This document shows positions 1-64,000 of a DNA stretch of 64,000 nt, piece by piece; the stretch's first letter is position 1; the number at the start of each line of letters is the position of its first letter. The translations under genes and the position numbers were made by a program. Under the pieces are notes generated by a model. That model was not told where the DNA came from and ran no database searches. It saw only the letters and a program-made list of their open reading frames with translations. The stretch lies in sequence record KX397371.1. One strand, given 5' to 3'.

Positions 1-474
1 ATGACCACGATTGCGTACGACGGGAAAACGCTGGCGGCTGATAGCCAGACGACCCAAGACGGTATCCGCCTGTCGAACTCTGCGGTGAAAATCTTTTCAG
101 CCACACATCGTGACTGGGCAGTCGAGGGGAAACGCATTGTCGCTTTCGGTGTAGCCGGTAATCTCCACGCCGCTAACGACCTCCGCAACGCAATGGAAAC
201 GTTTGCTGGCCACAAATCCGGTGACCCGTTTGCCAAAGGTGTGACGTTCGCGTTTATCGCCATTGCCGAAGACCACACCGTGTTTGTTGGCGGGAAGTAT
301 TCCGACGATGACCGTTCGTGGGTTGTCGAAGCACAAGCACCGGTTGCTGTTGGCAGTGGTGGTGATTTCGCCATAGGTGCCATGGCCGCAGGGGCCAAAG
401 CCGAAGACGCTGTGAGGATTGCATCGAAGTTTGATGTGAACACCAACGATTCGGTTACCTCCATCGATTGTTAG
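1..474 (+). CDS. HslV/proteasome-beta-like Ntn-hydrolase (putative Thr protease)
   Basis: N-terminus M-T-T-I-A-Y-D-G...AADS exposes Thr after Met removal; downstream GSG motif (VAVGSGG) typical of proteasome beta/HslV. Confidence 0.7.
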   Translation: MTTIAYDGKTLAADSQTTQDGIRLSNSAVKIFSATHRDWAVEGKRIVAFGVAGNLHAANDLRNAMETFAGHKSGDPFAKGVTFAFIAIAEDHTVFVGGKYSDDDRSWVVEAQAPVAVGSGGDFAIGAMAAGAKAEDAVRIASKFDVNTNDSVTSIDC

Positions 475-486
475 GGAGTTTCACAG

Positions 487-825
487 ATGTCTTCTCACGA
501 TAAACCGCTGATGCTGATTTACAATATCCAGTACACGCTGGATGAAATCGCCAACGCGTTGGGTAACACCCGGATTCCCAATATCCCGATTCTGAAGGAA
601 GTTGTTAGCAACGTTCAGATTCACCAATGGGATGGGACTAACCACTGTACCGTAGCCGTCGTTACCACCCGCGGTCATGTCTGCACGATGGATACATGGC
701 AAGAACCTAACGCAGAAAACCTGCACCGTGTTCTGAACGGTGCGTTGGAACACGCGTTGAAGAATGCAGCTCGGGCGTGGCTCGGTTCGCAAATCAACGG
801 TCTGTCCGACAACGTAGCGTTCTAA
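487..825 (+). CDS. hypothetical protein
   Basis: 112-aa ORF with GGAG SD directly after the upstream gene. Confidence 0.75.
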   Translation: MSSHDKPLMLIYNIQYTLDEIANALGNTRIPNIPILKEVVSNVQIHQWDGTNHCTVAVVTTRGHVCTMDTWQEPNAENLHRVLNGALEHALKNAARAWLGSQINGLSDNVAF

Positions 826-833
826 AAAAGTCT

Positions 834-858
834 AATTACAAGAATACCTTGTGATATG
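834..858 (+). promoter_or_regulatory. phage middle/late-type promoter (AATTAC-N15-TATG)
   Basis: AATTAC 834-839 and TATG 855-858; same spacing at 3745, 4119 and 60457; resembles phiKZ nvRNAP promoter elements; lies upstream of tRNA-Trp. Confidence 0.65.
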
Positions 859-882
859 CTGAGAAGCACGTAAATGAATTTT

Positions 883-958
883 GGGGGTATAGTTCAATTG
901 GCAGAATGTCGGTCTCCAAAACCGAAGGTTCGAGGTTCGAGACCTCGTGCCCCCGCCA
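883..958 (+). tRNA. trnW: tRNA-Trp(CCA)
   Basis: Cloverleaf: acceptor GGGGGTA/TGCCCCC, anticodon arm TCGGT-CTCCAAA-ACCGA, TTCGAGA T-loop, encoded CCA. Confidence 0.95.
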
Positions 959-960
959 AA

Positions 961-1046
961 TTCCAATCGCTCGATGACCCGGTCTGTCCATCTGGCCCGA
1001 GCAGTTCAACACCGCATAGCCGAAAGGCGTGAGTGATGGATTGGAA
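961..1046 (+). ncRNA. candidate small structured RNA after tRNA-Trp
   Basis: TTCCAATC (961-968) pairs with GATTGGAA (1039-1046); internal GCC-GAAA-GGC GNRA hairpin. Confidence 0.35.
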
Positions 1047-1054
1047 GAAACGTA

Positions 1055-1207
1055 GTGGCAAAGCAAAAAATTAATATCGTGGAAGGTCGTGATGGCGTGA
1101 AGTACGCCGAACGTAACGGTGTGGTGTGTCGATTAGACATGCCTACCCCTAAAGCGAAGAAAGAATTTAGCCAGCAGGAATGTGAGAAACCGCGGAAGAC
1201 CAAATAG
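1055..1207 (+). CDS. small basic protein (50 aa, GTG start; below ORF-track cutoff)
   Basis: Manually translated MAKQKINIVEGRDGVKYAERNGVVCRLDMPTPKAKKEFSQQECEKPRKTK*; GGAAG upstream; stop 19 nt before next gene. Confidence 0.55.
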   Translation: MAKQKINIVEGRDGVKYAERNGVVCRLDMPTPKAKKEFSQQECEKPRKTK

Positions 1208-1226
1208 TCAATCGCTGGAGAATCTC

Positions 1227-1448
1227 ATGAACCTGTATTTGCTAGAACGTCAAGACGATGTCGGTTACGACGAGTTTGATTCCATAGTCGTTGCAGCTCC
1301 TTCGGAGAATGTAGCGCGCGCAATTCGTCCAAGGGGAGGATGGGTACCTGATGTGGCATGGGATGATGTGGAAACACTGACCTGCGTAAACATCGGGGTG
1401 ACTCACCTTCCGACCGGTATCGTACATACCTCGTTCAACGCAGGCTGA
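1227..1448 (+). CDS. hypothetical phage protein (73 aa)
   Basis: GGAG SD before ATG 1227 inside ORF-track 1182..1448. Confidence 0.75.
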   Translation: MNLYLLERQDDVGYDEFDSIVVAAPSENVARAIRPRGGWVPDVAWDDVETLTCVNIGVTHLPTGIVHTSFNAG

Positions 1449-1451
1449 ATA

Positions 1452-1469
1452 GGTGGGCTTCGGCCCACC
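1452..1469 (+). terminator. GC hairpin with UUCG loop (terminator or processing hairpin)
   Basis: GGTGGGC-TTCG-GCCCACC; weak U-tract. Confidence 0.5.
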
Positions 1470-1611
1470 AAACCTTCTGTCTCGCCCGACAGATATACTT
1501 TACAAAAAACCCGTAGAGCCTTTCGGGGGTGAAGCTAGTTGGAGTGGTTGTTCACTCTACGGTCTTCTACTCCTGGGCGCTGGCTCACCCACCTAAAGGA
1601 TAAAAAGAATT

Positions 1612-2037
1612 ATGTTCGGTCTTTTCAAAAAACGCGCTAACCGTGCTATGTCTGAAATCAAAAAATTCGACAAACGTGACCTGGCTGAAGCCGTGGTTAA
1701 CGCCGCTTACCTGATTGCGTACGCGGATGGCGAGCTGGAATCTTCTGAGAAATCGAAAATCGATCAGGTGCTGCGTGCCAACCCGGTACTGTCTAACTTC
1801 CAGTCCGAGCTGAACACAATTGCTTCTACAATCATCGCTCAGCTGGAAGCGGACATCGACATCGGTCGTCGTGCTGCCCTGCGCCAGATTGCTGATGTGA
1901 AAGGCGACCAGCGCGAGTGTGAAGACGTGCTGGATGTGGCAACTGCCATCGCCCGTGCTGATGGCGAAATCGAACCGGCAGAAGTTGAAATGCTGAAACA
2001 GATCGCCGAAGCGCTGGGTCTGCGTTACGACGCGTAA
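1612..2037 (+). CDS. terB: TerB-family (tellurite-resistance-like) protein
   Basis: Duplicated AYADGELESSEK / ARADGEIEPAE motifs characteristic of TerB; 141 aa. Confidence 0.85.
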   Translation: MFGLFKKRANRAMSEIKKFDKRDLAEAVVNAAYLIAYADGELESSEKSKIDQVLRANPVLSNFQSELNTIASTIIAQLEADIDIGRRAALRQIADVKGDQRECEDVLDVATAIARADGEIEPAEVEMLKQIAEALGLRYDA

Positions 2038-2040
2038 GCC

Positions 2041-2223
2041 ATGAAGCTGAAAACCAAGTTATACATCGGAGCCGCGTTGCTACTGATGCTGCTTGGCAAC
2101 TTCGTTGGGCGAGCCTTTACGTTAATCGCCTACGTAGCTGTAATCGGCGTAGTAGCCTATCTGGCCTGGCCTGTCATCAAGAAGTTTGCGGCGAAGTCGC
2201 AGGCGAAGGTGAAAGGCAAGTAG
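2041..2223 (+). CDS. small membrane protein (1-2 TM helices)
   Basis: 60 aa, two hydrophobic stretches and a basic C-tail; 3 nt after terB. Confidence 0.75.
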   Translation: MKLKTKLYIGAALLLMLLGNFVGRAFTLIAYVAVIGVVAYLAWPVIKKFAAKSQAKVKGK

Positions 2224-2289
2224 TAATTCGGTGCGGGGGTCGTTCCCTCCGCACCACCCTTTTATTCTCATCTAAAAATAGGTATAACC

Positions 2290-3129
2290 ATGAGAAAGGT
2301 GCTTTTCGGAATACTTGCAGCGTTGACGTTTAGCATGTCCGCAGTCGCGGCAGACGAAGTAGTGATTACCACAGGACAACAGGGCCTGACCTATAACTCG
2401 GTCTATGGCGTTAATCTGGCCGGTGCCATCAGCGAGTTCGGTACTCGTGCACGGGTCATCCCGTCGAAGGGGTCGTTAGACAACCTCGACAAAGTTGCCG
2501 CCGGTGAAGCCCAGATTGGTTTCACGCAGGCAGATGCTTTCCAGTTCTGGCGCGCTAAGCACCCGAACGAAGCGCAGAACGTTGACATCGTCGGTCAGCT
2601 GGCCCGTGAATGTGTCTGGGTCGCTGTCAAGAAAGATGGCAAAGTTAAAGATGCGAAAGATTTAACCGATGGCGTGAAAATCGCAGTCGGTGAACCGGAC
2701 TCTGGCTCCTACGCCAGTTGGCAATATCTGCAACAGTTGGTGAAAGAGTATTCCAAAGCGGAAACTTACGCCAAGGGCGGCATCCGTTCGTTGTCCAAAG
2801 TGGCAACGGGTGAATACGACGCATTCCTGTGGGTATCTGCGCCGGATAAAAGCAACAAATTCCTCGAAGCGGTCAATCAAGACAGTTCTGGTTTAGAGCT
2901 GATTGACATGAGCACATGGAACGTCAACGACAAACTGCCTAACGGCCAGTCTGTGTACACGAAAGAAACGGCCAAGACAGACAAGACCGCGTTCTTCGGT
3001 AAGAAAGTTGATGTTCCGTGCACCACCACACTCGTCGTGGCCAACACTGACGCTGGTGATGATCTGCTCGAAACCGTTTCTACCATCCTCCTGAAAAACA
3101 ATTCACGAGTGATGGGGGACAAAAAATAA
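2290..3129 (+). CDS. TAXI-family TRAP solute-binding protein
   Basis: N-terminal signal peptide (…MSAVAA/DEV); ITTGQQGLTY, SKGSLDNLDKV, IGFTQAD and AVGEPDSGS motifs fit the TAXI fold. Confidence 0.8.
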   Translation: MRKVLFGILAALTFSMSAVAADEVVITTGQQGLTYNSVYGVNLAGAISEFGTRARVIPSKGSLDNLDKVAAGEAQIGFTQADAFQFWRAKHPNEAQNVDIVGQLARECVWVAVKKDGKVKDAKDLTDGVKIAVGEPDSGSYASWQYLQQLVKEYSKAETYAKGGIRSLSKVATGEYDAFLWVSAPDKSNKFLEAVNQDSSGLELIDMSTWNVNDKLPNGQSVYTKETAKTDKTAFFGKKVDVPCTTTLVVANTDAGDDLLETVSTILLKNNSRVMGDKK

Positions 3130-3135
3130 AAATAT

Positions 3136-3735
3136 GTACTGACCCAGTGCATCTTTTCGGGCTGGGTAGGGTTAATGTCCCTACCTGCGCGGTGTTCGTT
3201 AAGGCTGGTAACGTTCGCTAAGACCTATCGCATACCCGTAAGCCGATAGCAGCCGGTTACACAAAGAACTATCCATGTGGTAGGTAACCGACCGTTCACG
3301 ATCTCATTAGGTGAGCAAATAATCTATGCAAGGACTTCTAGGATTTGTGCTCGACATGATGGGCAGCTTACGCCGCCTCATCAAGCAGTTACGAATCTGG
3401 AAGCTTGCCCATTACTGGTTTACAGGCGAAAAGGCATCTCGTGAGAGTGTGCCATGCAAACTGCGTATTTACATTAGTATGTTCACTGCGGTGAGCATAG
3501 GTCAAGCCCCGGAACGATAAGCCGGTCAGCTACGCCTGTAAAATACAATCTGAAAATCATAATGGGATTAAGTTCCCAGATTTGAAAAGGCGACTGTGTG
3601 TCGTCGGCGATAACCCCCCGTCGTGGACTCGGTTATCCCAAAGGTAATGTGAAAGGGGTTGGTGCTTGGAGACGCTAAGACCGGCGGATACGCTGGCTCA
3701 GAAGAAGAAGTCCATCAACCCCGTTCTCACCTGAG
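3136..3735 (+). ncRNA. candidate large ornate non-coding RNA (~600 nt)
   Basis: Region without a credible CDS, starting at a TATG; more than 10 stems including long-range 3419-3428/3533-3542, 3655-3663/3714-3722 and 3307-3312/3729-3734, plus loop pseudoknot GGACTTC/GAAGTCC. Confidence 0.7.
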
Positions 3736-3744
3736 TAACACCCT

Positions 3745-3767
3745 TTACAAGGCGTTACTTATATATG
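3745..3767 (+). promoter_or_regulatory. middle/late-type promoter (TTAC-N15-TATG)
   Basis: TTAC 3745-3748 and TATG 3764-3767; same spacing as the other copies. Confidence 0.55.
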
Positions 3768-3789
3768 CGAAAGCGAGGTGAACATGGGA

Positions 3790-4110
3790 ATGTATCGTGA
3801 AGGCCCTGAAAGCACGGTGAGTCACCGTAGTCATGATTACTCTGTGGATGCATTGCTGGATATAGCGGAACGCCATAGCCTCGTTCAAATTCCAGTGTCT
3901 AGAATAGAATGGATTTTAAACGAGACTACGCTCGATGACGAGCGGGTTAAGAATGCAGATACGGATTATCCAATAATCGTGCTGCACGAAGGAAGTTTGT
4001 ATATTGTATTAGACGGTGCCCATCGCCTTGCGAAGGCGGTAGCCGAAGGCAAAGACACCATCGCAGCCAAGATATTGGTGCCTGCGAATTTACCGAAACC
4101 GGTACGATAA
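3790..4110 (+). CDS. ParB/sulfiredoxin N-terminal-domain protein
   Basis: YPIIV...VLDGAHRLAKA matches the ParB/Srx DGxHR motif; GAGGTG SD 9 nt before ATG 3790. Confidence 0.7.
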   Translation: MYREGPESTVSHRSHDYSVDALLDIAERHSLVQIPVSRIEWILNETTLDDERVKNADTDYPIIVLHEGSLYIVLDGAHRLAKAVAEGKDTIAAKILVPANLPKPVR

Positions 4111-4116
4111 AAGTCT

Positions 4117-4141
4117 AATTACAAGTTTACACTGTATTATG
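4117..4141 (+). promoter_or_regulatory. middle/late-type promoter driving the tRNA/ncRNA cluster
   Basis: AATTAC 4117-4122 and TATG 4138-4141; upstream AAAGTCTAATTACAAG is identical to the promoter at 834. Confidence 0.7.
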
Positions 4142-4223
4142 TCGGAAACCCGATTTGATGTTGCACAGAGCGTTACGCTGCGGCGTTTGCTGGTGTGCAG
4201 GGTTAGGTCGGGATTCTGGCACC
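4141..4223 (+). ncRNA. rod-like small RNA ending in ACC
   Basis: Starts at the predicted +1 G; 4141-4156 pairs with 4205-4220 (one mismatch); TGCAC/GTGCA inner stem; followed by ACC. Confidence 0.5.
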
Positions 4224-4228
4224 TATTT

Positions 4229-4314
4229 GGCGGGTTACTCAAGCGGTCAACGAGAGCAGACTGTAAATCTGTTGCCTTCGGGCTTCGTAGGTTCAAATCC
4301 TTCACACGCCACCA
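4229..4314 (+). tRNA. trnY: tRNA-Tyr(GTA)
   Basis: Class II cloverleaf, CTGTAAA loop, long variable arm, CCA; G5·A68 and T·T mismatches. Confidence 0.9.
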
Positions 4315-4320
4315 AACAAT

Positions 4321-4538
4321 GGTACCTGTCACAGCAGCCCTTGAGGCTTACGCGATGATGACTGGTCGCCCATTTTACCGGGTAACACATTCCTGCCAGC
4401 GCGCTATTGCCGCGAAGGTTTGCCCCCGGTGTTGTGCGTTATTCGGGTCTACCCACCATCTGCGGATGGTGCGTTGATGTCTCGATATACGCCATAGGGA
4501 CGCCTTGAGAACTCCGTGAAATTCGGAGAGGTACCACC
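4321..4538 (+). ncRNA. tRNA-like acceptor/T module enclosing a ~180-nt structured insert
   Basis: GGTACCT (4321-4327)/AGGTACC (4529-4535) followed by ACC; adjacent 5-bp stem with 7-nt loop CTCCG-TGAAATT-CGGAG. Confidence 0.6.
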
Positions 4539-4540
4539 CA

Positions 4541-4609
4541 TTCTTGTGTTTCCTTATCCTGAAGACATTCGTAAGACAAATCCATTCATGGTCGAGGAAA
4601 CACAGAACC
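4541..4609 (+). ncRNA. small RNA element copy A (paralog of 5843-5913)
   Basis: 13-bp closing stem (1 bulge) TTCTTGTGTTTCCT/AGGAAACACAGAA then CC; interior shares TCCYGAA-GACATTC...CATGGTC with copy B. Confidence 0.6.
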
Positions 4610-4615
4610 TATTCA

Positions 4616-4691
4616 GGTGCTATCGTCTAGTGGCCGAGGATACTACCCTGTCACGGTAGAGACCGGAGTTCGATTCTCCGTAGCACCGCCA
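4616..4691 (+). tRNA. trnD: tRNA-Asp(GTC), copy 1
   Basis: Cloverleaf GGTGCTA/TAGCACC, CTGTCAC loop, GCCA end. Confidence 0.95.
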
Positions 4692-4699
4692 TTTTAAAA

Positions 4700-4775
4700 T
4701 GCGTCTTAGCTCAGTTGGTAGAGCGCTCCCCTGATAAGGGAGAGGTCACTGGTTCAAGTCCAGTAGATGCAACCA
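4700..4775 (+). tRNA. trnI: tRNA-Ile(GAT)
   Basis: Cloverleaf TGCGTCT/AGATGCA, CTGATAA loop, ACCA end. Confidence 0.95.
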
Positions 4776-4781
4776 AACACT

Positions 4782-4860
4782 GGTGTATGTAGTTCAGTTG
4801 GTTAGAATTCTGGCTTGTGACGTCAGAGGTCGGTGAGTTCGAATCTCCCCATACACCCCA
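4782..4860 (+). tRNA. trnH: tRNA-His(GTG)
   Basis: G-1:C73 pair, TTGTGAC loop, CCA end. Confidence 0.95.
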
Positions 4861-4867
4861 ATTTAAT

Positions 4868-4944
4868 AGTGCTGTAGTCGAGCGGTTTAAGACGCCTGCC
4901 TGTCACGTAGGAGATCGTGGGTTCAAATCCCATCAGCACTGCCA
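4868..4944 (+). tRNA. trnD: tRNA-Asp(GTC), copy 2
   Basis: Cloverleaf AGTGCTG/CAGCACT, CTGTCAC loop, GCCA end. Confidence 0.95.
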
Positions 4945-4950
4945 CATTAC

Positions 4951-5027
4951 ATTCCCGTCATCTAGTTGGTCCAGGATACGACACTTTCACTGTCGGTACA
5001 CGAGTTCGAATCTCGTCGGGAATACCA
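4951..5027 (+). tRNA. trnE: tRNA-Glu(TTC)
   Basis: Cloverleaf ATTCCCG/CGGGAAT, CTTTCAC loop, ACCA end. Confidence 0.95.
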
Positions 5028-5032
5028 TTTGT

Positions 5033-5123
5033 AGAGAATTGACTGAGTTGGTTTAAGGTGCTCCCCTGCTAAGGGAGTGTATGCGAAAGTGTACCATTGG
5101 TTCGAATCCAATATTCTCTGCCA
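5033..5123 (+). tRNA. trnS: tRNA-Ser(GCT)
   Basis: Class II cloverleaf AGAGAAT/ATTCTCT, CTGCTAA loop, long variable arm, GCCA end. Confidence 0.93.
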
Positions 5124-5161
5124 TGTTCTCTTGCTGTGGGAAATAGAAGCGAACGTAGAAA

Positions 5162-5240
5162 CGCCGGTTAGCTCAAAGCTTAGAGCGTCTCATCTTCGGA
5201 TGAGAAGGTTGGGGGCGCAACCCGAAATCCCTATCGGCAA
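5162..5240 (+). ncRNA. anticodon-less tRNA-like element (UUCG-capped anticodon arm)
   Basis: GCCGGT/ATCGGC acceptor, TA-GCTC...GAGC D arm, TCTCATC-TTCG-GATGAGA arm, enlarged T loop, no CCA. Confidence 0.6.
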
Positions 5241-5500
5241 CGGCCTGCTTGTCAGGATTAGAAACATCTACGTGGATGGGTACTTCTACAGCAAGAACAA
5301 AACAGTGGGAGCATTGTCCACTGTGACACCGGCAAAGGTTTCGACCTTGCGGGTTGGGCGGAAGCCCGATGTTCCCCCGAACGCTGGCCTTCTGGCCAAT
5401 ACAGTGAAAGCTTACCCTTGCCGATGATCACCTCTTCTGCTGCTGCCAACACACTGTATAACCAGAATCAGTCCTGCCTTAAATGGCAAGCGTTCACCCT
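5241..5500 (+). ncRNA. candidate structured RNA between tRNA-like modules
   Basis: Hairpins ACAGTGG/CCACTGT, AGGT-TTCG-ACCT, GGGC-GGAA-GCCC and ATACAGTG/CACTGTAT; no credible ORF. Confidence 0.45.
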
Positions 5501-5504
5501 TTAC

Positions 5505-5582
5505 GTTTCCTCAAGGCGGCTTGGGGTGTTATCTCTCGGCTCTGTTGGGTAACATCGTGGTTCAACTCCATGGGAAACACCA
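5505..5582 (+). ncRNA. tRNA-shaped RNA with canonical T loop and ACCA but no anticodon loop
   Basis: GTTTCCT/GGGAAAC then A-CCA; CAAG/CTTG mini D stem; ~9-bp arm with 12-nt loop; GTGG-TTCAACT-CCAT. Confidence 0.65.
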
Positions 5583-5588
5583 AACAAT

Positions 5589-5680
5589 GGCTCCGTAGCT
5601 AAATCGGTAGAGGCAGACTTTAATTAGTTCTCCAACGATTTTATAATCGCGTGGTGTAGGTTCAAGTCCTACCGGAGCAA
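5589..5680 (+). pseudogene. degenerate tRNA with two central hairpins and no CCA
   Basis: GCTCCG/CGGAGC acceptor and perfect T arm GTAGG-TTCAAGT-CCTAC; broken D stem; no 7-nt anticodon loop. Confidence 0.55.
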
Positions 5681-5756
5681 GAGCACTGCTGTTAAGTTGG
5701 TTAACACCCGACCCATACTCGGATATTCGCACGTTCGATTCGTGCCAGTGCTCGCC
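5681..5756 (+). tRNA. atypical tRNA with CAT anticodon (Met/Ile2-like)
   Basis: 8-bp acceptor GAGCACTG/CAGTGCTC, 5-bp D stem GTTAA/TTAAC, CCCATAC loop (C33), canonical T arm, G-CC end. Confidence 0.7.
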
Positions 5757-5764
5757 CTTATTTA

Positions 5765-5840
5765 GACTCTGTAGTTCAGTTGGTAGAACGGTGGACTGTT
5801 AATCCATATGTCGCAGGTTCGAGTCCTGCCAGAGTCGCCA
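5765..5840 (+). tRNA. trnN: tRNA-Asn(GTT)
   Basis: Cloverleaf GACTCTG/CAGAGTC, CTGTTAA loop, GCCA end. Confidence 0.95.
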
Positions 5841-5842
5841 CA

Positions 5843-5913
5843 TTTTGCATTGCCCGAGTCCCGAATGACATTCCGGAAAAATATCATCCATGGTCACGGG
5901 CAGTGCAGAACCA
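5843..5913 (+). ncRNA. small RNA element copy B (paralog of 4541-4609)
   Basis: 14-bp closing stem TTTTGCATTGCCCG/CGGGCAGTGCAGAA followed directly by CCA; conserved interior. Confidence 0.6.
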
Positions 5914-6111
5914 AAATCCCAGCCTTCGCAGAAAAAGCTTACCTGCATTAGCGGTCCCCTGCGGGGGTTGGGTACCACCTTTGTCCGTTTTGTTTTTTTC
6001 TTTCAATTGCCTGGCGGTATTGGTGGGAACAAAACGGGTAAAGCCCTAGCGGGGGAAAAGCCGTTAACAACAACAGAAGCAGTAAAAACAGAAGTAAAAG
6101 CAGGAGTAGTT

Positions 6112-6924
6112 ATGTTTACTATCTTACGCAAAATCAATGGTAACCGCACACCAACCGAACACGAATCCCCTACGCTGGGTGATACGAAGTCACAAGTGTT
6201 CAAAGATGCGATGTCGCTTCTTACCGAATCCAATAACGTGCATAACTGCATGGATTCTGGGATGGATGCGAAGCCGTGGATTAACGGCAAACCCAAACCG
6301 ATTGAGGAGTGGGTAGAGCGCTTTAAGAAAGCGTACGGCGCGACAGACTCAGACAACCAAGAACTGGTTTCTCTGGTCAGTGAACTCGCACCGGGAATGT
6401 TTGACAAAGCCAATGCGCGTTTTGCATCGGACTTTGGTCAACTGGAAGAAGCCTTCCTGAAAGATACCGGGCAAACTATCATCTGGAAATGTCCGAACGG
6501 ACTCCCGATTGATATCCAGTTCCAAAACATTCCCCGTCAGTCTGTTGAAACACTACATACCACGCTCGATTTCATCGAAGCGGATGAGTTGAAGTTTGCG
6601 GTGTTCAACAGCAAGGCGTTGTGGGATGGGTATAACTCCGCTGAACTGTTTGGCGGTGAAGCCACCGAGATTTCCTCGGTAGAACTCCAACACGTTTACT
6701 TTGACGATACGGCCATGCCGCAAGAAGCGGTGCTCAAAGCCAACCGTCGTGGTACCCGCACTATGGAACAGGTCATCGGGGTGCTTGCTTATGGCAGCTC
6801 CGAACAACCCGACCCAACCACAGGCAACGTGCCGGTCACAGTGATGACCTACGAGTTTATCTACCAAGGCGATGAAGTCTACATTACGAACCGTCACGGT
6901 AAGACTGTGGACTCCATCCGTTAA
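6112..6924 (+). CDS. hypothetical protein (270 aa)
   Basis: AGGAG SD before ATG 6112; the upstream part of ORF-track 5890..6924 is probably non-coding leader. Confidence 0.8.
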   Translation: MFTILRKINGNRTPTEHESPTLGDTKSQVFKDAMSLLTESNNVHNCMDSGMDAKPWINGKPKPIEEWVERFKKAYGATDSDNQELVSLVSELAPGMFDKANARFASDFGQLEEAFLKDTGQTIIWKCPNGLPIDIQFQNIPRQSVETLHTTLDFIEADELKFAVFNSKALWDGYNSAELFGGEATEISSVELQHVYFDDTAMPQEAVLKANRRGTRTMEQVIGVLAYGSSEQPDPTTGNVPVTVMTYEFIYQGDEVYITNRHGKTVDSIR

Positions 6925-7026
6925 GCATTAGCATGCTCGCTAATACCCGCCCTGAGGATTGGCCTCCTCATGCTTGAAGGGCGACTCTCCTGTAGTACGC
7001 TTTGTAAGTCGACGTAAATCGGTACG

Positions 7027-7069
7027 CCCTCTCCCCGAAAAGGGAGAGGGTAGTATCGTATATTTTTTT
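7027..7069 (+). terminator. Rho-independent terminator
   Basis: CCCTCTCCC-CGAAAA-GGGAGAGGG with a downstream T run. Confidence 0.6.
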
Positions 7070-7070
7070 G

Positions 7071-7090
7071 GATATATATTACCTAGGTGA
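7071..7090 (+). promoter_or_regulatory. early (virion RNAP) promoter
   Basis: TATATTAC-CTAG-GTGA; TATATTAC is the phiKZ early motif; recurs 7 times in the window. Confidence 0.75.
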
Positions 7091-7139
7091 GATTAAACTA
7101 TAATCTTTTACCCATCATTAGACTTTCGAGGATAAACTT

Positions 7140-8120
7140 ATGCGCATCACCCCAATGTCAGCCCATGAAACTTTCGCTATTCGTGGCTACAGCCCCGAAG
7201 AAGGCAAACGTATCCGCGGCTATCTCCCGCGTCGCTTTGGTGACATCAACAATGCACTGCCACTAACGAACGCTGAGTTCTGGTTGGCGTACGAGTGCAT
7301 GAAACATTACAATGATAATTCCAGTGACCGTGGCCGCTTTTACAGCGTCGGGCCGTTTAGCTTCCAAGCCAATGGTAAAGTGAACTACCGCTCTGAGAAG
7401 TTAAACGAAGATTTCTCCATGGTGGAATTCATTCGCCACTTCGGCGATACGGTCTTCACTGACTTTGATTCCGAACTGGGCATGAAGGTTCCACGCACTA
7501 ACGCAGATGGCTCGCTGGTAATGAAGAACCGTATGGTCGTTACCCGACTGGTAGAGATTGAGAAGCAAGCCCAACCGAAAGAAGATTATTCCAGTTGGCA
7601 CTCCAACAGCTGGATGAACTTCCCAGTGGGGACACTCTCGCTACCACCGACTGGAATGATAACGCCGGAAACTATCCTGATGGCATCCCTGCATGGCGAG
7701 ATGGCGCAAGAGTATGCCAATACGCAGAGCGGTCGTATGTTCCATCCCACGATTGATTACAAATGGGTGGCAACGTACGTTTACCTGAAGCGTTTATACC
7801 ATGCGCGTGACCGCGAGTTCGGTCAGGATTATTACTCTGTTCGCTCATCCATTGAAATGAACCTGCGTTTCCGTTCAAGTAACTCACTCTATCCGAGTGA
7901 CGTCATGTCACCACCTCACTTCTTCCACATTGATGGGGATCGTGTCATGTCCAAGAACGGCATCATTAACTGCCCGCGCATCAACAACATGAACCCGATG
8001 GGGTTCTACGAACGGCTTTATCGCTTTAACAACAACGGCCATGTTTCTGCTATTACAACCATTCCCACCACACTCTTCGAAGAGTACAGTGAAGAGGAAT
8101 GGAAAGCAGTCTTAGCATAA
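7140..8120 (+). CDS. hypothetical early protein
   Basis: 326-aa ORF, GAGGA SD, early promoter upstream. Confidence 0.85.
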   Translation: MRITPMSAHETFAIRGYSPEEGKRIRGYLPRRFGDINNALPLTNAEFWLAYECMKHYNDNSSDRGRFYSVGPFSFQANGKVNYRSEKLNEDFSMVEFIRHFGDTVFTDFDSELGMKVPRTNADGSLVMKNRMVVTRLVEIEKQAQPKEDYSSWHSNSWMNFPVGTLSLPPTGMITPETILMASLHGEMAQEYANTQSGRMFHPTIDYKWVATYVYLKRLYHARDREFGQDYYSVRSSIEMNLRFRSSNSLYPSDVMSPPHFFHIDGDRVMSKNGIINCPRINNMNPMGFYERLYRFNNNGHVSAITTIPTTLFEEYSEEEWKAVLA

Positions 8121-8124
8121 CTTT

Positions 8125-8156
8125 AGAGCGGGGGTAAAACCCCGCTTTATTTTTTT
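8125..8156 (+). terminator. Rho-independent terminator
   Basis: AGAGCGGGG-GTAAAA-CCCCGCTTT followed by a T run. Confidence 0.75.
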
Positions 8157-8191
8157 ACTTGAATACCTGATTTATATAGGAGGGTAACATC

Positions 8192-8632
8192 ATGAAATCC
8201 AATTTGGCTTACAGCTTTAACATTATTCCATTCTATCAACCCATCGAAATGACGCGTGCGTTAACCGACGGTATTTTACCTGAGACGTTTATACCGAAAG
8301 GTCGTTACGATGAAATGTTGCTGGAGACGCTGTTCCCCATCATCATTAGCCATCCATTATTCAGAGAGTTTTCATCTAAGCTGACACCCCAAGAAGGGTC
8401 GGGTTTCCGTAAGGGTGATGATGTGCCGGTAATTACCACCACGTATAACATCTCACGAGAGGAAGCGAAAGCCATGGCGCGCGACCCGGATGTTTTCTTC
8501 CGGTTCATGAAGTCAATGGCAGAAGCTTTAGATAAACGTGCCCTGCCGTTTGAGGAAATCTTCGCTGTGCTCCTCGATGCCATATGTGCAAGTGACTATG
8601 CCATGTTCCACAACACAGACAGTCTGCACTAA
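8192..8632 (+). CDS. hypothetical protein
   Basis: 146-aa ORF with GGAGG SD. Confidence 0.8.
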   Translation: MKSNLAYSFNIIPFYQPIEMTRALTDGILPETFIPKGRYDEMLLETLFPIIISHPLFREFSSKLTPQEGSGFRKGDDVPVITTTYNISREEAKAMARDPDVFFRFMKSMAEALDKRALPFEEIFAVLLDAICASDYAMFHNTDSLH

Positions 8633-8698
8633 AAATTACGCCAGAGTCCCTCCCTATAGGGAATCTGTGCCTCTATAGATTCCAATAGGAGATGAACC

Positions 8699-9085
8699 AT
8701 GAAGACGACACTGCGTCCGATGGACGTGATTCTCGCTCACCCCGACACGCTCAGTAAAATCGCACCACAGTCAGAACTCGACCGCCGTTTATTAGAAAGC
8801 CTAGAATGGGGATTTACCCTCCACCCAGATGAGGTTTCCAACACACGCGTTCTTGATGTCTCTGACACCGTAGTGATTGACTGGACAGAACGTGAAGGTT
8901 GTGACGATGTGCGAGAGTACGTGGCGCAAGCAACGGTACCTCCACGCGTACCCATCGCTGGACTGGCCGAACACACCATTTCTCTGCGCCGTTTATGCAA
9001 CGCTCAAGATGAGATTGTTCGCAACGGTGAAGCGTGGAGCTATGGTACTGCCAGTCACCTGAAGAACGTGCTCCTTCAGGCGTAA
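8699..9085 (+). CDS. hypothetical protein
   Basis: 128-aa ORF with AGGAG SD. Confidence 0.8.
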   Translation: MKTTLRPMDVILAHPDTLSKIAPQSELDRRLLESLEWGFTLHPDEVSNTRVLDVSDTVVIDWTEREGCDDVREYVAQATVPPRVPIAGLAEHTISLRRLCNAQDEIVRNGEAWSYGTASHLKNVLLQA

Positions 9086-9138
9086 AAAAGAAAAGAAGAT
9101 AACCCCTGCCGAAGCAGGGGTTGGTCTTTCTTTTTTTG
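9086..9138. terminator. bidirectional terminator
   Basis: AACCCCTGC-CGAA-GCAGGGGTT flanked by A-rich and T-rich tracts between convergent genes. Confidence 0.85.
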
Positions 9139-9139
9139 T

Positions 9140-9952
9140 CTACGATTTGAAACGACCACCAGACATGTAGTTGTAGCGGTTGCCGATGTCGTCGTTGTGA
9201 ACCAGTGCACGCTTCATGGCAGGCAAGGTATCGTCGAACATCTGACCGGCATCCGAATAACTTTCCACCACATTACGGAACGCACCGAACTCCATACCGT
9301 TCTCAATCTTACCGGAATCCATATCGAAGATGAGTTGGTTATAGATGTACTGTTTGGTGGCAAAGACCGCCAAGTCAGCCACACGCGGATAGAAAGGGGT
9401 CTTGATTTCGTTCAGTTCTTCACTGAGCTTATACATGATCGCAATCTTCGTGGCGTAGACAAACATACCGGGGTCTTTAATCTTGATGGTGTTCGGTCCC
9501 AGCACACGCACTTCAGGAGAACTGATGCGCGGTAGAGCAGAGTTCGAATCCACCACTAACTGCGTCGCGGCGAGCGCACCGGTGGTGGCCCCATCCAGAT
9601 ACGAGCCCGCGGGCGGGAGTGTATACGCCTGACCGGCCACCGGCGTAACTGCGATGTGCGCTTCGAGGATTTCGCGGCCACCTGTTTTAAATTCATCGAT
9701 GTGGTAAATGCGCGAGTAGTAGTCTTCCGTATCGTTCTCATAGGGCAACCCCTGTAAGTCAAGTTCGGTATACTGCCCCATACGGGACACTTCGGGAATC
9801 ACATACTCACGAATCACTTTGTCCATGATTTCGTTTTCAATGCTACTGGCTACGCCTAACATCCGGAGGTTCTCTGGTGTAAAGGCGACTTTCAGCAGCG
9901 GTAAAGGAATGTCTCGCCGGATTTTGCGGAGACAATAATCTATCACGTTCAT
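9140..9952 (-). CDS. conserved phiKZ-like protein, putative virion structural protein
   Basis: 270-aa ORF on the opposite strand; resemblance to a Chimalliviridae core gene is recalled, not searched. Confidence 0.6.
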   Translation of the reverse strand: MNVIDYCLRKIRRDIPLPLLKVAFTPENLRMLGVASSIENEIMDKVIREYVIPEVSRMGQYTELDLQGLPYENDTEDYYSRIYHIDEFKTGGREILEAHIAVTPVAGQAYTLPPAGSYLDGATTGALAATQLVVDSNSALPRISSPEVRVLGPNTIKIKDPGMFVYATKIAIMYKLSEELNEIKTPFYPRVADLAVFATKQYIYNQLIFDMDSGKIENGMEFGAFRNVVESYSDAGQMFDDTLPAMKRALVHNDDIGNRYNYMSGGRFKS

Positions 9953-10073
9953 TTTGGGCTCCAGAGTGGCGTTAGGCAGCTTTCATAGCATGGGTGGTGG
10001 GGTAGGATAGGTTGTAGTAAAAAATACGCCATATGGCTATTATGTGCGTACCACAGTCTAATTAATTTGACAT

Positions 10074-10090
10074 AGATATTATCTTTGTGA
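10074..10090 (+). promoter_or_regulatory. early promoter
   Basis: AGATATTATC-TTT-GTGA. Confidence 0.7.
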
Positions 10091-10114
10091 CGAAACCATA
10101 AGGAGTATCTACTC

Positions 10115-10387
10115 ATGACGCGGGTGTTCTTTGAACTGAACTTGAAAACCAAGCGCGGTTACATCGGTCCCCACTGGATTATCATCAACGCGATTCAAGA
10201 ACTCATCTATCCGGGAACTTTCAACCTCGAGAAACGTTTACTGGAACGGGCCGAGGAATATTTCGGCACGGATGCATGGTACATGATTGCGAAGTTGGGT
10301 CCGAACCACCGTCATCCATTTATTTACCACAACGGGGTTGTAGAAACATGGTCAAGCTATACATCAAACCAGCTGATGTGCATGTAA
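10115..10387 (+). CDS. hypothetical protein
   Basis: 90-aa ORF, AAGGAG SD, first gene after the early promoter. Confidence 0.8.
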   Translation: MTRVFFELNLKTKRGYIGPHWIIINAIQELIYPGTFNLEKRLLERAEEYFGTDAWYMIAKLGPNHRHPFIYHNGVVETWSSYTSNQLMCM

Positions 10388-11001
10388 GCTTTTGGGGTGA
10401 GGCAGACAAGACGCCGTATGTGCAAGCATTACGCATGTCTGAGATGCAGCGTCAGGAGGTGACAGTTCAGCTCCTCCACACCGCATTAGAACACATCTTC
10501 CTTTCTCTTGAAGAGATGCCGTTCGCACAGTTGCATGACCACCTTGAGAAGTATGTTGATCAGGTGCTGTTACATAAGCTTCTGCATCAAGACAAAAAAT
10601 TGGAGGAGCCTGAGGTTATTCGCGGGCGAACCCGTATTGTAACAGAGACCATGTTCGGTAACGATATCCTCGATACCCGACTGGTTGACCGCGTCGTTTA
10701 TGCAACTATCCGTGAACTGATTGATGTGGCATTCGGTGATATCTTCAACATGTTCGTTGAACAGATTGAATCGATGATTGAGGAATCGTGCAAACTGTGT
10801 AAGCGCAAGTTCAACCGTTACGCGATTGTGACTATCACACCGCGACTGGGTGTTCGTGCGAAGCTTGTTTGTTTGGAACTCGAACTGGGTGATGATATTC
10901 GACATGTCTACTTCAATCAGCGTTTCCCAACCGGCCGGTATTGTTCAGATAACGATGATAAAATTCGTGACCTGCAAAGCCTACTTCCGAATATTGGCTG
11001 A
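10348..11001 (+). CDS. hypothetical protein
   Basis: Probable start at ATG 10348 inside ORF-track 10276..11001. Confidence 0.75.
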   Translation: MVKLYIKPADVHVSFWGEADKTPYVQALRMSEMQRQEVTVQLLHTALEHIFLSLEEMPFAQLHDHLEKYVDQVLLHKLLHQDKKLEEPEVIRGRTRIVTETMFGNDILDTRLVDRVVYATIRELIDVAFGDIFNMFVEQIESMIEESCKLCKRKFNRYAIVTITPRLGVRAKLVCLELELGDDIRHVYFNQRFPTGRYCSDNDDKIRDLQSLLPNIG

Positions 11002-11323
11002 GGAGGAAGGACTTAGCAGTTACGATGTGCAGGTCTTGCTCAAGGATATTATCCTCGATCTGTTCAACTATCTGTTGACCGGCTTTAACCCCACAGGTTC
11101 ATGGGACGGTACTGCGGTGACGGTCATTGTGCGTTCTACGCGTCCAAAGACCACAACTAATCAGGCCAACAATTGGGCGCGCCATGTTCGTCGTGCAATT
11201 TGCGAAGAACTGAATGTTCCCGCCAAAGGGTATCGGTTATGGTTAAATGTGACCGATGAGTTTATTCGCTTCATCCCGTATAAGGATCAGGACTATGAAA
11301 ACGCTTTACTTCGAGTTTCCTGA
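10994..11323 (+). CDS. hypothetical protein (start uncertain; TTG 10994 assumed)
   Basis: 3' part of ORF-track 10850..11323; overlaps the upstream stop in operon fashion. Confidence 0.6.
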   Translation: MAEEEGLSSYDVQVLLKDIILDLFNYLLTGFNPTGSWDGTAVTVIVRSTRPKTTTNQANNWARHVRRAICEELNVPAKGYRLWLNVTDEFIRFIPYKDQDYENALLRVS

Positions 11324-11684
11324 AACTTATCGCGAGATTAATCGGGTACTCGAGAAATTTACAAATAAAAACTATTTTGATGACCCGGACACCATCGATC
11401 ATTACATCGAGTTGCTCGCCCGCATGGAAACCCATCGACGTTTGTATAAGGCGGATATTGGTTCCCTGAAAAAGTGGCTGCGCAGTGAGATGGTACGATG
11501 GCCGGTTTCTGCCGACTACTTCTCCAATAACACGGTGCAGTTATACATTATTGAGTCTTCGGATCTTTGGGCTGCGATAGACAAAGAAATGACCATCACG
11601 CCCAATCCCGATTTCATCATGTGGCATGTCGAGCGTGGTGTGTGGAAAATGATCACTTCAGGAGTCAACCTTTATGTTAAGTAA
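11295..11684 (+). CDS. hypothetical protein
   Basis: AGGA SD before ATG 11295. Confidence 0.8.
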   Translation: MKTLYFEFPETYREINRVLEKFTNKNYFDDPDTIDHYIELLARMETHRRLYKADIGSLKKWLRSEMVRWPVSADYFSNNTVQLYIIESSDLWAAIDKEMTITPNPDFIMWHVERGVWKMITSGVNLYVK

Positions 11685-12180
11685 CACCTATTGCCTCATT
11701 CCCGATTACCAAGAGGTGGCGGGACCGTTAACCGAGTTTGACCCTGCATCTGTTCTCCGCGAAGTCAACGAAGACATGAACACGATTATCAACCGCGCCT
11801 TTACATTTGTTGAGTCGGGTCATTTGGACGGCTCGCTCGAGTTCAGCATGAGGAACACTTTCAACTACGTGGCGACCGAACTGTCTACCCGTGGGATTGT
11901 GTTGGATAATGAGTCGACCGTGGTCTATGCGAACGCCATCCAGAATGTCGGTAAAGCATTCATGGTGGCTATCTCCTCCTCCCCTTACTGGTTCACCCGT
12001 TACGGTAAGTGGGTCGGTGCGCGTTATAGTCCGACGTGTATCGGTGGGGTTGATGTGTACCTTGACCATAACCAGCACAAGTTACCTCAGTTTGAATCCA
12101 GTGAGCAGTATCAGGCCATCACACCTCGATTACTGACAGTGGTTGACATGCTGATTGGTAATCTGGGAGGTCGCCTATGA
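11674..12180 (+). CDS. hypothetical protein
   Basis: 168-aa ORF overlapping both neighbours; AGGAG SD. Confidence 0.8.
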   Translation: MLSNTYCLIPDYQEVAGPLTEFDPASVLREVNEDMNTIINRAFTFVESGHLDGSLEFSMRNTFNYVATELSTRGIVLDNESTVVYANAIQNVGKAFMVAISSSPYWFTRYGKWVGARYSPTCIGGVDVYLDHNQHKLPQFESSEQYQAITPRLLTVVDMLIGNLGGRL

Positions 12181-12749
12181 AGGTCTTTTACGATGTATCC
12201 TCACGGGTTGTGGAATTCGGGGCTACCCGCTTCTATGAACACGTCCGTGAACACATCTCCGCGATACTGACAGAGTGCCCGTTAGAGGTGACGAATGAAA
12301 CCGTCGATAACCTTTATCATCTCTATCAGCGTTATGCCATGGCGTATGTCATTGGGGTAACGACGCGGAATGCCGGTAAGTTTATCGAGAATTTGGTTGA
12401 TGAATTTGCCGAGGGTGATGATGACAGTTACAGTTTAGAAACCGATCGCTCTGGCCTTGAGCTTCGACAGCAGGGGTATTTGCTTGACCGTGTATTTGAA
12501 GATATCGTGGTGGATGAGTTACCACGCATCTCGACAATGGTTGCGCAGTTCCCCGGTTGTTCGGGTCCGCAAGAGGAGCATGAGAAAGCGATCAATATGG
12601 CCGCCGCTTTGTTCTTAGATGAAACCAGCACAGAACTGATGGGTCTAGCCAGCGTTATTGGTTCTGTGTGTCCGGGGAAATATATTGAACATTACGGCGA
12701 TGACTTTAAAGGGTTAGTGGTGGTTTGCGAGCATGAAACTATACTTTGA
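12177..12749 (+). CDS. hypothetical protein
   Basis: ATGA overlap with upstream gene; GGAGG SD. Confidence 0.85.
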   Translation: MKVFYDVSSRVVEFGATRFYEHVREHISAILTECPLEVTNETVDNLYHLYQRYAMAYVIGVTTRNAGKFIENLVDEFAEGDDDSYSLETDRSGLELRQQGYLLDRVFEDIVVDELPRISTMVAQFPGCSGPQEEHEKAINMAAALFLDETSTELMGLASVIGSVCPGKYIEHYGDDFKGLVVVCEHETIL

Positions 12750-13167
12750 CCTCAACGATATCTGTGATGTTCCCGCCATGCTTGACCGGGTTGACCAAGA
12801 TAACAATCGTTTCACGGGCGATTCGGCAAAAGCGTTTTATGCATTTACTGCGCTGTATGCAGCCTACTCACTCCGGGCTATTATTAACGGTGTGGCAGGA
12901 AACAACTTTGTTACTTATGTACCCGTTAAGCCCGCCAACGTGTTTTCAAACATGACCGGCGTGTGGTCTCATGACACCATTATCGATTTGCGTGTGTGTT
13001 TTGACACCATCGAAATGAATAACGTGGTGCGTTTTAACAATGTGATTGCTACCGTGGACCATGCGTTGTTAAGCGAGGGCAAAACGTTCGAATCAATAAA
13101 AGACGCCAGCCACATACACATCGACCTGACAAACCCAAAAGGGACAGTGGTGTGTCTGGAGTGTTAA
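12733..13167 (+). CDS. hypothetical protein
   Basis: 144-aa ORF in the operon chain. Confidence 0.75.
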   Translation: MKLYFDLNDICDVPAMLDRVDQDNNRFTGDSAKAFYAFTALYAAYSLRAIINGVAGNNFVTYVPVKPANVFSNMTGVWSHDTIIDLRVCFDTIEMNNVVRFNNVIATVDHALLSEGKTFESIKDASHIHIDLTNPKGTVVCLEC

Positions 13168-13176
13168 GGAGTTGCG

Positions 13177-13773
13177 ATGGTCTACAAAGTGGTAGCCTAC
13201 CACACCTGGAGCATGCATTTGGGTGTGGTAGAGTATCTGACCGGCAGTGAGGCATTTTCAGAACTGGTGACACGAACCGTTGAGTCGTTTCCCAAGATGA
13301 AGATTGCACTCCCCGTAGGTCCGTTGGAAGAAGACGCGATCTTCGCCGCGTTGCACAATACCATGCCCTCCTATCTTCAAGCCTTCATGCTCACCATGAC
13401 ACGGGCCGAAGAATCTCACGTTAAGAGCTTCCTGAAATCACTCGATAAAGAATATCGACGTTGGAAGTTTGGCACGGAAATGGATTCGGGTTCAGTTGAC
13501 GGTGTGCTGGAAGATCTGGTTCCGCTGATTAAGCTCTACAAAGCAAACAACGCCGAAGGGGCAACCGTAACCAAGACCTTATTGGATTACTCGGTTGAAA
13601 CATTGGCACAGTTCTTTGCTGGGGCAATTGTGGAAGAGTTCCGTGAAGCGGTGGATATGTTCCTGACGTGTCATCGCGGAAAGGTACAGTCCCTGAGCGT
13701 GGTGCTGAACTTCCCGCAATGTCAGTATAACCTCATGGATATGAGGCTACTAATTGATGTGTCGGAGGAATGA
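13177..13773 (+). CDS. hypothetical protein
   Basis: AAGGAG SD; 198 aa. Confidence 0.85.
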   Translation: MVYKVVAYHTWSMHLGVVEYLTGSEAFSELVTRTVESFPKMKIALPVGPLEEDAIFAALHNTMPSYLQAFMLTMTRAEESHVKSFLKSLDKEYRRWKFGTEMDSGSVDGVLEDLVPLIKLYKANNAEGATVTKTLLDYSVETLAQFFAGAIVEEFREAVDMFLTCHRGKVQSLSVVLNFPQCQYNLMDMRLLIDVSEE

Positions 13774-14177
13774 TGTTTGACGTGAAGAGTCTGGAGGAGG
13801 GGAGCATCATAAACATCGTTTATGATACCCCGATGCTTCAACCCGAAACGCGTGTGACGGTGTTGGGAACCTGCGGCTATGAAATGGCACGCAGTATTGA
13901 AGATGTGACGGTGAAGCAGAAGAATATCTTCTCAACCATCGTCTCCCAACCAGAGAACAATGTGGCGAAGTATCGCTATCTGATGTTCAAAGGGGCGGAT
14001 GGCAAAGCCCATGTGGCTGCCGATGCGTGGATTCGCAGTGTGTCGGTTATCAAGAACCTGCAAGTGCGGTTCATGACGATTGTGGACAACCGTGAGGAGA
14101 TTGATTTAATCACCAAAGCGTTGGCCGACCGGGGCATTAACGATGTCACGTTTGAAATCGTTGACAACACCAACTGA
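13770..14177 (+). CDS. conserved phiKZ-like protein directly upstream of the DNA polymerase
   Basis: ATGA overlap, GGAGG SD, 135 aa; syntenic position. Confidence 0.8.
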   Translation: MMFDVKSLEEGSIINIVYDTPMLQPETRVTVLGTCGYEMARSIEDVTVKQKNIFSTIVSQPENNVAKYRYLMFKGADGKAHVAADAWIRSVSVIKNLQVRFMTIVDNREEIDLITKALADRGINDVTFEIVDNTN

Positions 14178-14182
14178 ATACT

Positions 14183-14214
14183 CTCCTCGCTTCGGCGGGG
14201 AGGTTATTTTTTTT
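14183..14214 (+). terminator. Rho-independent terminator
   Basis: CTCCTCGC-TTCG-GCGGGGAG followed by a T8 run. Confidence 0.85.
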
Positions 14215-14278
14215 GATCTTTTTTCACGTCAGTGGGTAATGTTATAGATGAAGATCCCGCGACCCACAGGAGTACAGC

Positions 14279-16591
14279 GTGGAATATAACGAACCCTTTC
14301 GGCTGTCAAAAGACGAGTACAATCGTGACATTGATGTCATTGATGCGTACTTCGAACAACTGACGCTGTACATCTGGCACCAAACTGATCACAAGTACAG
14401 CAAAGAATTTATCCGTGCACAACTCGATGAGATGTTTGCGGAAGATGGCGAACTGGCTCACACTTACCCGACTTGTAAGCTGTGGGTGCGCGACCAGCAA
14501 ACGGGTGACCGTAAAGAGAAGTTCACTACCGTGGACAAGCTGCTGCGCGTGGTCATCGATAAGCAGATTATTTCTGCACCATCACTGACCTTCTATTTAC
14601 CTGAGCATGTCAAGCGTTCGAAGCTCGCGGAATTCACCGCAGAGAACGTGCGTAAACGTGCGGTCATCAAAAACGAGATGTACGAAGCGGCGGCAGCCGG
14701 TAACGACGTCTTAAAGACCAACAAGAAGAACGAACAGAACGCCGTTAAGACATTGAACAACGGTATGTCCGGTGCGTTCTCATCTCCGTATACCGTTATC
14801 TTCAACCAGTCGTCACACTCTGTACTGACCTCCACCTGCCGAACAGCGACGTCGTTTGGTAACGCAGGTAACGAGCGTTTGTTGGGTGGGAACCGACATT
14901 ACGATACGCCAGCGCGTGTCATTGAGCACTTCCTCAGCATTGGTACCCTTACCGACTTCGCAGAATTCAAACGCTGTGTTGAGAAGTACAACCTGCATAT
15001 CCCAACCGTCCAAGAAACCATGGACGTCATCAACTACTCTGCTAACCTGTACTGGCGTTCTGCTGTTGGGTCAGAGAAAGTTGAACACTACGTGTCCCGC
15101 GTCAGTGATCTCGAACGTGCGGCCTTCGTCTACATGGGTGACTTCTTCCATCTGGCGAAATACAACGACGAGTTCATGCGTGGTTTCATCGGTGCACTGA
15201 TCTCCGAAGAAGAGTTCGGTGATTGCGCCCATTGGACAGACGCTGATTGGTCAGCTGCTGAGAAAACCATCGACGGCGACATGAAGATTGTGATTGCTCA
15301 GTTCCGTACCGATGTGGTACCGCTGGGTAAATCGTTTGGGGATGTGAAGCTCAAAGACGAAGAAACGGAGAAAGCATTACCGTGGAGTGAACAGGCCAAG
15401 TATAAAGAACTGATTAGCACCGCGATGTACTTGCAGCGCACCATCGGTGAATACGCTTGTCTGATTCGCAACGTCCTGACCACCAAAAACCTGCCAATCA
15501 ACATTGCCCGTATGCCGGACATGATTCGTCGTGTGGGTGTGGTATCCGATACGGACTCCACCATGATGACCGCGCAGTGGTGGGCACAGTGGTATACCGG
15601 TCAGCATTACGGTCGTGAAGCCACCCGTGTGTCAGATGCAATGATTTACATTGCGACTCAGCACCTGCGTCACCTCATGGCCAGTATGTCAGCGAACATC
15701 GGTGTGGCGAAAGAACGCCTGTTCCTGTACGCGATGAAGAACGAGTATAAGTTTGACTCGTTTGCACTGACCACGAAAGCGAAACACTACTTCTCCATTA
15801 TTACCGGACAGGAAGGTCAGCTCAAGAAAGACCCAGAGTTGGAAGTAAAAGGGGTGTCTCTGCGTACCTCGAACATTCCACCGGTTATCATGAAGGAATT
15901 CAAGAAAACGATTCGTGAGCTGTGTATGATTGTTGCACGCGGCGACCGTATCGAAATCGTACCACTGCTGGAGAAAGTGGCGGCTATCGAGCACAACGTT
16001 GTAGACTCACTGCGTGCCGGTAATGCTGGGTACCTGAAAACGACCAACATCAAATCCCGTGATGCTTATCAGGGCGATGAGAAATCGTATCACTACCACC
16101 GCATGTACAACGCTATCTTTGGGCCGAAGTATGGGTATCTGGAAGAACCACCGTATGATGCGGTGAAGCTGCCGGTGAACCTCGGGTCTAAAACCGCCAT
16201 GAAAGATTGGATTGAGTCTATCGAAGACCCAGTCATCCGTAATGGTGCGAAGCAGTGGTTTGAAGACACCAATGGCCGTACTTACGCAACCTTAATCCTG
16301 CCGGAATATCTGGTAGAGAACCACGGTATTCCACCGGAGCTGATTGCCGCGGCAGACTTACGCCGTACTGCGTTTGCCACGGTAGAACCGTATTACCACG
16401 TTCTTGAGTGCTTGGGCGTCTTCATGATTGATAAGAAGCGCACACGTCTGCTGTCAGACTACTACGGTGAAACTCTGGATGCCGAAGAAGTGTTGCCAGA
16501 ACTGAAAGATGTGAAGTACATCAAGAAATCTGAACGTGATGCGGAAGAAAGCGAGGAAGAAGAAGATGGTGAAGAAGATGCAGCTGAATAA
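14279..16591 (+). CDS. family-B DNA polymerase, polymerase-domain subunit (phiKZ gp50-like)
   Basis: Motif B-like QNAVKTLNNGMSG and motif C VSDTDS; lacks exonuclease and motif A; GTG start with AGGAG SD. Confidence 0.9.
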   Translation: MEYNEPFRLSKDEYNRDIDVIDAYFEQLTLYIWHQTDHKYSKEFIRAQLDEMFAEDGELAHTYPTCKLWVRDQQTGDRKEKFTTVDKLLRVVIDKQIISAPSLTFYLPEHVKRSKLAEFTAENVRKRAVIKNEMYEAAAAGNDVLKTNKKNEQNAVKTLNNGMSGAFSSPYTVIFNQSSHSVLTSTCRTATSFGNAGNERLLGGNRHYDTPARVIEHFLSIGTLTDFAEFKRCVEKYNLHIPTVQETMDVINYSANLYWRSAVGSEKVEHYVSRVSDLERAAFVYMGDFFHLAKYNDEFMRGFIGALISEEEFGDCAHWTDADWSAAEKTIDGDMKIVIAQFRTDVVPLGKSFGDVKLKDEETEKALPWSEQAKYKELISTAMYLQRTIGEYACLIRNVLTTKNLPINIARMPDMIRRVGVVSDTDSTMMTAQWWAQWYTGQHYGREATRVSDAMIYIATQHLRHLMASMSANIGVAKERLFLYAMKNEYKFDSFALTTKAKHYFSIITGQEGQLKKDPELEVKGVSLRTSNIPPVIMKEFKKTIRELCMIVARGDRIEIVPLLEKVAAIEHNVVDSLRAGNAGYLKTTNIKSRDAYQGDEKSYHYHRMYNAIFGPKYGYLEEPPYDAVKLPVNLGSKTAMKDWIESIEDPVIRNGAKQWFEDTNGRTYATLILPEYLVENHGIPPELIAAADLRRTAFATVEPYYHVLECLGVFMIDKKRTRLLSDYYGETLDAEEVLPELKDVKYIKKSERDAEESEEEEDGEEDAAE

Positions 16592-16895
16592 AATTACAGC
16601 CCGCTTTATTTCTAACCAACCGTATAAAACCATTAACAACATTATCATACCCCCCAACCAAACCATTGGGCCGGTACCGGCGGGTTCGACGGCGTCCTAC
16701 CCTAAGCAGGAAGTAACCCCTCTCGTTCTTTGGGAGGGTAAGGCTTCTGACATTGACCCGCAGCATGAGCAGGTGGATTTTATTCTGCGGACGTGGGTAG
16801 GGGTGTGTTTGCAAGAAAAAAGCATCGAACAGGTGCAGGCTGAGGAAGACGCTTATCGTGCACGATACCCTAAGCGGTTTCCTCCCAGACATTAA
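16578..16895 (+). CDS. hypothetical protein
   Basis: Probable ATG 16578 overlapping the polymerase stop. Confidence 0.65.
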   Translation: MQLNKITARFISNQPYKTINNIIIPPNQTIGPVPAGSTASYPKQEVTPLVLWEGKASDIDPQHEQVDFILRTWVGVCLQEKSIEQVQAEEDAYRARYPKRFPPRH

Positions 16896-16900
16896 GGTGG

Positions 16901-17083
16901 TTGGTCGTGTACCATGACATCAAATCGTCAAACGAGCGTATCGCTGAGATACGCCGGGAGTACACCGAAAAGGGGTACGAAAACATCACGGTCTGGCGAG
17001 CAGGGGAGCGGATACACATTCAGGCATACGACCCGAAGCGGAAACGCGACATTAACTGCTACGCCATTCCCAATCCATTGTAG
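16901..17083 (+). CDS. small hypothetical protein
   Basis: 60-aa ORF filling the gap between neighbours; start uncertain. Confidence 0.55.
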   Translation: MVVYHDIKSSNERIAEIRREYTEKGYENITVWRAGERIHIQAYDPKRKRDINCYAIPNPL

Positions 17084-17091
17084 GGATTCCC

Positions 17092-17676
17092 ATGGAACAG
17101 ATATTGTTGGAAAGGTTTAAACAGTTCTGCCGCAATGAACGCCTAAAAAGGATGCGGGAGAATCTCCGTGCAAGCATCTTAAAGATGGTAAATGATACAA
17201 ACGAAAAGTCTGGGTATAACGAAGCCCTTCATCGTGAACTCGATGACGACAAACTGATCCCACACTTTCGGATGCCGCAGGCGAATAAGATTTATCAGCC
17301 CGGTGGTAAAGGCTCCACGTTGGTTGTGGAGATGAACCCGAACTGTACGCTCGCCAAACGTCTGCTGAAAGAAGCCCAGTACCGCTACTTCGCTGTCTGG
17401 GATTTCGAAGAGATTGAGATGGACTACGGTTTAGCCGGGCACTGCCGTGTGACCGCATTGGCGGGGTTCCTCAATCGTTTTCCGGGTTTGAAGGGTAAAG
17501 TGTCTGTGGGTGAAGACACCCGTGGTCCAACATTGAATGCACCGAACGATGTGGTTGAGTTGGACTTCGTGGTGATTGCCCCCGATGGCAAGTATCATCT
17601 CCAGCGTTTTACCAACGACAACGTAGGGCATGTGTGCGCGCAATTGCACATCAGCTACTACCAGTCAAAAAAATAA
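17092..17676 (+). CDS. hypothetical protein
   Basis: 194-aa ORF. Confidence 0.8.
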   Translation: MEQILLERFKQFCRNERLKRMRENLRASILKMVNDTNEKSGYNEALHRELDDDKLIPHFRMPQANKIYQPGGKGSTLVVEMNPNCTLAKRLLKEAQYRYFAVWDFEEIEMDYGLAGHCRVTALAGFLNRFPGLKGKVSVGEDTRGPTLNAPNDVVELDFVVIAPDGKYHLQRFTNDNVGHVCAQLHISYYQSKK

Positions 17677-17682
17677 AATGAG

Positions 17683-17710
17683 GTAATTGCACCCTTTCGA
17701 GTGCAATTAC
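17683..17710. terminator. inverted repeat / bidirectional terminator
   Basis: Perfect 10-bp IR GTAATTGCAC/GTGCAATTAC between convergent genes; T-rich tract follows on the minus strand. Confidence 0.6.
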
Positions 17711-17766
17711 AAGTTATTCCCTATTATATGTAAACCGGAATGGTTTACGGGGGAGGGAGTAAATTC

Positions 17767-18831
17767 TCATTTTTCAGCATGGTCTAACAAGGGCTGAATC
17801 AGGCTTTGCCGGAAGTGGTTATAGACCGCCTTTGGCAACTTGTTTAAGACCTTGGTATCTGAGTAGCGACCGATCTCATACGAGACGTCCTTCAGGTACG
17901 CATCCATGTGACCTTTGTTGTACTGGAGACAGTGCAGCATCCAATGCCAGTTGACCAACGTCAGATGCCACGAGCCCTGGAATGTTAATCCGGGGTCACG
18001 GTGAACGATGCGGTCAATCGCACTCCGGTCTCCATCTAATGGAAACTGGAATGGCTGGATGACGTGTGCCAATACGACCCCCGGTATTGGATTCCCCGTC
18101 AATAGCGACTGACGTGTCTGGGTGGCGTTGCGGATAGCAATATCGCGCAGCGGCGGAACCGGAATCGTTCGCAAAGGTTGATCCATCTCTATATCTTGAC
18201 CTGTCGCGACAAAGCGATGGATGTTAAGTAAAGAGATATCCATATAGCTCGGCAGCATACGGCTGATAACGTGTCGCCAGATATACGTCGGGCTGGTCAC
18301 TACTTCGTTGGAACGGTTGTAATAGGCAAATGCTTTAACGTGTTGCCACAGCAGCTCTACGAGATTGATCTCGATAATACTCACCCCACGCGGCTTGCCA
18401 TTCCCGAGTTGCCAGTTTAGATTGGTATACTCGTGATACAGGTAGCGGGCCGGTGCGTATTCGCGAAAGGATAACTCAGGATCGATTGGGCGGGCCACGA
18501 GCGAGATGATCTCATCCTGGCCTTCGATGAACATACCGTTGAAGACTTTTCCGTATTCACCCATCGAGGTTAAGCGCTCGGCGTTGCCGATGCCAATCAA
18601 CCGTCGGCGACATGCCCACTCTACGGTTTCGTAGTCGGGGTCTGTTGAGTAACCGATGGCTGAGATTAACTTCGCGATGAGGTGGCCGGATTCTACACGG
18701 GTCTGTACCGAGTCAAAGTAGTTGCGAATACGTTGGTGGTTATTTTTTACAAGAGCTGCCAATTGTATAGCGGTAGGGTCGACGTTATGCCCTTTGATTT
18801 CCACTTGCTTTAATTCGGCTTGACTGAACAT
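17767..18831 (-). CDS. conserved Chimalliviridae protein upstream of chimallin (phiKZ gp52-like)
   Basis: AGGAG SD before ATG 18831; late-type TATG at 18852-18855 on the minus strand; synteny. Confidence 0.75.
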   Translation of the reverse strand: MFSQAELKQVEIKGHNVDPTAIQLAALVKNNHQRIRNYFDSVQTRVESGHLIAKLISAIGYSTDPDYETVEWACRRRLIGIGNAERLTSMGEYGKVFNGMFIEGQDEIISLVARPIDPELSFREYAPARYLYHEYTNLNWQLGNGKPRGVSIIEINLVELLWQHVKAFAYYNRSNEVVTSPTYIWRHVISRMLPSYMDISLLNIHRFVATGQDIEMDQPLRTIPVPPLRDIAIRNATQTRQSLLTGNPIPGVVLAHVIQPFQFPLDGDRSAIDRIVHRDPGLTFQGSWHLTLVNWHWMLHCLQYNKGHMDAYLKDVSYEIGRYSDTKVLNKLPKAVYNHFRQSLIQPLLDHAEK

Positions 18832-18883
18832 GATTCTCTCCTGTGTTACCACATAGGAACTAGGTCGTAGTCAAAGAAATTAC

Positions 18884-18995
18884 AGATGTATATTATCATT
18901 GTGACGGTTCCGGTTATTCTTTCTGTTATGTGTTATTCATTAGGCGACGGCTTAACTGTATCCCACAAATTTACAGATTGATATTATCACTGTGA
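18884..18995 (+). promoter_or_regulatory. tandem early promoters of chimallin
   Basis: TATATTATC-ATT-GTGA (18889-18904) and GATATTATC-ACT-GTGA (18980-18995), each preceded by TTACAGAT. Confidence 0.75.
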
Positions 18996-19034
18996 ACTTA
19001 CTCGTACTAATTATCTTTCAAGGATTATATAACC

Positions 19035-20846
19035 ATGGTTAAATATGTTGGCGAAAATAACACTCACGTTGAAGCTCAAGCTGCTGCTGCGGAGTCTGTA
19101 AACGTAACTCAGAACACCACTAAAGCTGCACCGGCTGCTGACTACAGCACTGGTAACCACGTCGATTCTTTCGACCAAGCGTTTGACTGGTCTTCTTCTT
19201 CTTCTAGCGCAAACGACTTCGTGCGTCTGCTGAAAGAAGCCGCTGAGAAAAACGAATACCTGTCCCGTTTCCGTTACGGTCTGGTAAAAGGCATCTCTGC
19301 CGAAATGGGTTCTGCCGCATACGTTGCTGGCGAACTGAACGGCGCATGGCTGTACGGTCTGGTCTTCTTCGAGAAGGGCCAGTCTATCCGTATCTACGAA
19401 ACCACCAACCGTCAGGAAGATTACTTCACCCTGTCTAGCCTCATCAATAAAGATGTGCTGGCGAAGGTGTCTGAGTCTATCCGTGAAGACCACGGTATCG
19501 ATAACGTCCACTACATGATCACCAACTGTGTGCCTGACTTCTCCGGCAACGTGGTTGACATCAACTGGGCGAAGTCTCTGATGGGCCAGCTGCTGCTGGG
19601 CGTGTTCGGTCGTGCGGTAGGTTACTTGGGTACCATCGTGCTGAAGAAAACCGATCGCTTCGTAGCGAACGTTGCAACTCCGGAAACGGGCGTAGCAACC
19701 GACGTCAACGGTCACCCGAACCGTGCGGACATCGCTGTGTACGTTGAGCATACGCCGACCAATCAGGAAAGCGATACCCCAACGCTGCTGAGCGATAGCA
19801 TCCCAACTGCGTACCCACCGGTTCGTAGCTGCGGTTATCCGAACCTGCGCTTCACCGGCCTGAAAAAGGCAGTGGACGGCGTACAGGATCTGAAACAGCT
19901 GCAAGGTGAAGTTGTTGTGTCACTGATTGACTCTCAGGCGAAAGGCTCTAAGGCCCCGCTGGAGCGTCAGTTCATCGCATTCGGCGCGTTCGCGGATATC
20001 GCACAGAACGGCGGCTGGCGTGACCTGTACATCAACACCCTGAACAAACAGGATCGTAAGTTCTCCGCACTGGCTTCTCATCTGAGCTGGGGTGCAGAGC
20101 AGGCTCCTGACCTGGGTAAACTGGATAGCTCTCGTGAGCTGGTTGACCGCGCACTGCGTGTGTTCGCACCAAGCTCTGCTGCGCTGGTAGTCCGTCATCG
20201 TGCGGGTAACGGTGTGGGTGGTCTGTCCAACATGTTCGCTGAGATTGCTCTGCGTAACACCAACACCCTGGGTCAGCTGCTGAACGTTCTGAACAGCATG
20301 TTCGGCGATGTTGATGGTGTGAACTTCACTACCTACCTCGGTCAGCAACTGGGTGTATCTACCATCACCTGTGCACATATCGTTGCAGCCGCAGTGCCGA
20401 CTCTGGATGGCGTGTACACGTCTACCGCAGCGCATCGCTCACTGCAAGATATGGACCTGACCTCTGTTGCTACTCACCTGGGTGACAAACAGCAGGAAAT
20501 GTACCGTTACATGCACGCCCAGTCTTACGCTAACCGTGAGCTGGAAGGTCATGCTCAGCGCATCTACCTGGCTAAGCTGGCTTCTGCAATGTACGGTAAC
20601 CGTTCACTGCGCTTCACTGGCGAATCTCTGGATATGGCAATCCATCCGGTGTTCGCACGTTGCGTACTGGATAAGCTGCGCCAGAAAGCAAGCTTCCAGG
20701 TGAACGGCGTCAACGCCAACAACGAGCTGGACAACTCCCTGTTCTACAACCAGGGTGGTGAAACGTTCGTGCTGTCAGGTAACGGCCAGACTGGTGGTAT
20801 CGACACATTCGGTCTGGGTGTAACCCTTACCGACTACAAACTGTAA
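19035..20846 (+). CDS. chmA: chimallin, major phage-nucleus shell protein
   Basis: ~600 aa with low-complexity N-arm and Gly-rich C-tail, strong high-expression codon bias, double early promoter, position between the gp52-like gene and nvRNAP beta' (synteny inference). Confidence 0.8.
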   Translation: MVKYVGENNTHVEAQAAAAESVNVTQNTTKAAPAADYSTGNHVDSFDQAFDWSSSSSSANDFVRLLKEAAEKNEYLSRFRYGLVKGISAEMGSAAYVAGELNGAWLYGLVFFEKGQSIRIYETTNRQEDYFTLSSLINKDVLAKVSESIREDHGIDNVHYMITNCVPDFSGNVVDINWAKSLMGQLLLGVFGRAVGYLGTIVLKKTDRFVANVATPETGVATDVNGHPNRADIAVYVEHTPTNQESDTPTLLSDSIPTAYPPVRSCGYPNLRFTGLKKAVDGVQDLKQLQGEVVVSLIDSQAKGSKAPLERQFIAFGAFADIAQNGGWRDLYINTLNKQDRKFSALASHLSWGAEQAPDLGKLDSSRELVDRALRVFAPSSAALVVRHRAGNGVGGLSNMFAEIALRNTNTLGQLLNVLNSMFGDVDGVNFTTYLGQQLGVSTITCAHIVAAAVPTLDGVYTSTAAHRSLQDMDLTSVATHLGDKQQEMYRYMHAQSYANRELEGHAQRIYLAKLASAMYGNRSLRFTGESLDMAIHPVFARCVLDKLRQKASFQVNGVNANNELDNSLFYNQGGETFVLSGNGQTGGIDTFGLGVTLTDYKL

Positions 20847-20865
20847 TCCGTTTGTAGTGTAGTCG

Positions 20866-20906
20866 GGGTGGGAGCATTTGCTCCCACCCTACCACCATCT
20901 TTTTTT
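20866..20906 (+). terminator. Rho-independent terminator
   Basis: GGGTGGGAGC-ATTT-GCTCCCACCC with a downstream T7 run. Confidence 0.7.
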
Positions 20907-20919
20907 GGTTGAGGTAAAA

Positions 20920-22512
20920 ATGCAGGCACCAAAGTTTTATGGAATCTCAGGACGATTAGAGGCACAGGATCATTATCTGCGTGACCTCCTTATCGAGGCC
21001 GGAGCGAAACAAATTAAACCTCCGACCATCATCAATGACTTGGCCATTGGTGGTGACCCCATCAAAGTGGCTGAGCAGATTGACCTGCTGGTGCAAAACC
21101 GCATTATTGATGAACAGCTCAACTCTGCGCCAATTTGTAGCATCACTTGCGATAACCCGATCGCCCACCGTTACAACCTCGGTAAGCAATGTCCATGTTG
21201 TGGATATCGTGTCACCGAAAACCGTATTGAATCAGACGTGTGGTTGCGTGCGCCAGATGAGATTGAGTATTTCATCAACCCGCGCTTCTGGGCGATGTTC
21301 AATGCGTTCTTTAATAACAACAAGAAACCGCGCAAGTTTGATCGGACAAAAGTTGCCATCGGTAACGGATCTGATCTGATGATGTGGTTCCTTGACCCGT
21401 ATTACCGTGCCGATGAGCCAGACTCAAAACGTGCGGCTGTTGTGAAGCGAATCATGGAAGAACATGGTGTCCGTCGTGGGATTCATTATTTCACCGGCCA
21501 CTACAAACAAATCTTTGATATACTTACCCGGCCTGACAACTGGCGTGAGATTTATCCACCGCAACGCAACAATGCGAGTGAAAGCGAAATCCTGCGTACC
21601 CAATGGGTAGAGCTGATCGAAACCCAAGGTAAGGCTATACTCACCAAACATCTGCCGATTATTTCGTCGAAGATGATTGTGTCCGAGGAAGGTCGCCGTG
21701 GTGTGGTGATTGACCCTATCTTCACCGCTGCCATTGACTCGGTGAAAAACATTGCGCAGTTGTACACCCGTAAACGCAGTATGGAATCACGCTTTGTTAT
21801 CAGTAAGGCACTGAAAGCAAACCGTCAGTTGACGTATTTCCATATTGACTTCCGTCGTGAGACACTGGAACAAAAGCCGGGCCACTATCGTGCGAAAGTA
21901 TCTTCAACGCATGTGTGTAACTCCGGTCGTGCAACAATCTCACCAATTGCCTCTCCGCATGATGCGTGGAAGTTGGTGGCACCATGGCGTTGGTCAGTTG
22001 GCTTGCTCAGCGTAGACATCGAGTCGAAACTGTTGCAGCGTGGCTTCTCCTCACGTCAGTGTGAACGTATTGTTGCAAAAGCAGCGATGCAGTATGATCC
22101 GTTGGTCGATGAAATCTTCAAAGAGCTGATTGCGGAGTCACCGGGTGGCATGGGTATCCTTGTCCTACCACTGCGTAACCCAACGTTGGTTCAGCTGTCT
22201 GTACAGGCGCTGTGGATTGACCAAATCATCACGGATGTTGACCAGTGTTCGATTCGTATCTCTGACCGCGTCATTAAGATGGCTAACGCCGACTTTGATG
22301 GTGACCAGCTCATGGTTTACCGTCCGACCGATCAAATCGAAATCGATCTGGCGATGGCGTTCCGTCCAGACAACGGGTTCATGTCGTCTACCAAAGTCAA
22401 TGAGGTAGAAAGAGGCATGATTTTACATAGCGAACTTATCAGTATGCAGAACAGCTTCCTCTTAGAGGCCGAAGAGGATGATGAAGTAGGTTTAGCACTC
22501 GAAGACTTATAA
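20920..22512 (+). CDS. non-virion RNA polymerase beta' N-terminal/catalytic subunit (phiKZ gp55-56.1-like)
   Basis: Catalytic NADFDGD motif; N-terminal Zn finger C-x3-C...CPCC; GAGGT SD before ATG 20920. Confidence 0.92.
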   Translation: MQAPKFYGISGRLEAQDHYLRDLLIEAGAKQIKPPTIINDLAIGGDPIKVAEQIDLLVQNRIIDEQLNSAPICSITCDNPIAHRYNLGKQCPCCGYRVTENRIESDVWLRAPDEIEYFINPRFWAMFNAFFNNNKKPRKFDRTKVAIGNGSDLMMWFLDPYYRADEPDSKRAAVVKRIMEEHGVRRGIHYFTGHYKQIFDILTRPDNWREIYPPQRNNASESEILRTQWVELIETQGKAILTKHLPIISSKMIVSEEGRRGVVIDPIFTAAIDSVKNIAQLYTRKRSMESRFVISKALKANRQLTYFHIDFRRETLEQKPGHYRAKVSSTHVCNSGRATISPIASPHDAWKLVAPWRWSVGLLSVDIESKLLQRGFSSRQCERIVAKAAMQYDPLVDEIFKELIAESPGGMGILVLPLRNPTLVQLSVQALWIDQIITDVDQCSIRISDRVIKMANADFDGDQLMVYRPTDQIEIDLAMAFRPDNGFMSSTKVNEVERGMILHSELISMQNSFLLEAEEDDEVGLALEDL

Positions 22513-22527
22513 CAGGAGCAAACGAGT

Positions 22528-23115
22528 ATGTCGATGTGGAAGAATCTCTCTACCGCGTTTACGAAACAAGAAACCGGTAGCGGCTTTCATGATTTCTTTG
22601 AAAGCAAATTTAACATCGACCTGATAGCCCCCGACATGCGTGATAGCGTGTTGGAGCATCGTCGTGAGTTAGCGAATATGGAAATTTTCCGTAAGACCAC
22701 TGCGGCCGTACGCAAACTTCGCCATTCCGATGGTACAGAATGCATCCGCCAGCTGGAAACTATTGGGGAATTCCAACACGCCAATCCACTGCTGCAACCG
22801 TTCTTGGTCGCCATGCCTGAATACCGTAAACCGTATAACGAATTTATGGCATCAGGCTATGAGAAAGGTTTCTCCGAGCTGGATATCTTCCGTGGTAATG
22901 CGTATATGCACACGGACGATAACTATCGTGAGATGACCACTGACGTCTCTACCGAATACGATGAAGATCGTATCTGGCATTGGGTAACCAATGAAGACCG
23001 TCAGTACCGTCCGGACGCTGTCGCGAAGGTCGAGTTAAATATCAACCGCGTGAGAATGCGAGACTTTGATTGGGAAGATGCAGATCCTTGCTCCCAATTC
23101 AACGCCTCGATGTAA
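22528..23115 (+). CDS. conserved hypothetical protein
   Basis: 195 aa; AGGAG SD. Confidence 0.85.
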   Translation: MSMWKNLSTAFTKQETGSGFHDFFESKFNIDLIAPDMRDSVLEHRRELANMEIFRKTTAAVRKLRHSDGTECIRQLETIGEFQHANPLLQPFLVAMPEYRKPYNEFMASGYEKGFSELDIFRGNAYMHTDDNYREMTTDVSTEYDEDRIWHWVTNEDRQYRPDAVAKVELNINRVRMRDFDWEDADPCSQFNASM

Positions 23116-23122
23116 TAGAAGA

Positions 23123-23153
23123 AGAGAGGGAGATAAGCACCCTCTCTTTTTTT
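23123..23153 (+). terminator. Rho-independent terminator
   Basis: AGAGAGGG...CCCTCTCT followed by a T run. Confidence 0.65.
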
Positions 23154-23200
23154 CTTCTGTCAGCGCCCAAATCCTATGTCAGTAACTGGGGAGATTAAAA

Positions 23201-23587
23201 ATGGTCGTTGCAGTCGGAACACTTTCTACGCGGGGTTGGGCAAAAACAACCGGCGATATTATCACGGAACTGATGAACCACTATACCGAAGCCGGGTATA
23301 GCCAGTCAGTGATTTACCGTGGGAATATCAAATCATTCTCTTTCCGCTGTGCTGCGTTCGCGCAAGACCCTGAGGAACTGGCATCCAAAGTCCAACAAGA
23401 CTTGGTGTCCTTATACGGGGGTGTGTTCACAGCCGGAGTAGAGGTCGAGTGTACTTACGAGTACCTTAACGATTCAGACATACGCTACCGTCTGATCATC
23501 AGCCTGCGGGTGTTACCAGCAGTGGGTGGTGATTGGGTTGACGCCATGCGTTATGTGAATGTAGATAAAGGAGCTTACGGTGGTTGA
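23201..23587 (+). CDS. conserved protein, possibly T4 gp25-like baseplate component
   Basis: GGAG SD; late TATG at 23175; size and C-terminal beta pattern recall gp25 (weak inference). The ORF is solid, the function is not. Confidence 0.45.
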   Translation: MVVAVGTLSTRGWAKTTGDIITELMNHYTEAGYSQSVIYRGNIKSFSFRCAAFAQDPEELASKVQQDLVSLYGGVFTAGVEVECTYEYLNDSDIRYRLIISLRVLPAVGGDWVDAMRYVNVDKGAYGG

Positions 23588-24251
23588 CGAACCGATTAAG
23601 TTTGAAAACAACGCCATGTACGACCTGAACAAGATGGGGCCACAGGAAGTCTTCGAGTTTAACCGCGCGATGGATATCGAAGCGGAGATTCGTGATAACC
23701 TCGACCCGTACGCTCGCTTTACCGAGAGCATGTTCCGTCGTCAGGCATTGCCAATTCTCAGCGGTCTGCTGGATGGGTCATTTGATGACAATGCGTACAT
23801 CAACTGCATTGGTTCTGCGATGGTACCGTTACAGGTAGTGCAGGACGAAGATCCGACCAAACTGATGTTCACCATACCACCGTTGTTCTTTACCGGACAA
23901 TCGTTGCTGCATGTGGAAGGACAACAGTCCCTGACCGATGAAGCGCTGGAGATTTCGTCGCGTGCGGAAATTCTGCCGATTCTGGGGCCACGCGCCAAAC
24001 ACGATCTCATTGTCAATACGCTGGACGGTATTGAGATGGCGTCGTACGAAACCAATCGTCGTCGCGCTAAGCAAACGATTGATCTGCTGAACTGGGTGTT
24101 CAAGCGTTATAAGCTGAATGGCCAGATTGCGTATCCTGTGGGCATGGAAGATTTGATCCAAGCCGACGGTAAAGCTGCTGCACCTGCGGCGGTTGTACAA
24201 CGCCAGCCGATTATCTCAGACGATGGTATTGAAGATGGTGAAGACCTCTAA
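23580..24251 (+). CDS. conserved hypothetical protein
   Basis: GTG start with AAGGAG SD; 223 aa. Confidence 0.8.
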   Translation: MVDEPIKFENNAMYDLNKMGPQEVFEFNRAMDIEAEIRDNLDPYARFTESMFRRQALPILSGLLDGSFDDNAYINCIGSAMVPLQVVQDEDPTKLMFTIPPLFFTGQSLLHVEGQQSLTDEALEISSRAEILPILGPRAKHDLIVNTLDGIEMASYETNRRRAKQTIDLLNWVFKRYKLNGQIAYPVGMEDLIQADGKAAAPAAVVQRQPIISDDGIEDGEDL

Positions 24252-25404
24252 ATCCTCCATGGCCCGTGCCATTGAGAAGATTTACAACGTCCCACCGAAA
24301 CCACTGGATGTGAAGCGCATTTTAGCGTTGAGTGATTTGCACCTGTTGCATAAGCGGGTGCCGACATGGCACTTGGTTAACGTGACCAAAACACTCATCC
24401 TGAAAGCCGGAAATACCCTCGATGCCATTTATATAGCAGGCGACCTCTTTGAGGATTCGCGACAACTTCGTCAGACCGACTCCCAAGAAGCAATGGGTTT
24501 CCTGTCGTGGTTGTTACAACATTGTAAAGCGAACGATATCGCCTTGCGTGTTGTCGAGGGTACACCATCACACGACCATGGCCAATCCAAGGTCATCGTG
24601 GAACTGAACGAAGCCATTGGCGCAGATGCGCTGTATTTAGATGGCATCGGCATCTTCTACGACCCGGCGATTCAAGCCACAGTGGGTTGGGTGCAAGACG
24701 AGTACAAAGACCGTATTGCGGCGAACACCGAAGCTGAGATGGCGGAACTGATGGCAACGCGTGGACTGGAGAAGGTTGATTTCTTCTTCATGCACGGGTG
24801 CTTTACGTTCCAGCTGCCAGTGGAATCTCCCCGTTCGTTCAATGAAAGTTTTTGGATTCCACGAACGCGTCTCGGTATTTATATCGGACACGACCATCGT
24901 GAGAAGTTCTTCGACCTGATACGCGTTACGGGAAGCGTTGATAGGTTGTCACAAGGTGAGGAAGAAGACAAAGGGATGACCCTTATCGATTTCACACCGA
25001 CCTTAGCAAGGAACTATTTCCTTGTGAACACGGAAGCCTGTCCACAGCGCTCTGTGGCAGCAAGCTTAGACCATGAGGCGCAGTACGCCAAATGTCTGGC
25101 TGCGTTGGAGTATATCGATACCCACGTCTCATCGGCAATCGGCCGGTTTAAAGTGGAATACTATCGAGACTCTCCTATCGAGGAGCACATCAACCGCTGG
25201 AAGCGTGAGTACCCATTCCACATCGAGGGAGTGCGTATTAACACCGACGAGGAAGAGAAGGCACTCGAAGCTGTGTTCTCCACAGAAACAGTTGCGGATG
25301 AACGCATCGGCCCCGATAATGTTGAGGCCGTGATGTTGAACGGACTCGAAGGTCAGCAATATGACCTAGAGGTTGTATCCGACGTCATTAGGAGCATTGC
25401 ATGA
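24235..25404 (+). CDS. Mre11/SbcD-like metallophosphoesterase nuclease
   Basis: SDLHL, AGDLFE, GTPSHD, MHG and GHDH motifs; start uncertain. Confidence 0.85.
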   Translation: MVKTSKSSMARAIEKIYNVPPKPLDVKRILALSDLHLLHKRVPTWHLVNVTKTLILKAGNTLDAIYIAGDLFEDSRQLRQTDSQEAMGFLSWLLQHCKANDIALRVVEGTPSHDHGQSKVIVELNEAIGADALYLDGIGIFYDPAIQATVGWVQDEYKDRIAANTEAEMAELMATRGLEKVDFFFMHGCFTFQLPVESPRSFNESFWIPRTRLGIYIGHDHREKFFDLIRVTGSVDRLSQGEEEDKGMTLIDFTPTLARNYFLVNTEACPQRSVAASLDHEAQYAKCLAALEYIDTHVSSAIGRFKVEYYRDSPIEEHINRWKREYPFHIEGVRINTDEEEKALEAVFSTETVADERIGPDNVEAVMLNGLEGQQYDLEVVSDVIRSIA

Positions 25405-26246
25405 GAACCCCAATAAGCGTTGATCGTGTATTTGGGAACTATCAGATGTCAATCGCCACTTCACTGGCGATGGAAGGTTTACTCCATACGGGCGAATATG
25501 CCGACTGGAAAGGCAAGCTGCCCATCCATGAGTATCAGGAAATTTATCTGAATCTCCGTACGTTGTTCCGTAATGCATTTTACGCATTCGAAGATAATCG
25601 TGAAAGATTAACTGCTGAAGTTTTAAGAACTTGTGTCGAAGAAGATATAGAACAATTCACTGCCACCGCTGCGGCGGTGGCCCCCACGGTGGTATGTGTC
25701 CCTTATATCTGTCTGTACAAATCGGCCAATAAGCAGTTCCCTCTCGCGAAGTTCCGTAATGCGTTAGGTGGCGACGAAACAATGACCCCGAATCAGGCGT
25801 TCTTCAATTCCGTTGAGCAGGATTTGTATCACATGCTCACGAACGAAGAGACGGGGATGGAAAACCTTCTGGCGTTTGATGTGTTTCCAAAGAACAACAA
25901 AGACACCCTGTTGTTAACCCACTATCCAGCCGATCTTATCCACAAAGAGCGGTTCCCGAAACTGGGCCTGCTTGAATCCCACAGCGGGAAGGTAAAGAAA
26001 CAACTGGAGTGGTACACGAAGATGTACAACAAGCCGAAGCAGATACCGTTTAACAAAGCGTTTCTGACTCTGTTTGGTGACCAGTACATGTTCGCGCCAC
26101 AAGACAGAAAGATTCGTAACGTGTTACTGAAAACGGCTGAGAAATACAACTGGGATCAGACCACGTCGATGGACCGTATTTACAACTGCCTGAAGTTGGT
26201 CAACGAACCGCACGTTATTGATTACCTGCGCAAATTGAGCCACTAA
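25401..26246 (+). CDS. conserved protein, possible PIN/FEN-like nuclease
   Basis: ATGA overlap; IYLNLRTLFRN loosely resembles a PIN/FEN N-terminal motif. Confidence 0.5.
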   Translation: MRTPISVDRVFGNYQMSIATSLAMEGLLHTGEYADWKGKLPIHEYQEIYLNLRTLFRNAFYAFEDNRERLTAEVLRTCVEEDIEQFTATAAAVAPTVVCVPYICLYKSANKQFPLAKFRNALGGDETMTPNQAFFNSVEQDLYHMLTNEETGMENLLAFDVFPKNNKDTLLLTHYPADLIHKERFPKLGLLESHSGKVKKQLEWYTKMYNKPKQIPFNKAFLTLFGDQYMFAPQDRKIRNVLLKTAEKYNWDQTTSMDRIYNCLKLVNEPHVIDYLRKLSH

Positions 26247-26308
26247 CTTTTTACACCACTGGGGTATCCTTTGAGGATACCCAAACATTTTAATTGAAGG
26301 ACGCCAAC

Positions 26309-26971
26309 ATGGCCATGATCAACAAAGAACTCTTTAACGACAAATGGTGCTACCCGCAGACCGAGCCTGATAATCAGGGCAACACACGTAAGCTGGGTAT
26401 CGAGCCGAACTTCTTTAAAGACTCGCCCGATTGCGAAGGTCTGAAGTTCAGCTACTCGTTCGGTAAAGGCGAAGGCGTTTATTACAACCTCGGCCCGACC
26501 ATGTGTCAGGTGCTGGTTGATGCTCTGCAAGACATGCTGAAGAAGTCTGAAAAAGACGTTCTCAGTCTGCCATTCTCCGGCGGTAATAAAGGTACCATTA
26601 CACTGTCTGTCGGCCGTGGCGATGACCTGATCCCGTTCATGGCGATTGGTGGTGAAATCAATGGTCAGCGTCGCACGAAGAAGTTCTTCTTCACCACACC
26701 GAAAGGTTACGGTATTGTGCGCAACGGTACGCCGGTGTCTGATCTCGAAAATGCGGAACGCATGTGTCGCGCCTTTATTGGTCGCTTCCATAAGTTCCAA
26801 GAGTGGCTGGATGATAGCTACAAGAAACGCGAATGGAATCAGAATGGCGGCGGTCGTCAGGGTAGTGGTGGTTACAATCGTCAAGGCGGTGGTAACAACA
26901 ACAACTATCAAGGTGGCGGCAACCAGCAGTCTGCTCCGGCAGCAACGGACAATTTTGACGACTACGTTTAA
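26309..26971 (+). CDS. chmC: ChmC-like nucleic-acid-binding protein
   Basis: Folded N-domain plus G/N/Q/R-rich disordered tail ending in acidic DNFDDYV; sits immediately upstream of the sigma-like nvRNAP subunit, as ChmC does (synteny inference). Confidence 0.65.
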   Translation: MAMINKELFNDKWCYPQTEPDNQGNTRKLGIEPNFFKDSPDCEGLKFSYSFGKGEGVYYNLGPTMCQVLVDALQDMLKKSEKDVLSLPFSGGNKGTITLSVGRGDDLIPFMAIGGEINGQRRTKKFFFTTPKGYGIVRNGTPVSDLENAERMCRAFIGRFHKFQEWLDDSYKKREWNQNGGGRQGSGGYNRQGGGNNNNYQGGGNQQSAPAATDNFDDYV

Positions 26972-26981
26972 CTAAAATAAT

Positions 26982-27003
26982 GCCCACGGGACAACCCGTG
27001 GGC
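26982..27003 (+). terminator. 3' hairpin after chmC
   Basis: GCCCACGGG-ACAA-CCCGTGGGC; short U-tract. Confidence 0.55.
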
Positions 27004-27049
27004 TTAGGATGATTATGTGTTCCGGTTGCATTCGATTCCTTTTTAGATA

Positions 27050-27065
27050 GATTTTATCGTCGTGC
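27050..27065 (+). promoter_or_regulatory. early promoter variant
   Basis: GATTTTATC-GTC-GTGC, preceded by TTTTAGATA like the other copies. Confidence 0.5.
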
Positions 27066-27090
27066 TAATAACAATCGGGGTTTCGCGATA

Positions 27091-28716
27091 ATGAAAATTG
27101 TAAAGAACAAAGAGATTATTACTATCAGCCACAATGGGGAGGAAGTACGGTTTGACCAGATTCCAACCCAGCGTAAACGGCAGGGTCCCGAGCCGCGTGA
27201 TAGTAAGGGTGTCGTGTTAACAGCAGACCGTTTGCTGTTCAGTGAACTGAATCGTTATTGGGGTACGCTGACTGAGGCGGAACAAGACGAGTTGTTCGGG
27301 GCTTATACGTTGTTGTCGGAATTAGCAGTAGAAGGCGATGAGGTTATAAGCGAACATGCACCGAAGGTCATGGAAATCATCGCGAAACACCACAAAGCCG
27401 AACGTTTCAGAGAGCTGTATCCGCTGAAGAACGTGTTCATTCCGCAGAAGCTGCATGCGTCGATTGCAGACATGTCACCGAACTACACGGAGTCCATGAC
27501 GTACTTTGTCCCGGACTATTATCATCTGATGATTTTGACGTTGTTAATCAAACCGTTTATTCCGGTGTTTGCGGTGCTTGGGGCATACGTGGCAGGTAAA
27601 GGTATCTCGCAGGAAGCTAAGCGTAAGGTTGTGTACAAAATCAACCTCGCGTTCGACCTGCTGTCCGATACAGAAATCCGCCAGTCCGAAGCTGTTCAGA
27701 AGCTGGAGTTGTTCTTACCGAGTCTGGTAGAGAAGTTCCAGAAAGAGATGAGTAACCGTGGCTCAGGTACCAGCCTGTCAATCCTGTCATCCGTTATGGG
27801 GTACGGGTCTGACATGATGGATGAATACCTGTTGTCGTTGACGATTGTTCGTCTACTGGCGCTGCGTCCGTGCTATTGCGATTTCCCAGACGGGTCACTG
27901 GAAGACAGTTCTATCGTCTCCAGCATCTATTTCGGTATTCGCACCGAAGTGGAATCCGGCTTTGCAAACCGCATCGCAGGTCAGCAGGTTATCTTGAAAC
28001 AACATCCGACTGCCGTGGTGTTTAATGGGGAAAAGGGGAAGGTCAGTGCCATCGACTTAGTACAAGGTCGTAGCCCTGCACCAATAAAGGAATATGTGCG
28101 TCCAGGCATGACGTTTAAGGATTACCGCCGTTTCATCAAAACGACCGGTTATGATATTGCGCCTGCCAACGCGAAGTGTCTGATTGATTCGCAAATCGTC
28201 AATCACACGGGACCGACGTACGAACTGCATGAGTGGCTTACCGCCGCGGCTCTGCATCGCTTTACTGACCATCGGTCATTCAAAGATATTGATCCAGACA
28301 AGTTCCCGTATGGGGTTGGTCTTGCTCAGGCCATTTACCTGTACTACGGAATGCCGCAGTTAGCACAACTGCTCAGCTGTGAAATGTTGCCGGGGAATAT
28401 CAGTGGTTATCCGATCGAGCCGATCGATAGCGAACTGAAAATATCTACAGATAGATATTATCCTCAGGCATACCGTTCACCCCGTAACGAATCACAGGAG
28501 AGTATCGTCCGCACATCGTTAGAGTTGTTGGTGCGTAATCACCTGAACCCGTATCACTTCCATCTCAAAGCGTCTCCAGAAGCCGCAGAGCTGTTGAAGT
28601 GTGAACCGGATATTCCGAACTATCGACCATACGGTCGTATCCTCACGCAGTTAACTGAGTTCCTCGCGATTCAAGCTCGCCAGAAAGTCAGTGAAGTAAA
28701 ATGGTTTAATTCATAA
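27091..28716 (+). CDS. non-virion RNAP sigma-like specificity subunit (phiKZ gp68-like)
   Basis: 541 aa; synteny between ChmC and PicA. Confidence 0.7.
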   Translation: MKIVKNKEIITISHNGEEVRFDQIPTQRKRQGPEPRDSKGVVLTADRLLFSELNRYWGTLTEAEQDELFGAYTLLSELAVEGDEVISEHAPKVMEIIAKHHKAERFRELYPLKNVFIPQKLHASIADMSPNYTESMTYFVPDYYHLMILTLLIKPFIPVFAVLGAYVAGKGISQEAKRKVVYKINLAFDLLSDTEIRQSEAVQKLELFLPSLVEKFQKEMSNRGSGTSLSILSSVMGYGSDMMDEYLLSLTIVRLLALRPCYCDFPDGSLEDSSIVSSIYFGIRTEVESGFANRIAGQQVILKQHPTAVVFNGEKGKVSAIDLVQGRSPAPIKEYVRPGMTFKDYRRFIKTTGYDIAPANAKCLIDSQIVNHTGPTYELHEWLTAAALHRFTDHRSFKDIDPDKFPYGVGLAQAIYLYYGMPQLAQLLSCEMLPGNISGYPIEPIDSELKISTDRYYPQAYRSPRNESQESIVRTSLELLVRNHLNPYHFHLKASPEAAELLKCEPDIPNYRPYGRILTQLTEFLAIQARQKVSEVKWFNS

Positions 28717-28727
28717 GGAGAATCAAG

Positions 28728-30425
28728 ATGTTATTACGCGACTTACAGTTATTCCCAGTACGTGAAATTCCACAGCAGTACCGTCGTCGTATCGCGTTCA
28801 ACGCCACGACCGGTGCATTAGGCGAGTTGTCTGAAATCATCGAAGAAAATGGCCAATCTGCTTCGGGTACGCAAGCGTACCAAGATTCACTCAGTAACAT
28901 CGTGGGCTTTGATGGTACACCGGACGGTTTCGAACGTCCGTTGGTCAACATCTCCGGCGATGACAAAAAGATTCAACCTTTCCAGTACGAAAGCCGCGAT
29001 ACTGGTCTGTATAACTTCGTGGCCGTATTGGTGGCAAACCCGATTAACGACACCCGATCTCAGGAGCTGCGTTATATCGTAACCGGTTATACCTCACAGG
29101 CGGAGCAAAGCCTGTTTGGTAATCTGCCGAACGACATGGTGTTGTATATCAACGAAATCTACGGGATGCAAACGGTCTATGACCGTACGCCTCTGGGTGA
29201 GCGGGTTATCAACCCGAACGGCTTTAAGATGGTGGATAACCTTGTGCTCTCGCGTGCTCTGGCAACGCAGGGTTATCATGAATCCAGCATCAACGCCATC
29301 ACCATCAGCAAAACCGCTGACATGATTAAGAAGATGAACCTCAACCCGGATGAGAAGTTCATGCCGAACGAGGATGAGATTTATGCGCCAACTGCCACAG
29401 CAGCACCATCGCTGTTGGCAGGCCAACTTAGCCAACCTGAGAACTTCGTGACCGCTATCTCGAACTCTTATCTCCGCACTATGGGGATGGACAACGAGTT
29501 AACACAAGTCGAAAGTTTCTTCGAAGGCACCGGCGGTAGTAATGTTGAGAGTGATCTCAACTCACTGGGTGTGGTGCGTAACTTCTCGAACTACGACCTG
29601 ATTAAAGCGTTCCGTCAGGCACTGACCAATTCATTGGGCAGCTCAGCTGACGCGTACAACGTGGCATCACGGGCGCAGTTCCGTCTGGGTGATCTCAAAG
29701 CCGCCGTGGCTAACCCAGAAGAAATCGATCGGCAGATTGTGGCATCGCTTGATCTCGCCCGCAAGCTCGGCTTGGGTGAAATCGAACAGACTGACCAGTG
29801 GATTGGCCATAACGGTTATTCCACCATGGGCTCTCTGGTGTCGTACGAACTGGCCATGCAGCTGGGCGCGATTCTGTCGCGTAACCTTGTGAGCCGTGTG
29901 AGCTTTGACTTCGATAACCGTCACAGCGATTTCTTGACCCCGGCGCAGTTGACCGTTCACAGTGATTCTATTTACTCACTGAGCGACCGCCAGTTACCGC
30001 GCATTCTGGCAGAACGCTTCGAACGTGATATTCATGCGATGTTTGTGAAGGTGACTAAGCACAACCATATCCGTTGTGCAGTCAGGGTACATGCTCTGCT
30101 GGGTACCGTAACGCGTGTGGAAGTGCTCATGGATGGTGAGACGTCCAAAGAGTTCTTCACTTACGCATCGTTCATGTCTTCTCGTCTGCATAACGGTAAC
30201 ACCACCAGTCTCGCCTATACGGGTCGTCTGGCGAATGATACTTCGAAGCTGATGAAAGCCATCGAGACGGGTTTTCACGGTCACACCACCGCCAGCAATC
30301 GTAGCAACATCATCACCTCCGCACCGTCATCACCAAATGCGTTCCGCACGGGGAACTCATTGTTAGATGATGATACCCCGGCAGCAGGCATTCGCCTTGG
30401 TACCGGCAACAGCCTGTTAGATTAA
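28728..30425 (+). CDS. picA: PicA/Imp1-like phage-nucleus protein-import factor (phiKZ gp69-like)
   Basis: 565 aa; synteny directly after the gp68-like gene; low-complexity C-tail. Confidence 0.65.
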   Translation: MLLRDLQLFPVREIPQQYRRRIAFNATTGALGELSEIIEENGQSASGTQAYQDSLSNIVGFDGTPDGFERPLVNISGDDKKIQPFQYESRDTGLYNFVAVLVANPINDTRSQELRYIVTGYTSQAEQSLFGNLPNDMVLYINEIYGMQTVYDRTPLGERVINPNGFKMVDNLVLSRALATQGYHESSINAITISKTADMIKKMNLNPDEKFMPNEDEIYAPTATAAPSLLAGQLSQPENFVTAISNSYLRTMGMDNELTQVESFFEGTGGSNVESDLNSLGVVRNFSNYDLIKAFRQALTNSLGSSADAYNVASRAQFRLGDLKAAVANPEEIDRQIVASLDLARKLGLGEIEQTDQWIGHNGYSTMGSLVSYELAMQLGAILSRNLVSRVSFDFDNRHSDFLTPAQLTVHSDSIYSLSDRQLPRILAERFERDIHAMFVKVTKHNHIRCAVRVHALLGTVTRVEVLMDGETSKEFFTYASFMSSRLHNGNTTSLAYTGRLANDTSKLMKAIETGFHGHTTASNRSNIITSAPSSPNAFRTGNSLLDDDTPAAGIRLGTGNSLLD

Positions 30426-30434
30426 GGATAAACA

Positions 30435-31805
30435 ATGCACATCATTAAGTTTTATCAATCCATGTTGGAATCGCTTGGGTTCAATCGTGACGGTGACCTG
30501 ATGGTCTATGCGGACGATGGCACTCCGGCGTATTTCACGTACAACAAAGAGAAGCGCCGTCTGGTGCTTCCTACCAATGCCATGATTAAAGCGGGCATGG
30601 AAGATGCGAACGGCAAAGAATGCCACGCCTTCCATCCGCTGTGTGAATCCGTACTGACCGGGGAATCGGGCACCATCCGTTTCCTCAAACGTGCGATTCG
30701 CATGCGTCTGTGGATGAACAGCTTCGATCTCATCGATGCGATTCTTGACACGGCAGCAGAAGGCAAAACCATCAAGCAGGCGTCTTACAAGAAGTTCATG
30801 ACGGATGTTATCTGTCAGGGCATCAAAGATCCGAAGCTCGATGATAAGCTGCGTGCGGCGTGGGTTACTCTGCGTAACCACATGATGGAAGTGGAGAACA
30901 AGAAGCAAACCAACTTGTTCATTGCCTCCGACATGTCCATCGAAGGTGTGAAGTATGTCCGTGTGGCAAACTTCAAACACATCTTTGAAGAAGAGTCGTA
31001 CGACGACACCGCAACCTACTTCGGGGTGAAGTTACCGCGTAAGCAGGATAAGGTGATTCTGCATCGCCTACTGATGACCGTGTTCGGTTGGTATCCGAGT
31101 ATGTGTGGTTCCAATGACAACCGTCCGTACTTCGGCTGTCTGGCACGCGGTTGGGCACAATGGGTCATGAACTACAACAACGTAGTGAAGGCCCTACGTG
31201 AACACTGCGCGCTGAAACCACTGAGCGATGAATGGATTGGTCAGCTGGATGAACTTCAGCAATACGACAACGTGATTCAAACGCTGCCGTATAACACCGG
31301 TTCATCATCCAAAGACCCGGAACGTGATACCACCGCGCGTGAGTATAGCGTAACGCCAACCACCACGAGCCGTTCAGTTGATCTGTTAGCCTCCGAGCAG
31401 AACAAGCCTGAGCAAGGTAGTCTGGAAGCGTTCTTCGACAAAGCACTGCCGAAGACAGTTACCTCTACCGGACTGGACATCAGCAAGCTGACCCCTGCCC
31501 AGCAGAAGTCGCTGCGCGAGAACGGACACCTTAACGGTACGTCTGACCAGTCCATCGTGGGCAAATCTCTGTCTGAAGCCATGGGCCAAACACCACGTAA
31601 CCCGTTGGGTCTGACGTCTGAGATTGATCGCCGTAGTCTGCTGTCGACCAGCACTGCGAGTGGATTGTCCAGTAGCGGTAACTCGTTGCTGAATGATGCC
31701 CCGCCGCGTCTGGGTGGACTGGCAGGTCTGGGTGGCGAGACGTCAAGTGGCCCACGTCTGGGTGGTATCGATCCAACGAAACCGAAAGACGGGTTCCACT
31801 GGTAA
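30435..31805 (+). CDS. conserved Chimalliviridae core protein (phiKZ gp70-like)
   Basis: 456 aa; synteny; Ser/Gly/Thr-rich C-terminal third. Confidence 0.7.
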   Translation: MHIIKFYQSMLESLGFNRDGDLMVYADDGTPAYFTYNKEKRRLVLPTNAMIKAGMEDANGKECHAFHPLCESVLTGESGTIRFLKRAIRMRLWMNSFDLIDAILDTAAEGKTIKQASYKKFMTDVICQGIKDPKLDDKLRAAWVTLRNHMMEVENKKQTNLFIASDMSIEGVKYVRVANFKHIFEEESYDDTATYFGVKLPRKQDKVILHRLLMTVFGWYPSMCGSNDNRPYFGCLARGWAQWVMNYNNVVKALREHCALKPLSDEWIGQLDELQQYDNVIQTLPYNTGSSSKDPERDTTAREYSVTPTTTSRSVDLLASEQNKPEQGSLEAFFDKALPKTVTSTGLDISKLTPAQQKSLRENGHLNGTSDQSIVGKSLSEAMGQTPRNPLGLTSEIDRRSLLSTSTASGLSSSGNSLLNDAPPRLGGLAGLGGETSSGPRLGGIDPTKPKDGFHW

Positions 31806-31846
31806 AAAAATAAAAGAAGGAAGGGACCGAAGTCCCTTCTTTTTTT
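31806..31846. terminator. bidirectional terminator
   Basis: GAAGGGAC-CGAA-GTCCCTTC with flanking A and T tracts. Confidence 0.85.
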
Positions 31847-31847
31847 G

Positions 31848-32171
31848 TCAGGTGGTAATGGTGTTCAAAACGTTCTCCACAACCACCGGCGATGGAATAC
31901 GTAGCACCGGATATTTCTCCGGCGTGAAATCCATCGGGTTCGATATCCCATTAATGAGCATAATGGGGTAAACTTGATTATCCTGAATCTCGGCAAGTTT
32001 GCAGTATGCATAGAAGCTATGTATTTCTGGCCAAGCAAACTCCGCCTTTGTCGGGACATCCACAGTCTCTGGATGATTCCGAAAGTATTCAGTGTAGTCT
32101 TGCATTAGTTTGCGACGTTGACTATCGAGCGAAGGTACAACTTCACCGAGAGTGATCGAGCTGATAAGCAT
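31848..32171 (-). CDS. small conserved protein, possibly LysM-like baseplate protein (T4 gp53/P2 gpX-type)
   Basis: GGAG SD before ATG 32171; LINGISNPMDF...LRIPS resembles gp53/gpX (inference). Confidence 0.5.
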   Translation of the reverse strand: MLISSITLGEVVPSLDSQRRKLMQDYTEYFRNHPETVDVPTKAEFAWPEIHSFYAYCKLAEIQDNQVYPIMLINGISNPMDFTPEKYPVLRIPSPVVVENVLNTITT

Positions 32172-32199
32172 GAGGTCTCCTTGAAAAGATCTACGAATA

Positions 32200-32215
32200 T
32201 ATATTATCTCGGTGA
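32200..32215 (+). promoter_or_regulatory. early promoter
   Basis: TATATTATC-TCG-GTGA. Confidence 0.75.
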
Positions 32216-32241
32216 AGTAACCAAGAAGGAGTATTAAAGTA

Positions 32242-34455
32242 ATGAGCATGCCCGTACAATTAGTCGGCACCCACGCCGACCGTGAGTATTTGATTCGTAA
32301 CCAATCGGGTGCGCGTGCATCGATGGTAGGTGGCCATATGAAATCGGCTGCGCCCATTGACCACCCAACCCCGATGTTCCATTTCACAGGTGCGGATTCA
32401 AACTACCACGACGTCCTCTTCAACGACATCGTTGAGGATTCAGGTAGCGTTTGTATCTATAACGATAATGGCACACACAAAAGAGCGGTGTTCACACGTC
32501 ATGCCCAAATCGGCAGTGGCTCTCCGCTAGAGCATGCAATCTTCTTTCGTCGTAGTGAAACCAGTCCCGGCATGCTGAACAAGCCTGTCATGGATGTTAT
32601 TGAAATAAACCACTATACTTCGCACGATAACGTCTTCACATCTGAGAAGCGTATCACCGATAAACTTCGGGCGATCTTACGTGGTGAAACCACCGTGTTG
32701 GAAAAGGATGAAATCCTGACCGAAATGAACTCCATGATGAACGGGGAATTTGTTGACGGTGTTGCACTGCCAACAGTGACCATGTCGCATCCGGATATCA
32801 TTGAGGATTCCTACACGATCTCAAAAACCGCCGCCGCGTTAATGCATGCCTATGGTTTCAAAGAAATCTGGATATCGTTACGCGAAGACGAGTTCTTGCT
32901 GGATACTTACGGTTACGACACACCCAACGGTCGTGTGCCGCAGTATTTCCCGAACGTGGGACAAGCAATCCGTGATGATGGTTTGGTAATCGCCACGCGT
33001 CAATTCGACCCGTTGTACGCGGCTATCAATGCTTCTATCGGTGAGCTACAGCATGTCTCGCCACACTTTGACCACTGTGAATACGTTGACGCTGATCCGA
33101 AGCACTATGAAAACCCAACGGATGAAAACGGTTCACGGGTGATTGACATTCAGGTGTGGCGTGATGATGTTAGCTTTAGCAATGGTAACAACAACATCAA
33201 AGCCACCGAAGAGAACAAACGCGTTCTTGACTCGTATGCTGTGGCGTTGAAAGACTACTACCGCGAAATCGTTCGCTTCTACTTCCTCGTGAAAGATGAT
33301 GTGGTGTGGTCACCGAAAGCCTGTGAGTTCTTAGAGAAAGCGTTCGCCTCTGAAACCCATGAAGTGTATCAGGAATTCCGCGAAGAGATTCGTGGTGTGG
33401 TTGAAGCAGCGGTACGCCGTGGTGAGTATAAGAAAGACACCATGGAAACCAAAATCATCAACCGTATCAACCGTCCAGTGGAACGTTCCCTGCGCGACCC
33501 TATCAACACGTACACCATTAAGCTTGTGGTGCGCTATCCGATCCCGGTCACTGTCTCGTCCAAGATTACGGACTTGTCAGGTACGAAAGGTATCGTTGGC
33601 GAAGTGAAAGAAGACGAAGACATGCCACTGAACGAATTCGGACAACGCGTCCATTCAATTCGTTCGATGAATGCTGTGGTTCGTCGCTCAACGTACTCTG
33701 CTCTGTTCCACATGTACTGGTCAGCTGCATCTGAACAACTCAAGATGCGCTTAAAGCCAATGTTGGATGCAGGCAAGGTGAATGAATCGTGGAATGTCCT
33801 GATGGATTATCTCGCACGGTACAATCCCGATTGGGCAAACTGTCTGAACGTGACGCACGATACGCATCAGAAGCGACTGGAACTCTTCAAAGAGATCTAC
33901 GACTTCACGATTCGTATCTGGCTACCGCATGAACTAGACAATACGCCGATTGGTATCACCAAAGCGTTGGGTGAATTTGCACCGAAGAAGTCCCGTCTCC
34001 AGATCACCAACTACCAAGGTGAGAAGGAGTGGACGAAGAATGAATTCTACGTGGGTAATGTCATGACCTTGCGTCTTGACAAAACCGGCCGTGAGTTCTC
34101 GTCTATCTCTTCGATGCACACGAACTATCTGGGCTGTATTGATGCATCAGGACAAGGGCGTGGGTCATATCCCATTAACTACAGTCCGAAGAAGTGGGGT
34201 GGTGAAGCAGAGCACCGACTGACGGATGGCTACGGTCAAGGTCTGTTCGATGAAGCGCATAACCGTTCCAACTGTCCAGATGTCCATCGTCAGATTGTTG
34301 AAGGGAAGTATGCTTCCGATACCCCAAGTAATCCGGGTGTGTTGGTTGACCGTGAACGTTACCCGCTGGGTGAATCGCAAGTGGATAAGATGATTGACAA
34401 CATACACCGCTGTGAAGGGTTTGTGTTAGTGCGCCCCACTCGGGAGGATAATTGA
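32242..34455 (+). CDS. non-virion RNAP beta C-terminal subunit (phiKZ gp71-73-like)
   Basis: SSKITDLSGTKGIVG matches the beta GDK...HGQKG region; GARASM motif; synteny. Confidence 0.85.
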   Translation: MSMPVQLVGTHADREYLIRNQSGARASMVGGHMKSAAPIDHPTPMFHFTGADSNYHDVLFNDIVEDSGSVCIYNDNGTHKRAVFTRHAQIGSGSPLEHAIFFRRSETSPGMLNKPVMDVIEINHYTSHDNVFTSEKRITDKLRAILRGETTVLEKDEILTEMNSMMNGEFVDGVALPTVTMSHPDIIEDSYTISKTAAALMHAYGFKEIWISLREDEFLLDTYGYDTPNGRVPQYFPNVGQAIRDDGLVIATRQFDPLYAAINASIGELQHVSPHFDHCEYVDADPKHYENPTDENGSRVIDIQVWRDDVSFSNGNNNIKATEENKRVLDSYAVALKDYYREIVRFYFLVKDDVVWSPKACEFLEKAFASETHEVYQEFREEIRGVVEAAVRRGEYKKDTMETKIINRINRPVERSLRDPINTYTIKLVVRYPIPVTVSSKITDLSGTKGIVGEVKEDEDMPLNEFGQRVHSIRSMNAVVRRSTYSALFHMYWSAASEQLKMRLKPMLDAGKVNESWNVLMDYLARYNPDWANCLNVTHDTHQKRLELFKEIYDFTIRIWLPHELDNTPIGITKALGEFAPKKSRLQITNYQGEKEWTKNEFYVGNVMTLRLDKTGREFSSISSMHTNYLGCIDASGQGRGSYPINYSPKKWGGEAEHRLTDGYGQGLFDEAHNRSNCPDVHRQIVEGKYASDTPSNPGVLVDRERYPLGESQVDKMIDNIHRCEGFVLVRPTREDN

Positions 34456-36554
34456 TGGATGCTCGCCAAGTACACGTACGCGATCTCCGTAACCTGAACT
34501 CGGATCAGGTATGGCGACTACGCGGACGTTATGATGTAACGTTTGATGATGGTGTGACTCAACCGATGTCGGGTCGCCACATCAAACTCAGTTGGCCGTA
34601 CTGGGGCATCTCTCGATTCTATCCGCAAGTACCGACGCCTTCCACGATGTGTTATCGTCGTGGAGGTGAGTGGGCAACGGATGATCGTCACATCGACCTG
34701 ATGTCCGAAGCTGCTGTACTCGCCCGCAAAGCGGGCATTGATTTAGCCGATACCCGTTATCTGTTAAGTCAGCACATCTATGCTGATGCGTTCAACCTGA
34801 CAGTGAAGAACTTGCTGTCTTATTGTACGACCATCGACATCGATACCATGATGCAGATTTACGACCATCCTGATTATCAGATTATCCACGAGTGGGCAAA
34901 GCAATACCCAAGTGGTTATGATGAAGAAGGGGTCGATAAGGTTAACGAAGCGTACGAGATTATCGAGCGCATCATTCGTTCACCTGAGCTGTCAGACAAC
35001 CCGGTGGCAATGTCGGTACTCGACAAAACCATCAAGATGGATCAGGTACTCCAAGCCTACGTGCGTGGTAAAACCTCTGAAATCGATTCCCGTGTCTATT
35101 CGAATCAGGTATGGGAAGGGTTCTTCGGTGGTCTGAACTCGGTTATCAGCCGACTGAAAGAATCGGGTGCAACGTCACGTTCGCACCTGTACAACACCGA
35201 CAAGATTGCGGAAGCAGAATACGGCTCCCGTAAACTCCAGCTCGCTGCAAACGTGCTGACCCACTTCACCTTAGATGACTGTGGTACCGAGCACGCTCAC
35301 GAACATACGTTTCGTGACACCAAAGAAAGCCAGACTCAATACGACGCCATGGTCGGGATGCGTTTCCGCTTCAACGGTGAAACGGGGCCGTGGCGCGTGT
35401 TCGAGAAAGGCCGCTTCGAGGATGTGGTTGATAAGCCGCTCCTGTTCCGATCTGCCATGACCTGTCGCCATATGGCGAAACAGGGTATTTGTGCAGTCTG
35501 TATGGGCGACTTGGTGTACAACCTGTCGGAGAAAACCTCACCGGGCCACTTGGCATCCACCTCCATCTCGGAGAAGGGTACCCAAGGGATTCTCTCAACG
35601 AAGCACCTCGACTTCCTGCGTGAACTGTTTACGCTGGTTATCGGTGGGCGCATCAAAGGCTACTTCCGTGGCTATGAGAAAGGGTCAGAGAAAGGTCTGC
35701 GTTTACTCGACAAGCCGGAGTTCGGTACGTGGAGTGAATACTCACTGGTGGTATCTGAGAAGATGCACTCTGAGCTGAGTCAGGTGGCGTACTACGACAA
35801 CCTCGAAGACATTGATGAAACCTCTCTGCCAGATGTCACAGACGTTACGTTTGTGCGTTTGAATGCAGATGGCGAACCGTGTGGCGGGGAATCACTGGAT
35901 GTCCGTATGGGTGTCTGCGGGAACTTCTCGAAAGCGTTCTTGGCGTACTTCCTGAAAGTGCGTGACGAGATCCAGTTCATCCGCAAAGGTGAGATTCGTA
36001 TTCCAATGAGTGGCTGGAAGCCGAAAGCGCCGTTCCTCATTTATACTAACCGTTCTGAATCCATGGCAGAGTTCGTTGCCGGTCTTGAGACCAAGCTGCG
36101 TTCTGTTGCTGCGGACAAGAACGAAACACCGATGGACTTCACCACGGATGCCACGGTGAAAATGAGTAAAGATGGTAAAGTTAAGACGCTTACCTTGGTG
36201 GAGATGGGTGGGTCTACCGAACGTCAATGTACCTTTGCGATGTTCGATACCTTCCGCTACATTAACCGTAAGCTGAAAGGGATTCCGATGACACACATCG
36301 GCATCATGCTTGCCATTTCTCGTGTGGAAAGCCCCATCAATCCGTTCCCAGCGGTAGGGTTTGATAAGGAAACTGCCATTGATGGTATGGGTAAACGGTT
36401 CTTAGACCACAATACGCTGATTGCGATTCGTAGTGCTGCCCCGATGTTGTTCTTCCAAGGTCAGCAAGACAATCTCAACCGCGTAGGGTTCTATACCACA
36501 CGTAAGATTCCGGCGTCGTTGTATGACGGGTCATTCAAAACACGGTTGCATTAA
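34452..36554 (+). CDS. non-virion RNAP beta' C-terminal subunit (phiKZ gp74-like)
   Basis: DDCGT...CRH...GICAVCMGD Zn site; trigger-loop-like SEKGTQGILSTKH. Confidence 0.88.
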   Translation: MMDARQVHVRDLRNLNSDQVWRLRGRYDVTFDDGVTQPMSGRHIKLSWPYWGISRFYPQVPTPSTMCYRRGGEWATDDRHIDLMSEAAVLARKAGIDLADTRYLLSQHIYADAFNLTVKNLLSYCTTIDIDTMMQIYDHPDYQIIHEWAKQYPSGYDEEGVDKVNEAYEIIERIIRSPELSDNPVAMSVLDKTIKMDQVLQAYVRGKTSEIDSRVYSNQVWEGFFGGLNSVISRLKESGATSRSHLYNTDKIAEAEYGSRKLQLAANVLTHFTLDDCGTEHAHEHTFRDTKESQTQYDAMVGMRFRFNGETGPWRVFEKGRFEDVVDKPLLFRSAMTCRHMAKQGICAVCMGDLVYNLSEKTSPGHLASTSISEKGTQGILSTKHLDFLRELFTLVIGGRIKGYFRGYEKGSEKGLRLLDKPEFGTWSEYSLVVSEKMHSELSQVAYYDNLEDIDETSLPDVTDVTFVRLNADGEPCGGESLDVRMGVCGNFSKAFLAYFLKVRDEIQFIRKGEIRIPMSGWKPKAPFLIYTNRSESMAEFVAGLETKLRSVAADKNETPMDFTTDATVKMSKDGKVKTLTLVEMGGSTERQCTFAMFDTFRYINRKLKGIPMTHIGIMLAISRVESPINPFPAVGFDKETAIDGMGKRFLDHNTLIAIRSAAPMLFFQGQQDNLNRVGFYTTRKIPASLYDGSFKTRLH

Positions 36555-36557
36555 TAC

Positions 36558-36583
36558 AGAGGGGCAGATGCCCCTCTTTTTTT
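36558..36583 (+). terminator. Rho-independent terminator
   Basis: AGAGGGGCA-GA-TGCCCCTCT followed by a T run. Confidence 0.7.
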
Positions 36584-36595
36584 GTAGAGGGGTAT

Positions 36596-38302
36596 ATGCA
36601 GCAGATTAACATCACGCACACCACCATGGGGGTGCGAATTGAAGTTCCTATCCGACCCGTTGAGATTGCTATCAAGACATGGGCGGAACGGAATCTGCAC
36701 GCCCCGAAAATGGGAAAAGAGCGCGGCAAGATTACCGTGGAACAAGGAGATGGCTACTACGCCCACATGGAAGGCGCACGTAGCTTTATCTTTCACAAAG
36801 CCCACCTTGAGGAAATACTCTCCATTATCAAGAACGCTATCATTGAATACCGTCTTGAGGTGGAGGTTAAGCACCACAAGGTCGAGCGGGCGGAGCCTTA
36901 CCGTTGCACATTTGAAAACTTCGGTACGCCGATGGTAGTGGACGATCCTGAATCACGCTTCTATTACCAGAACGATGTGGTAGAGAAAGCGCTTGATCCG
37001 AACCGTCTCCAGACCATCTTTGCCATCGATACTGGCCGTGGGAAAACGAAGTCGTTGCAAAAGGTGATGGTGCGTAAGCAAGTGCGTACTGCCCTCATCA
37101 TGCGTCCGACGTACGTGGACAAATGGCTGTTCGATATCTGCGAAGACCCGACTGGGTTGCAGATTGACAAAGACAAAGTTCTGGTCTGTCGTGGCGTCCA
37201 AGGGATTATTGAAGCCTACGAGATGGGTATCAGTGGGGAGTTAGACCGTCGGGATATCCGGGCGATTATCTTCCCAACCGTTTCGCTGCAATTGTTCCTG
37301 AAAGAGTACATCAACACCGGCCACTCAATGGGGATTGACATTGAGCGGTTCTACGATGTGATGGGTGTGGGTCTGATCGGAATGGATGAGGTGCATGAGC
37401 ATTTCTATTTGGTGTATCTGGCTGGGATTATCCTGAACCCATGTGCATCGATTGAAATGTCAGCCACCTTAGAACCGGGTGCCGCGAAGACGTTTATCAT
37501 CGCGCGCTATCTGGAACGTTTCCCAGTCGACTTACGGCTGTCCGTTGAACGTATTAAGGTTGTTGATATCCGCGCGTTCTACTACACGCTGGATGATAAG
37601 AAGTTGGCGTGGTGGGCGACAAAGATGTCCCCGTACAACCACAAGTTGTTTGAAGGTAAGTTGATTCGCGAAGGCTTCCACGTTTCGTATTGTGAGATGT
37701 GGTGGAATCTGATCGAGAAGGTGTATCTGTCCAATTACCAACCGGGACAGAAAATCATCATCTTGTTCTCAACCGTTGACATGTGTGAGTTCTTTACCCA
37801 GTTCCTGCATCAGAAGCTGGCGGGGAACGAACAGTTCAGCGAGTTGATGGTGGCGAAGTATAACGGTGGCGATTCGTATGATGACTTCATCATGGCGGAG
37901 TTTGGTGTCTCTACGCCGAACAAAGCCGGTACCGCGATAGACAAACCGGGTATGGTCCACATGATTGTGACAGTGCCAGTTGATGACCAACAGCTGAACT
38001 TACAGATTGCCGGACGTCCACGTCCTGTGCGTGAGGTGTTCGGTTGGGACATGAACCCAATTGTGTGGTTCGGGCATTGCATGAACATTGCTAAACACGG
38101 TACGTACCTGAACTCACGTATGCGTTCGCTGCGCGACACGGTATTGTCATTCAAGGTTGCGACTTCCCCTTATGTTGTAAGGAAAACGTATGATAACGCC
38201 CCCACTTCCAGCCGCCCCAACAGCCCCTTACGCCGGATTGACGTTGGCAGACTTTCTCGTAAAGGTTCTAAGGGCCTATCCCGGCGCAGAAAGCGCCGCT
38301 AA
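36596..38302 (+). CDS. SF2 DExH helicase
   Basis: Walker A DTGRGKT, DEVH, MSAT and QIAGRPR motifs. Confidence 0.92.
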   Translation: MQQINITHTTMGVRIEVPIRPVEIAIKTWAERNLHAPKMGKERGKITVEQGDGYYAHMEGARSFIFHKAHLEEILSIIKNAIIEYRLEVEVKHHKVERAEPYRCTFENFGTPMVVDDPESRFYYQNDVVEKALDPNRLQTIFAIDTGRGKTKSLQKVMVRKQVRTALIMRPTYVDKWLFDICEDPTGLQIDKDKVLVCRGVQGIIEAYEMGISGELDRRDIRAIIFPTVSLQLFLKEYINTGHSMGIDIERFYDVMGVGLIGMDEVHEHFYLVYLAGIILNPCASIEMSATLEPGAAKTFIIARYLERFPVDLRLSVERIKVVDIRAFYYTLDDKKLAWWATKMSPYNHKLFEGKLIREGFHVSYCEMWWNLIEKVYLSNYQPGQKIIILFSTVDMCEFFTQFLHQKLAGNEQFSELMVAKYNGGDSYDDFIMAEFGVSTPNKAGTAIDKPGMVHMIVTVPVDDQQLNLQIAGRPRPVREVFGWDMNPIVWFGHCMNIAKHGTYLNSRMRSLRDTVLSFKVATSPYVVRKTYDNAPTSSRPNSPLRRIDVGRLSRKGSKGLSRRRKRR

Positions 38303-38381
38303 GGCATTGTGTCAGGACCCGGTGATTAACCGGGCCTTTCACTATTACACGATTACGGAACACTTCACATCCTGCTTTATC

Positions 38382-38570
38382 ATGCAGCGTGGGTTAACGT
38401 ATTTCGTCACTCGTACGTCCAGTATTCGTGGTACTGCGGCGTACGAACTTTATTCTTACGAACTGTGGAACAACAATCCCGCAGGGAATACCGATGAAAA
38501 CCCGAAGGTGGCCTACCGCCTCTTCTCGGACAAATGGCATGATTGGGTGACTGTACCACATAACGGTTAA
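38382..38570 (+). CDS. possible small protein (62 aa)
   Basis: 3' part of ORF-track 38190..38570; fills the intergenic gap; weak SD. Confidence 0.4.
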   Translation: MQRGLTYFVTRTSSIRGTAAYELYSYELWNNNPAGNTDENPKVAYRLFSDKWHDWVTVPHNG

Positions 38571-38624
38571 TTACACGGTTAGTGTATATTGTGTAGAGTC
38601 ACTTTCATTAATAAGGAATATCCG

Positions 38625-39236
38625 ATGTCTCGTCGTAAAAAGCAGCCTGGTTTTAGCCCGCGTGAAGCAGCACGCGAACGTGTCCGTAGCATCATGCGTG
38701 GCATGAACACGACTGAGAATGTTTTCCTCGGTCATTCGAAAACGCACGCCGAGAAAATCGACCGTGAGTTTGAACGTATCAACTCGCTGATGGGCGAAGA
38801 CCTGAAAGCGTATTTGACGGAGTGGTTAAAGCACTCACAGGCTGCCTTCTTGGGTGCCATGCACGACTTCAAAACGCGCCTGTTTGCGGTGCGTACTGAT
38901 GCCGATGCAAAGGCAACCAAACTGATGGCGGTCATCGACGGCCACAAGTGGGACGAAATCAAAGATGTCGTGATTGTGGCTGAGCTGGAACTGGCGGACT
39001 TTGACATTCAGGTGGACAACGTGGCACAGGAAACCCTGCTGTCTATCGTTGAAGCCGGTGCGGCGTATGAACAGCGTCGTGAATGTGTCCGCGTGGGCCT
39101 GAACAACAACTGGACCCATGAAGCAATCCTGACCAAGCTGCGCGAGCTGGATGCCCAAGCTGCCGCCGAAGCACTGGCAGCGGCAGAAGCAACAGCTGAA
39201 TCTGTAGTAGAGCAAGAGGAACCTGCGAATGTCTAA
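38625..39236 (+). CDS. hypothetical helical protein
   Basis: AAGGA SD before ATG 38625; AATTAC-N15-TGTG promoter-like site at 38569-38593. Confidence 0.8.
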   Translation: MSRRKKQPGFSPREAARERVRSIMRGMNTTENVFLGHSKTHAEKIDREFERINSLMGEDLKAYLTEWLKHSQAAFLGAMHDFKTRLFAVRTDADAKATKLMAVIDGHKWDEIKDVVIVAELELADFDIQVDNVAQETLLSIVEAGAAYEQRRECVRVGLNNNWTHEAILTKLRELDAQAAAEALAAAEATAESVVEQEEPANV

Positions 39237-41253
39237 CGATCCGCGTCCGTCGTTCGGTGCTGCCGAACCGGAAACGGCTGAGGTGCGACTTCCTCCGCGT
39301 GACACCCTTGTGGGTAAGTCCGCGGAAGAGGTGGCCTTCGAGCTGGTAAAACTCAATCCCACTTTTTCTTTTGCCGAAGCAACTGAACGCGCGAAAAGTC
39401 TGGTGATGTTAAATGCCCCGGTAGAAGATACCCCACCCCCTGTGGTGGATGTACTCGATCAACCGATGATTCGTGAAGCGTCACCAGAAAACCTGGCGGC
39501 CCTGCAAAGCACTGAGAACCAACTGGAGCAGCCGGTCAAACTTGACCTGTCTCAGTCACAATCTCAGCCTGAACCAGCGCCTGCGGTGCAACCGCGTGCG
39601 GAACCCATCGCAAGCATTCCTGCTGCAAGTGCGGAGAATTTCCCTAAGCCTCAGCATGTTCCGGTTAAAGCGGAAGTGATTCCTGCCCCAGCGCTCGATG
39701 CCGAAGATACTCCGGCTGACCGCGATGAGCAGACGCCGAACCTCTCAAAAGAGAAACGTCGTCAGATTGATTTCGGGCCAGAACCGCACCGTGCTGAAAT
39801 TGCCAGCATGGACCCGGAAGACCCACATCGTGTGCTGACTCAAAGTGATGAGCTGGTCGGTACTACATTGCCGCTGGCAGGTGAGCAGGAAGTCATGCAG
39901 TTCTTCGCCAGCATCCCACGTAATCGTGAAGGGCGTCCGATGTTCCGTTCAGCCGCCGAAGAGGAGCGTTATCAGAAGCTCTTTACGGCGCTGGAACTGA
40001 CCCCGCCTATCATGATTAACAACCGCGCTGCGTTTGACATGGCGTTGGAGCGTGAAGATACGTCGTGGCAACAGACCATCCAACTGTCGAACGGTAAGTA
40101 TGTCTCTGCGGTCACCGACCGTGGTGCAAATGCCCAAGGTGCGATGGCTGCCCTGCGTCGTCGTCGTGGTTCCGGTTCTCCGGTCTCAGTGTGGTTGCCT
40201 GCAACCGGTATCTTTGTCGGTTTCCGTGCCCCGCATGAAAACGACATGTGTGACTTCGACATTCGTATCACGTCAGAACAGTCGAAAATCGGGATGTTCA
40301 CTTACGGTCTGCTGTTGGCCTCGTCTTCGGGCGTGTATCTCCAGCACATGATCGAACACTCGCTGAACTTTGCGGTGGACACCACGTACGACTGTCAGGG
40401 TCTGGACATTAAGACCGCCCTGATGGACATCGTGGATGTGGACGACTACTGGCTGCTGGTCATTGGCCCATTGATGGCGAAGTTCCCAGCGGGTATTCCG
40501 TGGAAGCTGCTGTGCCCTAACCACGAATGTGGTCATGAGCGTGAAGTGCGTCTGAATCTGGCCCGCTGTATCCGTATGGCAGATGGCCTGTTCTCTGACC
40601 TACACCGTTCGCTCTGGCTGCGCCAGCGTGGTAAAGGCCCGGATGCAATTATCGGCAACGCCGAGTATCTGGAATACCGCAAAGAGCTGCCGAAGTCCAA
40701 AGCCGCCCGTTTCCATTACGAGCAGCTGGGTATCACGGTAGAGTTCGGTCGTTCGACCATCGGTCAGTTCATTGACAACACCAATGCGTGGGTAGAGAAG
40801 ATTAACAGCTCTGCCACCAACGCACTGGCGAACCATGCAACTGAAACCGAGCGCTCGCAATACATCCGTCTGGCTGCTGAGAACCGCCGCCTGACCCGTT
40901 ATGCGACGCACGTTAAAGCCATCATCGTTGAAGAGACGGTGAAAGGTGAACCGGTTGAGACCCGCGAAGAAGATCCAGACCGTATTTTCGAAATGTTAGA
41001 AGAACTCTCTTCTGACCGCATGTACGTGCTGGCATTTGAAAACGCGCTGTCCACTTACAACGAAGAATCGCGCATGGCCGTGTTTGGTTACATGGGTCAC
41101 GCGTGTCCGAGCTGTAAGACCGGAGAGGGTGAAGAAGACGGTCCGTTCCGTGGTATTGTTACCATTAGCCCGGACAAGGTTTTTTTCGCGCTATCTCGTG
41201 TGGTGTTCGAGATACAGAGAGTCTACTTACAACAATTCGAAAATATTGGATAG
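39229..41253 (+). CDS. conserved protein with Zn-ribbon pairs (phiKZ gp77-like; possible tail/baseplate assembly chaperone)
   Basis: CPNHEC and CPSC; Pro/Ala/Glu-rich N-terminus; slippery site near the 3' end. Confidence 0.75.
   Translation: MSNDPRPSFGAAEPETAEVRLPPRDTLVGKSAEEVAFELVKLNPTFSFAEATERAKSLVMLNAPVEDTPPPVVDVLDQPMIREASPENLAALQSTENQLEQPVKLDLSQSQSQPEPAPAVQPRAEPIASIPAASAENFPKPQHVPVKAEVIPAPALDAEDTPADRDEQTPNLSKEKRRQIDFGPEPHRAEIASMDPEDPHRVLTQSDELVGTTLPLAGEQEVMQFFASIPRNREGRPMFRSAAEEERYQKLFTALELTPPIMINNRAAFDMALEREDTSWQQTIQLSNGKYVSAVTDRGANAQGAMAALRRRRGSGSPVSVWLPATGIFVGFRAPHENDMCDFDIRITSEQSKIGMFTYGLLLASSSGVYLQHMIEHSLNFAVDTTYDCQGLDIKTALMDIVDVDDYWLLVIGPLMAKFPAGIPWKLLCPNHECGHEREVRLNLARCIRMADGLFSDLHRSLWLRQRGKGPDAIIGNAEYLEYRKELPKSKAARFHYEQLGITVEFGRSTIGQFIDNTNAWVEKINSSATNALANHATETERSQYIRLAAENRRLTRYATHVKAIIVEETVKGEPVETREEDPDRIFEMLEELSSDRMYVLAFENALSTYNEESRMAVFGYMGHACPSCKTGEGEEDGPFRGIVTISPDKVFFALSRVVFEIQRVYLQQFENIG
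41181..41214 (+). promoter_or_regulatory. putative -1 programmed ribosomal frameshift signal
   Basis: In-frame T TTT TTC heptamer (41181-41187), 4-nt spacer, 7-bp hairpin TATCTCG/CGAGATA; the -1 frame is open from 41169 into ORF 41292..41660. Confidence 0.75.
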
Positions 41254-41291
41254 ACGCCGACGACGTTCCAGCCGAAGCTATTATCACTGCC

Positions 41292-41660
41292 ATGAAGCTG
41301 GACACCACCTCGCTGTTCAAACGGCGAGACAGTCGACCTATCACGTATCAAGAAGCGCATGACGAGCTACTCTCCACGTACGACGGGATACTCGGGTTAG
41401 AGACCGGTGAGAACAACATCAGTGTCTCTGACTTCGAGAACCCTATCAACCAGAGCTTGTATGAAATCTGGGCGACCACGTACGTGCGTGAAGGTATCAA
41501 GGAGCTGTTTGGTTACGACCTTGATACCTGGCTTGATAGGCCGCGTTGGAAGTTGATGAAGCATCTGGAAATCGCAAAACGTCGTCGCGCAGAGCTAGAC
41601 AATGCTAAGAAAGGCGCAATCCCGCCAGAACTTGAGAAAGAACTGAAAGGGCGCATCTAA
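41292..41660 (+). CDS. conserved small protein, probably the C-terminal extension of a frameshift fusion
   Basis: No SD before ATG 41292; frame open upstream to the slippery site. Confidence 0.75.
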   Translation: MKLDTTSLFKRRDSRPITYQEAHDELLSTYDGILGLETGENNISVSDFENPINQSLYEIWATTYVREGIKELFGYDLDTWLDRPRWKLMKHLEIAKRRRAELDNAKKGAIPPELEKELKGRI

Positions 41661-41688
41661 GGGAGCTTCGGCTCCCTTATATTTTTTT
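41661..41688 (+). terminator. Rho-independent terminator
   Basis: GGGAGC-TTCG-GCTCCC followed by a T run; identical hairpin at 61510. Confidence 0.85.
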
Positions 41689-41719
41689 GTTGTTATGAGA
41701 CCCATTTTAGGAAACCGTC

Positions 41720-42574
41720 ATGACTGACTTATACGAAGACTATGCCGACACACTCGGTCTGGTGAGACAAGAAGGCCGTCTGGCCCCGGTGTTAGACTTA
41801 GTGTCGTTAGCTATCGAGTATGGTTACGATACGACGCTGATGGACATTTATACCGGTCAAATCCCGGACATGAACGAAGAGTGTCTGCGGCTGGAAGCGC
41901 TGATTAACCGTTGTGCCTGTGCATTGGCGCAGCGTCTGGGTGTGGGCTTGAACCCACAGGTGGCTTACCGTAAACCAAAAGAAGTCGTGCGCATCCTTCA
42001 CGGCCTGACGTCTGCCTTCGAAGAGTTCGAAGACACCGATACCCTGTACGGGATTCTGTTGTCGGGTGAACCACCTGCGTACATTCTGGAAAACATGGTG
42101 CGTTATGTGTACGGGGATAATGACATCCACTTCGAAGACCTTATTGTCGTGGTGGAGCCGCGTGTCATGAACGTGATGCGCAACTTCCTTGCAGCTACGT
42201 CTGCTGAACAGCAAGCCGAAGGTACCGATAACCCGCGCGCCCAACGTGTGGTGCAATACCTGCGTGTGTACCCGCAGAACCCGTCGGCTTACGTGTTCCT
42301 GAACCTGAGCGACACCTCTGACATTAATAGCGTCATCAGTGCGCTGGATTTCAGTGAAGAGGGTGGTGTCGGGGAAAGTGAACTGCTCACCATATACGCG
42401 GTAGGACTATCCATCATTGAGAACAATACCTTTGATGAAGCCTACGCAGCGCTGGAAGGGATGCTCGAGCTGATTAACAGCGATGAAGCCCCAGAAGACC
42501 CTATCCTGCGAGATGGCTTAGCAGGCTTGAAATCAATTTACGGGGAAGAGGAGCAAACTGATGAACCGGATTGA
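41720..42574 (+). CDS. conserved putative virion protein (phiKZ gp79-like)
   Basis: 284 aa; late TATG at ~41694; synteny. Confidence 0.65.
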   Translation: MTDLYEDYADTLGLVRQEGRLAPVLDLVSLAIEYGYDTTLMDIYTGQIPDMNEECLRLEALINRCACALAQRLGVGLNPQVAYRKPKEVVRILHGLTSAFEEFEDTDTLYGILLSGEPPAYILENMVRYVYGDNDIHFEDLIVVVEPRVMNVMRNFLAATSAEQQAEGTDNPRAQRVVQYLRVYPQNPSAYVFLNLSDTSDINSVISALDFSEEGGVGESELLTIYAVGLSIIENNTFDEAYAALEGMLELINSDEAPEDPILRDGLAGLKSIYGEEEQTDEPD

Positions 42575-43859
42575 GTATTTGATTGCTGCGTGTAATGCCG
42601 AGGCGTGGCGACGACTCGTCTGGCGTATTGGTTTGTTCAACGTCTGTATCTTTCCCGAAGCGCATGAGCGACCGGAACAATATGACCTGAACTTCATTGA
42701 AGGGATGGCGCATTACTGGGACGAGGTGAATGGCCACTGGGAGTGGGTGCCGATTAAGGACGCTGTAAAGGACGCTGAGCTGTTTGTGCCTGAAATGCGA
42801 TTCCAGCTACCGGTTGGTGGTTATCCGGGCTTAGAGAGCGCGGTAGAGACGTCTGTGGGGCGTTACGTCCTGAACTGGATCGTCATCTATTATGCTTTTG
42901 AGAAACGGATGCCGTATCTGGAAACTGGCCACCCGATGGACATCCGTAAAGAGATGTACAGTCGTTGTGTGGACTACGAGGAAGATGACCCGGAGAACGT
43001 GGGTGCTATCCGTCCGAGTATGGTTGACCGGTTCGTTAACGGTCTGGCCGAACTGGCCCCACTGGCCAAAGCGATTGCCCCGACCGGTACACTGCGTTCA
43101 TGGACGGTTCACCCCGACACGTACAAAATCCGTGATGCCCTGCTTGAGAAACACAAAGACGAACTGGATAACCCGGCCGTCATCGTGAAGATTGAACAGG
43201 CGCTGGATGAACTCGATAAAGAGTGGCTGTCCGGTGACCAGTCTGTGCAGTATTACGCCTCGAAGAAATCCCGCATGCGTCGTCGTAAGCTGATGCTGAT
43301 GTACGGGATTGAATCCGCCTTCCAGGAAGGTGCGGACTTTACCCTGATACCGAATGCGCTGGTTGAGGTGGATAAAGAAGGGCTCAAGAATTTGGTCGCG
43401 AAGTATAACTCGATTCGTGACGGGTCCTTCTCCCGTGGTGCAGAAACTGCGAAAGGGGGCGAGCAGGTACGTATCATCCAGATGATTTTCCAGAACCACA
43501 AAATCGTGGAAGGTGATTGCGGCACGAAGCTCGTCCATCAGGTCTTTATCACCGAACTCAATGTGAAGCGTTATCTTGGCATGAACGCCATGGTCAATGG
43601 CAAGCTGACACCGATTACCGACAGCTTCCTGAAAGCCAATCTGGGCAAAATCATTAACCTGCGACGCCCCATCCTATGTCAGATGGGTCACGTTGACTGC
43701 TGCGCGGCTTGTGCCTCGAATGAGAAAGCCAAAGAACCGCGTGCGATTGCCGCCGATATCTCTACCGCGTTCTCGAACGTCATGGGGGTGGCAATGGCAA
43801 AAATGCACGGTTCTGATACTGTAGTCGTCGAGTTCAAACCCAAACTTCACATCACTTAA
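42561..43859 (+). CDS. virion RNA polymerase beta' middle subunit (phiKZ gp80-like)
   Basis: GDCGT...RRPILC...CCAAC Zn site and AMAKMH trigger-loop-like motif; second beta' fragment in the window. Confidence 0.85.
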   Translation: MNRIEYLIAACNAEAWRRLVWRIGLFNVCIFPEAHERPEQYDLNFIEGMAHYWDEVNGHWEWVPIKDAVKDAELFVPEMRFQLPVGGYPGLESAVETSVGRYVLNWIVIYYAFEKRMPYLETGHPMDIRKEMYSRCVDYEEDDPENVGAIRPSMVDRFVNGLAELAPLAKAIAPTGTLRSWTVHPDTYKIRDALLEKHKDELDNPAVIVKIEQALDELDKEWLSGDQSVQYYASKKSRMRRRKLMLMYGIESAFQEGADFTLIPNALVEVDKEGLKNLVAKYNSIRDGSFSRGAETAKGGEQVRIIQMIFQNHKIVEGDCGTKLVHQVFITELNVKRYLGMNAMVNGKLTPITDSFLKANLGKIINLRRPILCQMGHVDCCAACASNEKAKEPRAIAADISTAFSNVMGVAMAKMHGSDTVVVEFKPKLHIT

Positions 43860-43870
43860 AAGGATATATC

Positions 43871-44380
43871 ATGTCTCAGCCAGTTAAAGACACGAGCACC
43901 CAAAATGCTGCGCGTCCTGAAACCCTTTCCGTCACCGGTCCAACGTACGGCAACGATGAACAGAGTCAGGTTAAACTGATTGCCGATATGCTGGACACTG
44001 CTGGTAACACCGTTGGCCGTAACAAGTCACCGAATGCACAGAAGAAAGCAGAAGCGTACGGTCAGCTGCACAATGCGTTCCGTAACCTGTTCAAACTGCG
44101 TGGTCAAGCGTTCCTCGATGGCTTCGCATGTTTCGTAACCGCCGTGAACAAATACCCGGACGGGATTTTCTATCTGCCACTGGTTAACGAAAACCTGTCA
44201 GACTTCAGCAATCAGGCTGAGCGTGAAGTGTTCATGATCTTCATCAACAACACCGTGCGCTTCGCGCGTTCTGCGAACAAAGCGAGCTTCGGCCAGCTTA
44301 GCAACATCGATCGACTGACCTCGCGGATGTCTGACCCAGAACTGCGCAGCCTGCTGCGTGCTGCGTTCCTCGTCGAATAA
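43871..44380 (+). CDS. hypothetical protein
   Basis: AAGGA SD; 169 aa. Confidence 0.8.
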   Translation: MSQPVKDTSTQNAARPETLSVTGPTYGNDEQSQVKLIADMLDTAGNTVGRNKSPNAQKKAEAYGQLHNAFRNLFKLRGQAFLDGFACFVTAVNKYPDGIFYLPLVNENLSDFSNQAEREVFMIFINNTVRFARSANKASFGQLSNIDRLTSRMSDPELRSLLRAAFLVE

Positions 44381-44425
44381 AAAAATAAAGCTACCTACTC
44401 CATCAGGAGTAGGTAGTCTTTTTTA
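44381..44425. terminator. bidirectional terminator
   Basis: CTACCTACTCC-ATCA-GGAGTAGGTAG with A and T tracts between convergent genes. Confidence 0.85.
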
Positions 44426-46204
44426 TTAAAACCCTTGTGCGTATTCTTCAGCAGGTTCACTGTTGGCCACACGACGGTTAAACGCCTCCAACACATCATC
44501 CTTATCCGGTAACAGGAAGAAGCTGTTGGCGATATCCATTGCATTGACACGTCCGGCTGTCAGGTTCACACCGGTACGACGGCGTACTTCTTCAGATACC
44601 CCATTGATGAACAGCAGTTCAAAGATGGTGGTTTCACGAGACTGGTTCATCATGTTGGTCGCTGACGGATATGCCTGCGTCAAGTCCGCATCCGCTGTCT
44701 GACCACGGAACGCAGAATAGAACTGTGGCAGCTCCTTCAACACATCCAATCCGTTCTCGGCATTCATACACGCCGTTAACGTCACAATCCAACCGTCTGT
44801 CCCGATAACCTCCTCATCGTAGTTGTTACGCATCTCTGCACCCACACTGCCCGCCACATAGCCTTGGGCTAACAGGTAGTAGGTGAAAGCGATACAGATA
44901 CGCTTCGGTAACGACGGGAAGATATCGTACATCGAGTAACCGGCCAAAATCGTTATCGCCGAGGAGAGGTCGTTGGTTTTCTTATCCAACAACACAATCA
45001 TCAGGTTATCGAAGATGTTATAGACACAGTATTCCAGCGGGAATTCTCGCTGGGCTTTTAAGTGCCAATCCAGTTTCTCTTCGTACGGCAATCCCGGTAT
45101 GTCAAGTTTGTTCAGTCCCAGCTCTGAATCCAGAATCGCATTCAGTTTATAGCTGGGTCGCTGACCCTCATGCACACGCAGGGAGCGGAACAACACCATG
45201 GCATCCGCGCAGAAGAACGACGCCATACAGTACAAGACGTGCCACTGCTGGCTCGGGGCTTTGGTAAGCGACTTGGACTCTGTCTTCTTCGACGCCAAAT
45301 CTTTCTTGAACCACACCTTGCGATACTGCCTCGGTACATCCGGGTGACAGAACACGTCTTCCGGTTCGATACAGCCACGCTCTAACGCTTCCATCATACG
45401 GGTGATATCGAACTCGTGGTTCCATGCCACTAACAGGTCAGGCAGACGTGGGTGAATCTCTTCAAACATACGGACGATACATTGTGCCGAGTCTAAACAC
45501 TCGTAAGTGAAGATTTTGTAATCGGCAATGACGTTCTTCACCTTGACTTCGGTTTCGCCCGTCTTTTTATTTTTTTCTCTGAACTCAATCTTGCTCAGCA
45601 GTTCCTGCGCCTTGGCAACCAGACGGGTATCCCAGTTCTTGCCGATACGGGCTACGTAATCCTTTGTGCAGAACATGTGAATTTCGTCGTCCAGTACAAA
45701 GGACATGATCCACGGGTCACGCGATTTGTCTTCTTCGCGTGTTTCTACGTCGTAGACACAGATGCGGTTCGGTGTGGTGCAGTCTTTGTACTTCGCCATG
45801 TACTTCTGTTTAATCCAACTGGTGACCGGTAAGTCTGCCAGATAAACAAACGGGCTAGTACAGACCTGACGAAGACGCTTCTTCGGATCAGGGAAACGGG
45901 CACCCAGACCCATTTGCAATGTCTTGGCCATTAACGCATCGGTCGTCAATAACTCCTGACAACGCGACTTCAATTCGAACTCTTTCTTTTCCTTGTGATT
46001 ACGGTACGGCTCTTGCGTCACGTACACCGGACGCTTCACATTTTCACGCAGCTGAATACGCGGAATAAGCCGTCCATCCTTAGTATGGATGACCTCTTTA
46101 ATGAGGACTAAGTCGTTTTCTCCGCTTTCGTCAGTGGCATAAGCGACGTGCTTACACTCCTTCGCTATGACGTCATCGGGGCTGAAATACATGTTGGTTT
46201 CCAT
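44426..46204 (-). CDS. family-B DNA polymerase, 3'-5' exonuclease / motif-A subunit (phiKZ gp82-like)
   Basis: ExoI YDVET, ExoII AWNHEFD, ExoIII YCVYNIFD and motif A DADLTQAYPS. Confidence 0.88.
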   Translation of the reverse strand: METNMYFSPDDVIAKECKHVAYATDESGENDLVLIKEVIHTKDGRLIPRIQLRENVKRPVYVTQEPYRNHKEKKEFELKSRCQELLTTDALMAKTLQMGLGARFPDPKKRLRQVCTSPFVYLADLPVTSWIKQKYMAKYKDCTTPNRICVYDVETREEDKSRDPWIMSFVLDDEIHMFCTKDYVARIGKNWDTRLVAKAQELLSKIEFREKNKKTGETEVKVKNVIADYKIFTYECLDSAQCIVRMFEEIHPRLPDLLVAWNHEFDITRMMEALERGCIEPEDVFCHPDVPRQYRKVWFKKDLASKKTESKSLTKAPSQQWHVLYCMASFFCADAMVLFRSLRVHEGQRPSYKLNAILDSELGLNKLDIPGLPYEEKLDWHLKAQREFPLEYCVYNIFDNLMIVLLDKKTNDLSSAITILAGYSMYDIFPSLPKRICIAFTYYLLAQGYVAGSVGAEMRNNYDEEVIGTDGWIVTLTACMNAENGLDVLKELPQFYSAFRGQTADADLTQAYPSATNMMNQSRETTIFELLFINGVSEEVRRRTGVNLTAGRVNAMDIANSFFLLPDKDDVLEAFNRRVANSEPAEEYAQGF

Positions 46205-46276
46205 CGGTTCTCTCTCATCGATCCGCCTCTATATTGATCGGTGGTGACGTAAAAACTTTTTAAAGGAACGTCTGAT

Positions 46277-47635
46277 ATGGGCTACTGGTCTAAGCACGCA
46301 CAGAGCGTGAAAGAACTCAAGCGTGTTGCCGCTGAGTCAATTAAGTTTCAAGATAAGAAAAAACTGGCATCACTCGCCGATATCGTTGCTAAGTTCCAGG
46401 CTGCGGGGGATTTCTCCGTGGCTGCATACGACACCTCCGGTATTAAAGAGTGGATTCAGAAAAACCACGGCATTGGCGTCGTCTTCACAAACGGGGCTGA
46501 ACTGGGTCTGGAGTCGGAACTGTTTGCGGCGATTCAACCGCCACAGATTGATGCCAACAACCCGATTGTGGCGCAATTCCACCGTGTGGTGTATCAGGGC
46601 AATAAAGACCTTGACCTGTACAGCAAATTTATCAAAGACAACGAGCTGAACGGCGAGTTCGATGATAACAACGCGGTACTGAAAGGCGACCTGTCGAAAA
46701 TCACCTCACCGCTTTACGTGACCCCACCGATCTTCAATGGTCGTGCCGAACTGACCGCGTATGAAATCGCCGCCATCATTCTGCACGAAGTGGGCCACGT
46801 CTACTATTACCTGCGTACGCTGATGCGTGGTGTGATAGTGAACCTGTTGGCGGATGCCGCGGCAAACCGCATGATGGAGATGGATTCACCGCAAGAGAAA
46901 CTGCGCGTAGTCAAAGACGTTGAACGTATCCTCGATACGAAAATCAACCAGCCGGAGACTATCTGTGACTCGTTCAAAAAAGAAAACATCTACATGCACC
47001 TCGTTACCCAGACACTGCTTGAGCGTCCGAACATCACCGGCGGTAAAGGGTTTGGTAACCGTAGCTGGGAACGTGCTGCCGATGACTTCTCTGCCCGAAT
47101 GGGTGCTGCGCCTTACCTTGCGTCCGCGCTCTACAAGATGGAAATGAGCCAGTGGTGGATTCTGCGTCATAACTCGTACACCAACATCTATACGCACCTG
47201 TTTGGCGAACTGCTGAACATGGCGGTGTTGATTGTGGGTGCAACTACACCATTCGGTATTGTGTATGCCTCGGTGATGGTTGCGTTCGGGTTAATCATCA
47301 ACGACCCGGAAAACACCATTTACGATCCACCGCAGGAACGCTTCGAAACGCTGCGTCGCAATCTGGTCGAGGAACTGAATGTCCTCAAAGGGTTGAACAC
47401 CAAAGCCGCGAACGAACAACGTCAGCGTTGTTTGGACGGTATTGCCGGGCTTGACCAGATTCTGAAGACGGTCAAGGATAAAGATAACATCTATGCCTTC
47501 ATCATGAAAACCTTGACGCCTGCGGGTCGTAAGGAACGTGCCGCGGTAGACTACCAGCGTGCCCTTGAAGGCTATATGTCCAACGACCTGCGTGTTGCCT
47601 CTGCGAAGATGTCTCAGCTGGCCAACGCTAAATAA
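46277..47635 (+). CDS. virion head protein with zincin HEXXH motif and hydrophobic segment
   Basis: ILHEVGH; TM-like segment near aa 315-345; first gene of the head-protein cluster (SPN3US gp45-like by synteny). Confidence 0.65.
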   Translation: MGYWSKHAQSVKELKRVAAESIKFQDKKKLASLADIVAKFQAAGDFSVAAYDTSGIKEWIQKNHGIGVVFTNGAELGLESELFAAIQPPQIDANNPIVAQFHRVVYQGNKDLDLYSKFIKDNELNGEFDDNNAVLKGDLSKITSPLYVTPPIFNGRAELTAYEIAAIILHEVGHVYYYLRTLMRGVIVNLLADAAANRMMEMDSPQEKLRVVKDVERILDTKINQPETICDSFKKENIYMHLVTQTLLERPNITGGKGFGNRSWERAADDFSARMGAAPYLASALYKMEMSQWWILRHNSYTNIYTHLFGELLNMAVLIVGATTPFGIVYASVMVAFGLIINDPENTIYDPPQERFETLRRNLVEELNVLKGLNTKAANEQRQRCLDGIAGLDQILKTVKDKDNIYAFIMKTLTPAGRKERAAVDYQRALEGYMSNDLRVASAKMSQLANAK

Positions 47636-47659
47636 CTTGATTACTGACAAGGTAAAATC

Positions 47660-48100
47660 ATGACGCATAAACTTTCTCTGAATTCCCTCGTGCTCGACTT
47701 CAAACGCGACAACGAAGGGAAAGGTGTGCAGGGCTCACAGGCACTGACCGCACTGGTGGCTTTCACGTTGGCTTACTCCGTCCGTTTGCCGGACAACGGC
47801 GCATACGGCTCTACAGAAGCCGCACAGGCGTTCCTCGTGCCTATCATGAAGAACATCGTCTCGGATGTGAACGAGCTGTACTGCGTTGACCTCGGTACCG
47901 TGCTGGACTTGACCTCTGCACTGTACTGCAACCGTTACGACAACGTCTGGGGTGGTCGCCGTGCGCTGGATGCGTTCTCACCGAAAGCCGTCATTGACGA
48001 AGCGTACGGTGTGGATTGCTACCCGACCGTTCAACTGTGGGCTGAGCGTTTCTTCGAAACCGTTGGCTTCTACATCAGCGAAACAACTCAGAAGGCGTAA
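47660..48100 (+). CDS. putative virion protein
   Basis: 146 aa within the structural operon. Confidence 0.7.
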   Translation: MTHKLSLNSLVLDFKRDNEGKGVQGSQALTALVAFTLAYSVRLPDNGAYGSTEAAQAFLVPIMKNIVSDVNELYCVDLGTVLDLTSALYCNRYDNVWGGRRALDAFSPKAVIDEAYGVDCYPTVQLWAERFFETVGFYISETTQKA

Positions 48101-48103
48101 ACC

Positions 48104-49861
48104 ATGACCAGCATGACCGAAGTAGGTGGGCTGGTCTCTACCGCCCCACAGTGGCGTCTCGGTGAGATGGGCAACCTGCTCCAGGAGCACATGAACCACA
48201 AGATTAGCAGCCTCGACCAGCTAAACTTGTACATGCAGCGTAACGACGCTGACTTGCTCTACGGTAGCCGTATCCTTGCGCAGGTGGAAGCCATTCTGGA
48301 TGATGTCCGCCGCCATGGGATTTCACGCGACCTTGCGGTTGCCGTGGAGTCTACCCGTCCGGGTACCATTCCAAAGAACGTGCAGAAAATCCTGACTTCC
48401 AACTACACCGGTACCCATCAACAGGAAACGGTTGCGGCACTGGAGTCGTGGAAAGAAGCCGGGCGCATGGGCCTCATTATTCTGGTACTGACCGCCATCC
48501 TGAAAATCATCAGTTGGATTGTGGAGTCGGGCAAAGGGTATAAAGGTAACACCAACCCGAAAACTGCCGCAGACAAAGTCGAAGAATACAAAACCAAGAC
48601 TGACGAGAAATGGCAAGCTGCCGCCGAAACGCCTCCTCCGGCTCCGAAGTCCGTTAAACCGGATGACTGGAAGCGTGAGTATGAGTCGCTGGCAGATACC
48701 CTGACCTGCGCGTCTGTCAAAGCCGCGTATCTCGACGCTACCAAAGAGCTGTCCAGTCGTAGTCTGTCACAACTGACTGCGGCCGCACTGCGTTACGATG
48801 CGTTGATTAAGAACGCCAACGCAGGCGATTACGTGGACACGGTGACTGCGGTCTCTGGCCGTAACCCTATCGTACCCCTGCTGAAAGACGTGGCTTCGGG
48901 TGAGAAAGGGGCCGGGTCTGTCGGTGGTCTGGTCGCTGAACTGTTGCGCATGAACGTATCCGAAGGTATCTTCACACCGCAGGCTGCGGCGAAAGCATAC
49001 TCGATGTTGCCAAAAGGCATGCACGAGGCAGGCGTTCGTATCCCTAACGAATCAGTCTTCCGCATGATGGCTAACCGTGCACCAGAACTGAACAACTTCT
49101 TCCAAGCTGCCGGTAAAGGGTTCGATGCGCTGTCTTCGATGATGTCGCAGAAGCACGAGCAGAATCAGTGGAATGACGACGACCTGCACAAGCCGGGAAC
49201 GGAATTTGCCCACGCGATGCGTTTCCTCAACGACTACCTTGCTACCGTAATTCCGGTCGTGAAAGGCGGGAAGTTCACTGCGGAAACCTCCCCGACAATT
49301 GCTGTGGTTGGCACATTGTCTGGCGGCGGCTTAATCGGTTATGATGAGCCTACGGAATTCCTCGGCAACACGGTATTGGTGTGTGCGCAGTATGGTGCCT
49401 ATCTGAACAGCAGCTTCCTCTCTTCCTACACAGAACGTCGTGGGTTGAACGACGATGAAGCGGGCGGTGTCTTGCAGGCATTGGTAGTCATGGCCAACGG
49501 CCTGTCAACGAACAGTGGCGTCACAAACTTCAACGCGTACAGCAAGATGGAAGGCGAGGTGAAAACCCTCATCGACCGTATTCAGTCGTGGGAGAAGTCC
49601 ATGTCTCGCAGCCGTGAAGGCGCACATGCGTTGCGGGTGATTGGCGCGGGTCTGCTCAGCGTGATGATGGAAGAACGTTCCGACAGCCTGAATATGGGCC
49701 GTGAACTGTCAGCGGATTACAAAGACCAAGCCTCCGGTGATTTCTGGATGGGTCTGCGTAAGAACCTGAACTACATCCGTCGTATCTGCATGGGTACGGT
49801 TGGGATGCAGAACATCATCAGTAAAAGCCAGAACAACCCGTTCATCAAAGGCAAAAATTAA
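48104..49861 (+). CDS. putative head/ejection protein
   Basis: 585 aa; AVE/ALE candidate prohead-protease sites followed by a hydrophobic helix. Confidence 0.65.
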   Translation: MTSMTEVGGLVSTAPQWRLGEMGNLLQEHMNHKISSLDQLNLYMQRNDADLLYGSRILAQVEAILDDVRRHGISRDLAVAVESTRPGTIPKNVQKILTSNYTGTHQQETVAALESWKEAGRMGLIILVLTAILKIISWIVESGKGYKGNTNPKTAADKVEEYKTKTDEKWQAAAETPPPAPKSVKPDDWKREYESLADTLTCASVKAAYLDATKELSSRSLSQLTAAALRYDALIKNANAGDYVDTVTAVSGRNPIVPLLKDVASGEKGAGSVGGLVAELLRMNVSEGIFTPQAAAKAYSMLPKGMHEAGVRIPNESVFRMMANRAPELNNFFQAAGKGFDALSSMMSQKHEQNQWNDDDLHKPGTEFAHAMRFLNDYLATVIPVVKGGKFTAETSPTIAVVGTLSGGGLIGYDEPTEFLGNTVLVCAQYGAYLNSSFLSSYTERRGLNDDEAGGVLQALVVMANGLSTNSGVTNFNAYSKMEGEVKTLIDRIQSWEKSMSRSREGAHALRVIGAGLLSVMMEERSDSLNMGRELSADYKDQASGDFWMGLRKNLNYIRRICMGTVGMQNIISKSQNNPFIKGKN

Positions 49862-49904
49862 AATAAAAGACCTACTCTCCTTCGGGAGAGTAGGCTTTCT
49901 TTTT
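49862..49904. terminator. bidirectional terminator
   Basis: CCTACTCTCC-TTCG-GGAGAGTAGG with A and T tracts. Confidence 0.85.
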
Positions 49905-52853
49905 TTATACCGGCGCGGTATCGTGACGGTTGTAGCTTGCAACAATGTCGTCTTTCAGACCGACACGGCCGTTAGCCTCAATCACCAACTTCTTACCGAC
50001 AGTGACCTGTGTGGCATCGGACATGACCGTAAACAGACGCATGTCTTGGTCAGGCCCCATCCCACCCACTACCACACCCAAGATGGTGTCTTTTAACGCA
50101 TCTTGCAGGGCTTCACCCAACGCCACCGCAGACACGGTGCTGTTGTTAATCAGGTACTGACTGATAACCTCAGAGGTCTTCTTCTGGATGGCTTTAATCA
50201 AGTCCGCATTCTGACGGTTCACCGCAGTCAGGTAATAGCTTACCGTGAACTGTTGCTCAGCCGGGATTGGTGTAATGGCACCGTTCTCCGTGCGGGCATC
50301 GATGTACCCCATGGTGGTGATAGGCACGAAGTACGCATCGGTACGCTCCAACAGCAGCGGGGTCAGTTGTGGCATGTTCACCGTGATTTGGTTGATCATG
50401 TAATCAACCACCGATTGGCGGTACGCCGCCACTTCATCACTGTCTGCAAACAGGTAACGGGCATCAAAGACCGCCATCTCGTTACGGAACCGGATGCTGC
50501 GTGGACGGTCAATCACGGAGTTACCGTCACTGTCCTTCACCAACGTCCCTTTCTCGTGCAACACTTCCTGTACCCCGTTATCATCAAGCACCGGGTCACC
50601 TTTACGGTGTTTGTACGTCAACTGCAACGGCGGTGTTTTGGCTGCGTCGTACGTGTACTCAGGCACACCACGCTCGTTCGTCTTCACCACATCCGCCTCG
50701 TAGAACTTCAGCACGTCGGCTTCGTAATACTTGTAGTTGATGCTGTCGGTGATAGGACGGGCTTTACGCCAGTATGCGGTTAAGGCTTTACCCAGTTCGA
50801 TTTTGAAAATCTCATGGGTGATGCCAATCGCATCACGAGACGGAGCAACGATCAGGGTGTCCATGTTCGCCCGTTCGTAGTTCTTCGGATAGTACCCTGT
50901 ACAGCCATAGAAGATGTTGAAGTCTTCAGTCAGGCTAACCGGGATATTCACCGTTGACGACGATGTGGTGCGGGTGTTGGTGATAATCATCTCATCGTTA
51001 CGGTCAACGTCAAGATTGGTCTCCAACAGGAACTCCCACACACGCTCACTGCCCTGCTTACCAACGAGTGTGCCCTGAACCCATGCGAGGCTTTCAGAGT
51101 TACGTGGCTGGAAGGAGAGTTGGGCGAACACCTGTCCATCGTCCAGTGCTTGGTACGGGGATTCCGACTTGGTCACCGTGCGCAGGACATAACCTTGGTC
51201 GGTCATCAGAATCTGATAGTCGGCCGTGACCACACTCAGTTCAGTTGTGATGTTGGTGCTGATGAAGCGCTTCGACACGAGGCTCGGGCGGTCAAGCTGG
51301 TAGATACGCACGTCGATGGAGTTGTTGTTGATGTCCAGCACGTAATGGAATGGTGTGAAGAGATACGAACCACCGTTCCCCGCATTCACCAAATCCTCTT
51401 TACGCATGGTCTTCAACAGTTCCGTCATCGTGGTTTCCACCGACAGCGTGCTACCGTCAAATTTGTACAGCGTGTTCGGCAGTACGGTCATACGGTTATC
51501 ATTGATACGCACGGTCGAGAGATTCGACAGCTCATCCCAACTGAAGTACAACGCTGATGTCACCGAACCAATCGGCGAGCTGACGTTCTTCAGGGTGGAC
51601 GCCGGTAACGGGGCTGACATCAGATACGTACGACTGGTGACATAGTCGATAGCGTTCTGAAGGGTCAGGTTGAAGTCGGCCGCCACGGCGGTCAGTTGCT
51701 TCTCCGTAATCGGTGCTTGACGTAAGCCCACGGCGTTATTCACCACACGGTCGCGCAGTTCCGTAAACGGCAATTCTGCTCGTCCGCCAGACGTCACACC
51801 CACACCGCTCTCTGCCACTATCTGGAAGATAGAGAAGTTACGCAGGGGGTTCACGTAAGATGCGTCGTATTCCCCGTTCAGGTCACGGAAGTCCCATGAG
51901 AACTGGTCAGTGGCATAGCTGGACAAATCCACACTCAGCGCACCCATGGTGGTGTAGACATCCATACGCACTTCACCTGATACCAAACCGGTGGTCAGGT
52001 AAATAGAAGGAATGGTGCAGCGGATGTTCTGGCCCACAACCTGAATGACCGCAGTGGCCACGTTCGGGTCATACACGTCACGGCTGTGCGTGTGTGGAAT
52101 CTCCACCCAACCGGTACCGGCAGCATCACGTTGCCAGACACGGGCGTAAAAGAAGCTGTTGGTGAAGCTGCGGGTGATTTGCAGTTCGTTCGTCCCGACG
52201 GTGGTGTCAGTGTGGCTCTTGACATCGTACTGCTTCACCGGAATCTTGATACGCAACAGAATCGAGTTAGTGGATGGGGATGAACCCAAGTCCCATTCGA
52301 GGGCGTTGGTAGAAACCGGAGCAATCGGTGATTGTGTCTCGGTAATCCACAACACTTCGAATGCCGGGTTGTCCGGTGTCCCGTATGGCAACACACGAAT
52401 CTCAATCGGATACTGAATTGAGAAAGTGTAACCGGACACTTTGAAGACGGTATCGCGTGGGATAACCAGTTTGCGCACACCGGCGTAAACCAGCGGCATG
52501 GCTTTGCTCAGTAACGAGTCCACGTCGATAATCAACTGGAGTTCGGCACCCGACGGCTGTGAGAACACATCGACGTAATCCACATCCGACATGTGGCGGA
52601 AGAGGTCGTCCATGGTCTGAGCCTGAGACGGGTATGTTTTCGGTACTGTTGCCCGACACCCTTCAATCGCAGTGTGTGCCAACATCACACCGGCTTCGGC
52701 TAAGAAGACCACGGGGTCAGTTGGGCTGCGAAGGGTAATGGAGGCGGCGTTGTCGCTGACGTTTTGGAGCTGCTTTAATAACAGCGTCTGCATCGCGGCG
52801 GGGTTATGCGCCAACAGCAACATATTCGATGCCAGCTTATCATAAGTGTCCAT
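49905..52853 (-). CDS. baseplate wedge-like structural protein (phiKZ gp87-like)
   Basis: 982 aa; beta-rich; GGRAELPFTELR resembles the baseplate J/gp6 motif; synteny. Confidence 0.65.
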   Translation of the reverse strand: MDTYDKLASNMLLLAHNPAAMQTLLLKQLQNVSDNAASITLRSPTDPVVFLAEAGVMLAHTAIEGCRATVPKTYPSQAQTMDDLFRHMSDVDYVDVFSQPSGAELQLIIDVDSLLSKAMPLVYAGVRKLVIPRDTVFKVSGYTFSIQYPIEIRVLPYGTPDNPAFEVLWITETQSPIAPVSTNALEWDLGSSPSTNSILLRIKIPVKQYDVKSHTDTTVGTNELQITRSFTNSFFYARVWQRDAAGTGWVEIPHTHSRDVYDPNVATAVIQVVGQNIRCTIPSIYLTTGLVSGEVRMDVYTTMGALSVDLSSYATDQFSWDFRDLNGEYDASYVNPLRNFSIFQIVAESGVGVTSGGRAELPFTELRDRVVNNAVGLRQAPITEKQLTAVAADFNLTLQNAIDYVTSRTYLMSAPLPASTLKNVSSPIGSVTSALYFSWDELSNLSTVRINDNRMTVLPNTLYKFDGSTLSVETTMTELLKTMRKEDLVNAGNGGSYLFTPFHYVLDINNNSIDVRIYQLDRPSLVSKRFISTNITTELSVVTADYQILMTDQGYVLRTVTKSESPYQALDDGQVFAQLSFQPRNSESLAWVQGTLVGKQGSERVWEFLLETNLDVDRNDEMIITNTRTTSSSTVNIPVSLTEDFNIFYGCTGYYPKNYERANMDTLIVAPSRDAIGITHEIFKIELGKALTAYWRKARPITDSINYKYYEADVLKFYEADVVKTNERGVPEYTYDAAKTPPLQLTYKHRKGDPVLDDNGVQEVLHEKGTLVKDSDGNSVIDRPRSIRFRNEMAVFDARYLFADSDEVAAYRQSVVDYMINQITVNMPQLTPLLLERTDAYFVPITTMGYIDARTENGAITPIPAEQQFTVSYYLTAVNRQNADLIKAIQKKTSEVISQYLINNSTVSAVALGEALQDALKDTILGVVVGGMGPDQDMRLFTVMSDATQVTVGKKLVIEANGRVGLKDDIVASYNRHDTAPV

Positions 52854-54121
52854 CAGATGAGACCTGCCCTTTTCAGAATGCGTTGGTAATCAGATTGGTA
52901 TACCCACCACGTCAGTTTCCGGCGTACCGGGTCGATGTGGGGGTAACCGTAATAGTTGAACAGTGGGAGGAACTGTGGAATGACCTGCACCAACTGGTCG
53001 CGAGCCGTCGGTACGAAGTTACCGGTTTGCAGACTCTCTGGGGTCGGTGACATATCCGGGTTAAAGTAAGACACGGTGGCGTTAAACATCTCCATGTAAA
53101 GCGGGTCGTCGTAACGTGCCCCGATACACTGCCACTGCAACGTGATGTTGGTGTCATCGTTGCTCATCGGTTTGGAGTTATCCACCTGTGCCTGTTGCCC
53201 GGCGTTGTTGTTCATTGGCCATGCCACGCACGCTGTCCAGAAGCGGGTGATGTTCCCCATGGGGTCGTACTTCATCCCGTACATGCGGGTTTGGTAATCG
53301 ATACGGCGTTGAATCGAGTTACGAATCTTCGGCATGAACTGACCACGACGCACCCCAGACATGTACTCCAGCCACACACTGGCCATGCGCATAATCGCAT
53401 TACCGTACGGGTTGGTTAAGGTCGAGGACATGGTGTAGCCGTAGTTCACAAGGTTCGTGGAATCGACCATCCCCCACTGCTCACGTAACAGCCCCTCGTC
53501 CGACATCCAGTTATCCACGGACTCATCCGGCATCCCCGACAAGCTAATCAGCTGTGTGGAAAGCAATGGTATGAAAGCCTGTAAATTATCGAAGGGGATA
53601 TCGGGCAGGAACGGGGTTCCCAACCGGTTCTTTCGTAATCCCCTTGCGGTAAGCGGCGAGTCGGAAAACCCCAGTTCGAAATCAGGGTCGAGGGCTGCCA
53701 GAATCGAATAGTCGAGAGACGACTTCGGCTGCATTGCCATGTTTGACATGCGGCGTGAATTCGAAATGTTGTCGTAGCTAAGGTTAAAATCCGGTCGGGT
53801 AAAGAAGGTCATCCCCCCGTATTCCCGGTTCACCGGCACGGGGTTGTTGGCCATCATATGGTTGAACCCCATCAAGGGGTTGGTCATACGCTGCGCAGCG
53901 ATACCTAGACCGACTGACAAGCGAATGCGGTCTGCCCACACGGATAACTCATCATCGAAACTCTTCTTTTGAGTGGGAGCTGTCGATGAAGAACGACCGT
54001 CAATGTAACCCGCTAACGAGGGAACGGCATCGGAATTGTTCGGGTTTGGGACGGTATAGTCGATATCCGTATTAGGGTCGTAACCGGGATCTGTATTCTT
54101 CTTTTCAGTCTCGTCACTCAT
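52853..54121 (-). CDS. tail-tube-like / baseplate hub structural protein (phiKZ gp88-like)
   Basis: 422 aa; FFTRPDFNLS; coupled to the wedge gene; synteny. Confidence 0.55.
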   Translation of the reverse strand: MSDETEKKNTDPGYDPNTDIDYTVPNPNNSDAVPSLAGYIDGRSSSTAPTQKKSFDDELSVWADRIRLSVGLGIAAQRMTNPLMGFNHMMANNPVPVNREYGGMTFFTRPDFNLSYDNISNSRRMSNMAMQPKSSLDYSILAALDPDFELGFSDSPLTARGLRKNRLGTPFLPDIPFDNLQAFIPLLSTQLISLSGMPDESVDNWMSDEGLLREQWGMVDSTNLVNYGYTMSSTLTNPYGNAIMRMASVWLEYMSGVRRGQFMPKIRNSIQRRIDYQTRMYGMKYDPMGNITRFWTACVAWPMNNNAGQQAQVDNSKPMSNDDTNITLQWQCIGARYDDPLYMEMFNATVSYFNPDMSPTPESLQTGNFVPTARDQLVQVIPQFLPLFNYYGYPHIDPVRRKLTWWVYQSDYQRILKRAGLI

Positions 54122-54150
54122 GAAATTTTTACTCCGGAGTAAAGTATAAA

Positions 54151-55392
54151 ATGGCAGAAAAAACTGTTGAGACGAGTGTCATCTCGTTTCTCTCTAAATT
54201 CCCAGACCTGTTTCGGCAGCGTGCCGACTCGCTGGAAGAGTTCAACCAGATTCTGTATAACGAATACACTACGCTTGTTGAACAGTCGCTTTTAGGCGTT
54301 GATTACCTGCCAGGCATTCTGGATAAGTTGCAGATACTGCTGGCCGCTAACCAATTAACTGCCATCTCCCTGCTGATTGGCGTGCCTGAGGTGGATGTTA
54401 TTGGAACGCTGGACAAAATCTCCACGCGCCGTAACAGCCTCGATGCCGCCGCCCGTAGCGGTTCCCGTCTGGCCACAATGGCTATCGGCGAACGCCGGGG
54501 TCGCTTTGGTTTACCGTCATACGATAGCCTCGCCATCGCGGTGGGTGAATCGAGCCGTCGTGGTAGCCGTCCGGTGAACCAGAACAACCAGTTCAACGGA
54601 AACACCGAGGTTACCAACAACAACGACAACAGCCGTACTGAGAACTTTAACTCGACCACCAACAACTACGACAGCAAAGCGGGTAAAGTGGCCTCTACGC
54701 TACCGACCAACTTCATGAAGCAGATGATGGAGCAGGAAGGTCTGGCGGGTGGTAAAGTGTTCAGCGCGACCTTTGAACGTAACGGGAACAAAACCGAAGT
54801 GCCGATGCGTCTGCGCCTCGATGTGAAGTCTGTGCCGACTGACGGCATGGAAACCCTGATTGCGTTTGCCTCCGAACAGAAAGACTTCTGGGAGCGTTAC
54901 ATCCGTCTGCAACACAAAGGCGATCGTAACGGGGGTTGGCTGGATAAACTGGCGGCTGCAAAAGACCTCGCGTTCTCTAACGACCTGATGGAAGAGTACC
55001 GTAAGAATCGCTACCGCGATAAGACGGGCTACTACACCAAGATGATGGAGAAGCGCAACGGTAACTGGCTGTCTGGTCTGCTGACCCTGTCGCCGTCTAT
55101 CAACAACGCCTCTGGTGTGATGGTGGTCTCTCAGGAAACCATCGATGGTCTGGAAGCACAGCTCGGCGGTAGCTTCGAAGACTTCAACGTGCGTCAGCGT
55201 GTGTTCCAAGATACCCTGACCGTTTACTACGTCGTGGTTGATACAACGTGGAACCGTGTGACCATCTACACCCGTGGCCTGAACGGCTCGCAGGAACTGG
55301 ATAAGTCTGACTTCTCCAAATCGAAATCTGGTGCGGCTGATGTGAACAAAATCATCGAAGCCTACCGCTCTGGCGCACAGCCGGTTCTTTAA
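54151..55392 (+). CDS. virion head (inner body/ejection) protein (phiKZ gp89-like)
   Basis: 413 aa; AIGE/AVGE candidate cleavage sites then an Asn-rich linker; synteny. Confidence 0.65.
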   Translation: MAEKTVETSVISFLSKFPDLFRQRADSLEEFNQILYNEYTTLVEQSLLGVDYLPGILDKLQILLAANQLTAISLLIGVPEVDVIGTLDKISTRRNSLDAAARSGSRLATMAIGERRGRFGLPSYDSLAIAVGESSRRGSRPVNQNNQFNGNTEVTNNNDNSRTENFNSTTNNYDSKAGKVASTLPTNFMKQMMEQEGLAGGKVFSATFERNGNKTEVPMRLRLDVKSVPTDGMETLIAFASEQKDFWERYIRLQHKGDRNGGWLDKLAAAKDLAFSNDLMEEYRKNRYRDKTGYYTKMMEKRNGNWLSGLLTLSPSINNASGVMVVSQETIDGLEAQLGGSFEDFNVRQRVFQDTLTVYYVVVDTTWNRVTIYTRGLNGSQELDKSDFSKSKSGAADVNKIIEAYRSGAQPVL

Positions 55393-55403
55393 GGGGTTTA
55401 GCA

Positions 55404-56339
55404 ATGCCTATTCCAAATATGCTGTCGGTGCTCTTACCGAGCTTCGAAGCAACGAATCTGAAAAACACGCTGAACGCAAACTGCGACGCCATCAGTGAAT
55501 CACTGCTGCCACAGTTTGAAAACCTGCGTGACCTGGTCGGTACTGAACAGGGCAAACCATTCATCTCCAAGCCGGTGCAAACACTGAGCGAAGAGTTGGT
55601 AAAAATGTTGCGCAGCTCTGGCCTCGAAGTCAAAGGTCTGCGTGACCCGTCCGCACTGGAATATATCGTCGCTGCCATGCGTAACACGCTGGAACTGCGT
55701 CCGTTTATTGAACAGTGCATTAACCGTGACATCGGTAAGCAGGTTGTGACTGCTTCACTGACGTTCAACAAATCCACGCTCCTTCAATTACTGGACCTCA
55801 TTAACTTCTTTGTTCTTTACAGCGGTACGCTCGTAAACTACATCACCGCCGAAGAACTCGGCGCGGTGAAAGACTCGAACATTGCAGTGAAAGGTATCGG
55901 TCCAAACGATTTGCAGTACCTCCATGTTCGCATGGTAACGTACGGCATCGCTTGTCGTGTTCTGGCTACGCCTCAGTCGAAGCTCAAAGCAGACTATGCG
56001 GAAATCCCGGAAGCGGTATTTGATGAAGACACCTACAATGATCTGGTTAAGTCTTTCGGCTCGAAAGCGACCGATCCGTTGGGTCTCTCCGCAGTACCAT
56101 TCCCGCTGACCATCATTTATCGGATTAATCTGTCGTGGAACGAATGGCAGATGGACAACTACGATGAAGTGTGTGAAGCGGCGAAAGCAGCCGAGTACCG
56201 TATCTTACTGTTCAAGAAACAGCAAGCGGAAGGTAAAGGCGACGCGGCGTTGGAAATCCTTATCGAGAAACACGAGAAGCGTCTGGATTCCCTGAAACGC
56301 AAACGCGAACGTCTGGCGAAAAAGAACGGTCTCGAATAA
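55404..56339 (+). CDS. virion head protein (phiKZ gp90-like)
   Basis: 311 aa; coiled-coil basic C-terminus; synteny. Confidence 0.65.
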   Translation: MPIPNMLSVLLPSFEATNLKNTLNANCDAISESLLPQFENLRDLVGTEQGKPFISKPVQTLSEELVKMLRSSGLEVKGLRDPSALEYIVAAMRNTLELRPFIEQCINRDIGKQVVTASLTFNKSTLLQLLDLINFFVLYSGTLVNYITAEELGAVKDSNIAVKGIGPNDLQYLHVRMVTYGIACRVLATPQSKLKADYAEIPEAVFDEDTYNDLVKSFGSKATDPLGLSAVPFPLTIIYRINLSWNEWQMDNYDEVCEAAKAAEYRILLFKKQQAEGKGDAALEILIEKHEKRLDSLKRKRERLAKKNGLE

Positions 56340-56354
56340 CAACAGGAGAGACTG

Positions 56355-56915
56355 ATGAACCCGATTAACAATCCCGACTTTAACGTGGCCGAACGCCTCG
56401 TTAAACGTTACATGGCCAAACTGTCCGAGAACCCGACAGAAGTCCATGATGATGACCTCATTCATGAGACGCTGACCGCGGCAGCCGTTATCCTGCCTTA
56501 CTTCCGGCTCTTAGCCGCGGAGTCTGTGCAACAGGTATTATATGACGAATTTCCACAAATCGGTTTTACGTTTAATACGTTTTACAATGAAACAGTTGCG
56601 TTTGTTGTAGACGGAAAGAAACGTCCAACCAATGTCGGTACCTGGTCTGTGCTGATGTCGACGTACATGAATGATGTACACGGCACCAAATACGTTCAGG
56701 AGAAAGGCAGCTTGGGCTCGCGTATGATGTCTGCCGCTTTCGGTCAGGCTGGTAAAGTTCGTAACATGGGCACGCAACACCAATCCATGCAACCGGATAC
56801 TCGCCTCTTATCTTATGCAGACCACGAACTGCTTGCGCGGTGGATGACACGTACTAACGGATTGTCCGATATGATTATGTCGCTGGCAGTATTCTTGAAA
56901 ATCGCACGTCCCTAA
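56355..56915 (+). CDS. putative virion head protein
   Basis: AGGAG SD; 186 aa. Confidence 0.7.
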   Translation: MNPINNPDFNVAERLVKRYMAKLSENPTEVHDDDLIHETLTAAAVILPYFRLLAAESVQQVLYDEFPQIGFTFNTFYNETVAFVVDGKKRPTNVGTWSVLMSTYMNDVHGTKYVQEKGSLGSRMMSAAFGQAGKVRNMGTQHQSMQPDTRLLSYADHELLARWMTRTNGLSDMIMSLAVFLKIARP

Positions 56916-56972
56916 GGGGGCCCCTTTCTAGGGGCGTGTAATTCGGTTATAACCAAACAGGAACTAGAACAA

Positions 56973-58301
56973 ATGGCAAATTTTGCACAACGCAGAGCTG
57001 CTCGTGAAAGCATCGAAAACACCGAACCGGGTGAAATCGACGGCCTGTCTAACGTAGAACCGGGTGTAGAAAACCTGGATACCCAACTGGCTGAAATGGC
57101 ATCGGAAGATGCACAGCTGGAAGGTCTGGCTGGCGATCAGGATACCCTGGGCGCGGACACCGCACGTACTGAAGACGCTATCGACGATGCGCAAGACGCA
57201 ATCGATAACGGCGAAGAACAAGCTGAAGAGTCTATTGCCCACACCGAAGTGGCGCAAGAGTCTATCCGCCGTCGTTGGGGTATCGACCGCACCAAACTGG
57301 CACGCGAAAGCTTCCGCCGTGGTCGTGGCATGACTGCCGCTGCGCAGGAAGGCTGGAAAGAAACCCTGAAAGATCTGTGGAAACGTTTCCTTGAGCTGAT
57401 CAAGTCAATCGTTAACAAGATCAAAGAGCTGAAACTCAAGTACATCAACGTGGGTAAAACTGCGCAGAGCCGTGCTAAGAAGTATCAGGCTGCAATCAAA
57501 AACCTGGGCAGCAAAAAGACCAAAGATGAAATCGGCGGTAGCTGGATCAGCAAACTGTCCATCGAAGGCGCTTTCAACGTTGACGGTTCTATCGGCATCG
57601 CGAAAGAAGTTACTCAGGGCAAAGCCAAAGGCGCGATCGCTGCAATGACCAAACAGGCCGATGCAGCTGCAACCTACGTCGTGAAAGCGGCTGACGGTGA
57701 AGTGTCTGCGTCTAAAGCCTCTGGCGGTTCTTCTGCTTCTGGTCCGGGTGTAATGCTGGCGTCTGACGCACCGACTTACGACAAAATCGAACTGTTCGGT
57801 ACTGCGGCTACCAAACTTCAGAATCTGGAAGAGTTCGCCGATGGCGAATACCAGAAACTGCAAGCCCTGCCGGGCAACGCCTACATTCAGGCCGGTAACA
57901 AGAAACTGGCTGGCGGCGTAGACTTTGCTGCTATCGGTTTCATGACCACTGGCGATGCGACCGAAGACAAACAGGTTGCAACTCCTGAGCTGGGTAAACT
58001 GACTGCCGCTGCACAGGGTCTGGATGCGATCGGTAAAGGTTTCGAGAAAGTCCTGCAAGACTTCCGTACCTTCGATAGCGAAGTTGAGAAACTGCAACGC
58101 GCTGCTGAGAAAGCATCTGGTGCTGTAGATAAAGCTGACGACGCGAACCGCGAAGCGCTGCAATCTGCACGTACTGCTGCTGACCAGTCTGTGAAGAACT
58201 ATCAGGTTCTGAACCGCGCTGTGGCTTACGTTGCTAACACCGTAATCGCTGGCCTGAACGGCTACATCGGTGCTGGTATCGGTGCGTACGGTAAGAAGTA
58301 A
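56973..58301 (+). CDS. abundant head ejection protein, paralog 1 (SPN3US gp53 / phiKZ gp93 family)
   Basis: Acidic propeptide, repeated AQE/ARE sites, VAQESIRRRWG; paralogous to the next gene. Confidence 0.8.
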   Translation: MANFAQRRAARESIENTEPGEIDGLSNVEPGVENLDTQLAEMASEDAQLEGLAGDQDTLGADTARTEDAIDDAQDAIDNGEEQAEESIAHTEVAQESIRRRWGIDRTKLARESFRRGRGMTAAAQEGWKETLKDLWKRFLELIKSIVNKIKELKLKYINVGKTAQSRAKKYQAAIKNLGSKKTKDEIGGSWISKLSIEGAFNVDGSIGIAKEVTQGKAKGAIAAMTKQADAAATYVVKAADGEVSASKASGGSSASGPGVMLASDAPTYDKIELFGTAATKLQNLEEFADGEYQKLQALPGNAYIQAGNKKLAGGVDFAAIGFMTTGDATEDKQVATPELGKLTAAAQGLDAIGKGFEKVLQDFRTFDSEVEKLQRAAEKASGAVDKADDANREALQSARTAADQSVKNYQVLNRAVAYVANTVIAGLNGYIGAGIGAYGKK

Positions 58302-58339
58302 TCCTTCTTAACCTGTAAACGACCCGACGTTAATCATTG

Positions 58340-58362
58340 AGGTGGGGCACGCTGCCCCACCT
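58340..58362 (+). other. intergenic 10-bp hairpin without U-tract (mRNA processing/stability)
   Basis: AGGTGGGGCA-CGC-TGCCCCACCT just before the SD of paralog 2. Confidence 0.45.
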
Positions 58363-58377
58363 AGAGGAAAAGTGAAA

Positions 58378-59658
58378 ATGGCAAACTTTGCACAAAAACG
58401 CGCTGCTCGCGAATCCATTGAAGGCACCGGTACTGTTGTTCCGGATGGCCTGGAGCTGCCAGCAGAATCGGTTGAAGGTATTCTCGCCGAACTGGCTGAG
58501 AAAGAGCGTGACATCGATACCACCGACTCTGAGCACGACGTGCTGATTGAAGATGGTAACGAAACTGATGCGCAGCTGGACGCGGTAGACGCGGCTGACG
58601 ACGCAGCAGCTGAACCGGCTGACGACAAAATGGAAGCGGAAGAAGACATGCCTGACGAAGCAGCGGAAGCGCTGGACGTTGCGCAGGAATCTATCCGTCG
58701 CCGTTGGGGCTTCGATCACCGTACCAGCGTAGCACGCGAAAGCTACGGCAGCCGTAACCGCCGCAGCGTGGCCCGTGAAAGCCTGTGGGAAGACATCAAA
58801 GCCTTCCTGAAGCGTGCGTGGGAATGGCTGAAAGAGCAGGGTCGTAAGATCAAAGACCGCTGGCTGAAATTCAGCAACCAGGGTAAATCCGTCCAGGGCC
58901 GTTCTAAGAAGTTCGGCGAGCAGATCAAGAAACTCGGCAAGCAGAAGTCTGGTAAAGACAAACTGTCTGGCGGCTTTATCAAAGATCTGACCATCGCAGG
59001 TAAATTCGAAGGCACCAACACTGCTGCTATCGATGCTGTGTTTACTAAACACGGTGACTACGCGAAACTTCAGGACGGGGTTCTGGGTGAGATGACCAGT
59101 GCGGTTGATGAGATGGCCAACGCGTCTGAAGCTGACTTCGCCAAAACTGGTAAGACTGCGAAAGAGCTGGCTACCCTCATGTCCTCTGATATCAAAGGCG
59201 AGCAGCAGCTGTTCGGCAACCAGGTCTTCAAAGTGGACGTCGAAGTGTCTGATGAAGGTGAAAGCTTCGAAGTGAGCACCACCGTTGTTGAAGCTGATCA
59301 CAGCGTAGAGAGCGATATCTCTACCCCGTCTGTTGCTCAACTGTCTACAGTCAACACCTTCTTCAACAAAGTCGGTGTGGAGATCGAGAAGAAGGTTAAA
59401 GCGTATCACGCAACTAACCAGAAACGCGATCGCTACGAAGCGGCCATCGAGAAACTGCTGAAGAAAGTCGACGGCGTGAAAATCGATGCTGAAAACGGCG
59501 AATTCTCCAAGTGTGTCCGTCTGATCCGTAAGATGATCGGTGCGACTAACCAGTTCCTGGGTGCTGCTGAGCGTGCCGATGCTTCTAACACCAAGAACAT
59601 CGTCTCCGGTCTGAACGGCCTGCTGGTTGCTGGTATCGCGGCTTACGAGAAAAAGTAA
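58378..59658 (+). CDS. abundant head ejection protein, paralog 2 (SPN3US gp54 / phiKZ gp93 family)
   Basis: MANFAQKRAARESIE start nearly identical to paralog 1; AQE/ARE sites. Confidence 0.8.
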   Translation: MANFAQKRAARESIEGTGTVVPDGLELPAESVEGILAELAEKERDIDTTDSEHDVLIEDGNETDAQLDAVDAADDAAAEPADDKMEAEEDMPDEAAEALDVAQESIRRRWGFDHRTSVARESYGSRNRRSVARESLWEDIKAFLKRAWEWLKEQGRKIKDRWLKFSNQGKSVQGRSKKFGEQIKKLGKQKSGKDKLSGGFIKDLTIAGKFEGTNTAAIDAVFTKHGDYAKLQDGVLGEMTSAVDEMANASEADFAKTGKTAKELATLMSSDIKGEQQLFGNQVFKVDVEVSDEGESFEVSTTVVEADHSVESDISTPSVAQLSTVNTFFNKVGVEIEKKVKAYHATNQKRDRYEAAIEKLLKKVDGVKIDAENGEFSKCVRLIRKMIGATNQFLGAAERADASNTKNIVSGLNGLLVAGIAAYEKK

Positions 59659-59680
59659 GTTAGTGTGCTGACACAGATTA

Positions 59681-59716
59681 CCCTACTCCTTCGGGAGTAG
59701 GGTTTTCTTTTTTTTA
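59681..59716 (+). terminator. Rho-independent terminator
   Basis: CCCTACTCC-TTCG-GGAGTAGGG followed by a T run. Confidence 0.9.
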
Positions 59717-59736
59717 TTTTAAAAAGTTTTCAGATA

Positions 59737-59752
59737 GATATTATCCTAGTGA
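59737..59752 (+). promoter_or_regulatory. early promoter
   Basis: GATATTATC-CTA-GTGA. Confidence 0.75.
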
Positions 59753-59785
59753 CTATTCATCCTATTCACCTTTAAGGAGTATCAA

Positions 59786-60418
59786 ATGCAGAAAACAAAC
59801 CGCCACACCCTCACCGTAAATATTGGCGTGTACCAGAATCCCAAAGTGCGCTATAACCGCCGTGAAGATAAAGTCTCAGTAACGTCTGGCAAGGCGGAGT
59901 TCGTGTGTAGCTATCTCGAATTCTACGCGTTGCTGATGTGGGCACGTCTGTGCTACCACGAAGAAGAACAGATGGCCTTCGTTGCCGGTAACACCCGTTA
60001 TGAATTAGACCCGCCGTACGGCACCACACATCGTGACCGTATCAAAGGTCTGCTGGACGCTGCCAAAGGCTTCCTGCCGATGCCAACGGATGAACCCGCA
60101 ACGTATACGTGGGATGACGAAATCATCTACGGTAGCGATTTAGAGCACCTCTATCTGCGTAAGTCGGTCGACTCATGGCGTCCGGTGTTTGCGCTGCGTG
60201 TCACTTTACCGAAGACCCTGAAGCGTGACGATGGTTTAGCCCTGTACCATCAGGCGAAAGAGACCATCAACGAAGGGCGTGCCCTGCCCGCCGGTACCGA
60301 AGACATCAGCATCATCTACCCGAAAGAAGATGCGAAGTCGCCGACATACCGCGGCATCAATAACCGGAAAATCTTTGAAGAGTTTTCTGGGGTACCTGTG
60401 CCAAACGCACCGGTCTAA
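59786..60418 (+). CDS. hypothetical early protein
   Basis: AAGGAG SD; 210 aa. Confidence 0.85.
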   Translation: MQKTNRHTLTVNIGVYQNPKVRYNRREDKVSVTSGKAEFVCSYLEFYALLMWARLCYHEEEQMAFVAGNTRYELDPPYGTTHRDRIKGLLDAAKGFLPMPTDEPATYTWDDEIIYGSDLEHLYLRKSVDSWRPVFALRVTLPKTLKRDDGLALYHQAKETINEGRALPAGTEDISIIYPKEDAKSPTYRGINNRKIFEEFSGVPVPNAPV

Positions 60419-60424
60419 AAGGCT

Positions 60425-60479
60425 ACCCCACCTTCGGGTGGGGTGCTCTTTCTTTTTTACAAATCCCCTTTTGGTTATG
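60425..60479 (+). terminator. terminator overlapping a TTAC-N15-TATG promoter
   Basis: ACCCCACC-TTCG-GGTGGGGT plus T run; TTAC 60457-60460 and TATG 60476-60479. Confidence 0.75.
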
Positions 60480-60583
60480 CGAGGGGGTAGGCCCTTTTAT
60501 GTCTTTGGCCGATCGATCGGCGCTTGTCGTTCAGACAAGCTGCCTTATTGCTGTTGACCTTTATCGAGAATCGAGGAACACGT

Positions 60584-60949
60584 ATGTTGGAAACAACCAG
60601 CTTTGCTTTTAAAATGGAAACCATCATCCACCCGGTGATGGTATTCAAATCGCCTACCCGCCCCCAAATCAAGCTGTTTGTCATGCTGGAAGATTTGGAA
60701 GCGGCACTCCTCGAACTGGGGAGTCGTGATTATCGCGGCCCTATCACTATCCGACTGGCTACGCCGTTCTACGGCAAGGAGACGTACGCCAACAGTCGAA
60801 TGGATGGGATTGTGTTCGATGTGGAACACCGTACCGTTTCCACTGCGGTGATTACTGACAGTGTTGAGCTGTTTACATTCTCCCGCAGAACGTTCACCAC
60901 GTACCTGCGTGAACTTATCAAAGAAATCAATAAGGATAAACAATCATGA
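60584..60949 (+). CDS. hypothetical protein
   Basis: GAGGA SD before ATG 60584. Confidence 0.75.
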   Translation: MLETTSFAFKMETIIHPVMVFKSPTRPQIKLFVMLEDLEAALLELGSRDYRGPITIRLATPFYGKETYANSRMDGIVFDVEHRTVSTAVITDSVELFTFSRRTFTTYLRELIKEINKDKQS

Positions 60950-61488
60950 AGTTGAGTATCATTGCTGCGACCGACCGTAAGAACGCCATTGGTAAAGAGA
61001 ACACGCTCCCGTGGCGTTTACCGGCTGACCTCAAGAACTTCAAAGCCTTGACCGACGGCAAGCTCATCATCATGGGGCGTAAGACGTGGGAATCGCTCGG
61101 TTCCAAGTCCCTGCCCAACCGCCAGTCCATCGTCATTACCCGTGACCATACGCGCGTAACGGAAAACAGTCCTAACAACGAACGCGGTGTGATTATCGCC
61201 CCTAACCTTGCGGATGCGATTGGTTGTGCAGAAGCACTGGTCAAACAAGGGACGTACCCGGACGAAGTGTTCATCATTGGCGGGTCTGAAGTCTATCACC
61301 AGACCATCAAAAAAGCTGACCGCATTTACGTCAGTCGGGTGGACACGGTGGTGGAAGGGGCAGATGCGTTCTTCCCGGATATCGACCGTGATTATTATCA
61401 GCAGTCTATGTCGGTTCGTCACCTGAAAGACGATGCAGGTAACACGTACGACTGGCATTACCAAATCTGGGACAAGATTAGGGGTTAA
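60946..61488 (+). CDS. folA: dihydrofolate reductase
   Basis: IIAA...IGKENTLPWRLPADLKNFK, IMGRKTWES, LPNR and IIGG motifs. Confidence 0.97.
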   Translation: MKLSIIAATDRKNAIGKENTLPWRLPADLKNFKALTDGKLIIMGRKTWESLGSKSLPNRQSIVITRDHTRVTENSPNNERGVIIAPNLADAIGCAEALVKQGTYPDEVFIIGGSEVYHQTIKKADRIYVSRVDTVVEGADAFFPDIDRDYYQQSMSVRHLKDDAGNTYDWHYQIWDKIRG

Positions 61489-61509
61489 TTACAAACCCTT
61501 CTAAAAAGT

Positions 61510-61538
61510 GGGGAGCTTCGGCTCCCTGTTTTTTTTTT
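61510..61538 (+). terminator. Rho-independent terminator
   Basis: GGGAGC-TTCG-GCTCCC followed by a long T run. Confidence 0.9.
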
Positions 61539-61606
61539 GCATTTGCGTTCAGTGATATGTATAAGCACAAGCAATGGCCACCATGTGGACGGCCTGAGGG
61601 GATGAA

Positions 61607-63133
61607 ATGCAACAGTATTTCGAAGTGCCGTCACTTGATGTGACCATCCGCAAGGCGGTTATTGACGGCATCGTCTATCGATTATTAAACGAATCGGGGA
61701 TGGACAAGTCCGACGCAGTCTTCTTAGACTCGTTCAACACAGCCCACCAACCCGGCTCGACGCTCGGTGATGCAACCGATGTGGAATACGCCTCGACTGA
61801 CCGCGTCTATGTTGAAGTGGACGAAGAACGTGATGAAATGGCACGCATCAATCGCGGTGTGGGTCTGAACATTGAACTGCCGTTCTTCCACGATGAAACC
61901 AACGGTATTAAAGCGTGGCCGATTCGTACCAAATACAAAGTCACCATCACCTTCCGCCGTAACGCCCAGTCTGAGGACGAACTGTTACGTTGGACAAACC
62001 GTTTGAACAGTTTACTGGACATGGGTCGCTATTCATTAGTGACGGAGTCCGAAGCTTACTTCGTGATTCCCAAACCCCTGTTCAATCTGCTGAATGCCTG
62101 CTGGGTCGCTTCTGAAACCCGTGTGCCCGCGTATCCTACATTTAAGGAATATCTGGCCGCCAACTTCGAAGAGACGGTTGGGGTAGTGGCCAACGACAGT
62201 GGCGGCCAGCAAACGCTGATGGTGCGGTATTCACCGACCCGCGTCGAGATGGTGTACGATGTTAACCCACCGGCATGGAGTAAGGAAGATAATCACTACG
62301 AAGCCACAATGACCGCGAGCTTCGAATATGACCGCCCGGAAGAAGTCGGGTGTGTCTATCCGTACATCATCAATCAGACACCGTTGCCGGATGCCTACTT
62401 CCCGCAAATCGATCCGCCGTGGATGGAAAACGAAGACGGTGTCGAACGCAGCGAAGTGCAGACATCCTTTGACGGTACGTGGTGGCAGAATGAACGCCGT
62501 CAGTTGATTCGACTGCCTTACCTGTTGTGTCCACCAGAACAACTCCACCGTGTCCATTCGCCGTTAGAGGCAAAGCTTCTGCGGATGTTCGGTACCGATG
62601 TGTGTTTCGGTGAGGAGAACATGTCGAACCCGGTGGTGATGTCAACCTCTGACTTGCCGTATGAGTGGAACCCGGTACTGCTGCCGTACATCGAGCACTG
62701 CCGCACGATTGACCCGACGGGGATGACGGGTGTGTTCCGTACCGAGCTGTTTGAAAACGGTTTACGTATCGAACCCCGGTTGTACCACTGGCAGGATGAT
62801 GAGTTCTCCTTAACCCGTGAGATGGATGTGCACAAAGCCTACTTCCTGACCGAGTCAGTGATTTACGACTGGCGGGGATTAGACCTCTGGCCGCTCCAGA
62901 AATACCCGAAGGCCGCAGAGCTGCTCATCAAGTGGTTGTTCCCGAATCTGGACTTCCCGGATTGGTGGTGGGACTTACCGACGCTCCCGCCGAGTGCGTG
63001 GGAAGAGATAGAAGACAAAACCACCCAAGACGAGACCGGTGCAGGCACCAACCGCAAGCATTTGCTACTGACTGTCTTTAACACCACCATCATTGCAATA
63101 CGAGGTACTTCGAATGCTGCAAGCGAAGGGTAA
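61607..63133 (+). CDS. putative virion structural protein
   Basis: 508 aa; late TATG at ~61556; position in the structural block. Confidence 0.65.
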   Translation: MQQYFEVPSLDVTIRKAVIDGIVYRLLNESGMDKSDAVFLDSFNTAHQPGSTLGDATDVEYASTDRVYVEVDEERDEMARINRGVGLNIELPFFHDETNGIKAWPIRTKYKVTITFRRNAQSEDELLRWTNRLNSLLDMGRYSLVTESEAYFVIPKPLFNLLNACWVASETRVPAYPTFKEYLAANFEETVGVVANDSGGQQTLMVRYSPTRVEMVYDVNPPAWSKEDNHYEATMTASFEYDRPEEVGCVYPYIINQTPLPDAYFPQIDPPWMENEDGVERSEVQTSFDGTWWQNERRQLIRLPYLLCPPEQLHRVHSPLEAKLLRMFGTDVCFGEENMSNPVVMSTSDLPYEWNPVLLPYIEHCRTIDPTGMTGVFRTELFENGLRIEPRLYHWQDDEFSLTREMDVHKAYFLTESVIYDWRGLDLWPLQKYPKAAELLIKWLFPNLDFPDWWWDLPTLPPSAWEEIEDKTTQDETGAGTNRKHLLLTVFNTTIIAIRGTSNAASEG

Positions 63134-64000
63134 GGGTAAAACCACATTCGAGCCGGTTAAGACGGAACCCGAATACCTGAATCAAGCTCAAGACGGCGTC
63201 AAGGAAAAAACCAACATCGTCACAGAGCCTACCAGAACGACTGTAGTCGATTTAGAGCGCACGCCTGCCGTTAACCTGCTTCCTGTCGTTGAAGGCTCCT
63301 CGTGGCCGCTGCTGGCGTATTATCGCCGGTTAATGGGCAAGAACGACCCGAAGATGCTGTTCGACCCGAAACAGGACACGCCGGTACAGCAATACGACTG
63401 CATCCACTATCTGGAGCTGCGGGTTAACAGTCCCTTGTCGCGTGACCAAGACGGGGGCAACAAAACCTTCACCATGTCGGGTAGTGCCACCATGGCCACG
63501 TCCGTGGTACCGAACGAAAACGACATCTTCACGGCTTCCCTCGGGGATAACCGCGTCGGTATCTTTAACGTCACCACTACCACCCGTAATTCGAACAACA
63601 AGGTTGCCACCTATTCCATTGAGTACACCTTACTCTTTGAAATGTCACCTGCCCACAAAGCCATACTGGACAAGTGTACGGCGCATGAGTTCTATTACGT
63701 TAAGGAACGTGCGTATACGGGTGGTGACACCTTACTCACCCCGAACGAGTACAACGCGTACTTGGCACTCGGTGAGCATGTCAAGGGGATTGAGGAGACG
63801 TACCTGCGTCGTTTCTTTAACGAGGACGCGCAAACGATTCTCTTCCCGGATGACCGTTACGGGTATGCCTACGATGTGTTCTTGGCGCAGTTCGTCCGGG
63901 ACATTGGCCTGCGTATGGTGGGTAAAGATGTGCGTATCTATCCGCACCCAACCAAACCGATTCGTGATATCGAAACGCTGTTCACGGTCATCATCGCCCA
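63114..64000 (+). CDS. putative virion structural protein, truncated by the window end (absent from ORF track)
   Basis: Manually read ORF MLQAKGKGKTTFEPVK... open to 64000; GAGGT SD; overlaps the upstream stop. Confidence 0.75.
   Translation, partial: MLQAKGKGKTTFEPVKTEPEYLNQAQDGVKEKTNIVTEPTRTTVVDLERTPAVNLLPVVEGSSWPLLAYYRRLMGKNDPKMLFDPKQDTPVQQYDCIHYLELRVNSPLSRDQDGGNKTFTMSGSATMATSVVPNENDIFTASLGDNRVGIFNVTTTTRNSNNKVATYSIEYTLLFEMSPAHKAILDKCTAHEFYYVKERAYTGGDTLLTPNEYNAYLALGEHVKGIEETYLRRFFNEDAQTILFPDDRYGYAYDVFLAQFVRDIGLRMVGKDVRIYPHPTKPIRDIETLFTVIIA

What the first reader, a model, noticed from the sequence alone, without database searches (positions are those of the whole stretch)
3136..5913. A non-coding RNA island: canonical tRNAs interleaved with about eight non-canonical, mostly CCA-type RNAs
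Seen: every gap between the real tRNAs folds into a unit closed by a 5'/3' stem, and most end in (A)CC or ACCA like a tRNA 3' end (4141-4223, 4321-4538, 4541-4609, 5505-5582, 5843-5913). Two more are tRNA-shaped without a usable anticodon (5162-5240, 5589-5680). A phage promoter at 4117-4141 starts exactly on the first unit. Established: RNase P/RNase T and the CCA enzyme read acceptor/T geometry, and several defence toxins attack tRNA (anticodon nucleases; CCA-modifying toxSAS/CapRel and MenT). Inference: the island yields non-decoding tRNA mimics acting as decoys or regulators in the cytoplasm, where the phage nucleus cannot shield translation. This is my best candidate for an undescribed system.
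Basis: partly seen in the sequence, partly recalled or inferred. Interest (0 to 1): 0.9.

Follow-up and report, generated by a model that had tools for sequence, protein, structure and literature searches.

The report
Conserved non-decoding RNAs in phage tRNA array
The gaps in the tRNA gene cluster of this giant Erwinia phage hold about a dozen conserved, folded RNAs that cannot decode, several of them tRNA bodies without an anticodon; related phages keep them even after losing the real tRNAs, but their job is still unknown.

Summary
The window is the first 64 kb of Erwinia phage vB_EamM_Parshik, a SPN3US-like jumbo phage.

- **What was found.** Between 4141 and 5980, nine canonical tRNAs are interleaved with 11 non-canonical units, and a twelfth element (F3) lies upstream at 3655-3722.
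- **Structure under selection.** F1, F3, U1, U4b, U5, U6, F2, F7, F8 and F9 show compensatory base changes in relatives.
- **Persistence.** SPN3US, Proteus phage 7 and SPFM17 have lost every canonical tRNA of the island but keep U1, U6, U7, F1 and F3.
- **No known family.** No Rfam family other than tRNA matches, and GenBank annotates nothing there, or a spurious ORF.
- **Promoter.** AATTACAAG-N12-TATG ends on the first base of U1, and the same motif precedes tRNA-Trp.
- **3' ends.** Most units end in NCC after a closing helix, the part of a tRNA 3' end that RNase P RNA pairs with.

The best reading is one precursor cut by the tRNA-processing machinery into stable tRNA-top-half mimics and hairpins. 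The nearest known case is T4 rnaC/rnaD, whose role is also unknown.

The parts
3136..3325 (+). F4: conserved non-coding stretch upstream of gp9 (hairpin CUAUCG...CGAUAG, which reads CUACGG...CCGUAG in SPAsTU)
   Evidence: 77-81% identity over parts of it in ChrisDB, SNU9, Caitlin and SPAsTU. The covarying hairpin was read by eye and was not tested statistically.
3326..3520 (+). gp9, a small conserved ORF (64 aa). This part of the 'island' is probably protein-coding.
   Evidence: The ORF is open, with shared RLW..WFTG..GQAP motifs, in the Parshik clade, SNU11, SPN3US, Proteus7 and SPFM17. It matches a PHROG of unknown function.
3655..3722 (+). F3: ~70-nt structured RNA. A 10-bp covarying closing stem encloses the invariant internal loops CUUGGAGRCGCUAAGACC and CAGAAGAAGAAGUCC.
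   Evidence: Present in 18 of 18 relatives. It has 22 pairs, 7 of them with double changes; 98% of cells pair, and 0 of 500 shuffles reach the observed score. Fold z -3.6. The exact motif is absent from 185,579 bacterial genomes. No feature is annotated under the surrounding 3521-3777 in any of the 40 phage records listed (48 matched).
3744..3767 (+). Promoter-like TTTACAAG-N12-TATG in front of gp10
   Evidence: Same spacing as the AATTACAAG-N12-TATG motif.
4117..4141 (+). Phage promoter motif AATTACAAG-N12-TATG. G4141 is the predicted +1.
   Evidence: There are three exact AATTACAAG on the + strand in 64 kb (0.24 expected). Each is followed 12-13 nt later by TATG: at 834 (before tRNA-Trp), 4117 and 17705. 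In phiKZ the late promoter is TATG with G as +1, and the middle promoters carry AAanTTACc near -24 (PMC4666361).
4141..4223 (+). U1: 83-nt hairpin that starts at the predicted +1 and ends GGC-ACC
   Evidence: z -6.8. In 15 of 18 relatives it is 79-84 nt, always starts at the G of TATG and always ends GGCACC. It keeps 29-33 bp at 61-66% identity between clades, with 3-8 G-U pairs.
4229..4314 (+). Canonical tRNA-Tyr(GUA)
   Evidence: ARAGORN; Rfam 47.1 bits. GenBank mislabels it tRNA-Asp.
4321..4539 (+). F2: 219-nt RNA with a 7-bp acceptor-type stem (GGUACCU/AGGUACC), a T-type hairpin (CUCCG-UGAAAUU-CGGAG) abutting the stem, a large variable insert and a 3' ACCC
   Evidence: z -3.1. Homologues of 118-220 nt occur in 11 of 18 relatives and always start about 6 nt after the CCA of the preceding tRNA. 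The acceptor covaries (GACACUG/CGGUGUC and others), with 3 pairs showing double changes. Tails in IMG/VR contigs are ACCC, ACCU or GCCC.
4541..4609 (+). F1 copy A: hairpin with a 12-bp closing helix, conserved interior CCYGAAGACAUUC...CAUGGUC and a CC tail
   Evidence: z -4.3. Covariance model R1 scores it 87.8 bits. Covariation.
4616..5123 (+). Six canonical tRNAs (Asp, Ile, His, Asp, Glu, Ser), all with an encoded CCA
5162..5240 (+). U4b: tRNA-shaped RNA with a 7-bp stem and a UUCG tetraloop in place of the anticodon arm; no CCA
   Evidence: z -2.7. In SNU43 the stem UCUCAUC/GAUGAGA becomes UCUUACC/GGUAAGG and the loop changes from UUCG to CUAG. No tRNA hit in Rfam even at E<=10.
5307..5378 (+). 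F8: 72-nt cloverleaf with a GGAA tetraloop hairpin in the T position and a CC tail
   Evidence: z -2.7. The acceptor GGGAGCA/UGUUCCC is GGGAGCG/CGUUCCC in SPAsTU and SNU29. Also present in Proteus7 and SPFM17.
5379..5499 (+). F7: 121-nt RNA with a 7-bp terminal stem (GAACGCU/AGCGUUC), D-like and T-like hairpins and a 3' ACCC
   Evidence: z -3.5. The 3' part is 94-97% conserved in ChrisDB, SNU9 and Caitlin. In Caitlin the stem reads GGACG../..CGUCC and the tail is ACCA.
5505..5582 (+). U5: tRNA-like RNA with a canonical T arm and an encoded ACCA, but a 10-bp 'anticodon' stem closed by a 12-nt loop
   Evidence: z -2.1. Compensatory changes in the long stem and acceptor in SNU10 and pSal04. No tRNA hit in Rfam. 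Paralogue of the ChrisDB-type U6.
5589..5680 (+). U6: anticodon-less tRNA body with a conserved acceptor, D and T arms, an invariant G1.A72 mismatch and A73. It runs straight into U7 with no encoded CCA.
   Evidence: Rfam tRNA 31.4 bits. In 14 distinct sequences, acceptor pairs 2-7 are 100% paired and every position shows double changes. The middle is hypervariable: UUUG, AUCG or UUCG tetraloops in the SPN3US clade and 6-8-nt loops in the ChrisDB clade.
5681..5757 (+). U7: tRNA(CAU)-like gene ending G-CCC. In Parshik the anticodon loop is CCCAUAC (C at position 33).
   Evidence: Rfam tRNA 38.9 bits, found only with the sensitive filters; ARAGORN misses it. Relatives have the canonical CUCAUAA loop and are annotated tRNA-Met or Ile2.
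5765..5840 (+). Canonical tRNA-Asn(GUU)
5843..5913 (+). F1 copy B: same family as 4541-4609, tail CCA
   Evidence: z -4.1. R1 scores it 80.3 bits. The family is found in 17 of 18 relatives, including SPN3US, Proteus7 and SPFM17, and there are only two copies in the 64-kb window.
5918..5979 (+). F9: hairpin with a covarying 12-14-bp closing stem and conserved interior YUACCUGCAU, tail UACCACC, followed by a U-rich tract (5980-6003)
   Evidence: z -2.3. The stem is CCCAGCCUUCGCAG/CUGCGGGGGUUGGG here, GGUCACCGUGUC/GACACGGUGACU in SPN3US and GGCCACACCCC/GGGGUGUGGCU in SPAsTU.

Best explanation
From 4141 to about 6000 the island is most likely one transcription unit. It starts at the G of a phage TATG promoter and runs through nine canonical tRNAs and eleven non-canonical units (U7 is a borderline, tRNA(CAU)-like case).

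Each non-canonical unit is built like a tRNA-processing substrate: a terminal helix followed by N-C-C, often with a T-type hairpin stacked on that helix. The inferred route is that host RNase P cuts the 5' side of every unit, which also frees the 3' end of its upstream neighbour. Exonucleases then trim back to the CC, and the CCA enzyme can complete the end. U6 would be left ending exactly at its discriminator A73.

The products would be discrete, stable RNAs that cannot decode:
- tRNA bodies with a closed or free-varying 'anticodon' arm: U4b, U5, U6, F8;
- acceptor/T-framed RNAs with large inserts: F2, F7;
- a 12-bp minihelix-like hairpin present twice: F1.

I think their most likely job is to occupy proteins that read the acceptor/T 'top half' of tRNA, or specific partners of their invariant loops. 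U1 and F9 would mainly cap and protect the two ends of the precursor. This is the T4 rnaC/rnaD situation on a larger scale.

**Shown:** the structures, their selection, their persistence without tRNAs, the promoter motif and the NCC ends.
**Inferred:** co-transcription, RNase P/CCA processing, stability and trans action.

**Likelihoods:**
- real selected RNAs: about 0.9
- tRNA-pathway processing: about 0.65
- trans-acting top-half mimicry: about 0.35-0.4
For: - **Folding.** Every named unit folds better than shuffles.
- **Covariation.**
  - F1: 7 pairs with double changes, 0 of 500 shuffles reach the score, 97% paired against 42-52% for slid partners.
  - F3: 98% paired, 33 double-changed cells against 10.8 expected.
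  - U6: acceptor pairs 2-7 all paired in 14 distinct sequences, with double changes at every position.
  - U1: the hairpin is kept at 61-66% identity.
  - U4b, U5, F2, F7, F8 and F9 have compensatory changes.
- **Strand.** Many G-U pairs on the + strand mean RNA in this orientation, not DNA hairpins.
- **Persistence.** SPN3US, Proteus7 and SPFM17 have no canonical island tRNA yet keep U1, U6, U7, F1 and F3.
- **Specific partners.** Invariant internal loops in F1 and F3 and a near-invariant junction in F2 point to specific partners rather than mere folding.
- **Promoter.** AATTACAAG-N12-TATG occurs three times on the + strand (0.24 expected for the 9-mer), including upstream of tRNA-Trp, and G4141 is the first base of U1. 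The phiKZ precedent is in PMC4666361.
- **3' ends.** NCC is kept while the fourth base varies between A, C and U. Established knowledge: bacterial RNase P RNA pairs with C74 and C75.
- **Not coding.** The gp18 frame is not conserved.
- **Precedent.** T4 rnaC has a terminal stem plus a canonical T arm, rnaD ends GCACC, and both lie in the tRNA cluster.
Against: - No expression, end-mapping or processing data exist for any SPN3US-like phage in the searchable literature.
- The tail is not always NCC. U4b and some F1 and F9 homologues lack it.
- U1 starts at the predicted +1, so it needs no RNase P cut, and a short +1 hairpin also follows the 17705 promoter. That suits a plain 5' stabiliser.
- Selection for correct folding and processing of a precursor could explain the stems without any trans function.
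- No complementary targets of the conserved loops were found in the window.
- No candidate partner protein was identified.
- U7 may be an ordinary tRNA-Met/Ile2 in most relatives.
Confidence: 0.5

Rival explanations
1. Cis-only scaffolding. The units are punctuation and stability elements of the tRNA precursor. Terminal helices with NCC let RNase P separate neighbours without RNase E, U1 and F9 protect the ends, and the excised pieces have no function of their own.
For: - Terminal helix plus NCC in most units, and short spacers that are often AACAAU.
- U1 sits at the predicted +1. Only its ends and shape are conserved, not its interior.
- A short +1 hairpin also follows another copy of the promoter.
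Against: - SPN3US, Proteus7 and SPFM17 keep U1, U6, U7, F1 and F3 with no canonical tRNA left to process.
- F1 and F3 have invariant internal-loop sequences, and F2 an almost invariant junction, that processing does not need.
- F1 is kept in two copies.
Confidence: 0.25
2. The units are decoys or sponges for host defence toxins that attack tRNA: anticodon nucleases, or enzymes that modify the CCA end.
For: - U6 conserves only the acceptor, D and T arms, so recognition is of the tRNA top half.
- The canonical set includes Tyr, His, Asn and Asp, the four GUN-anticodon tRNAs.
- Phage tRNAs are known to counter tRNA-cleaving defences (10.1101/2023.03.15.532788, 10.1101/2024.01.02.573894 and PMC13096335, listed).
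Against: - There is no direct evidence.
- U4b, U5 and U6 have no anticodon loop, so they cannot mimic the substrate of an anticodon nuclease.
- Only U5 and F1b encode CCA.
- The units are conserved across phages of Erwinia, Salmonella and Proteus, which is not typical of fast-evolving counter-defence genes.
Confidence: 0.2
3. Decaying tRNA pseudogenes and neutral spacer, with no function.
For: - tRNA content turns over quickly between relatives.
- HNH homing endonuclease ORFs are inserted in some islands.
- Parshik's U7 has a damaged anticodon loop with C33.
- U5 is broken by an insertion in SNU6.
Against: - Stems are kept by compensatory changes in ten units.
- F3, F1 and U6/U7 are present in 16-18 of 18 genomes, against 14-15 of 18 for the best-kept tRNAs.
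Confidence: 0.04
4. Protein-coding ORFs (gp18; ORF 4139-4477; the annotated N-terminus of gp21) or DNA-level sites (hairpins for recombination, homing or replication).
For: GenBank annotates gp18 at 5131-5427 and starts gp21 at 5890. PHROGs contains families built from these ORFs.
Against: - gp18 has a TTG start, and its frame shifts in SNU10, SNU6 and SNU43.
- Relatives start the gp21 homologue about 200 nt later.
- ORF 4139-4477 runs across tRNA-Tyr.
- G-U pairs are frequent and strand-specific.
Confidence: 0.02

Closest known systems
Phage T4 rnaC and rnaD (species 1 and 2 RNAs)
   Same: - They are small RNAs encoded inside a phage tRNA cluster, on the tRNA strand and next to tRNA genes, with a homing endonuclease gene in the cluster.
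- rnaC has a terminal stem plus a canonical T arm and a large insert, like F2, F7 and U6.
- rnaD ends GCACC, like U1's GGCACC.
- Their roles are unknown (PMC3014915).
   Different: - There is no sequence similarity, and the F1 model finds nothing in T4.
- Here there are about a dozen units in at least eight families rather than two.
- Several units are anticodon-less tRNA bodies.
- They outlast the tRNAs in some genomes.
- The host phage is a nucleus-forming jumbo phage with its own RNA polymerases.
Hairpin-type RNase P substrates (E. coli 4.5S RNA precursor; phage phi80 M3 RNA), recalled from established literature
   Same: A long terminal helix is followed by an RCC-type 3' end. As I recall it, 4.5S ends ACCC, as F2 and F7 do.
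   Different: There is no homology. Cleavage by RNase P is not shown here.
YrlA / bacterial Y RNAs (tRNA-mimicking module bound by Ro/Rsr)
   Same: A non-decoding RNA with a tRNA-like acceptor/T/D module, also reported in phages (my recollection).
   Different: The Rfam YrlA model scores 25.7-29 bits against a threshold of 69, and the hits merely overlap T arms of tRNA-like genes. No Ro-binding stem was identified. I did not check for a Ro orthologue.
Functional tRNA-operon spacers in E. coli (3'ETS-leuZ sponge RNA), from memory
   Same: RNA released from a tRNA precursor by the tRNA-processing machinery goes on to act in trans.
   Different: Those act by base-pairing with sRNAs. Here the units are highly structured, and I found no complementary targets.
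GOLLD and ROOL large RNAs found next to tRNAs in phages and prophages
   Same: Ornate, conserved non-coding RNAs of unknown function placed beside phage tRNA genes.
   Different: No Rfam hit. The units here are small (about 70-220 nt) and individually framed like tRNAs.

Membership tests
tRNA (Rfam RF00005) | Covariance-model score at or above the gathering score of 29 bits | tested here: met
   This is met only for U6 (31.4 bits) and U7 (38.9 bits). In SPN3US they score 37.1 and 30.6 bits. U1, F1, F2, U4b, U5, F7, F8 and F9 give no tRNA hit even at E<=10, so for them the feature is not met.
tRNA (decoding) | A 7-nt anticodon loop with U33 and a conserved anticodon | tested here: not met
   - U6: the loops are UUUG, AUCG or UUCG tetraloops, or 6-8-nt variable loops, across relatives.
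- U4b: the UUCG tetraloop becomes CUAG in SNU43.
- U5: a 12-nt loop sits on a 10-bp stem.
- U7: CCCAUAC with C33 in Parshik, but the canonical CUCAUAA in relatives.
tRNA (decoding) | A 3' CCA, either encoded or addable at the discriminator | tested here: inconclusive
   All nine canonical tRNAs of the island encode NCCA. U5 has ACCA and F1b has CCA. F2 and F7 have ACCC, and U7 has GCCC. U6 ends at A73 directly before G1 of U7. Addition of CCA cannot be tested with these tools.
T4 rnaC/rnaD-type stable RNAs of phage tRNA clusters | Non-tRNA RNA genes embedded in a phage tRNA cluster on the tRNA strand, closed by a terminal helix and with tRNA-like elements | tested here: met
   The T4 reference is.
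T4 rnaC/rnaD-type stable RNAs of phage tRNA clusters | Sequence or model homology to rnaC or rnaD | tested here: not met
   blastn-short gives no hit below E 0.9. Model R1 finds nothing in the T4 locus.
T4 rnaC/rnaD-type stable RNAs of phage tRNA clusters | Accumulate as discrete stable RNAs in infected cells | not testable with these tools
   No transcriptome of a SPN3US-like phage was found.
RNase P substrates | A terminal helix followed by a 3' N-C-C that can pair with the RNase P RNA | tested here: met
   Tails read:
- U1: ACC
- F2: ACCC
- F1a: CC
- F1b: CCA
- F8: CC
- F7: ACCC
- U5: ACCA
- U7: GCCC
- F9: ACCACC
- U4b and U6: no encoded tail.
RNase P substrates | Cleaved by RNase P at the 5' end of the helix | not testable with these tools
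   This needs an in-vitro M1 RNA assay or an rnpA temperature-sensitive host.
YrlA / Y RNA (RF02553) | Score at or above 69 bits | tested here: not met
   25.7 bits at 5727-5789; 29 and 23.4 bits in ChrisDB.
tmRNA | A tRNA-like domain plus a tag reading frame, detectable by ARAGORN or Rfam | tested here: not met
   ARAGORN finds no tmRNA. Rfam finds none.
GOLLD, ROOL, group I intron and other large Rfam RNAs | Any Rfam hit in 3000-6200 | tested here: not met
   Only tRNA passes. All other hits are far below their thresholds.
phiKZ-type phage promoter | TATG with G as +1, plus a TTAC-containing element near -24 | tested here: met
   AATTACAAG lies at 4117-4125 and TATG at 4138-4141. The same architecture occurs at 834-858 and 17705-17730. 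The definition comes from PMC4666361. Activity was not tested.

The most novel reading that the evidence does not exclude
SPN3US-like nucleus-forming phages carry a dedicated suite of tRNA-framed, non-decoding RNAs: anticodon-less tRNA bodies, acceptor/T-framed RNAs with inserts, and a duplicated 12-bp minihelix. These are matured by the host tRNA machinery and act in trans. They would either titrate host factors or immune effectors that recognise the tRNA acceptor end or elbow, or serve as cofactors of phage proteins. That would make them a counter-defence or takeover module that matters more to the phage than its own tRNAs do.
Probability: 0.2. Interest if true: 0.85.

Novelty: new variant of a known kind. 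Interest (0 to 1): 0.65.

Why it matters
- **An old open question becomes testable.** Phage tRNA clusters are usually read only as tRNA supplies. T4's two extra stable RNAs have gone unexplained for fifty years. This island supplies at least eight conserved RNA families with clear covariation. Natural 'experiments' show they are kept when the tRNAs are lost.
- **A tractable system exists.** SPN3US on Salmonella is a laboratory system.
- **Link to current work.** If the units act in trans on tRNA-reading proteins, they bear directly on current work on tRNA-targeting immunity and on how nucleus-forming phages protect translation in the cytoplasm.
- **Practical gains.** The families are candidates for Rfam. 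Several annotations in these genomes are wrong: gp18, the gp21 start, the anticodon label of PARSHIK_11, and probably SPN3US_0003.

Tried and rejected
- **Rfam.** I searched at gathering thresholds over the whole window and at E<=10 over 3000-6200, and also searched the SPN3US and ChrisDB islands. Only tRNA passed.
- **Host-type signals.** The sigma-70 promoter and intrinsic terminator scan showed no enrichment over shuffles.
- **Base-pairing targets.** A search for complements of the conserved F1, F2, F3 and U5 loops in the window found only chance 8-9-mers.
- **Host origin of F3.** The exact motif is absent from 185,579 bacterial genomes.
- **Neighbouring proteins.** gp9, gp10, gp18 and gp21 match only unnamed PHROGs. 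They give no Pfam hit, and gp10 and gp21 give no meaningful PDB hit.
- **Whole-array fold.** A global MFE fold of 4141-6010 recovers the unit boundaries only for 4141-4857 and 5843-5910 and mixes up the middle, so I did not use it.
- **U1 alignment.** MAFFT alignment of U1 across clades is unreliable. I replaced it with per-sequence folds and pairwise identities.
- **Homology to T4 rnaC/rnaD.** None.
- **Literature.**
  - No description of this island and no SPN3US-like transcriptome turned up.
  - The supplement of the 10,006 viral structured-RNA survey (PMC10690425) is not held, so I could not check for overlap.
- **Interior of F2.** It was not resolved. RNAalifold supports only the acceptor stem, a D-position stem and the T-type hairpin.

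Full report
**Source and setting.** The window is bases 1-64000 of Erwinia phage vB_EamM_Parshik (KX397371.1, genus Machinavirus), matched at 100% identity. Its relatives fall in Machinavirus, Erskinevirus, Wellingtonvirus and Seoulvirus (SPN3US-like). One of them, Asesino, is an experimentally shown nucleus-forming member of Chimalliviridae (PMC11724907). SPN3US carries the jumbo-phage multisubunit RNA polymerases (PMC7598289). I fetched the homologous island from 17 relatives.

**What standard tools see.**
- ARAGORN finds nine tRNAs in 4229-5840, plus tRNA-Trp at 883.
- Rfam at gathering thresholds finds the same ten genes and nothing else in the 64 kb.
- With sensitive filters Rfam adds a tRNA at 5682-5753 (38.9 bits).
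- No other family comes near its threshold. YrlA scores 25.7 bits against 69.
- GenBank annotates nothing in the gaps except two doubtful ORFs. The 40 phage records listed (of 48 matched) for 3521-3777 carry no feature there.

| Unit | z-score |
|---|---|
| 4141-4223 | -6.8 |
| 4541-4609 | -4.3 |
| 5843-5913 | -4.1 |
| 4321-4538 | -3.1 |
| 5162-5240 | -2.7 |
| 5505-5582 | -2.1 |
| 5589-5680 | -1.8 |

I found further units of the same build:
- F8 at 5307-5378, a clean 72-nt cloverleaf with a GGAA tetraloop hairpin in the T position (z -2.7).
- F7 at 5379-5499, with a 7-bp terminal stem and an ACCC tail (z -3.5).
- F9 at 5918-5979.

One gap, 5241-5306, does not fold (z +0.2), so 'every gap' is slightly too strong.

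**F1 (4541-4609 and 5843-5913).** These are two copies of one family. A covariance model finds the family in 17 of 18 genomes and only twice in the window. It has 17 pairs. Of the cells, 97% pair, against 42-52% when partners are slid. Seven pairs show double changes, and 0 of 500 shuffles reach the observed covariation score. The closing helix is 12 bp, the length of the stacked acceptor and T stems of a tRNA. The interior CCYGAAGACAUUC...CAUGGUC is nearly invariant.

**F3 (3655-3722).**
- It is present in 18 of 18 genomes.
- It has 22 pairs, 98% paired, 33 double-changed cells against 10.8 expected, and invariant internal loops.
- Its exact motif is absent from 185,579 bacterial genomes and occurs only in this phage group in IMG/VR.

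**U1 (4141-4223).** In 15 of 18 genomes it is a 79-84-nt hairpin. It always begins at the G of TATG and always ends GGC-ACC. It keeps 29-33 pairs although clades share only 61-66% identity.

**F2 (4321-4539).**
- It has a 7-bp acceptor-type stem that covaries: GGUACCU/AGGUACC here, GACACUG/CGGUGUC and GACACUU/GGGUGUC elsewhere.
- A T-type hairpin abuts the stem, and an N-CC-(C/U) tail follows.
- Its length ranges from 118 to 220 nt.
- It always begins about six bases after the CCA of the preceding tRNA.

**The tRNA-shaped units.**
- **U4b.** In SNU43 the 7-bp 'anticodon' stem changes from UCUCAUC/GAUGAGA to UCUUACC/GGUAAGG, and the loop changes from UUCG to CUAG. The stem is selected; the loop is not.
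- **U5.** It has a canonical T arm and an encoded ACCA, but a 10-bp stem with a 12-nt loop. Compensatory changes occur in SNU10 and pSal04.
- **U6.**
  - *Acceptor stem.* In 14 distinct sequences, acceptor pairs 2-7 always pair and every position shows double changes.
  - *Invariant positions.* The G1.A72 mismatch and A73 never change.
  - *Variable middle.* It ranges from a tetraloop (UUUG, AUCG, UUCG in the SPN3US clade) to a 40-nt insert. ARAGORN's 'tRNA-Ile(AAU)' is therefore an artefact.
  - *3' end.* U6 ends at A73 directly before G1 of U7. An RNase P cut of U7 would leave U6 ready for CCA addition.
- **U7 (5681-5757).** It is tRNA(CAU)-like and ends G-CCC. Relatives have the canonical loop CUCAUAA, while Parshik and Machina have CCCAUAC.

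**The telling comparison.** SPN3US, Proteus phage 7 and SPFM17 have no canonical tRNA left in the island. They still carry F3, U1, U6, U7 and F1, and the latter two also carry F8. Presence across the 18 genomes is:

| Element | Genomes (of 18) |
|---|---|
| F3 | 18 |
| F1 | 17 |
| U7 | 17 |
| U6 | 16 |
| U1 | 15 |
| tRNA-Tyr | 15 |
| tRNA-Asn | 15 |
| tRNA-Asp | 14 |

The non-decoding units are therefore at least as well kept as the best-kept tRNAs. They cannot exist only to help neighbouring tRNAs mature.

**Strand and coding.**
- G-U pairs are frequent and lie on the + strand. U1 has 3-8 per hairpin, and several F1 columns have them. This points to RNA in the tRNA orientation rather than DNA hairpins.
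- gp18 (5131-5427, TTG start) is not a gene. Its frame shifts in SNU10, SNU6 and SNU43, and it runs across U4b and F8 into the start of F7.
- The annotated start of gp21 (5890) lies inside F1 copy B. The conserved start is ATG 6112, behind an AGGAG box.
- gp9 (3326-3520) does look coding.

**Promoter.**
- AATTACAAG occurs three times on the + strand, against 0.24 expected. Each copy is followed 12-13 nt later by TATG: at 834-858 (24 nt before tRNA-Trp), at 4117-4141 and at 17705-17730.
- A TTTACAAG-N12-TATG variant sits before gp10 at 3744-3767.
- In phiKZ the late promoter is TATG with the G as +1, and the middle promoters have AAanTTACc near -24 (PMC4666361).
- By that precedent, G4141, the first base of U1's closing helix, is the start of transcription.
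- Host-type sigma-70 promoters and intrinsic terminators are not enriched.

**The 3' ends.** All nine canonical tRNAs of the island end NCCA.

| Unit | Tail |
|---|---|
| U1 | ACC |
| F2 | ACCC |
| F1a | CC |
| F1b | CCA |
| F8 | CC |
| F7 | ACCC (ACCA in Caitlin) |
| U5 | ACCA |
| U7 | GCCC |
| F9 | ACCACC |

In metagenomic relatives, F2 ends ACCU or GCCC. What is conserved is therefore N-C-C, not the terminal A. From established knowledge, C74 and C75 are the bases that pair with the P15 loop of bacterial RNase P RNA, and a 3' CC also stops RNase T. E. coli 4.5S RNA, an RNase P substrate, ends ACCC as I recall it. I therefore infer that each unit is framed to be cut out by RNase P. This is inference and is not shown.

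**How it most likely works.**
1. One precursor starts at G4141.
2. RNase P cuts at each unit, which also frees the 3' side of the upstream neighbour.
3. Exonucleases trim to CC, and the CCA enzyme completes some ends.
4. Stable non-decoding RNAs accumulate.

U1 and F9 most likely protect the two ends; another copy of the promoter is also followed by a +1 hairpin. The invariant loops of F1 and F3, the nearly invariant junction of F2, and the top-half-only conservation of U6 point to specific partners. I take these to be proteins that read the acceptor/T half of tRNA.

My estimates are:
- about 0.9 that these are real, selected RNAs;
- about 0.65 that they use the tRNA-processing route;
- about 0.35-0.4 that they act in trans as mimics.

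It cannot apply to anticodon nucleases for the anticodon-less units.

**Comparison with what is known.**
- The closest case is T4, which has rnaC and rnaD inside its tRNA cluster next to the segB homing endonuclease.
- rnaC folds with a terminal stem, a large insert and a canonical T arm (z -4.6). rnaD ends GCACC. Their roles are unknown (PMC3014915).
- There is no sequence homology with the present units.
- Relatives of Parshik also carry HNH homing endonuclease ORFs inside the island.
- Other resemblances are hairpin RNase P substrates, YrlA, E. coli tRNA-spacer sponges, and GOLLD/ROOL. They are functional analogies only; membership fails wherever I could test it.

**Verdict.**
- The kind of thing, extra stable RNAs in a phage tRNA cluster, is known but unexplained.
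- The families, their number, the anticodon-less tRNA bodies and their persistence without tRNAs appear undescribed in Rfam, GenBank and the searchable literature.

Noticed in passing
window 4228-4315: GenBank feature PARSHIK_11 is labelled tRNA-Asp(gtc). ARAGORN and the relatives' annotations give tRNA-Tyr(gta).
   Followed up: yes
window 5131-5427: Annotated gp18 (TTG start) overlaps U4b and F8 and runs into the start of F7. Its reading frame is not conserved in SNU10, SNU6 or SNU43, so it is very likely not a gene.
   Followed up: yes
window 5890-6112: The annotated start of gp21 (ATG 5890) lies inside F1 copy B (the CAUGGUC motif). Relatives start the homologue later. ATG 6112, behind an AGGAG box, is the likely start.
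   Followed up: partly
window 834-858, 3744-3767, 4117-4141, 17705-17730: A phage promoter motif, (A/T)(A/T)TTACAAG-N12-13-TATG, recurs on the + strand. The copy at 834 precedes tRNA-Trp. The copy at 17705 is followed by a short hairpin that starts at the predicted +1 and then by a Shine-Dalgarno box.
   Followed up: partly
window 3136-3777: A conserved module upstream of the tRNA array: structured leader (F4), small ORF gp9, conserved 3' region with a GGGAUUAAGUUCCC hairpin, and F3. It is kept even in SPN3US. Its relation to the array is unknown.
   Followed up: partly
L013 (SPN3US) 2929-3159; L014, L018: SPN3US, Proteus phage 7 and SPFM17 have lost all canonical island tRNAs. The SPN3US minus-strand ORF SPN3US_0003 (2940-3176) lies over U6, U7 and F1 and is probably spurious. 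Its 'tRNA-OTHER' feature is U6.
   Followed up: partly
L017 4031-4567; L003 3351-3869: HNH (HNH_3, NUMOD4) homing-endonuclease ORFs are inserted inside the island in pEa_SNUABM_29 and pEa_SNUABM_6. In SNU6 the insertion destroys the T arm of U5. This parallels segB in the T4 tRNA cluster.
   Followed up: partly
window 4229-5840: The canonical set contains all four GUN-anticodon (queuosine-family) tRNAs (Tyr, His, Asn and two Asp), plus Ile, Glu and Ser. tRNA content changes quickly between close relatives: Gln, Met, Phe, Leu and Gly come and go.
   Followed up: no
window 5241-5306: This stretch has no significant fold (z +0.2). Yet it holds a 24-nt block, GUGGAUGGGUACUUCUACAGCAAG, that is identical in SPAsTU, where it sits on the other side of F8. 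This is unexplained.
   Followed up: no
L032 (T4) 2409-2672, minus strand: T4 rnaC carries a canonical T arm (CCGGGUUCGAAUCCCGG) next to its terminal stem, and rnaD ends GCACC. The same framing logic may therefore apply to the T4 RNAs.
   Followed up: partly
L007 (ChrisDB) 3368-3422, 3551-3620: More weak tRNA-like hits lie in the gaps of the ChrisDB island: a partial tRNA at 29.9 bits and a mascRNA-like hit at 24.4 bits. Relatives may hold further non-canonical units that are absent from Parshik.
   Followed up: no

Follow-up and report, generated by a model that had tools for sequence, protein, structure and literature searches.

Species 1 and 2 of phage T4 are stable non-tRNA RNAs of unknown function that derive from the tRNA gene cluster and are processed together with the tRNAs. 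tmRNA, which lies among tRNA genes or resembles them, has its ends made by tRNA-processing enzymes and carries an internal reading frame whose stop codon sits in a hairpin loop, surrounded by helices and pseudoknots. The hok mRNA, as reportedly described by Gerdes and co-workers, holds a small open reading frame (ORF) within covarying long-range helices, with the start region sequestered. Transcripts that combine an RNA role with a small protein are also known among bacterial small RNAs, namely SgrS/SgrT, RNAIII/hld, SR1/SR1P, and AzuCR (reviewed in PMC12612679). GOLLD and ROOL, in turn, are phage-borne RNAs that are often located at tRNA islands and whose function is unknown (bioRxiv 10.1101/2024.12.08.627333), and neither has a known protein partner (bioRxiv 10.1101/2024.12.08.627333; PMC5737381). 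What such large folded RNAs do at phage tRNA islands is a standing puzzle.

Here, we describe an element of ~570 nt in the Erwinia amylovora jumbo phage vB_EamM_Parshik (KX397371, genus Machinavirus). The window, i.e. the whole stretch of DNA that was analyzed, covers 64 kb at the left end of the genome and follows the numbering of the record. The conserved element extends on the + strand from ~3163 to 3722-3734 and is located between the gene of a TAXI-like solute-binding protein (gp8, 2290-3129) and that of a small ParB-like protein (gp10, 3778-4110). In Parshik, clustered tRNA genes follow directly downstream, each of them on the + strand. A search of the window with Rfam 15 at the gathering score returned only ten tRNAs, which flank the element, and tRNA genes flank it likewise in all relatives. 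The sole GenBank feature inside the element is the hypothetical protein gp9 (PARSHIK_9, ORF 3326-3520); in SPN3US and many relatives, the locus carries no annotation. A literature search returned no description of the locus. We propose that the element is a single working unit in which a structured RNA of a new family also codes for a genuine small protein, a reading that we hold to be probable, with moderate confidence. Its parts are listed in Table 1.

Table 1. Parts of the structured RNA element and its embedded reading frame in phage Parshik (KX397371 numbering).
Feature	Position	Strand	Description
P1 hairpin	3163..3187	+	9-bp stem with conserved 7-nt loop YUGRURU
5' multi-helix junction	3189..3295	+	P2 (CGGU/ACCG) enclosing the optional hairpin, P3, and P4/P5
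Optional hairpin inside P2	3194-3216	+	
P3	within 3189..3295	+	GCU/AGC plus CUAUCG/CGAUAG, 13-nt loop
P4/P5	within 3189..3295	+	CGGUUAC/GUAACCG and CUAU/GUAG; internal loop ACAAAGMA
P6 weak hairpin	3303..3315	+	SD-like AGGUGAG in loop and 3' strand, 11 nt before the AUG
Predicted small ORF (gp9/PARSHIK_9, PHROG 26199)	3326..3520	+	conserved, 64 aa; N-terminal helix, C-terminal half from structured RNA
Pv long irregular variable hairpin	3328..3407	+	formed by the N-terminal coding part
Central junction	3419..3542	+	closed by long-range P7 (3419-3428/3533-3542)
P8 hairpin	3433-3453	+	GNRA-capped, inside the central junction
P9	3483-3494	+	inside the central junction
P10	3505-3531	+	CCGG/CCGG hairpin; loop holds the ORF stop UAA (3518-3520)
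3' domain, first part	3547..3605	+	AAUCUG/CAGAUU around P11, then P12
P11 hairpin	within 3547..3605	+	GGGA-UUAAGU-UCCC; invariant, 100% paired
P12	3589-3605	+	GGCGAC-UGUGU-GUCGUC; 4 of 6 pairs with compensatory changes
P13 variable hairpin	3609..3637	+	three alternative cassettes
3'-terminal domain	3655..3722	+	P14 GGGGUUGGUG.CUU / AAG..CAUCAACCCC enclosing P15
P15	3681-3696	+	CCGGC/GCUGG
3' tail	3723..3734	+	CUCACCUGA, complementary to SD region UUAGGUGAG (3307-3315)

The element is present at full length in Machinavirus, in Seoulvirus (SPN3US), in phiEaH2-like jumbo phages, and in uncultured contigs, and was found nowhere else. These sequences represent ~14 lineages with nucleotide identities of 50-85%. 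A blastn search against 50,697 phage records yielded 48 matching records, all of them jumbo phages of Erwinia, Salmonella, Escherichia, or Proteus with genomes of ~240 kb. In Seoulvirus, blastn at first detected conservation of the 3' 230 nt only; an nhmmer profile recovered the whole unit of ~540-575 nt at every locus of the clade, which consists of the jumbo phages bearing the neighboring HslV-like gene. Exact patterns of the invariant motifs, used in three scans of IMG/VR and one of the JGI metagenomes, recovered only this same clade, and protein-guided look-ups added further lineages, again from this clade only. Four candidates (L028, L030, L031, and L032) were discarded as chance pattern matches within unrelated sequence. 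A blastn search of all complete E. coli genomes gave no match; at the sequence level, therefore, the element does not mimic a host RNA. All homologues considered below thus come from a single phage clade, and their alignments are sequence-guided.

The genes next to the element vary by lineage, with a tRNA, HNH, or ParB-like gene downstream in some, and in phiEaH2-like phages a tRNA gene begins 5-7 nt past P14. The order and boundaries of the element remain constant while both flanking genes change, and every lineage carries all three parts (5' domain, ORF, and 3' domain) in an identical order and spacing. This arrangement bears on the possibility that the locus gives rise to three adjacent, independent products, namely a 5' RNA of ~140 nt, a small mRNA, and a 3' RNA of ~200 nt, cut from a tRNA-island precursor. 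The initial annotation had suspected that 3136-3300 forms a separate RNA, the first blastn matches in distant genera covered only the 3' 230 nt, and phage T4 offers a precedent of small stable RNAs from a tRNA cluster. Nevertheless, the constancy of order and spacing despite changing neighbors argues against separate products, as do P7, which links the ORF interior to sequence past the stop codon, and the tail, which pairs with the SD region; we regard such a division as distinctly improbable.

The start of the RNA had initially been placed at TATG (3133), but this TATG and 3136-3162 are kept only among the closest relatives, and the conserved element begins at ~3163. As recurrent promoters, neither TATATATG (octamer count of one in 64 kb) nor TATG (TTATATG without enrichment) was retained. 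A scan for sigma-70 promoters and terminators gave matches at chance level, and promoter-like matches on the minus strand likewise occurred at chance level only. A linkage to the upstream TAXI-like gene was also dismissed: in 67 viral loci scanned with the 5'-domain covariance model, the RNA occurred only in jumbo-phage loci.

A structure model of 97 pairs in 18 helices, written by hand in Parshik coordinates, was scored on a MAFFT alignment of 28 sequences. In this structure, 89.4% of the cells are paired, compared to 31-42% when the 3' partners are slid by 1-3 columns. Compensatory changes are seen in 42 pairs (10-16 in the slid controls), and the covariation score reaches 0.304 (~0.05 in the slid controls). 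None of 500 shuffles attained the observed values of pairing, compensation, or covariation, although this control is inflated by the relatedness of the sequences. In the 5' domain, RNAalifold predicted 26 pairs, with compensatory changes in 20; for the 3' domain, the respective numbers are 44 and 15. The best-supported helices are P1, P3b (3225-3249), and P4/P5 (3254-3290), together with P12, P14, and P15; the helices that never vary include P7 (in the main clade), P10a, and P11. A covariance model of the 5' domain retrieved the held-out lineages L042 and L043 with E values of 1e-25 to 1e-29 and located a single copy in the window. Because 89% of the cells pair, as opposed to the slid controls, and 42 pairs are compensated, the comparison of homologues indicates that the predicted structured RNA at 3163-3734 is real.

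Folding energies are lower than those of dinucleotide shuffles on the + strand (z = -5.4) and on the minus strand (z = -5.5) to nearly the same degree, so that thermodynamics alone decides nothing. The alignment contains 181 G-U cells, and pairing amounts to 89.4% on the + strand vs. 84.5% when the minus strand is read. Pairing and G-U cells, the orientation of the tRNA genes, and the ORF favor the + strand, the discrimination by G-U cells being moderate.

The initial annotation had described a large RNA with long-range stems and a pseudoknot, and all the complementary segments it listed are present in the sequence at their positions. Compensatory changes among the homologues support GGTAGGG/CCCTACC (3165-3185), CTATCG/CGATAG (3225-3249), CGGTTAC/GTAACCG (3254-3290), and GGGGTTGGT/ATCAACCCC (3655-3722), while GATAACC/GGTTATC (3609/3637) covaries as a variable hairpin. 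The 10-bp helix TTTACAGGCG/CGCCTGTAAA (3419-3428/3533-3542) is kept and invariant in 22 of the 28 sequences but replaced in the phiEaH2 clade. There, an interrupted helix (GGUUAU-CAGGAU-GUGGG with CCCAC-AAUCUG-AUAACU) closes the same domain and shows compensations of its own (GGUUAG/CUAACU, GGUUC/GAAUC). Other proposed pairings turned out to be confined to part of the clade. The stem TGGGCAGCTT/AAGCTTGCCCA (3360/3411) has 56% of its cells paired and occurs in the Machina group only. Neither Seoulvirus nor the phiEaH2-like phages have the pseudoknot GGACTTC/GAAGTCC, which is limited to elements whose ORF begins with MQGL... (Machina and SNU4 groups); with an invariant 3' side (GAAGUCC), it offers no covariation. 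The closure between the 5' and 3' parts comprises 9 bp in Parshik (3307-3315/3726-3734), but is only partly kept elsewhere and not conserved in Seoulvirus or phiEaH2-like phages. As a whole, the proposal of a large, conserved, multi-helix RNA beside a phage tRNA cluster is supported by the comparison of homologues.

Within the 5' domain, compensatory changes affect five of the nine pairs of P1 (92% of cells paired), and six of seven pairs in P3b, four of seven in P4, and three of four in P5 (97-99% paired). The variable hairpin Pv is closed at its base in Parshik by codons 1-3 (GCAAG), which pair with CUUGC at 3403-3407 (codons ~26-28). An equivalent closing helix of differing sequence is found in every lineage, composed of GCAUGAAAUAC/GUAUUCAGUCAUG in Seoulvirus, GCGUG.../...CACG in SNU29, and GAGC/GCUC in phiEaH2; the folding energies of Pv are only 1-4 sd better than those of shuffles. 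In the central junction, P8 changes from CUC-GUGA-GAG to CCC-GUAA/GCAA-GGG, and every clade has a GNRA-capped hairpin, which takes the form GGAC-GAGA/GCAA-GUCC in the phiEaH2 clade. P10 is compensated from CGG/CCG to CAG/CUG. Pairing of P13 is maintained in both main cassette types, and the cassettes are distributed as a mosaic across lineages. The 3'-terminal domain contains four compensatory pairs in P14 and two in P15 (95-99% paired), accompanied by unpaired invariant runs that include GGUGCUUGGAG and GAAGAAGUCCAUC. By eye on the alignments, the P1 loop was dismissed as an anticodon mimic, as its triplet varies (GAU, GGU, AAU), and an L1-L3 kissing interaction and a T-box-like UGGN were dropped for want of conservation.

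The initial annotation found no credible coding sequence in the element and treated it as non-coding. This premise is contradicted by the homologues, in which the ORF is open in every lineage, its insertions and deletions are in frame, and synonymous changes are in excess. Specifically, none of the 28 distinct homologues interrupts the ORF, nor do two additional lineages; it comprises 55-64 codons and ends at the same UAA in each. Depending on the clade, 18, 22, 23, or 25 codons separate the AUG from an invariant Trp, so that every length change is in frame. Across the ORF span of the 28 sequences, frame 0 contains no stop codon, as opposed to 69 and 57 in the shifted frames, which are interrupted in 27 and in all 28 sequences, respectively. 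Within the Machina group, the ORF frame has a pN/pS of 0.15, as opposed to 2.79 and 1.56 off frame, and 15 of 25 changes are synonymous by site count (22% expected, p=4.6e-5), compared to 2 and 4 of 25 in the shifted frames. For the N-terminal part in deeper groups, frame 0 again gives the lowest pN/pS (0.41-0.55 vs. 0.57-1.26). A purine-rich SD-like motif (GGUGA, GAUGAG, or ACGAGA) precedes the AUG by 6-11 nt in every lineage, the 11 nt of Parshik being a long spacing. Judging from these substitution patterns, ORF 3326-3520 is kept open under purifying selection, and the predicted protein has ~60 residues. Conservation of this ORF at the protein level, which the initial annotation had regarded as incompatible with its own reading, is thus what was found in silico.

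Strong evidence of coding is confined to close relatives, i.e. the Machina group; for the C-terminal half in deeper groups the signal is weak, and constraints on the RNA could keep the frame open there. In a purely non-coding ornate RNA, as initially assumed, the ORF would be an untranslated accident of RNA constraints, in line with strong covariation over the whole length including the ORF interior, with invariant third-codon positions in the C-terminal half (CAAGCACCGGCCCAUUAA) that point to constraint at the RNA level, and with the low AlphaFold confidence of residues 36-64. However, the N-terminal part, which is variable as RNA, stays open, with its AUG in frame at four different lengths. 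The synonymous excess is restricted to the ORF frame, the other frames have stops in almost all sequences, and an SD-like motif stands before every AUG. A non-coding RNA with an accidental ORF is therefore quite unlikely in our assessment.

For the small protein, AlphaFold predicts a helix over residues 2-33 with pLDDT values of 80-87, followed by residues 36-64 at low confidence. With a mean pLDDT of 66, the model is too weak to support a fold search. Charged residues occur along the whole predicted N-terminal helix, whose character is hydrophobic to amphipathic, and by hand count the net charge ranges from ~+1 to +6 across homologues, so that the protein is not uniformly basic. Inspection of the small protein by eye revealed no uncharged stretch of ~20 residues. 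Searches of Pfam, PHROGs, the PDB, 5.8 billion clustered proteins, and 1.8 billion representatives returned no relatives of the small protein outside the clade; two long repetitive matches were discounted.

The embedding of a small ORF in a covarying, long-range-paired RNA with a sequestered start region is a property that the Parshik element shares with hok. If the element were a type I toxin mRNA of this kind, it would encode a membrane-active peptide that is silenced by a fold with 5'-3' fold-back and activated by 3' processing. The complementarity between the SD region and the 3' tail in Parshik and the hydrophobic to amphipathic N-terminus would be in keeping with this. In contrast to hok, the 3' domain contains long invariant unpaired runs, and the setting is the tRNA island of a lytic jumbo phage. 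No antisense RNA gene is evident at the Parshik locus, Rfam gives no match, an uninterrupted hydrophobic segment of transmembrane length is lacking by eye, and Seoulvirus and phiEaH2-like phages do not keep the 5'-3' pairing. A hok-like toxin thus appears very improbable.

The RNA and protein layers overlap closely in this element. The central junction (P7-P10) contains the last third of the ORF, and conserved helices or loops also hold the SD-like motif, the initial codons, and the stop codon. The two layers differ in their conservation. The 3'-terminal domain is the most conserved part, with a mean identity of 74% and 41 of 85 columns invariant, compared to 44% and 5 of 75 for the N-terminal part of the ORF, which is the least conserved at the RNA level. 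From this difference in identity and invariance, we infer that the RNA constraint outranks the protein constraint and that the 3' domain of the RNA is under stronger constraint than the predicted protein. Moreover, the RNA structure is conserved beyond what coding would need, as seen in the 42 compensatory pairs and in the 5' and 3' domains outside the ORF. The conserved part of the predicted protein consists of the helix and a Trp-rich motif, and the sequence of its tail is set largely by the RNA.

These differences also weigh against an ordinary small-protein gene whose 5' and 3' structures act purely in cis, controlling translation and protecting a processed tRNA-island transcript from nucleases. 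The openness of the ORF, its pN/pS, the synonymous excess, and the SD-like motif are all as expected of such a gene, and so are the sequestration of the SD and start region in P6 and Pv, the complementarity of the Parshik 3' tail to the SD region, and the stable terminal P14 that closes the 3' end. On the other hand, the 200 nt past the stop codon are the most conserved, with many columns of the terminal domain unpaired, while the protein N-terminus is the least conserved part. Furthermore, cis-acting stabilizers seldom require at least 15 helices, a GNRA hairpin, and invariant single strands. We consider the ordinary gene unlikely, though deserving of attention.

Regarding known RNA families, nothing within 3136-3735 was matched by Rfam at E<=10, and in five homologues from different clades the same search returned only tRNAs and tRNA look-alikes. 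The GOLLD (RF01998) and ROOL (RF03087) models gave no match at E<=10 in 2900-4700 or in the five homologues, and the membership in ROOL or GOLLD considered in the initial annotation is not borne out. ARAGORN detected no tmRNA or tRNA-like gene in the element, and the only tmRNA-family match of Rfam at E<=10 (4636-4700) falls on a tRNA outside of it. The RNase P models gave no Rfam match at E<=10, and the complement of GAAGUCC is present in some lineages only. A group I or group II intron was rejected, as no model matched and the neighbors differ between clades, which leaves no exons. The initial statement that the element is not an RNase P RNA, tmRNA, or group II intron agrees with these results, and its alternative suggestion of a new class is supported by the lack of Rfam matches at E<=10 in the window and the five divergent homologues.

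Individual features might nonetheless suggest that the element is a diverged representative of ROOL, GOLLD, tmRNA, RNase P RNA, or the group I introns, all of them catalogued families. The stop codon in a hairpin loop recalls tmRNA, and GAAGAAGUCC loosely recalls RNase P CR-I, but as a CR-I equivalent the latter was dropped, by eye on the alignments, for lack of conservation. A neighborhood of tRNA genes is frequent for ROOL and GOLLD (bioRxiv 10.1101/2024.12.08.627333). With Rfam and ARAGORN negative for the element and flanks that change between clades, we give this possibility hardly any credence. By these model and sequence comparisons, the element belongs to no catalogued RNA family and is a new family.

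The element nevertheless shares properties with each of the systems introduced above. Like GOLLD and ROOL, it is phage-encoded, extends over hundreds of nucleotides with many covarying helices, and is positioned at a tRNA island. It differs from both in its occurrence in jumbo phages of Enterobacterales and in its conserved and apparently translated ORF, and it is shorter than GOLLD members, which often exceed 800 nt. To our knowledge, neither GOLLD nor ROOL has been described as coding. A further mark of these two classes is their assembly into multimeric cages made of RNA only. As in tmRNA, an internal frame within a structured RNA ends at a stop codon in a hairpin loop (P10). In contrast to tmRNA, the element has no tRNA-like domain, T arm, or CCA end according to ARAGORN and Rfam, and its ORF features its own AUG and SD-like motif and spans 55-64 codons rather than the 10-30 codons of a tmRNA tag. 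Dual-function small RNAs act by base-pairing and are 100-500 nt long with modest structure, whereas the Parshik element has an ornate multi-domain fold and an ORF overlapping covarying helices. Species 1 and 2 of T4, compared here by description only, are encoded within a phage tRNA gene cluster as in Parshik, but are non-coding and, with ~120-140 nt, much smaller than the Parshik element.

Taken together, we propose that a + strand structured RNA of ~570 nt doubles as the mRNA of a protein of 55-64 residues in SPN3US-like jumbo phages, with three folded parts (the 5' multi-helix domain, the central junction, and the 3' domain) held by compensatory evolution. The RNA would be transcribed together with the tRNAs or alongside them, and RNase P may trim its 3' end where a tRNA abuts. 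Translation of the ORF would take place only while the RNA is nascent or unfolded, such that folding and translation would be mutually exclusive. The mature folded RNA is hypothesized to act in trans, probably in complex with a partner, for which the element's own helical protein would be the most economical candidate. Its target may be the translation or tRNA machinery during infection, as suggested by its position and by analogy to GOLLD and ROOL. We thus envisage that the folded RNA acts in trans on translation or on the metabolism of tRNAs, perhaps jointly with the protein it encodes, and hold this and the preceding steps less firmly than the core claim of a new, structured, and at the same time coding RNA family. 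Going further, we tentatively postulate, as a conceivable but rather doubtful extension, a new class of phage ribonucleoproteins in which an ornate RNA encodes its own helical cofactor, leaves the tRNA island in the manner of a tRNA, and targets the translation and tRNA machinery of host or phage during infection by nucleus-forming jumbo phages, with translation of the ORF serving as a switch between the mRNA and the folded state.

If correct, the element would constitute a third, unrelated class of large folded RNAs at phage tRNA islands, found in enterobacterial jumbo phages including SPN3US. The annotation of the locus, which consists of the "hypothetical protein gp9" alone in Parshik and is missing in SPN3US and many relatives, would be corrected accordingly. 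SPN3US possesses a genetic system in the form of amber mutants (PMC5105663). An unusual feature of the element is that its conserved reading frame runs through covarying helices, which may open two questions to direct testing in laboratory Salmonella or E. coli hosts, namely what such RNAs do in infection, and whether one molecule can be selected simultaneously as a folded RNA and as an mRNA.

Gp8, the TAXI-like periplasmic binding protein encoded upstream of the structured RNA, retains 79-87% identity across the jumbo phage lineages, compared with only 52-66% for the adjoining RNA. Genes about 70% identical to it also occur in many viral contigs of 35-60 kb that do not carry the RNA. Gp8 looks like a transferred accessory gene. 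On the other side of the element, lineages differ in what comes next. In the homologous locus L042 it is a gene with a faint HNH_3 match; the Parshik group and L043 have a small ParB-like gene, and in the phiEaH2-like phages a tRNA stands directly after the element. Insertions seem to join at the 3' end of the RNA.

Features in and around the structured RNA (window coordinates unless stated)
Feature	Coordinates	Remarks
gp8	2290-3129	TAXI-like periplasmic binding protein
Nonamer GCUAAGACC	3217-3225; 3674-3682	5' domain; 3' domain
Hairpin P13	3609-3637	
CTTATATATGCGAA	3756-3769	immediately 3' of the RNA
Octamer TATATATG	3760-3767	within CTTATATATGCGAA
ParB-like gene	3778-4110	Parshik group, also L043
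Gene 3' of the RNA in L042	L042 3535-4056	faint Pfam match, HNH_3
Leader of tRNA-Tyr	~4120-4228	non-coding, ~100 nt; TTATGTCGG ... GGCACC
tRNA	4228-4315	GenBank, tRNA-Asp(gtc); ARAGORN, tRNA-Tyr(gta)
'tRNA-Ile(aat)'	5588-5681	94 nt; Rfam 31.4 bits (threshold 29)

The short sequence CTTATATATGCGAA that borders the RNA on its 3' side is kept in the Machina group and in the SNU4 group of homologues. The octamer within it is present only once in the 64-kb window. In locus L021 this octamer stands 5' of the tRNA, and in the SNU4 group it overlaps the start of the ORF; it could represent a promoter or processing signal. Further downstream, Machinavirus and Seoulvirus share the leader preceding tRNA-Tyr (alignment columns about 815-930). 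Relatives have Tyr annotated at the corresponding place, and the Asp label in GenBank is probably an annotation error. The 'tRNA-Ile(aat)', which is unusually long and clears the Rfam threshold only narrowly, may be aberrant or degenerate.

Within the element, both copies of the nonamer stand immediately 5' of a hairpin, and this repeat may represent a structural or binding module. Hairpin P13, a variable hairpin of the 3' domain, is represented by three alternative cassettes with a mosaic distribution; the Machinavirus pSal-SNUABM-04, for example, has the cassette of Seoulvirus type, GGCGCGGUACCUCAUACGGCCGGUACGCC. This mosaic suggests recombination between lineages.

Follow-up and report, generated by a model that had tools for sequence, protein, structure and literature searches.

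Stable tRNA-like RNAs encoded in phage tRNA clusters, namely species 1 and species 2 of T4, have been known since the 1970s, and we know of no one who has found a role for them. The two T4 small-RNA genes, rnaC and rnaD, adjoin the T4 tRNA genes. The function of their products, RNA C (species 1) and RNA D (species 2), is still listed as unknown (PMC3014915, PMC9697503, PMC12685909).

Other described RNAs also combine parts of a tRNA with sequence foreign to it. In the tRNA-like domain of tmRNA (SsrA), an acceptor stem and a T arm surround a large non-tRNA interior, and a helix replaces the anticodon stem. The mascRNA and MEN-beta RNAs (RF01684) are uncharged tRNA-like RNAs; RNase P releases them, and the CCA-adding enzyme acts on them. 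A Y RNA has its two ends joined in a Ro-binding stem. YrlA (RF02553), a non-coding RNA with a tRNA-mimicking module, follows this plan, with a Ro-binding stem formed by its 5′ and 3′ ends and an internal tRNA-like part (PMC4201824).

The locus considered here belongs to record KX397371.1, the genome of Erwinia phage vB_EamM_Parshik (genus Machinavirus), a 241-kb jumbo phage that infects Erwinia amylovora. The window, i.e., the entire 64-kb stretch of DNA that was analysed, is the start of this genome, with 100% identity and identical coordinates. Within it, a cluster of tRNA genes spans 4229–5840 on the + strand. Neighbouring tRNAs of the cluster are spaced 5–9 nt apart, and a 300-nt gap between tRNA-Tyr (4229–4314) and tRNA-Asp (4616–4691) contains an element, at 4321–4538, that carries no annotation. 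ARAGORN calls ten other genes in the window and not this one, the Parshik annotation places no ORF on it, Rfam holds no family for it, and literature searches returned no description of it. We put the probability at roughly 0.7 that the element is a + strand gene for a stable, non-decoding, tRNA-shaped RNA, and that it represents a family present in several genera of jumbo phages of Enterobacterales.

Comparison of its sequence with those of its relatives shows the RNA to be a cloverleaf-like four-way junction. Its parts follow the order of the tRNA cloverleaf (acceptor, a hairpin in the D position, one nucleotide, an arm in the anticodon position, a short linker, T arm, acceptor), and it departs from that model in lacking the 8–9 linker as well as a D loop and an anticodon loop. 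The elements from which this picture starts were noticed in a preliminary description of the locus, and they are confirmed. The ends pair perfectly in a 7-bp acceptor-like stem, formed by GGTACCT (4321–4327) and AGGTACC (4529–4535) on the + strand. A 5-bp/7-nt hairpin, CTCCG-TGAAATT-CGGAG (4512–4528), abuts the 3′ strand of this stem with zero gap, such that the acceptor stem is stacked on the T arm in the 12 bp of a tRNA top half, and A4536-C4537-C4538 follow the stem.

The D-position hairpin, P2 (4328–4362), consists of an outer stem (4328–4331 paired with 4359–4362), the 4 bp of which begin at nt 8, and an inner AGCC/GGCT hairpin; a GA immediately 5′ of its 3′ strand is invariant. A single T (4363) then occupies the place of tRNA position 26, and in 14 of 14 distinct family sequences this T precedes GG(C/T). 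It leads into a long arm, P3, in the position of the anticodon arm. The base of the arm, P3a, pairs GGTCGCCC (4364–4371) with GGGACGCC (4497–4504), and the latter strand lies within a ~45-nt 3′ block that is ~90% identical between genera. In the other genera, P3a reads GGCAGC/GCAGCC with a central AxA mismatch; its GG/CC is invariant and its third pair is C-G or T.G. TGGC paired with GCCA or GCTA was also considered as the base of the long arm and was dropped, as GCY covaries with RGC of the inner helix, P3b. GGCAGC/GCAGCC is preferred because it results in a tRNA-like linker of 6–7 nt between the long arm and the T arm. This linker, TTGAGAA in Parshik (4505–4511), stands where a tRNA has its variable loop, and in every copy it is 6–7 nt long (TTGAGAA, TTTAGAA, TTAGAA or GTATAA).

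The only part of P3 that varies in size is its tip. In Parshik, it is an apical domain of ~125 nt (4372–4496) with two predicted branches (4376–4431 and 4433–4494), while it measures ~65 nt in Erskinevirus and Wellingtonvirus and is a single hairpin of ~40 nt in Seoulvirus. The tip hairpin at 4454–4471 shows a compensatory change among the Machinavirus copies. In Erskinevirus and Wellingtonvirus, an internal loop (CAATAAA facing AAGT) separates P3a from P3b. The internal hairpins listed in the preliminary description (AGCC/GGCT, CCGGG/CCCGG, and ACCATC-TGCG-GATGGT) are all recovered in the minimum-free-energy fold. Its interpretation, a tRNA-processed carrier for an unknown RNA domain, is only partly supported: a tRNA top half does bracket a non-tRNA interior, but the 180 nt that it encloses are not a free insert, since comparison of homologues gives instead a D-position hairpin, a 1-nt linker, a long arm, and a 6–7-nt linker.

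The stem of the T arm is invariant across the 14 distinct sequences, and its loop reads T-G-N-R-A-T-T, with no TTC, as had been pointed out. Positions 56–57 vary even between near-identical phages, giving TGAAA, TGGAA, TGAGA, TGGGA and TGCAA. T54, G55 and A58 never change, and a purine always occupies position 57. The general T-loop motif is a run of five bases, U-(G/U)-N-R-A, closed by a U-A reverse Hoogsteen pair, and at the level of sequence the loops of this family fit it. Psi55-C56, with which a real tRNA docks its D loop, have been lost. The 3′ tail in Parshik is A-C-C-C (4536–4539), i.e., a discriminator A followed by CC, and all 14 family copies end in ACCC or ACCT. CCA is not encoded, since the base after A-C-C is C. 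It is encoded by six neighbouring tRNA genes, which a looser version of the geometry scan described below picks up, and by all the other canonical tRNAs that were read in the cluster.

The best reading of this anatomy is that of a tRNA mimic that would be excised by tRNA-processing enzymes. Bacterial RNase P recognizes the coaxial stack of acceptor and T arm, a G at +1, a pyrimidine at −1, for which U is preferred, and a 3′ R-C-C that pairs with the P15 loop. These determinants are present in all copies of the family, with G+1 and A-C-C in 14 of 14 and a −1 base that is T in 12 and C in two. The Parshik element is preceded by the leader AACAAT (4315–4320), which places a T at −1 of the predicted cut. 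ACAAT or ACAAC stands ahead of every listed copy, whether a tRNA, another element or a CDS lies upstream; the script that extracted the copies demanded CAAT or CAAC, and matches of the leader-independent covariance model begin at the same base. The RNA would be co-transcribed with the tRNA cluster; scans of 3700–6200 for sigma-70 promoters and intrinsic terminators gave background levels only. RNase P would then cut between T4320 and G4321, the 3′ trailer may be trimmed by exonucleases that stall at the run of C, and the final A could be supplied by the CCA-adding enzyme. The tRNA-like shell would confer tRNA-like stability and access to tRNA-binding proteins.

Several results indicate that the element is more than a chance arrangement. 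When both strands of the 64-kb window were scanned for a helix of seven Watson-Crick pairs that adjoins a 5-bp/7-nt hairpin and is followed by NCC, five places matched, namely this element and four bona fide tRNAs, as compared with a mean of 0.1 matches in first-order Markov random windows. The single sequence folds moderately better than its shuffles (z = −2.55). In addition, a covariance model that was trained on seven short copies from other genera, with no Machinavirus sequence included, matches the window copy over its full length (4321–4539) with 44.8 bits and an E-value of about 1e-8.

The family comprises 14 distinct homologous sequences of 118–220 nt from four genera of jumbo phages: Machinavirus, Seoulvirus, Erskinevirus and Wellingtonvirus. 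BLAST matches that span the entire element, at 92–100% identity, come from the Parshik/Huxley/Machina group, from pEa_SNUABM_6, _10, _42 and _43, and from Salmonella phage pSal-SNUABM-04. In the other genera, the BLAST match is limited to the last ~45 nt (linker, T arm, acceptor 3′ strand and tail), at ~90% identity, and reading those loci revealed complete but shorter versions of the element. For instance, the copies are 118–120 nt long in Seoulvirus (SPAsTU, pEa_SNUABM_29), 143–145 nt in Erskinevirus (phiEaH2, Asesino), and 151–156 nt in Wellingtonvirus (Kwan, Wellington, pEa_SNUABM_11). Those of Machinavirus are 216, 219 and 220 nt long; the family copy at locus L036 occupies 8573–8792 on the minus strand. 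The Machinavirus lengths differ by indels of 1–3 nt which, together with the lack of an annotated ORF, argue against coding.

Beyond these four genera, BLAST returned no match. Motif scans of IMG/VR and JGI metagenomes uncovered further variants from the same phage groups, and a scan of one genome per bacterial species (GTDB) yielded no family member. The remaining motif-scan matches, in IMG/VR, JGI metagenomes and GTDB genomes, were either chance matches or ordinary tRNAs, for the most part initiator-like tRNA-Met, that have the T arm in common with the family. The family covariance model finds no copy in T4, ChrisDB, Caitlin, pEa_SNUABM_4, pEa_SNUABM_9 or Klebsiella phage FBKp24. Since ChrisDB, Caitlin, pEa_SNUABM_4 and pEa_SNUABM_9 are close relatives, the family is dispensable in some settings. 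Within the collections scanned, it thus appears to be an accessory element restricted to this group of jumbo phages. Its copies are flanked by differing neighbours, which indicates that the element moves as a unit, leader included.

Compensatory changes across genera are seen in three helices: the acceptor stem, P2 in the place of the D arm, and P3b, the inner helix of the long arm. Acceptor pairs 1–6 are paired in every cell across the 14 sequences. For example, Machinavirus has G-C and T-A at pairs 2-71 and 3-70, where the other genera have A-T and C-G, and pair 6-67 is C-G, T-A or T.G. Pair 7-66 is T-A, T.G, G-C or C-G and is mismatched in pEa_SNUABM_29 and in the three Erskinevirus copies; the latter have the register of P2 shifted by one, so that G7 pairs in P2 and not in the acceptor stem. 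The outer stem of P2 occurs in seven fully paired versions (GTCA/TGAC, GTCT/AGAC, GTTA/TAAC, GCAC/GTGC, TCCC/GGGA, GACC/GGTC and GACT/AGTC), which were counted from anchors, as this stem was left out of the covariance model owing to a one-column offset between genera in the alignment. P3b covaries as RGC/GCY, with GGC/GCC versus AGC/GCT in Erskinevirus and Wellingtonvirus.

In the model-based alignment, standard pairs fill 96.8% of cells, as opposed to 37–52% when the partners are slid. Double-sided changes occur in 22 cells of the same alignment versus 0–3 with slid partners, and are seen in three acceptor pairs and three P3b pairs; the sequences are related, so that these counts overstate the number of independent events, a few of which are inherited by several phages. 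The observed covariation score was not reached in any of 500 shuffles. No variation is seen in the T stem or in much of P3a, which are therefore silent for or against pairing. The strand is fixed as +, since its G.T pairs would read as A-C mismatches on the opposite strand. Conservation of the terminal stems across genera, which the preliminary description had named as a point on which its proposal turned, and their covariation are consistent with excision by the tRNA-processing machinery.

Such a pattern is difficult to reconcile with a decaying tRNA pseudogene that acquired insertions and now persists as neutral sequence in a region of frequent tRNA gene gain and loss. These phages do differ greatly in which tRNA genes they carry and in what order, and the element is not universal, as such an origin would lead one to expect. 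However, one architecture is maintained across four genera with compensatory changes in three helices, the T stem and the ACC tail are invariant, and the element travels among differing neighbours with its leader. Neutral decay is thus very unlikely to account for the family.

A somewhat better, though still rather improbable, account is that the element acts solely in cis, as tRNA-like punctuation or a spacer that steers the cuts of RNase P and RNase E and aids folding of the polycistronic precursor, and is functionless once released. Its position inside a tRNA cluster and its absence from some relatives agree with this, and its most conserved parts (T arm, acceptor 3′ strand, ACC and leader) are those that processing enzymes read. 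On the other hand, a 12-bp minihelix would suffice for punctuation, the neighbouring tRNAs manage at spacings of 5–9 nt without any such spacer, and P2, the P3a/P3b helices and the internal-loop sequences (CAATAAA/AAGT) are kept across genera through compensatory changes.

The cloverleaf-like junction and its location among tRNA genes also raise the question of an unconventional decoding tRNA, for example one with a spliced intron in its anticodon arm; the odd gene at 5589–5680, which ARAGORN calls as a tRNA carrying extra sequence, lies nearby and could be cited in favour. As in tRNAs, a 7-bp acceptor stem is stacked on a 5-bp T stem and followed by a discriminator base and CC. In other respects, the hallmarks of tRNA are missing: the arm in the anticodon position is 50–140 nt long and has no conserved 7-nt loop, P2 has no GG of a D loop, and T-loop positions 55–56 are G-N and not the usual T-C, within a loop of the form TGNRATT. 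RF00005 and ARAGORN are silent on 4321–4538, both at the gathering score and at E ≤ 10, and no Rfam tRNA or intron family matches. A group I intron within a tRNA was also rejected, as the P3 interior of the short copies is too small (~40 nt in Seoulvirus, which is below group I intron size), and its removal leaves no 7-nt anticodon loop or anything anticodon-like. Decoding by this RNA is accordingly considered extremely unlikely.

The framing chosen in the preliminary description, that of a tmRNA-like or Y-RNA-like molecule serving in trans-translation or in tethering Ro, fared no better. A tRNA-like top half around a large non-tRNA interior is what would suggest it, and a short frame that starts with GCA (GCA GCC AAT AAA...) is present in P3 of some Erskinevirus and Wellingtonvirus copies. 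This frame is not conserved when the sequences are read by eye, and the matching frame has no early stop in the copies of Asesino, SPAsTU and Parshik. ARAGORN reports no tmRNA, and the Rfam tmRNA and YrlA models are silent on 4321–4538 even at E ≤ 10, where the sole overlapping Rfam line is a chance-level snoRNA match (E = 8.6). The alanine identity pair G3.U70, already noted as missing from Parshik, where pair 3-70 is T-A, is absent from all 14 sequences; the pair is T-A in Machinavirus and C-G in the other genera. Unlike tmRNA, moreover, the RNA has no conserved tag frame and no ring of pseudoknots, its conserved parts being explained without them, and it possesses a hairpin in the D position. 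With respect to YrlA, the weak matches in the region (25.7 and 15.4 bits, against a gathering score of 69) fall on canonical tRNAs, and the ends of the element make an acceptor stem in place of a Ro-binding stem. Pfam scans of nine neighbouring ORFs detected no TROVE domain (Ro/Rsr protein) and no RNA-related domain of any kind, and are uninformative as to a partner protein. It would be most surprising if the element proved to be either kind of molecule.

The mascRNA and MEN-beta RNAs resemble the element as tRNA-like RNAs and, as is predicted for the element, are not charged. They differ in being eukaryotic, about 60 nt long, and 3′ modules of long non-coding RNAs, and the only RF01684 match in the region falls on tRNA-Asp.

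The closest counterpart is T4 RNA C. In both cases, the gene belongs to a phage tRNA cluster and has the orientation of the tRNA genes, the ends pair in an acceptor-like helix of seven positions that leads directly into a 5-bp/7-nt T arm, and two further arms complete a four-way junction from which an anticodon is absent. T4 RNA C differs in its length of 139 nt, in its canonical T loop (TTCGAAT), in two U-U mismatches in the terminal helix, and in a tail other than ACC(C/T). T4 RNA C is a stable small RNA, and the RNA at 4321–4538 is predicted to be one. No homology to T4 rnaC was detected, as the family model is silent on the T4 locus and BLAST returned no T4-like phage. The family may thus be regarded as a new one of the T4 RNA C kind, apparently unrelated by sequence and built on the same anatomical plan.

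The remainder of the Tyr-Asp gap holds a conserved hairpin module at 4540–4615 on the + strand (GTGTTTCC.../...GGAAACAC), with a fold z of −3.4 and a stem that covaries among seven phages. In Asesino, SNU29, Caitlin, SNU4 and ChrisDB, this module lies directly 3′ of tRNA-Asn, the last tRNA gene of the cluster, and does not adjoin an element of the 4321–4538 type. It is probably a separate unit, outside the RNA described here.

A second, 465-nt gap in the cluster (5124–5588), which lies partly under the annotated hypothetical ORF gp18, is filled with acceptor-bounded tRNA-like folds. The ORF is probably spurious. At least four further tRNA-like, non-decoding elements are found at 5163–5584. Like that at 4321–4538, each is bounded by an acceptor-like stem, and several members of the set have a tetraloop or a long arm in place of the anticodon loop. 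The first of the sister elements (5163–5240) has a normal D stem and a UUCG tetraloop in the place of the anticodon loop; another (5307–5378) has arms capped by UUCG and GGAA; the one at 5379–5502 ends in AGCGTTC-ACCC; and that at 5505–5584 (77 nt plus tail) combines a canonical T loop and ACCA with a tetraloop D hairpin and a 9–10-bp “anticodon” stem. Two of these sister elements have homologues in other genera, in which the terminal stem shows wobble or compensatory changes. The AACAAT spacer was correctly reported ahead of both 4321 and 5589, and AACAAT-like leaders recur ahead of several of the non-canonical elements and not before the canonical tRNAs that were read. The presence of sister elements in the same cluster makes the element at 4321–4538 one of a set.

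As to what the RNA may do, pairs 2-71 and 3-70 of the acceptor stem are free to change, which makes a synthetase identity set in this stem unlikely; since CCA is also not encoded, the RNA is expected to be uncharged and is probably not aminoacylated. The natural size variants, from 118 to 220 nt, separate a conserved core from a replaceable tip, which suggests that the functional part would be the tRNA-like shell plus the base of P3. Our best guess is that the tRNA mimic would bind a host or phage protein that recognizes tRNA, as a decoy or as a scaffold, in which case the specificity of binding would come from the conserved P3 base and its internal loop.

A wider proposal, which we consider a doubtful extension, is that the Parshik-like tRNA operon holds at least five non-decoding tRNA-shaped RNAs which form a class of tRNA decoys that ride the tRNA maturation pathway and either titrate tRNA-directed host immunity or capture tRNA-processing enzymes. 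The immunity titrated by such decoys could be, for instance, that of anticodon or acceptor-end nucleases and nucleotidyltransferase toxins. If true, this would point to a role for T4 RNA C and RNA D as well.

Annotation pipelines overlook genes of this kind, and in one case gp18 was placed over them. The family provides a second, unrelated example of the RNAs first seen in T4, with a clear comparative structure, and its natural presence or absence among close relatives, together with several sister elements in one operon, offers new material on T4-type RNAs. Should these RNAs serve tRNA-binding proteins as decoys or scaffolds, a further layer, made of RNA, would be added to the present view of phage tRNAs as a counter to tRNA-targeting defences.

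The first gene of the tRNA cluster, at 4228-4315, is labelled tRNA-Asp(gtc) in the Parshik GenBank record, whereas ARAGORN reads its anticodon as GTA and calls it tRNA-Tyr; an identical copy in Huxley and other relatives is likewise annotated as tRNA-Tyr. Located just 5′ of the cluster is a gene resembling TAXI-family solute receptors of TRAP transporters (2290-3129; Pfam NMT1_3, E = 4e-16). This pairing of a TAXI-family gene with a tRNA cluster is also observed in phages Asesino and Caitlin, and in the distant Klebsiella phage FBKp24.

Further downstream, several structured elements occur in succession. The first is a cloverleaf at 5163-5240: its acceptor stem (GCCGGT/ATCGGC) is tRNA-like, positions 8-9 are TA, GCTC/GAGC forms the D stem, and the place of the anticodon loop is taken by a 7-bp stem capped with a UUCG tetraloop. 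Neither ARAGORN nor Rfam calls it. Element C (5307-5378) is ~70 nt long and has a cloverleaf-like fold bounded by GGGAGCA and TGTTCCC, with UUCG capping one arm and GGAA another; its pair 7 changes from A-T to G-C in the SPAsTU and pEa_SNUABM_29 homologues. Element B (5379-5502; ~120 nt) is delimited by GAACGCT and AGCGTTC, followed by ACCC, and a hairpin with a 4-bp stem and 6-nt loop adjoins its 3′ strand. The 3′ 37 nt of element B are 92-97% identical in phages ChrisDB, Caitlin, and pEa_SNUABM_4, _8, and _9, and complete homologues of 58-121 nt are present at seven of the loci compared (L003, L004, L008, L018, L047, L049, and L050). Finally, a 77-nt tRNA-like element at 5505-5584 encodes ACCA and has a T arm of canonical type (GTGG-TTCAACT-CCAT), with a tetraloop mini-hairpin at the D position and an “anticodon” stem of 9-10 bp; it is matched by neither ARAGORN nor the Rfam tRNA model. 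Structured RNA elements of this region are overlapped by an annotated CDS, gp18 (5131-5427), whose hypothetical 98-aa product has no Pfam match, and which is probably an annotation artefact.

Two tRNA genes follow. The gene called as tRNA-Ile(aat) at 5589-5680 is 92-94 nt long, has a long extra arm, and does not encode CCA (Rfam, 31.4 bits). Directly 3′ of it lies a tRNA with anticodon CAT (5682-5753; Rfam, 38.9 bits) that also lacks CCA, has position 33 occupied by C instead of T, and is not called by ARAGORN.

The unusual T arm of the 4321-4538 element also occurs, as CTCCG-TGCGATT-CGGAG or CTCCG-TGCAATT-CGGAG with G instead of T at position 55, in unrelated tRNA-Met genes of initiator-like appearance (anticodon loop CTCATAA) on seven metagenome contigs (L026, L027, L029, L031, L034, L037, and L039).

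Directly 3′ of the tail of the 4321-4538 element is a conserved long hairpin module (4540-4615; GTGTTTCC.../...GGAAACAC), with a folding z-score of -3.4 and a stem that covaries across seven phages. In Asesino, pEa_SNUABM_29, Caitlin, pEa_SNUABM_4, and ChrisDB, the module is instead found directly 3′ of tRNA-Asn, the final tRNA gene of the cluster in these phages. No T tract follows the module at 4540-4615, which could serve as a 3′ processing or stabilising element.
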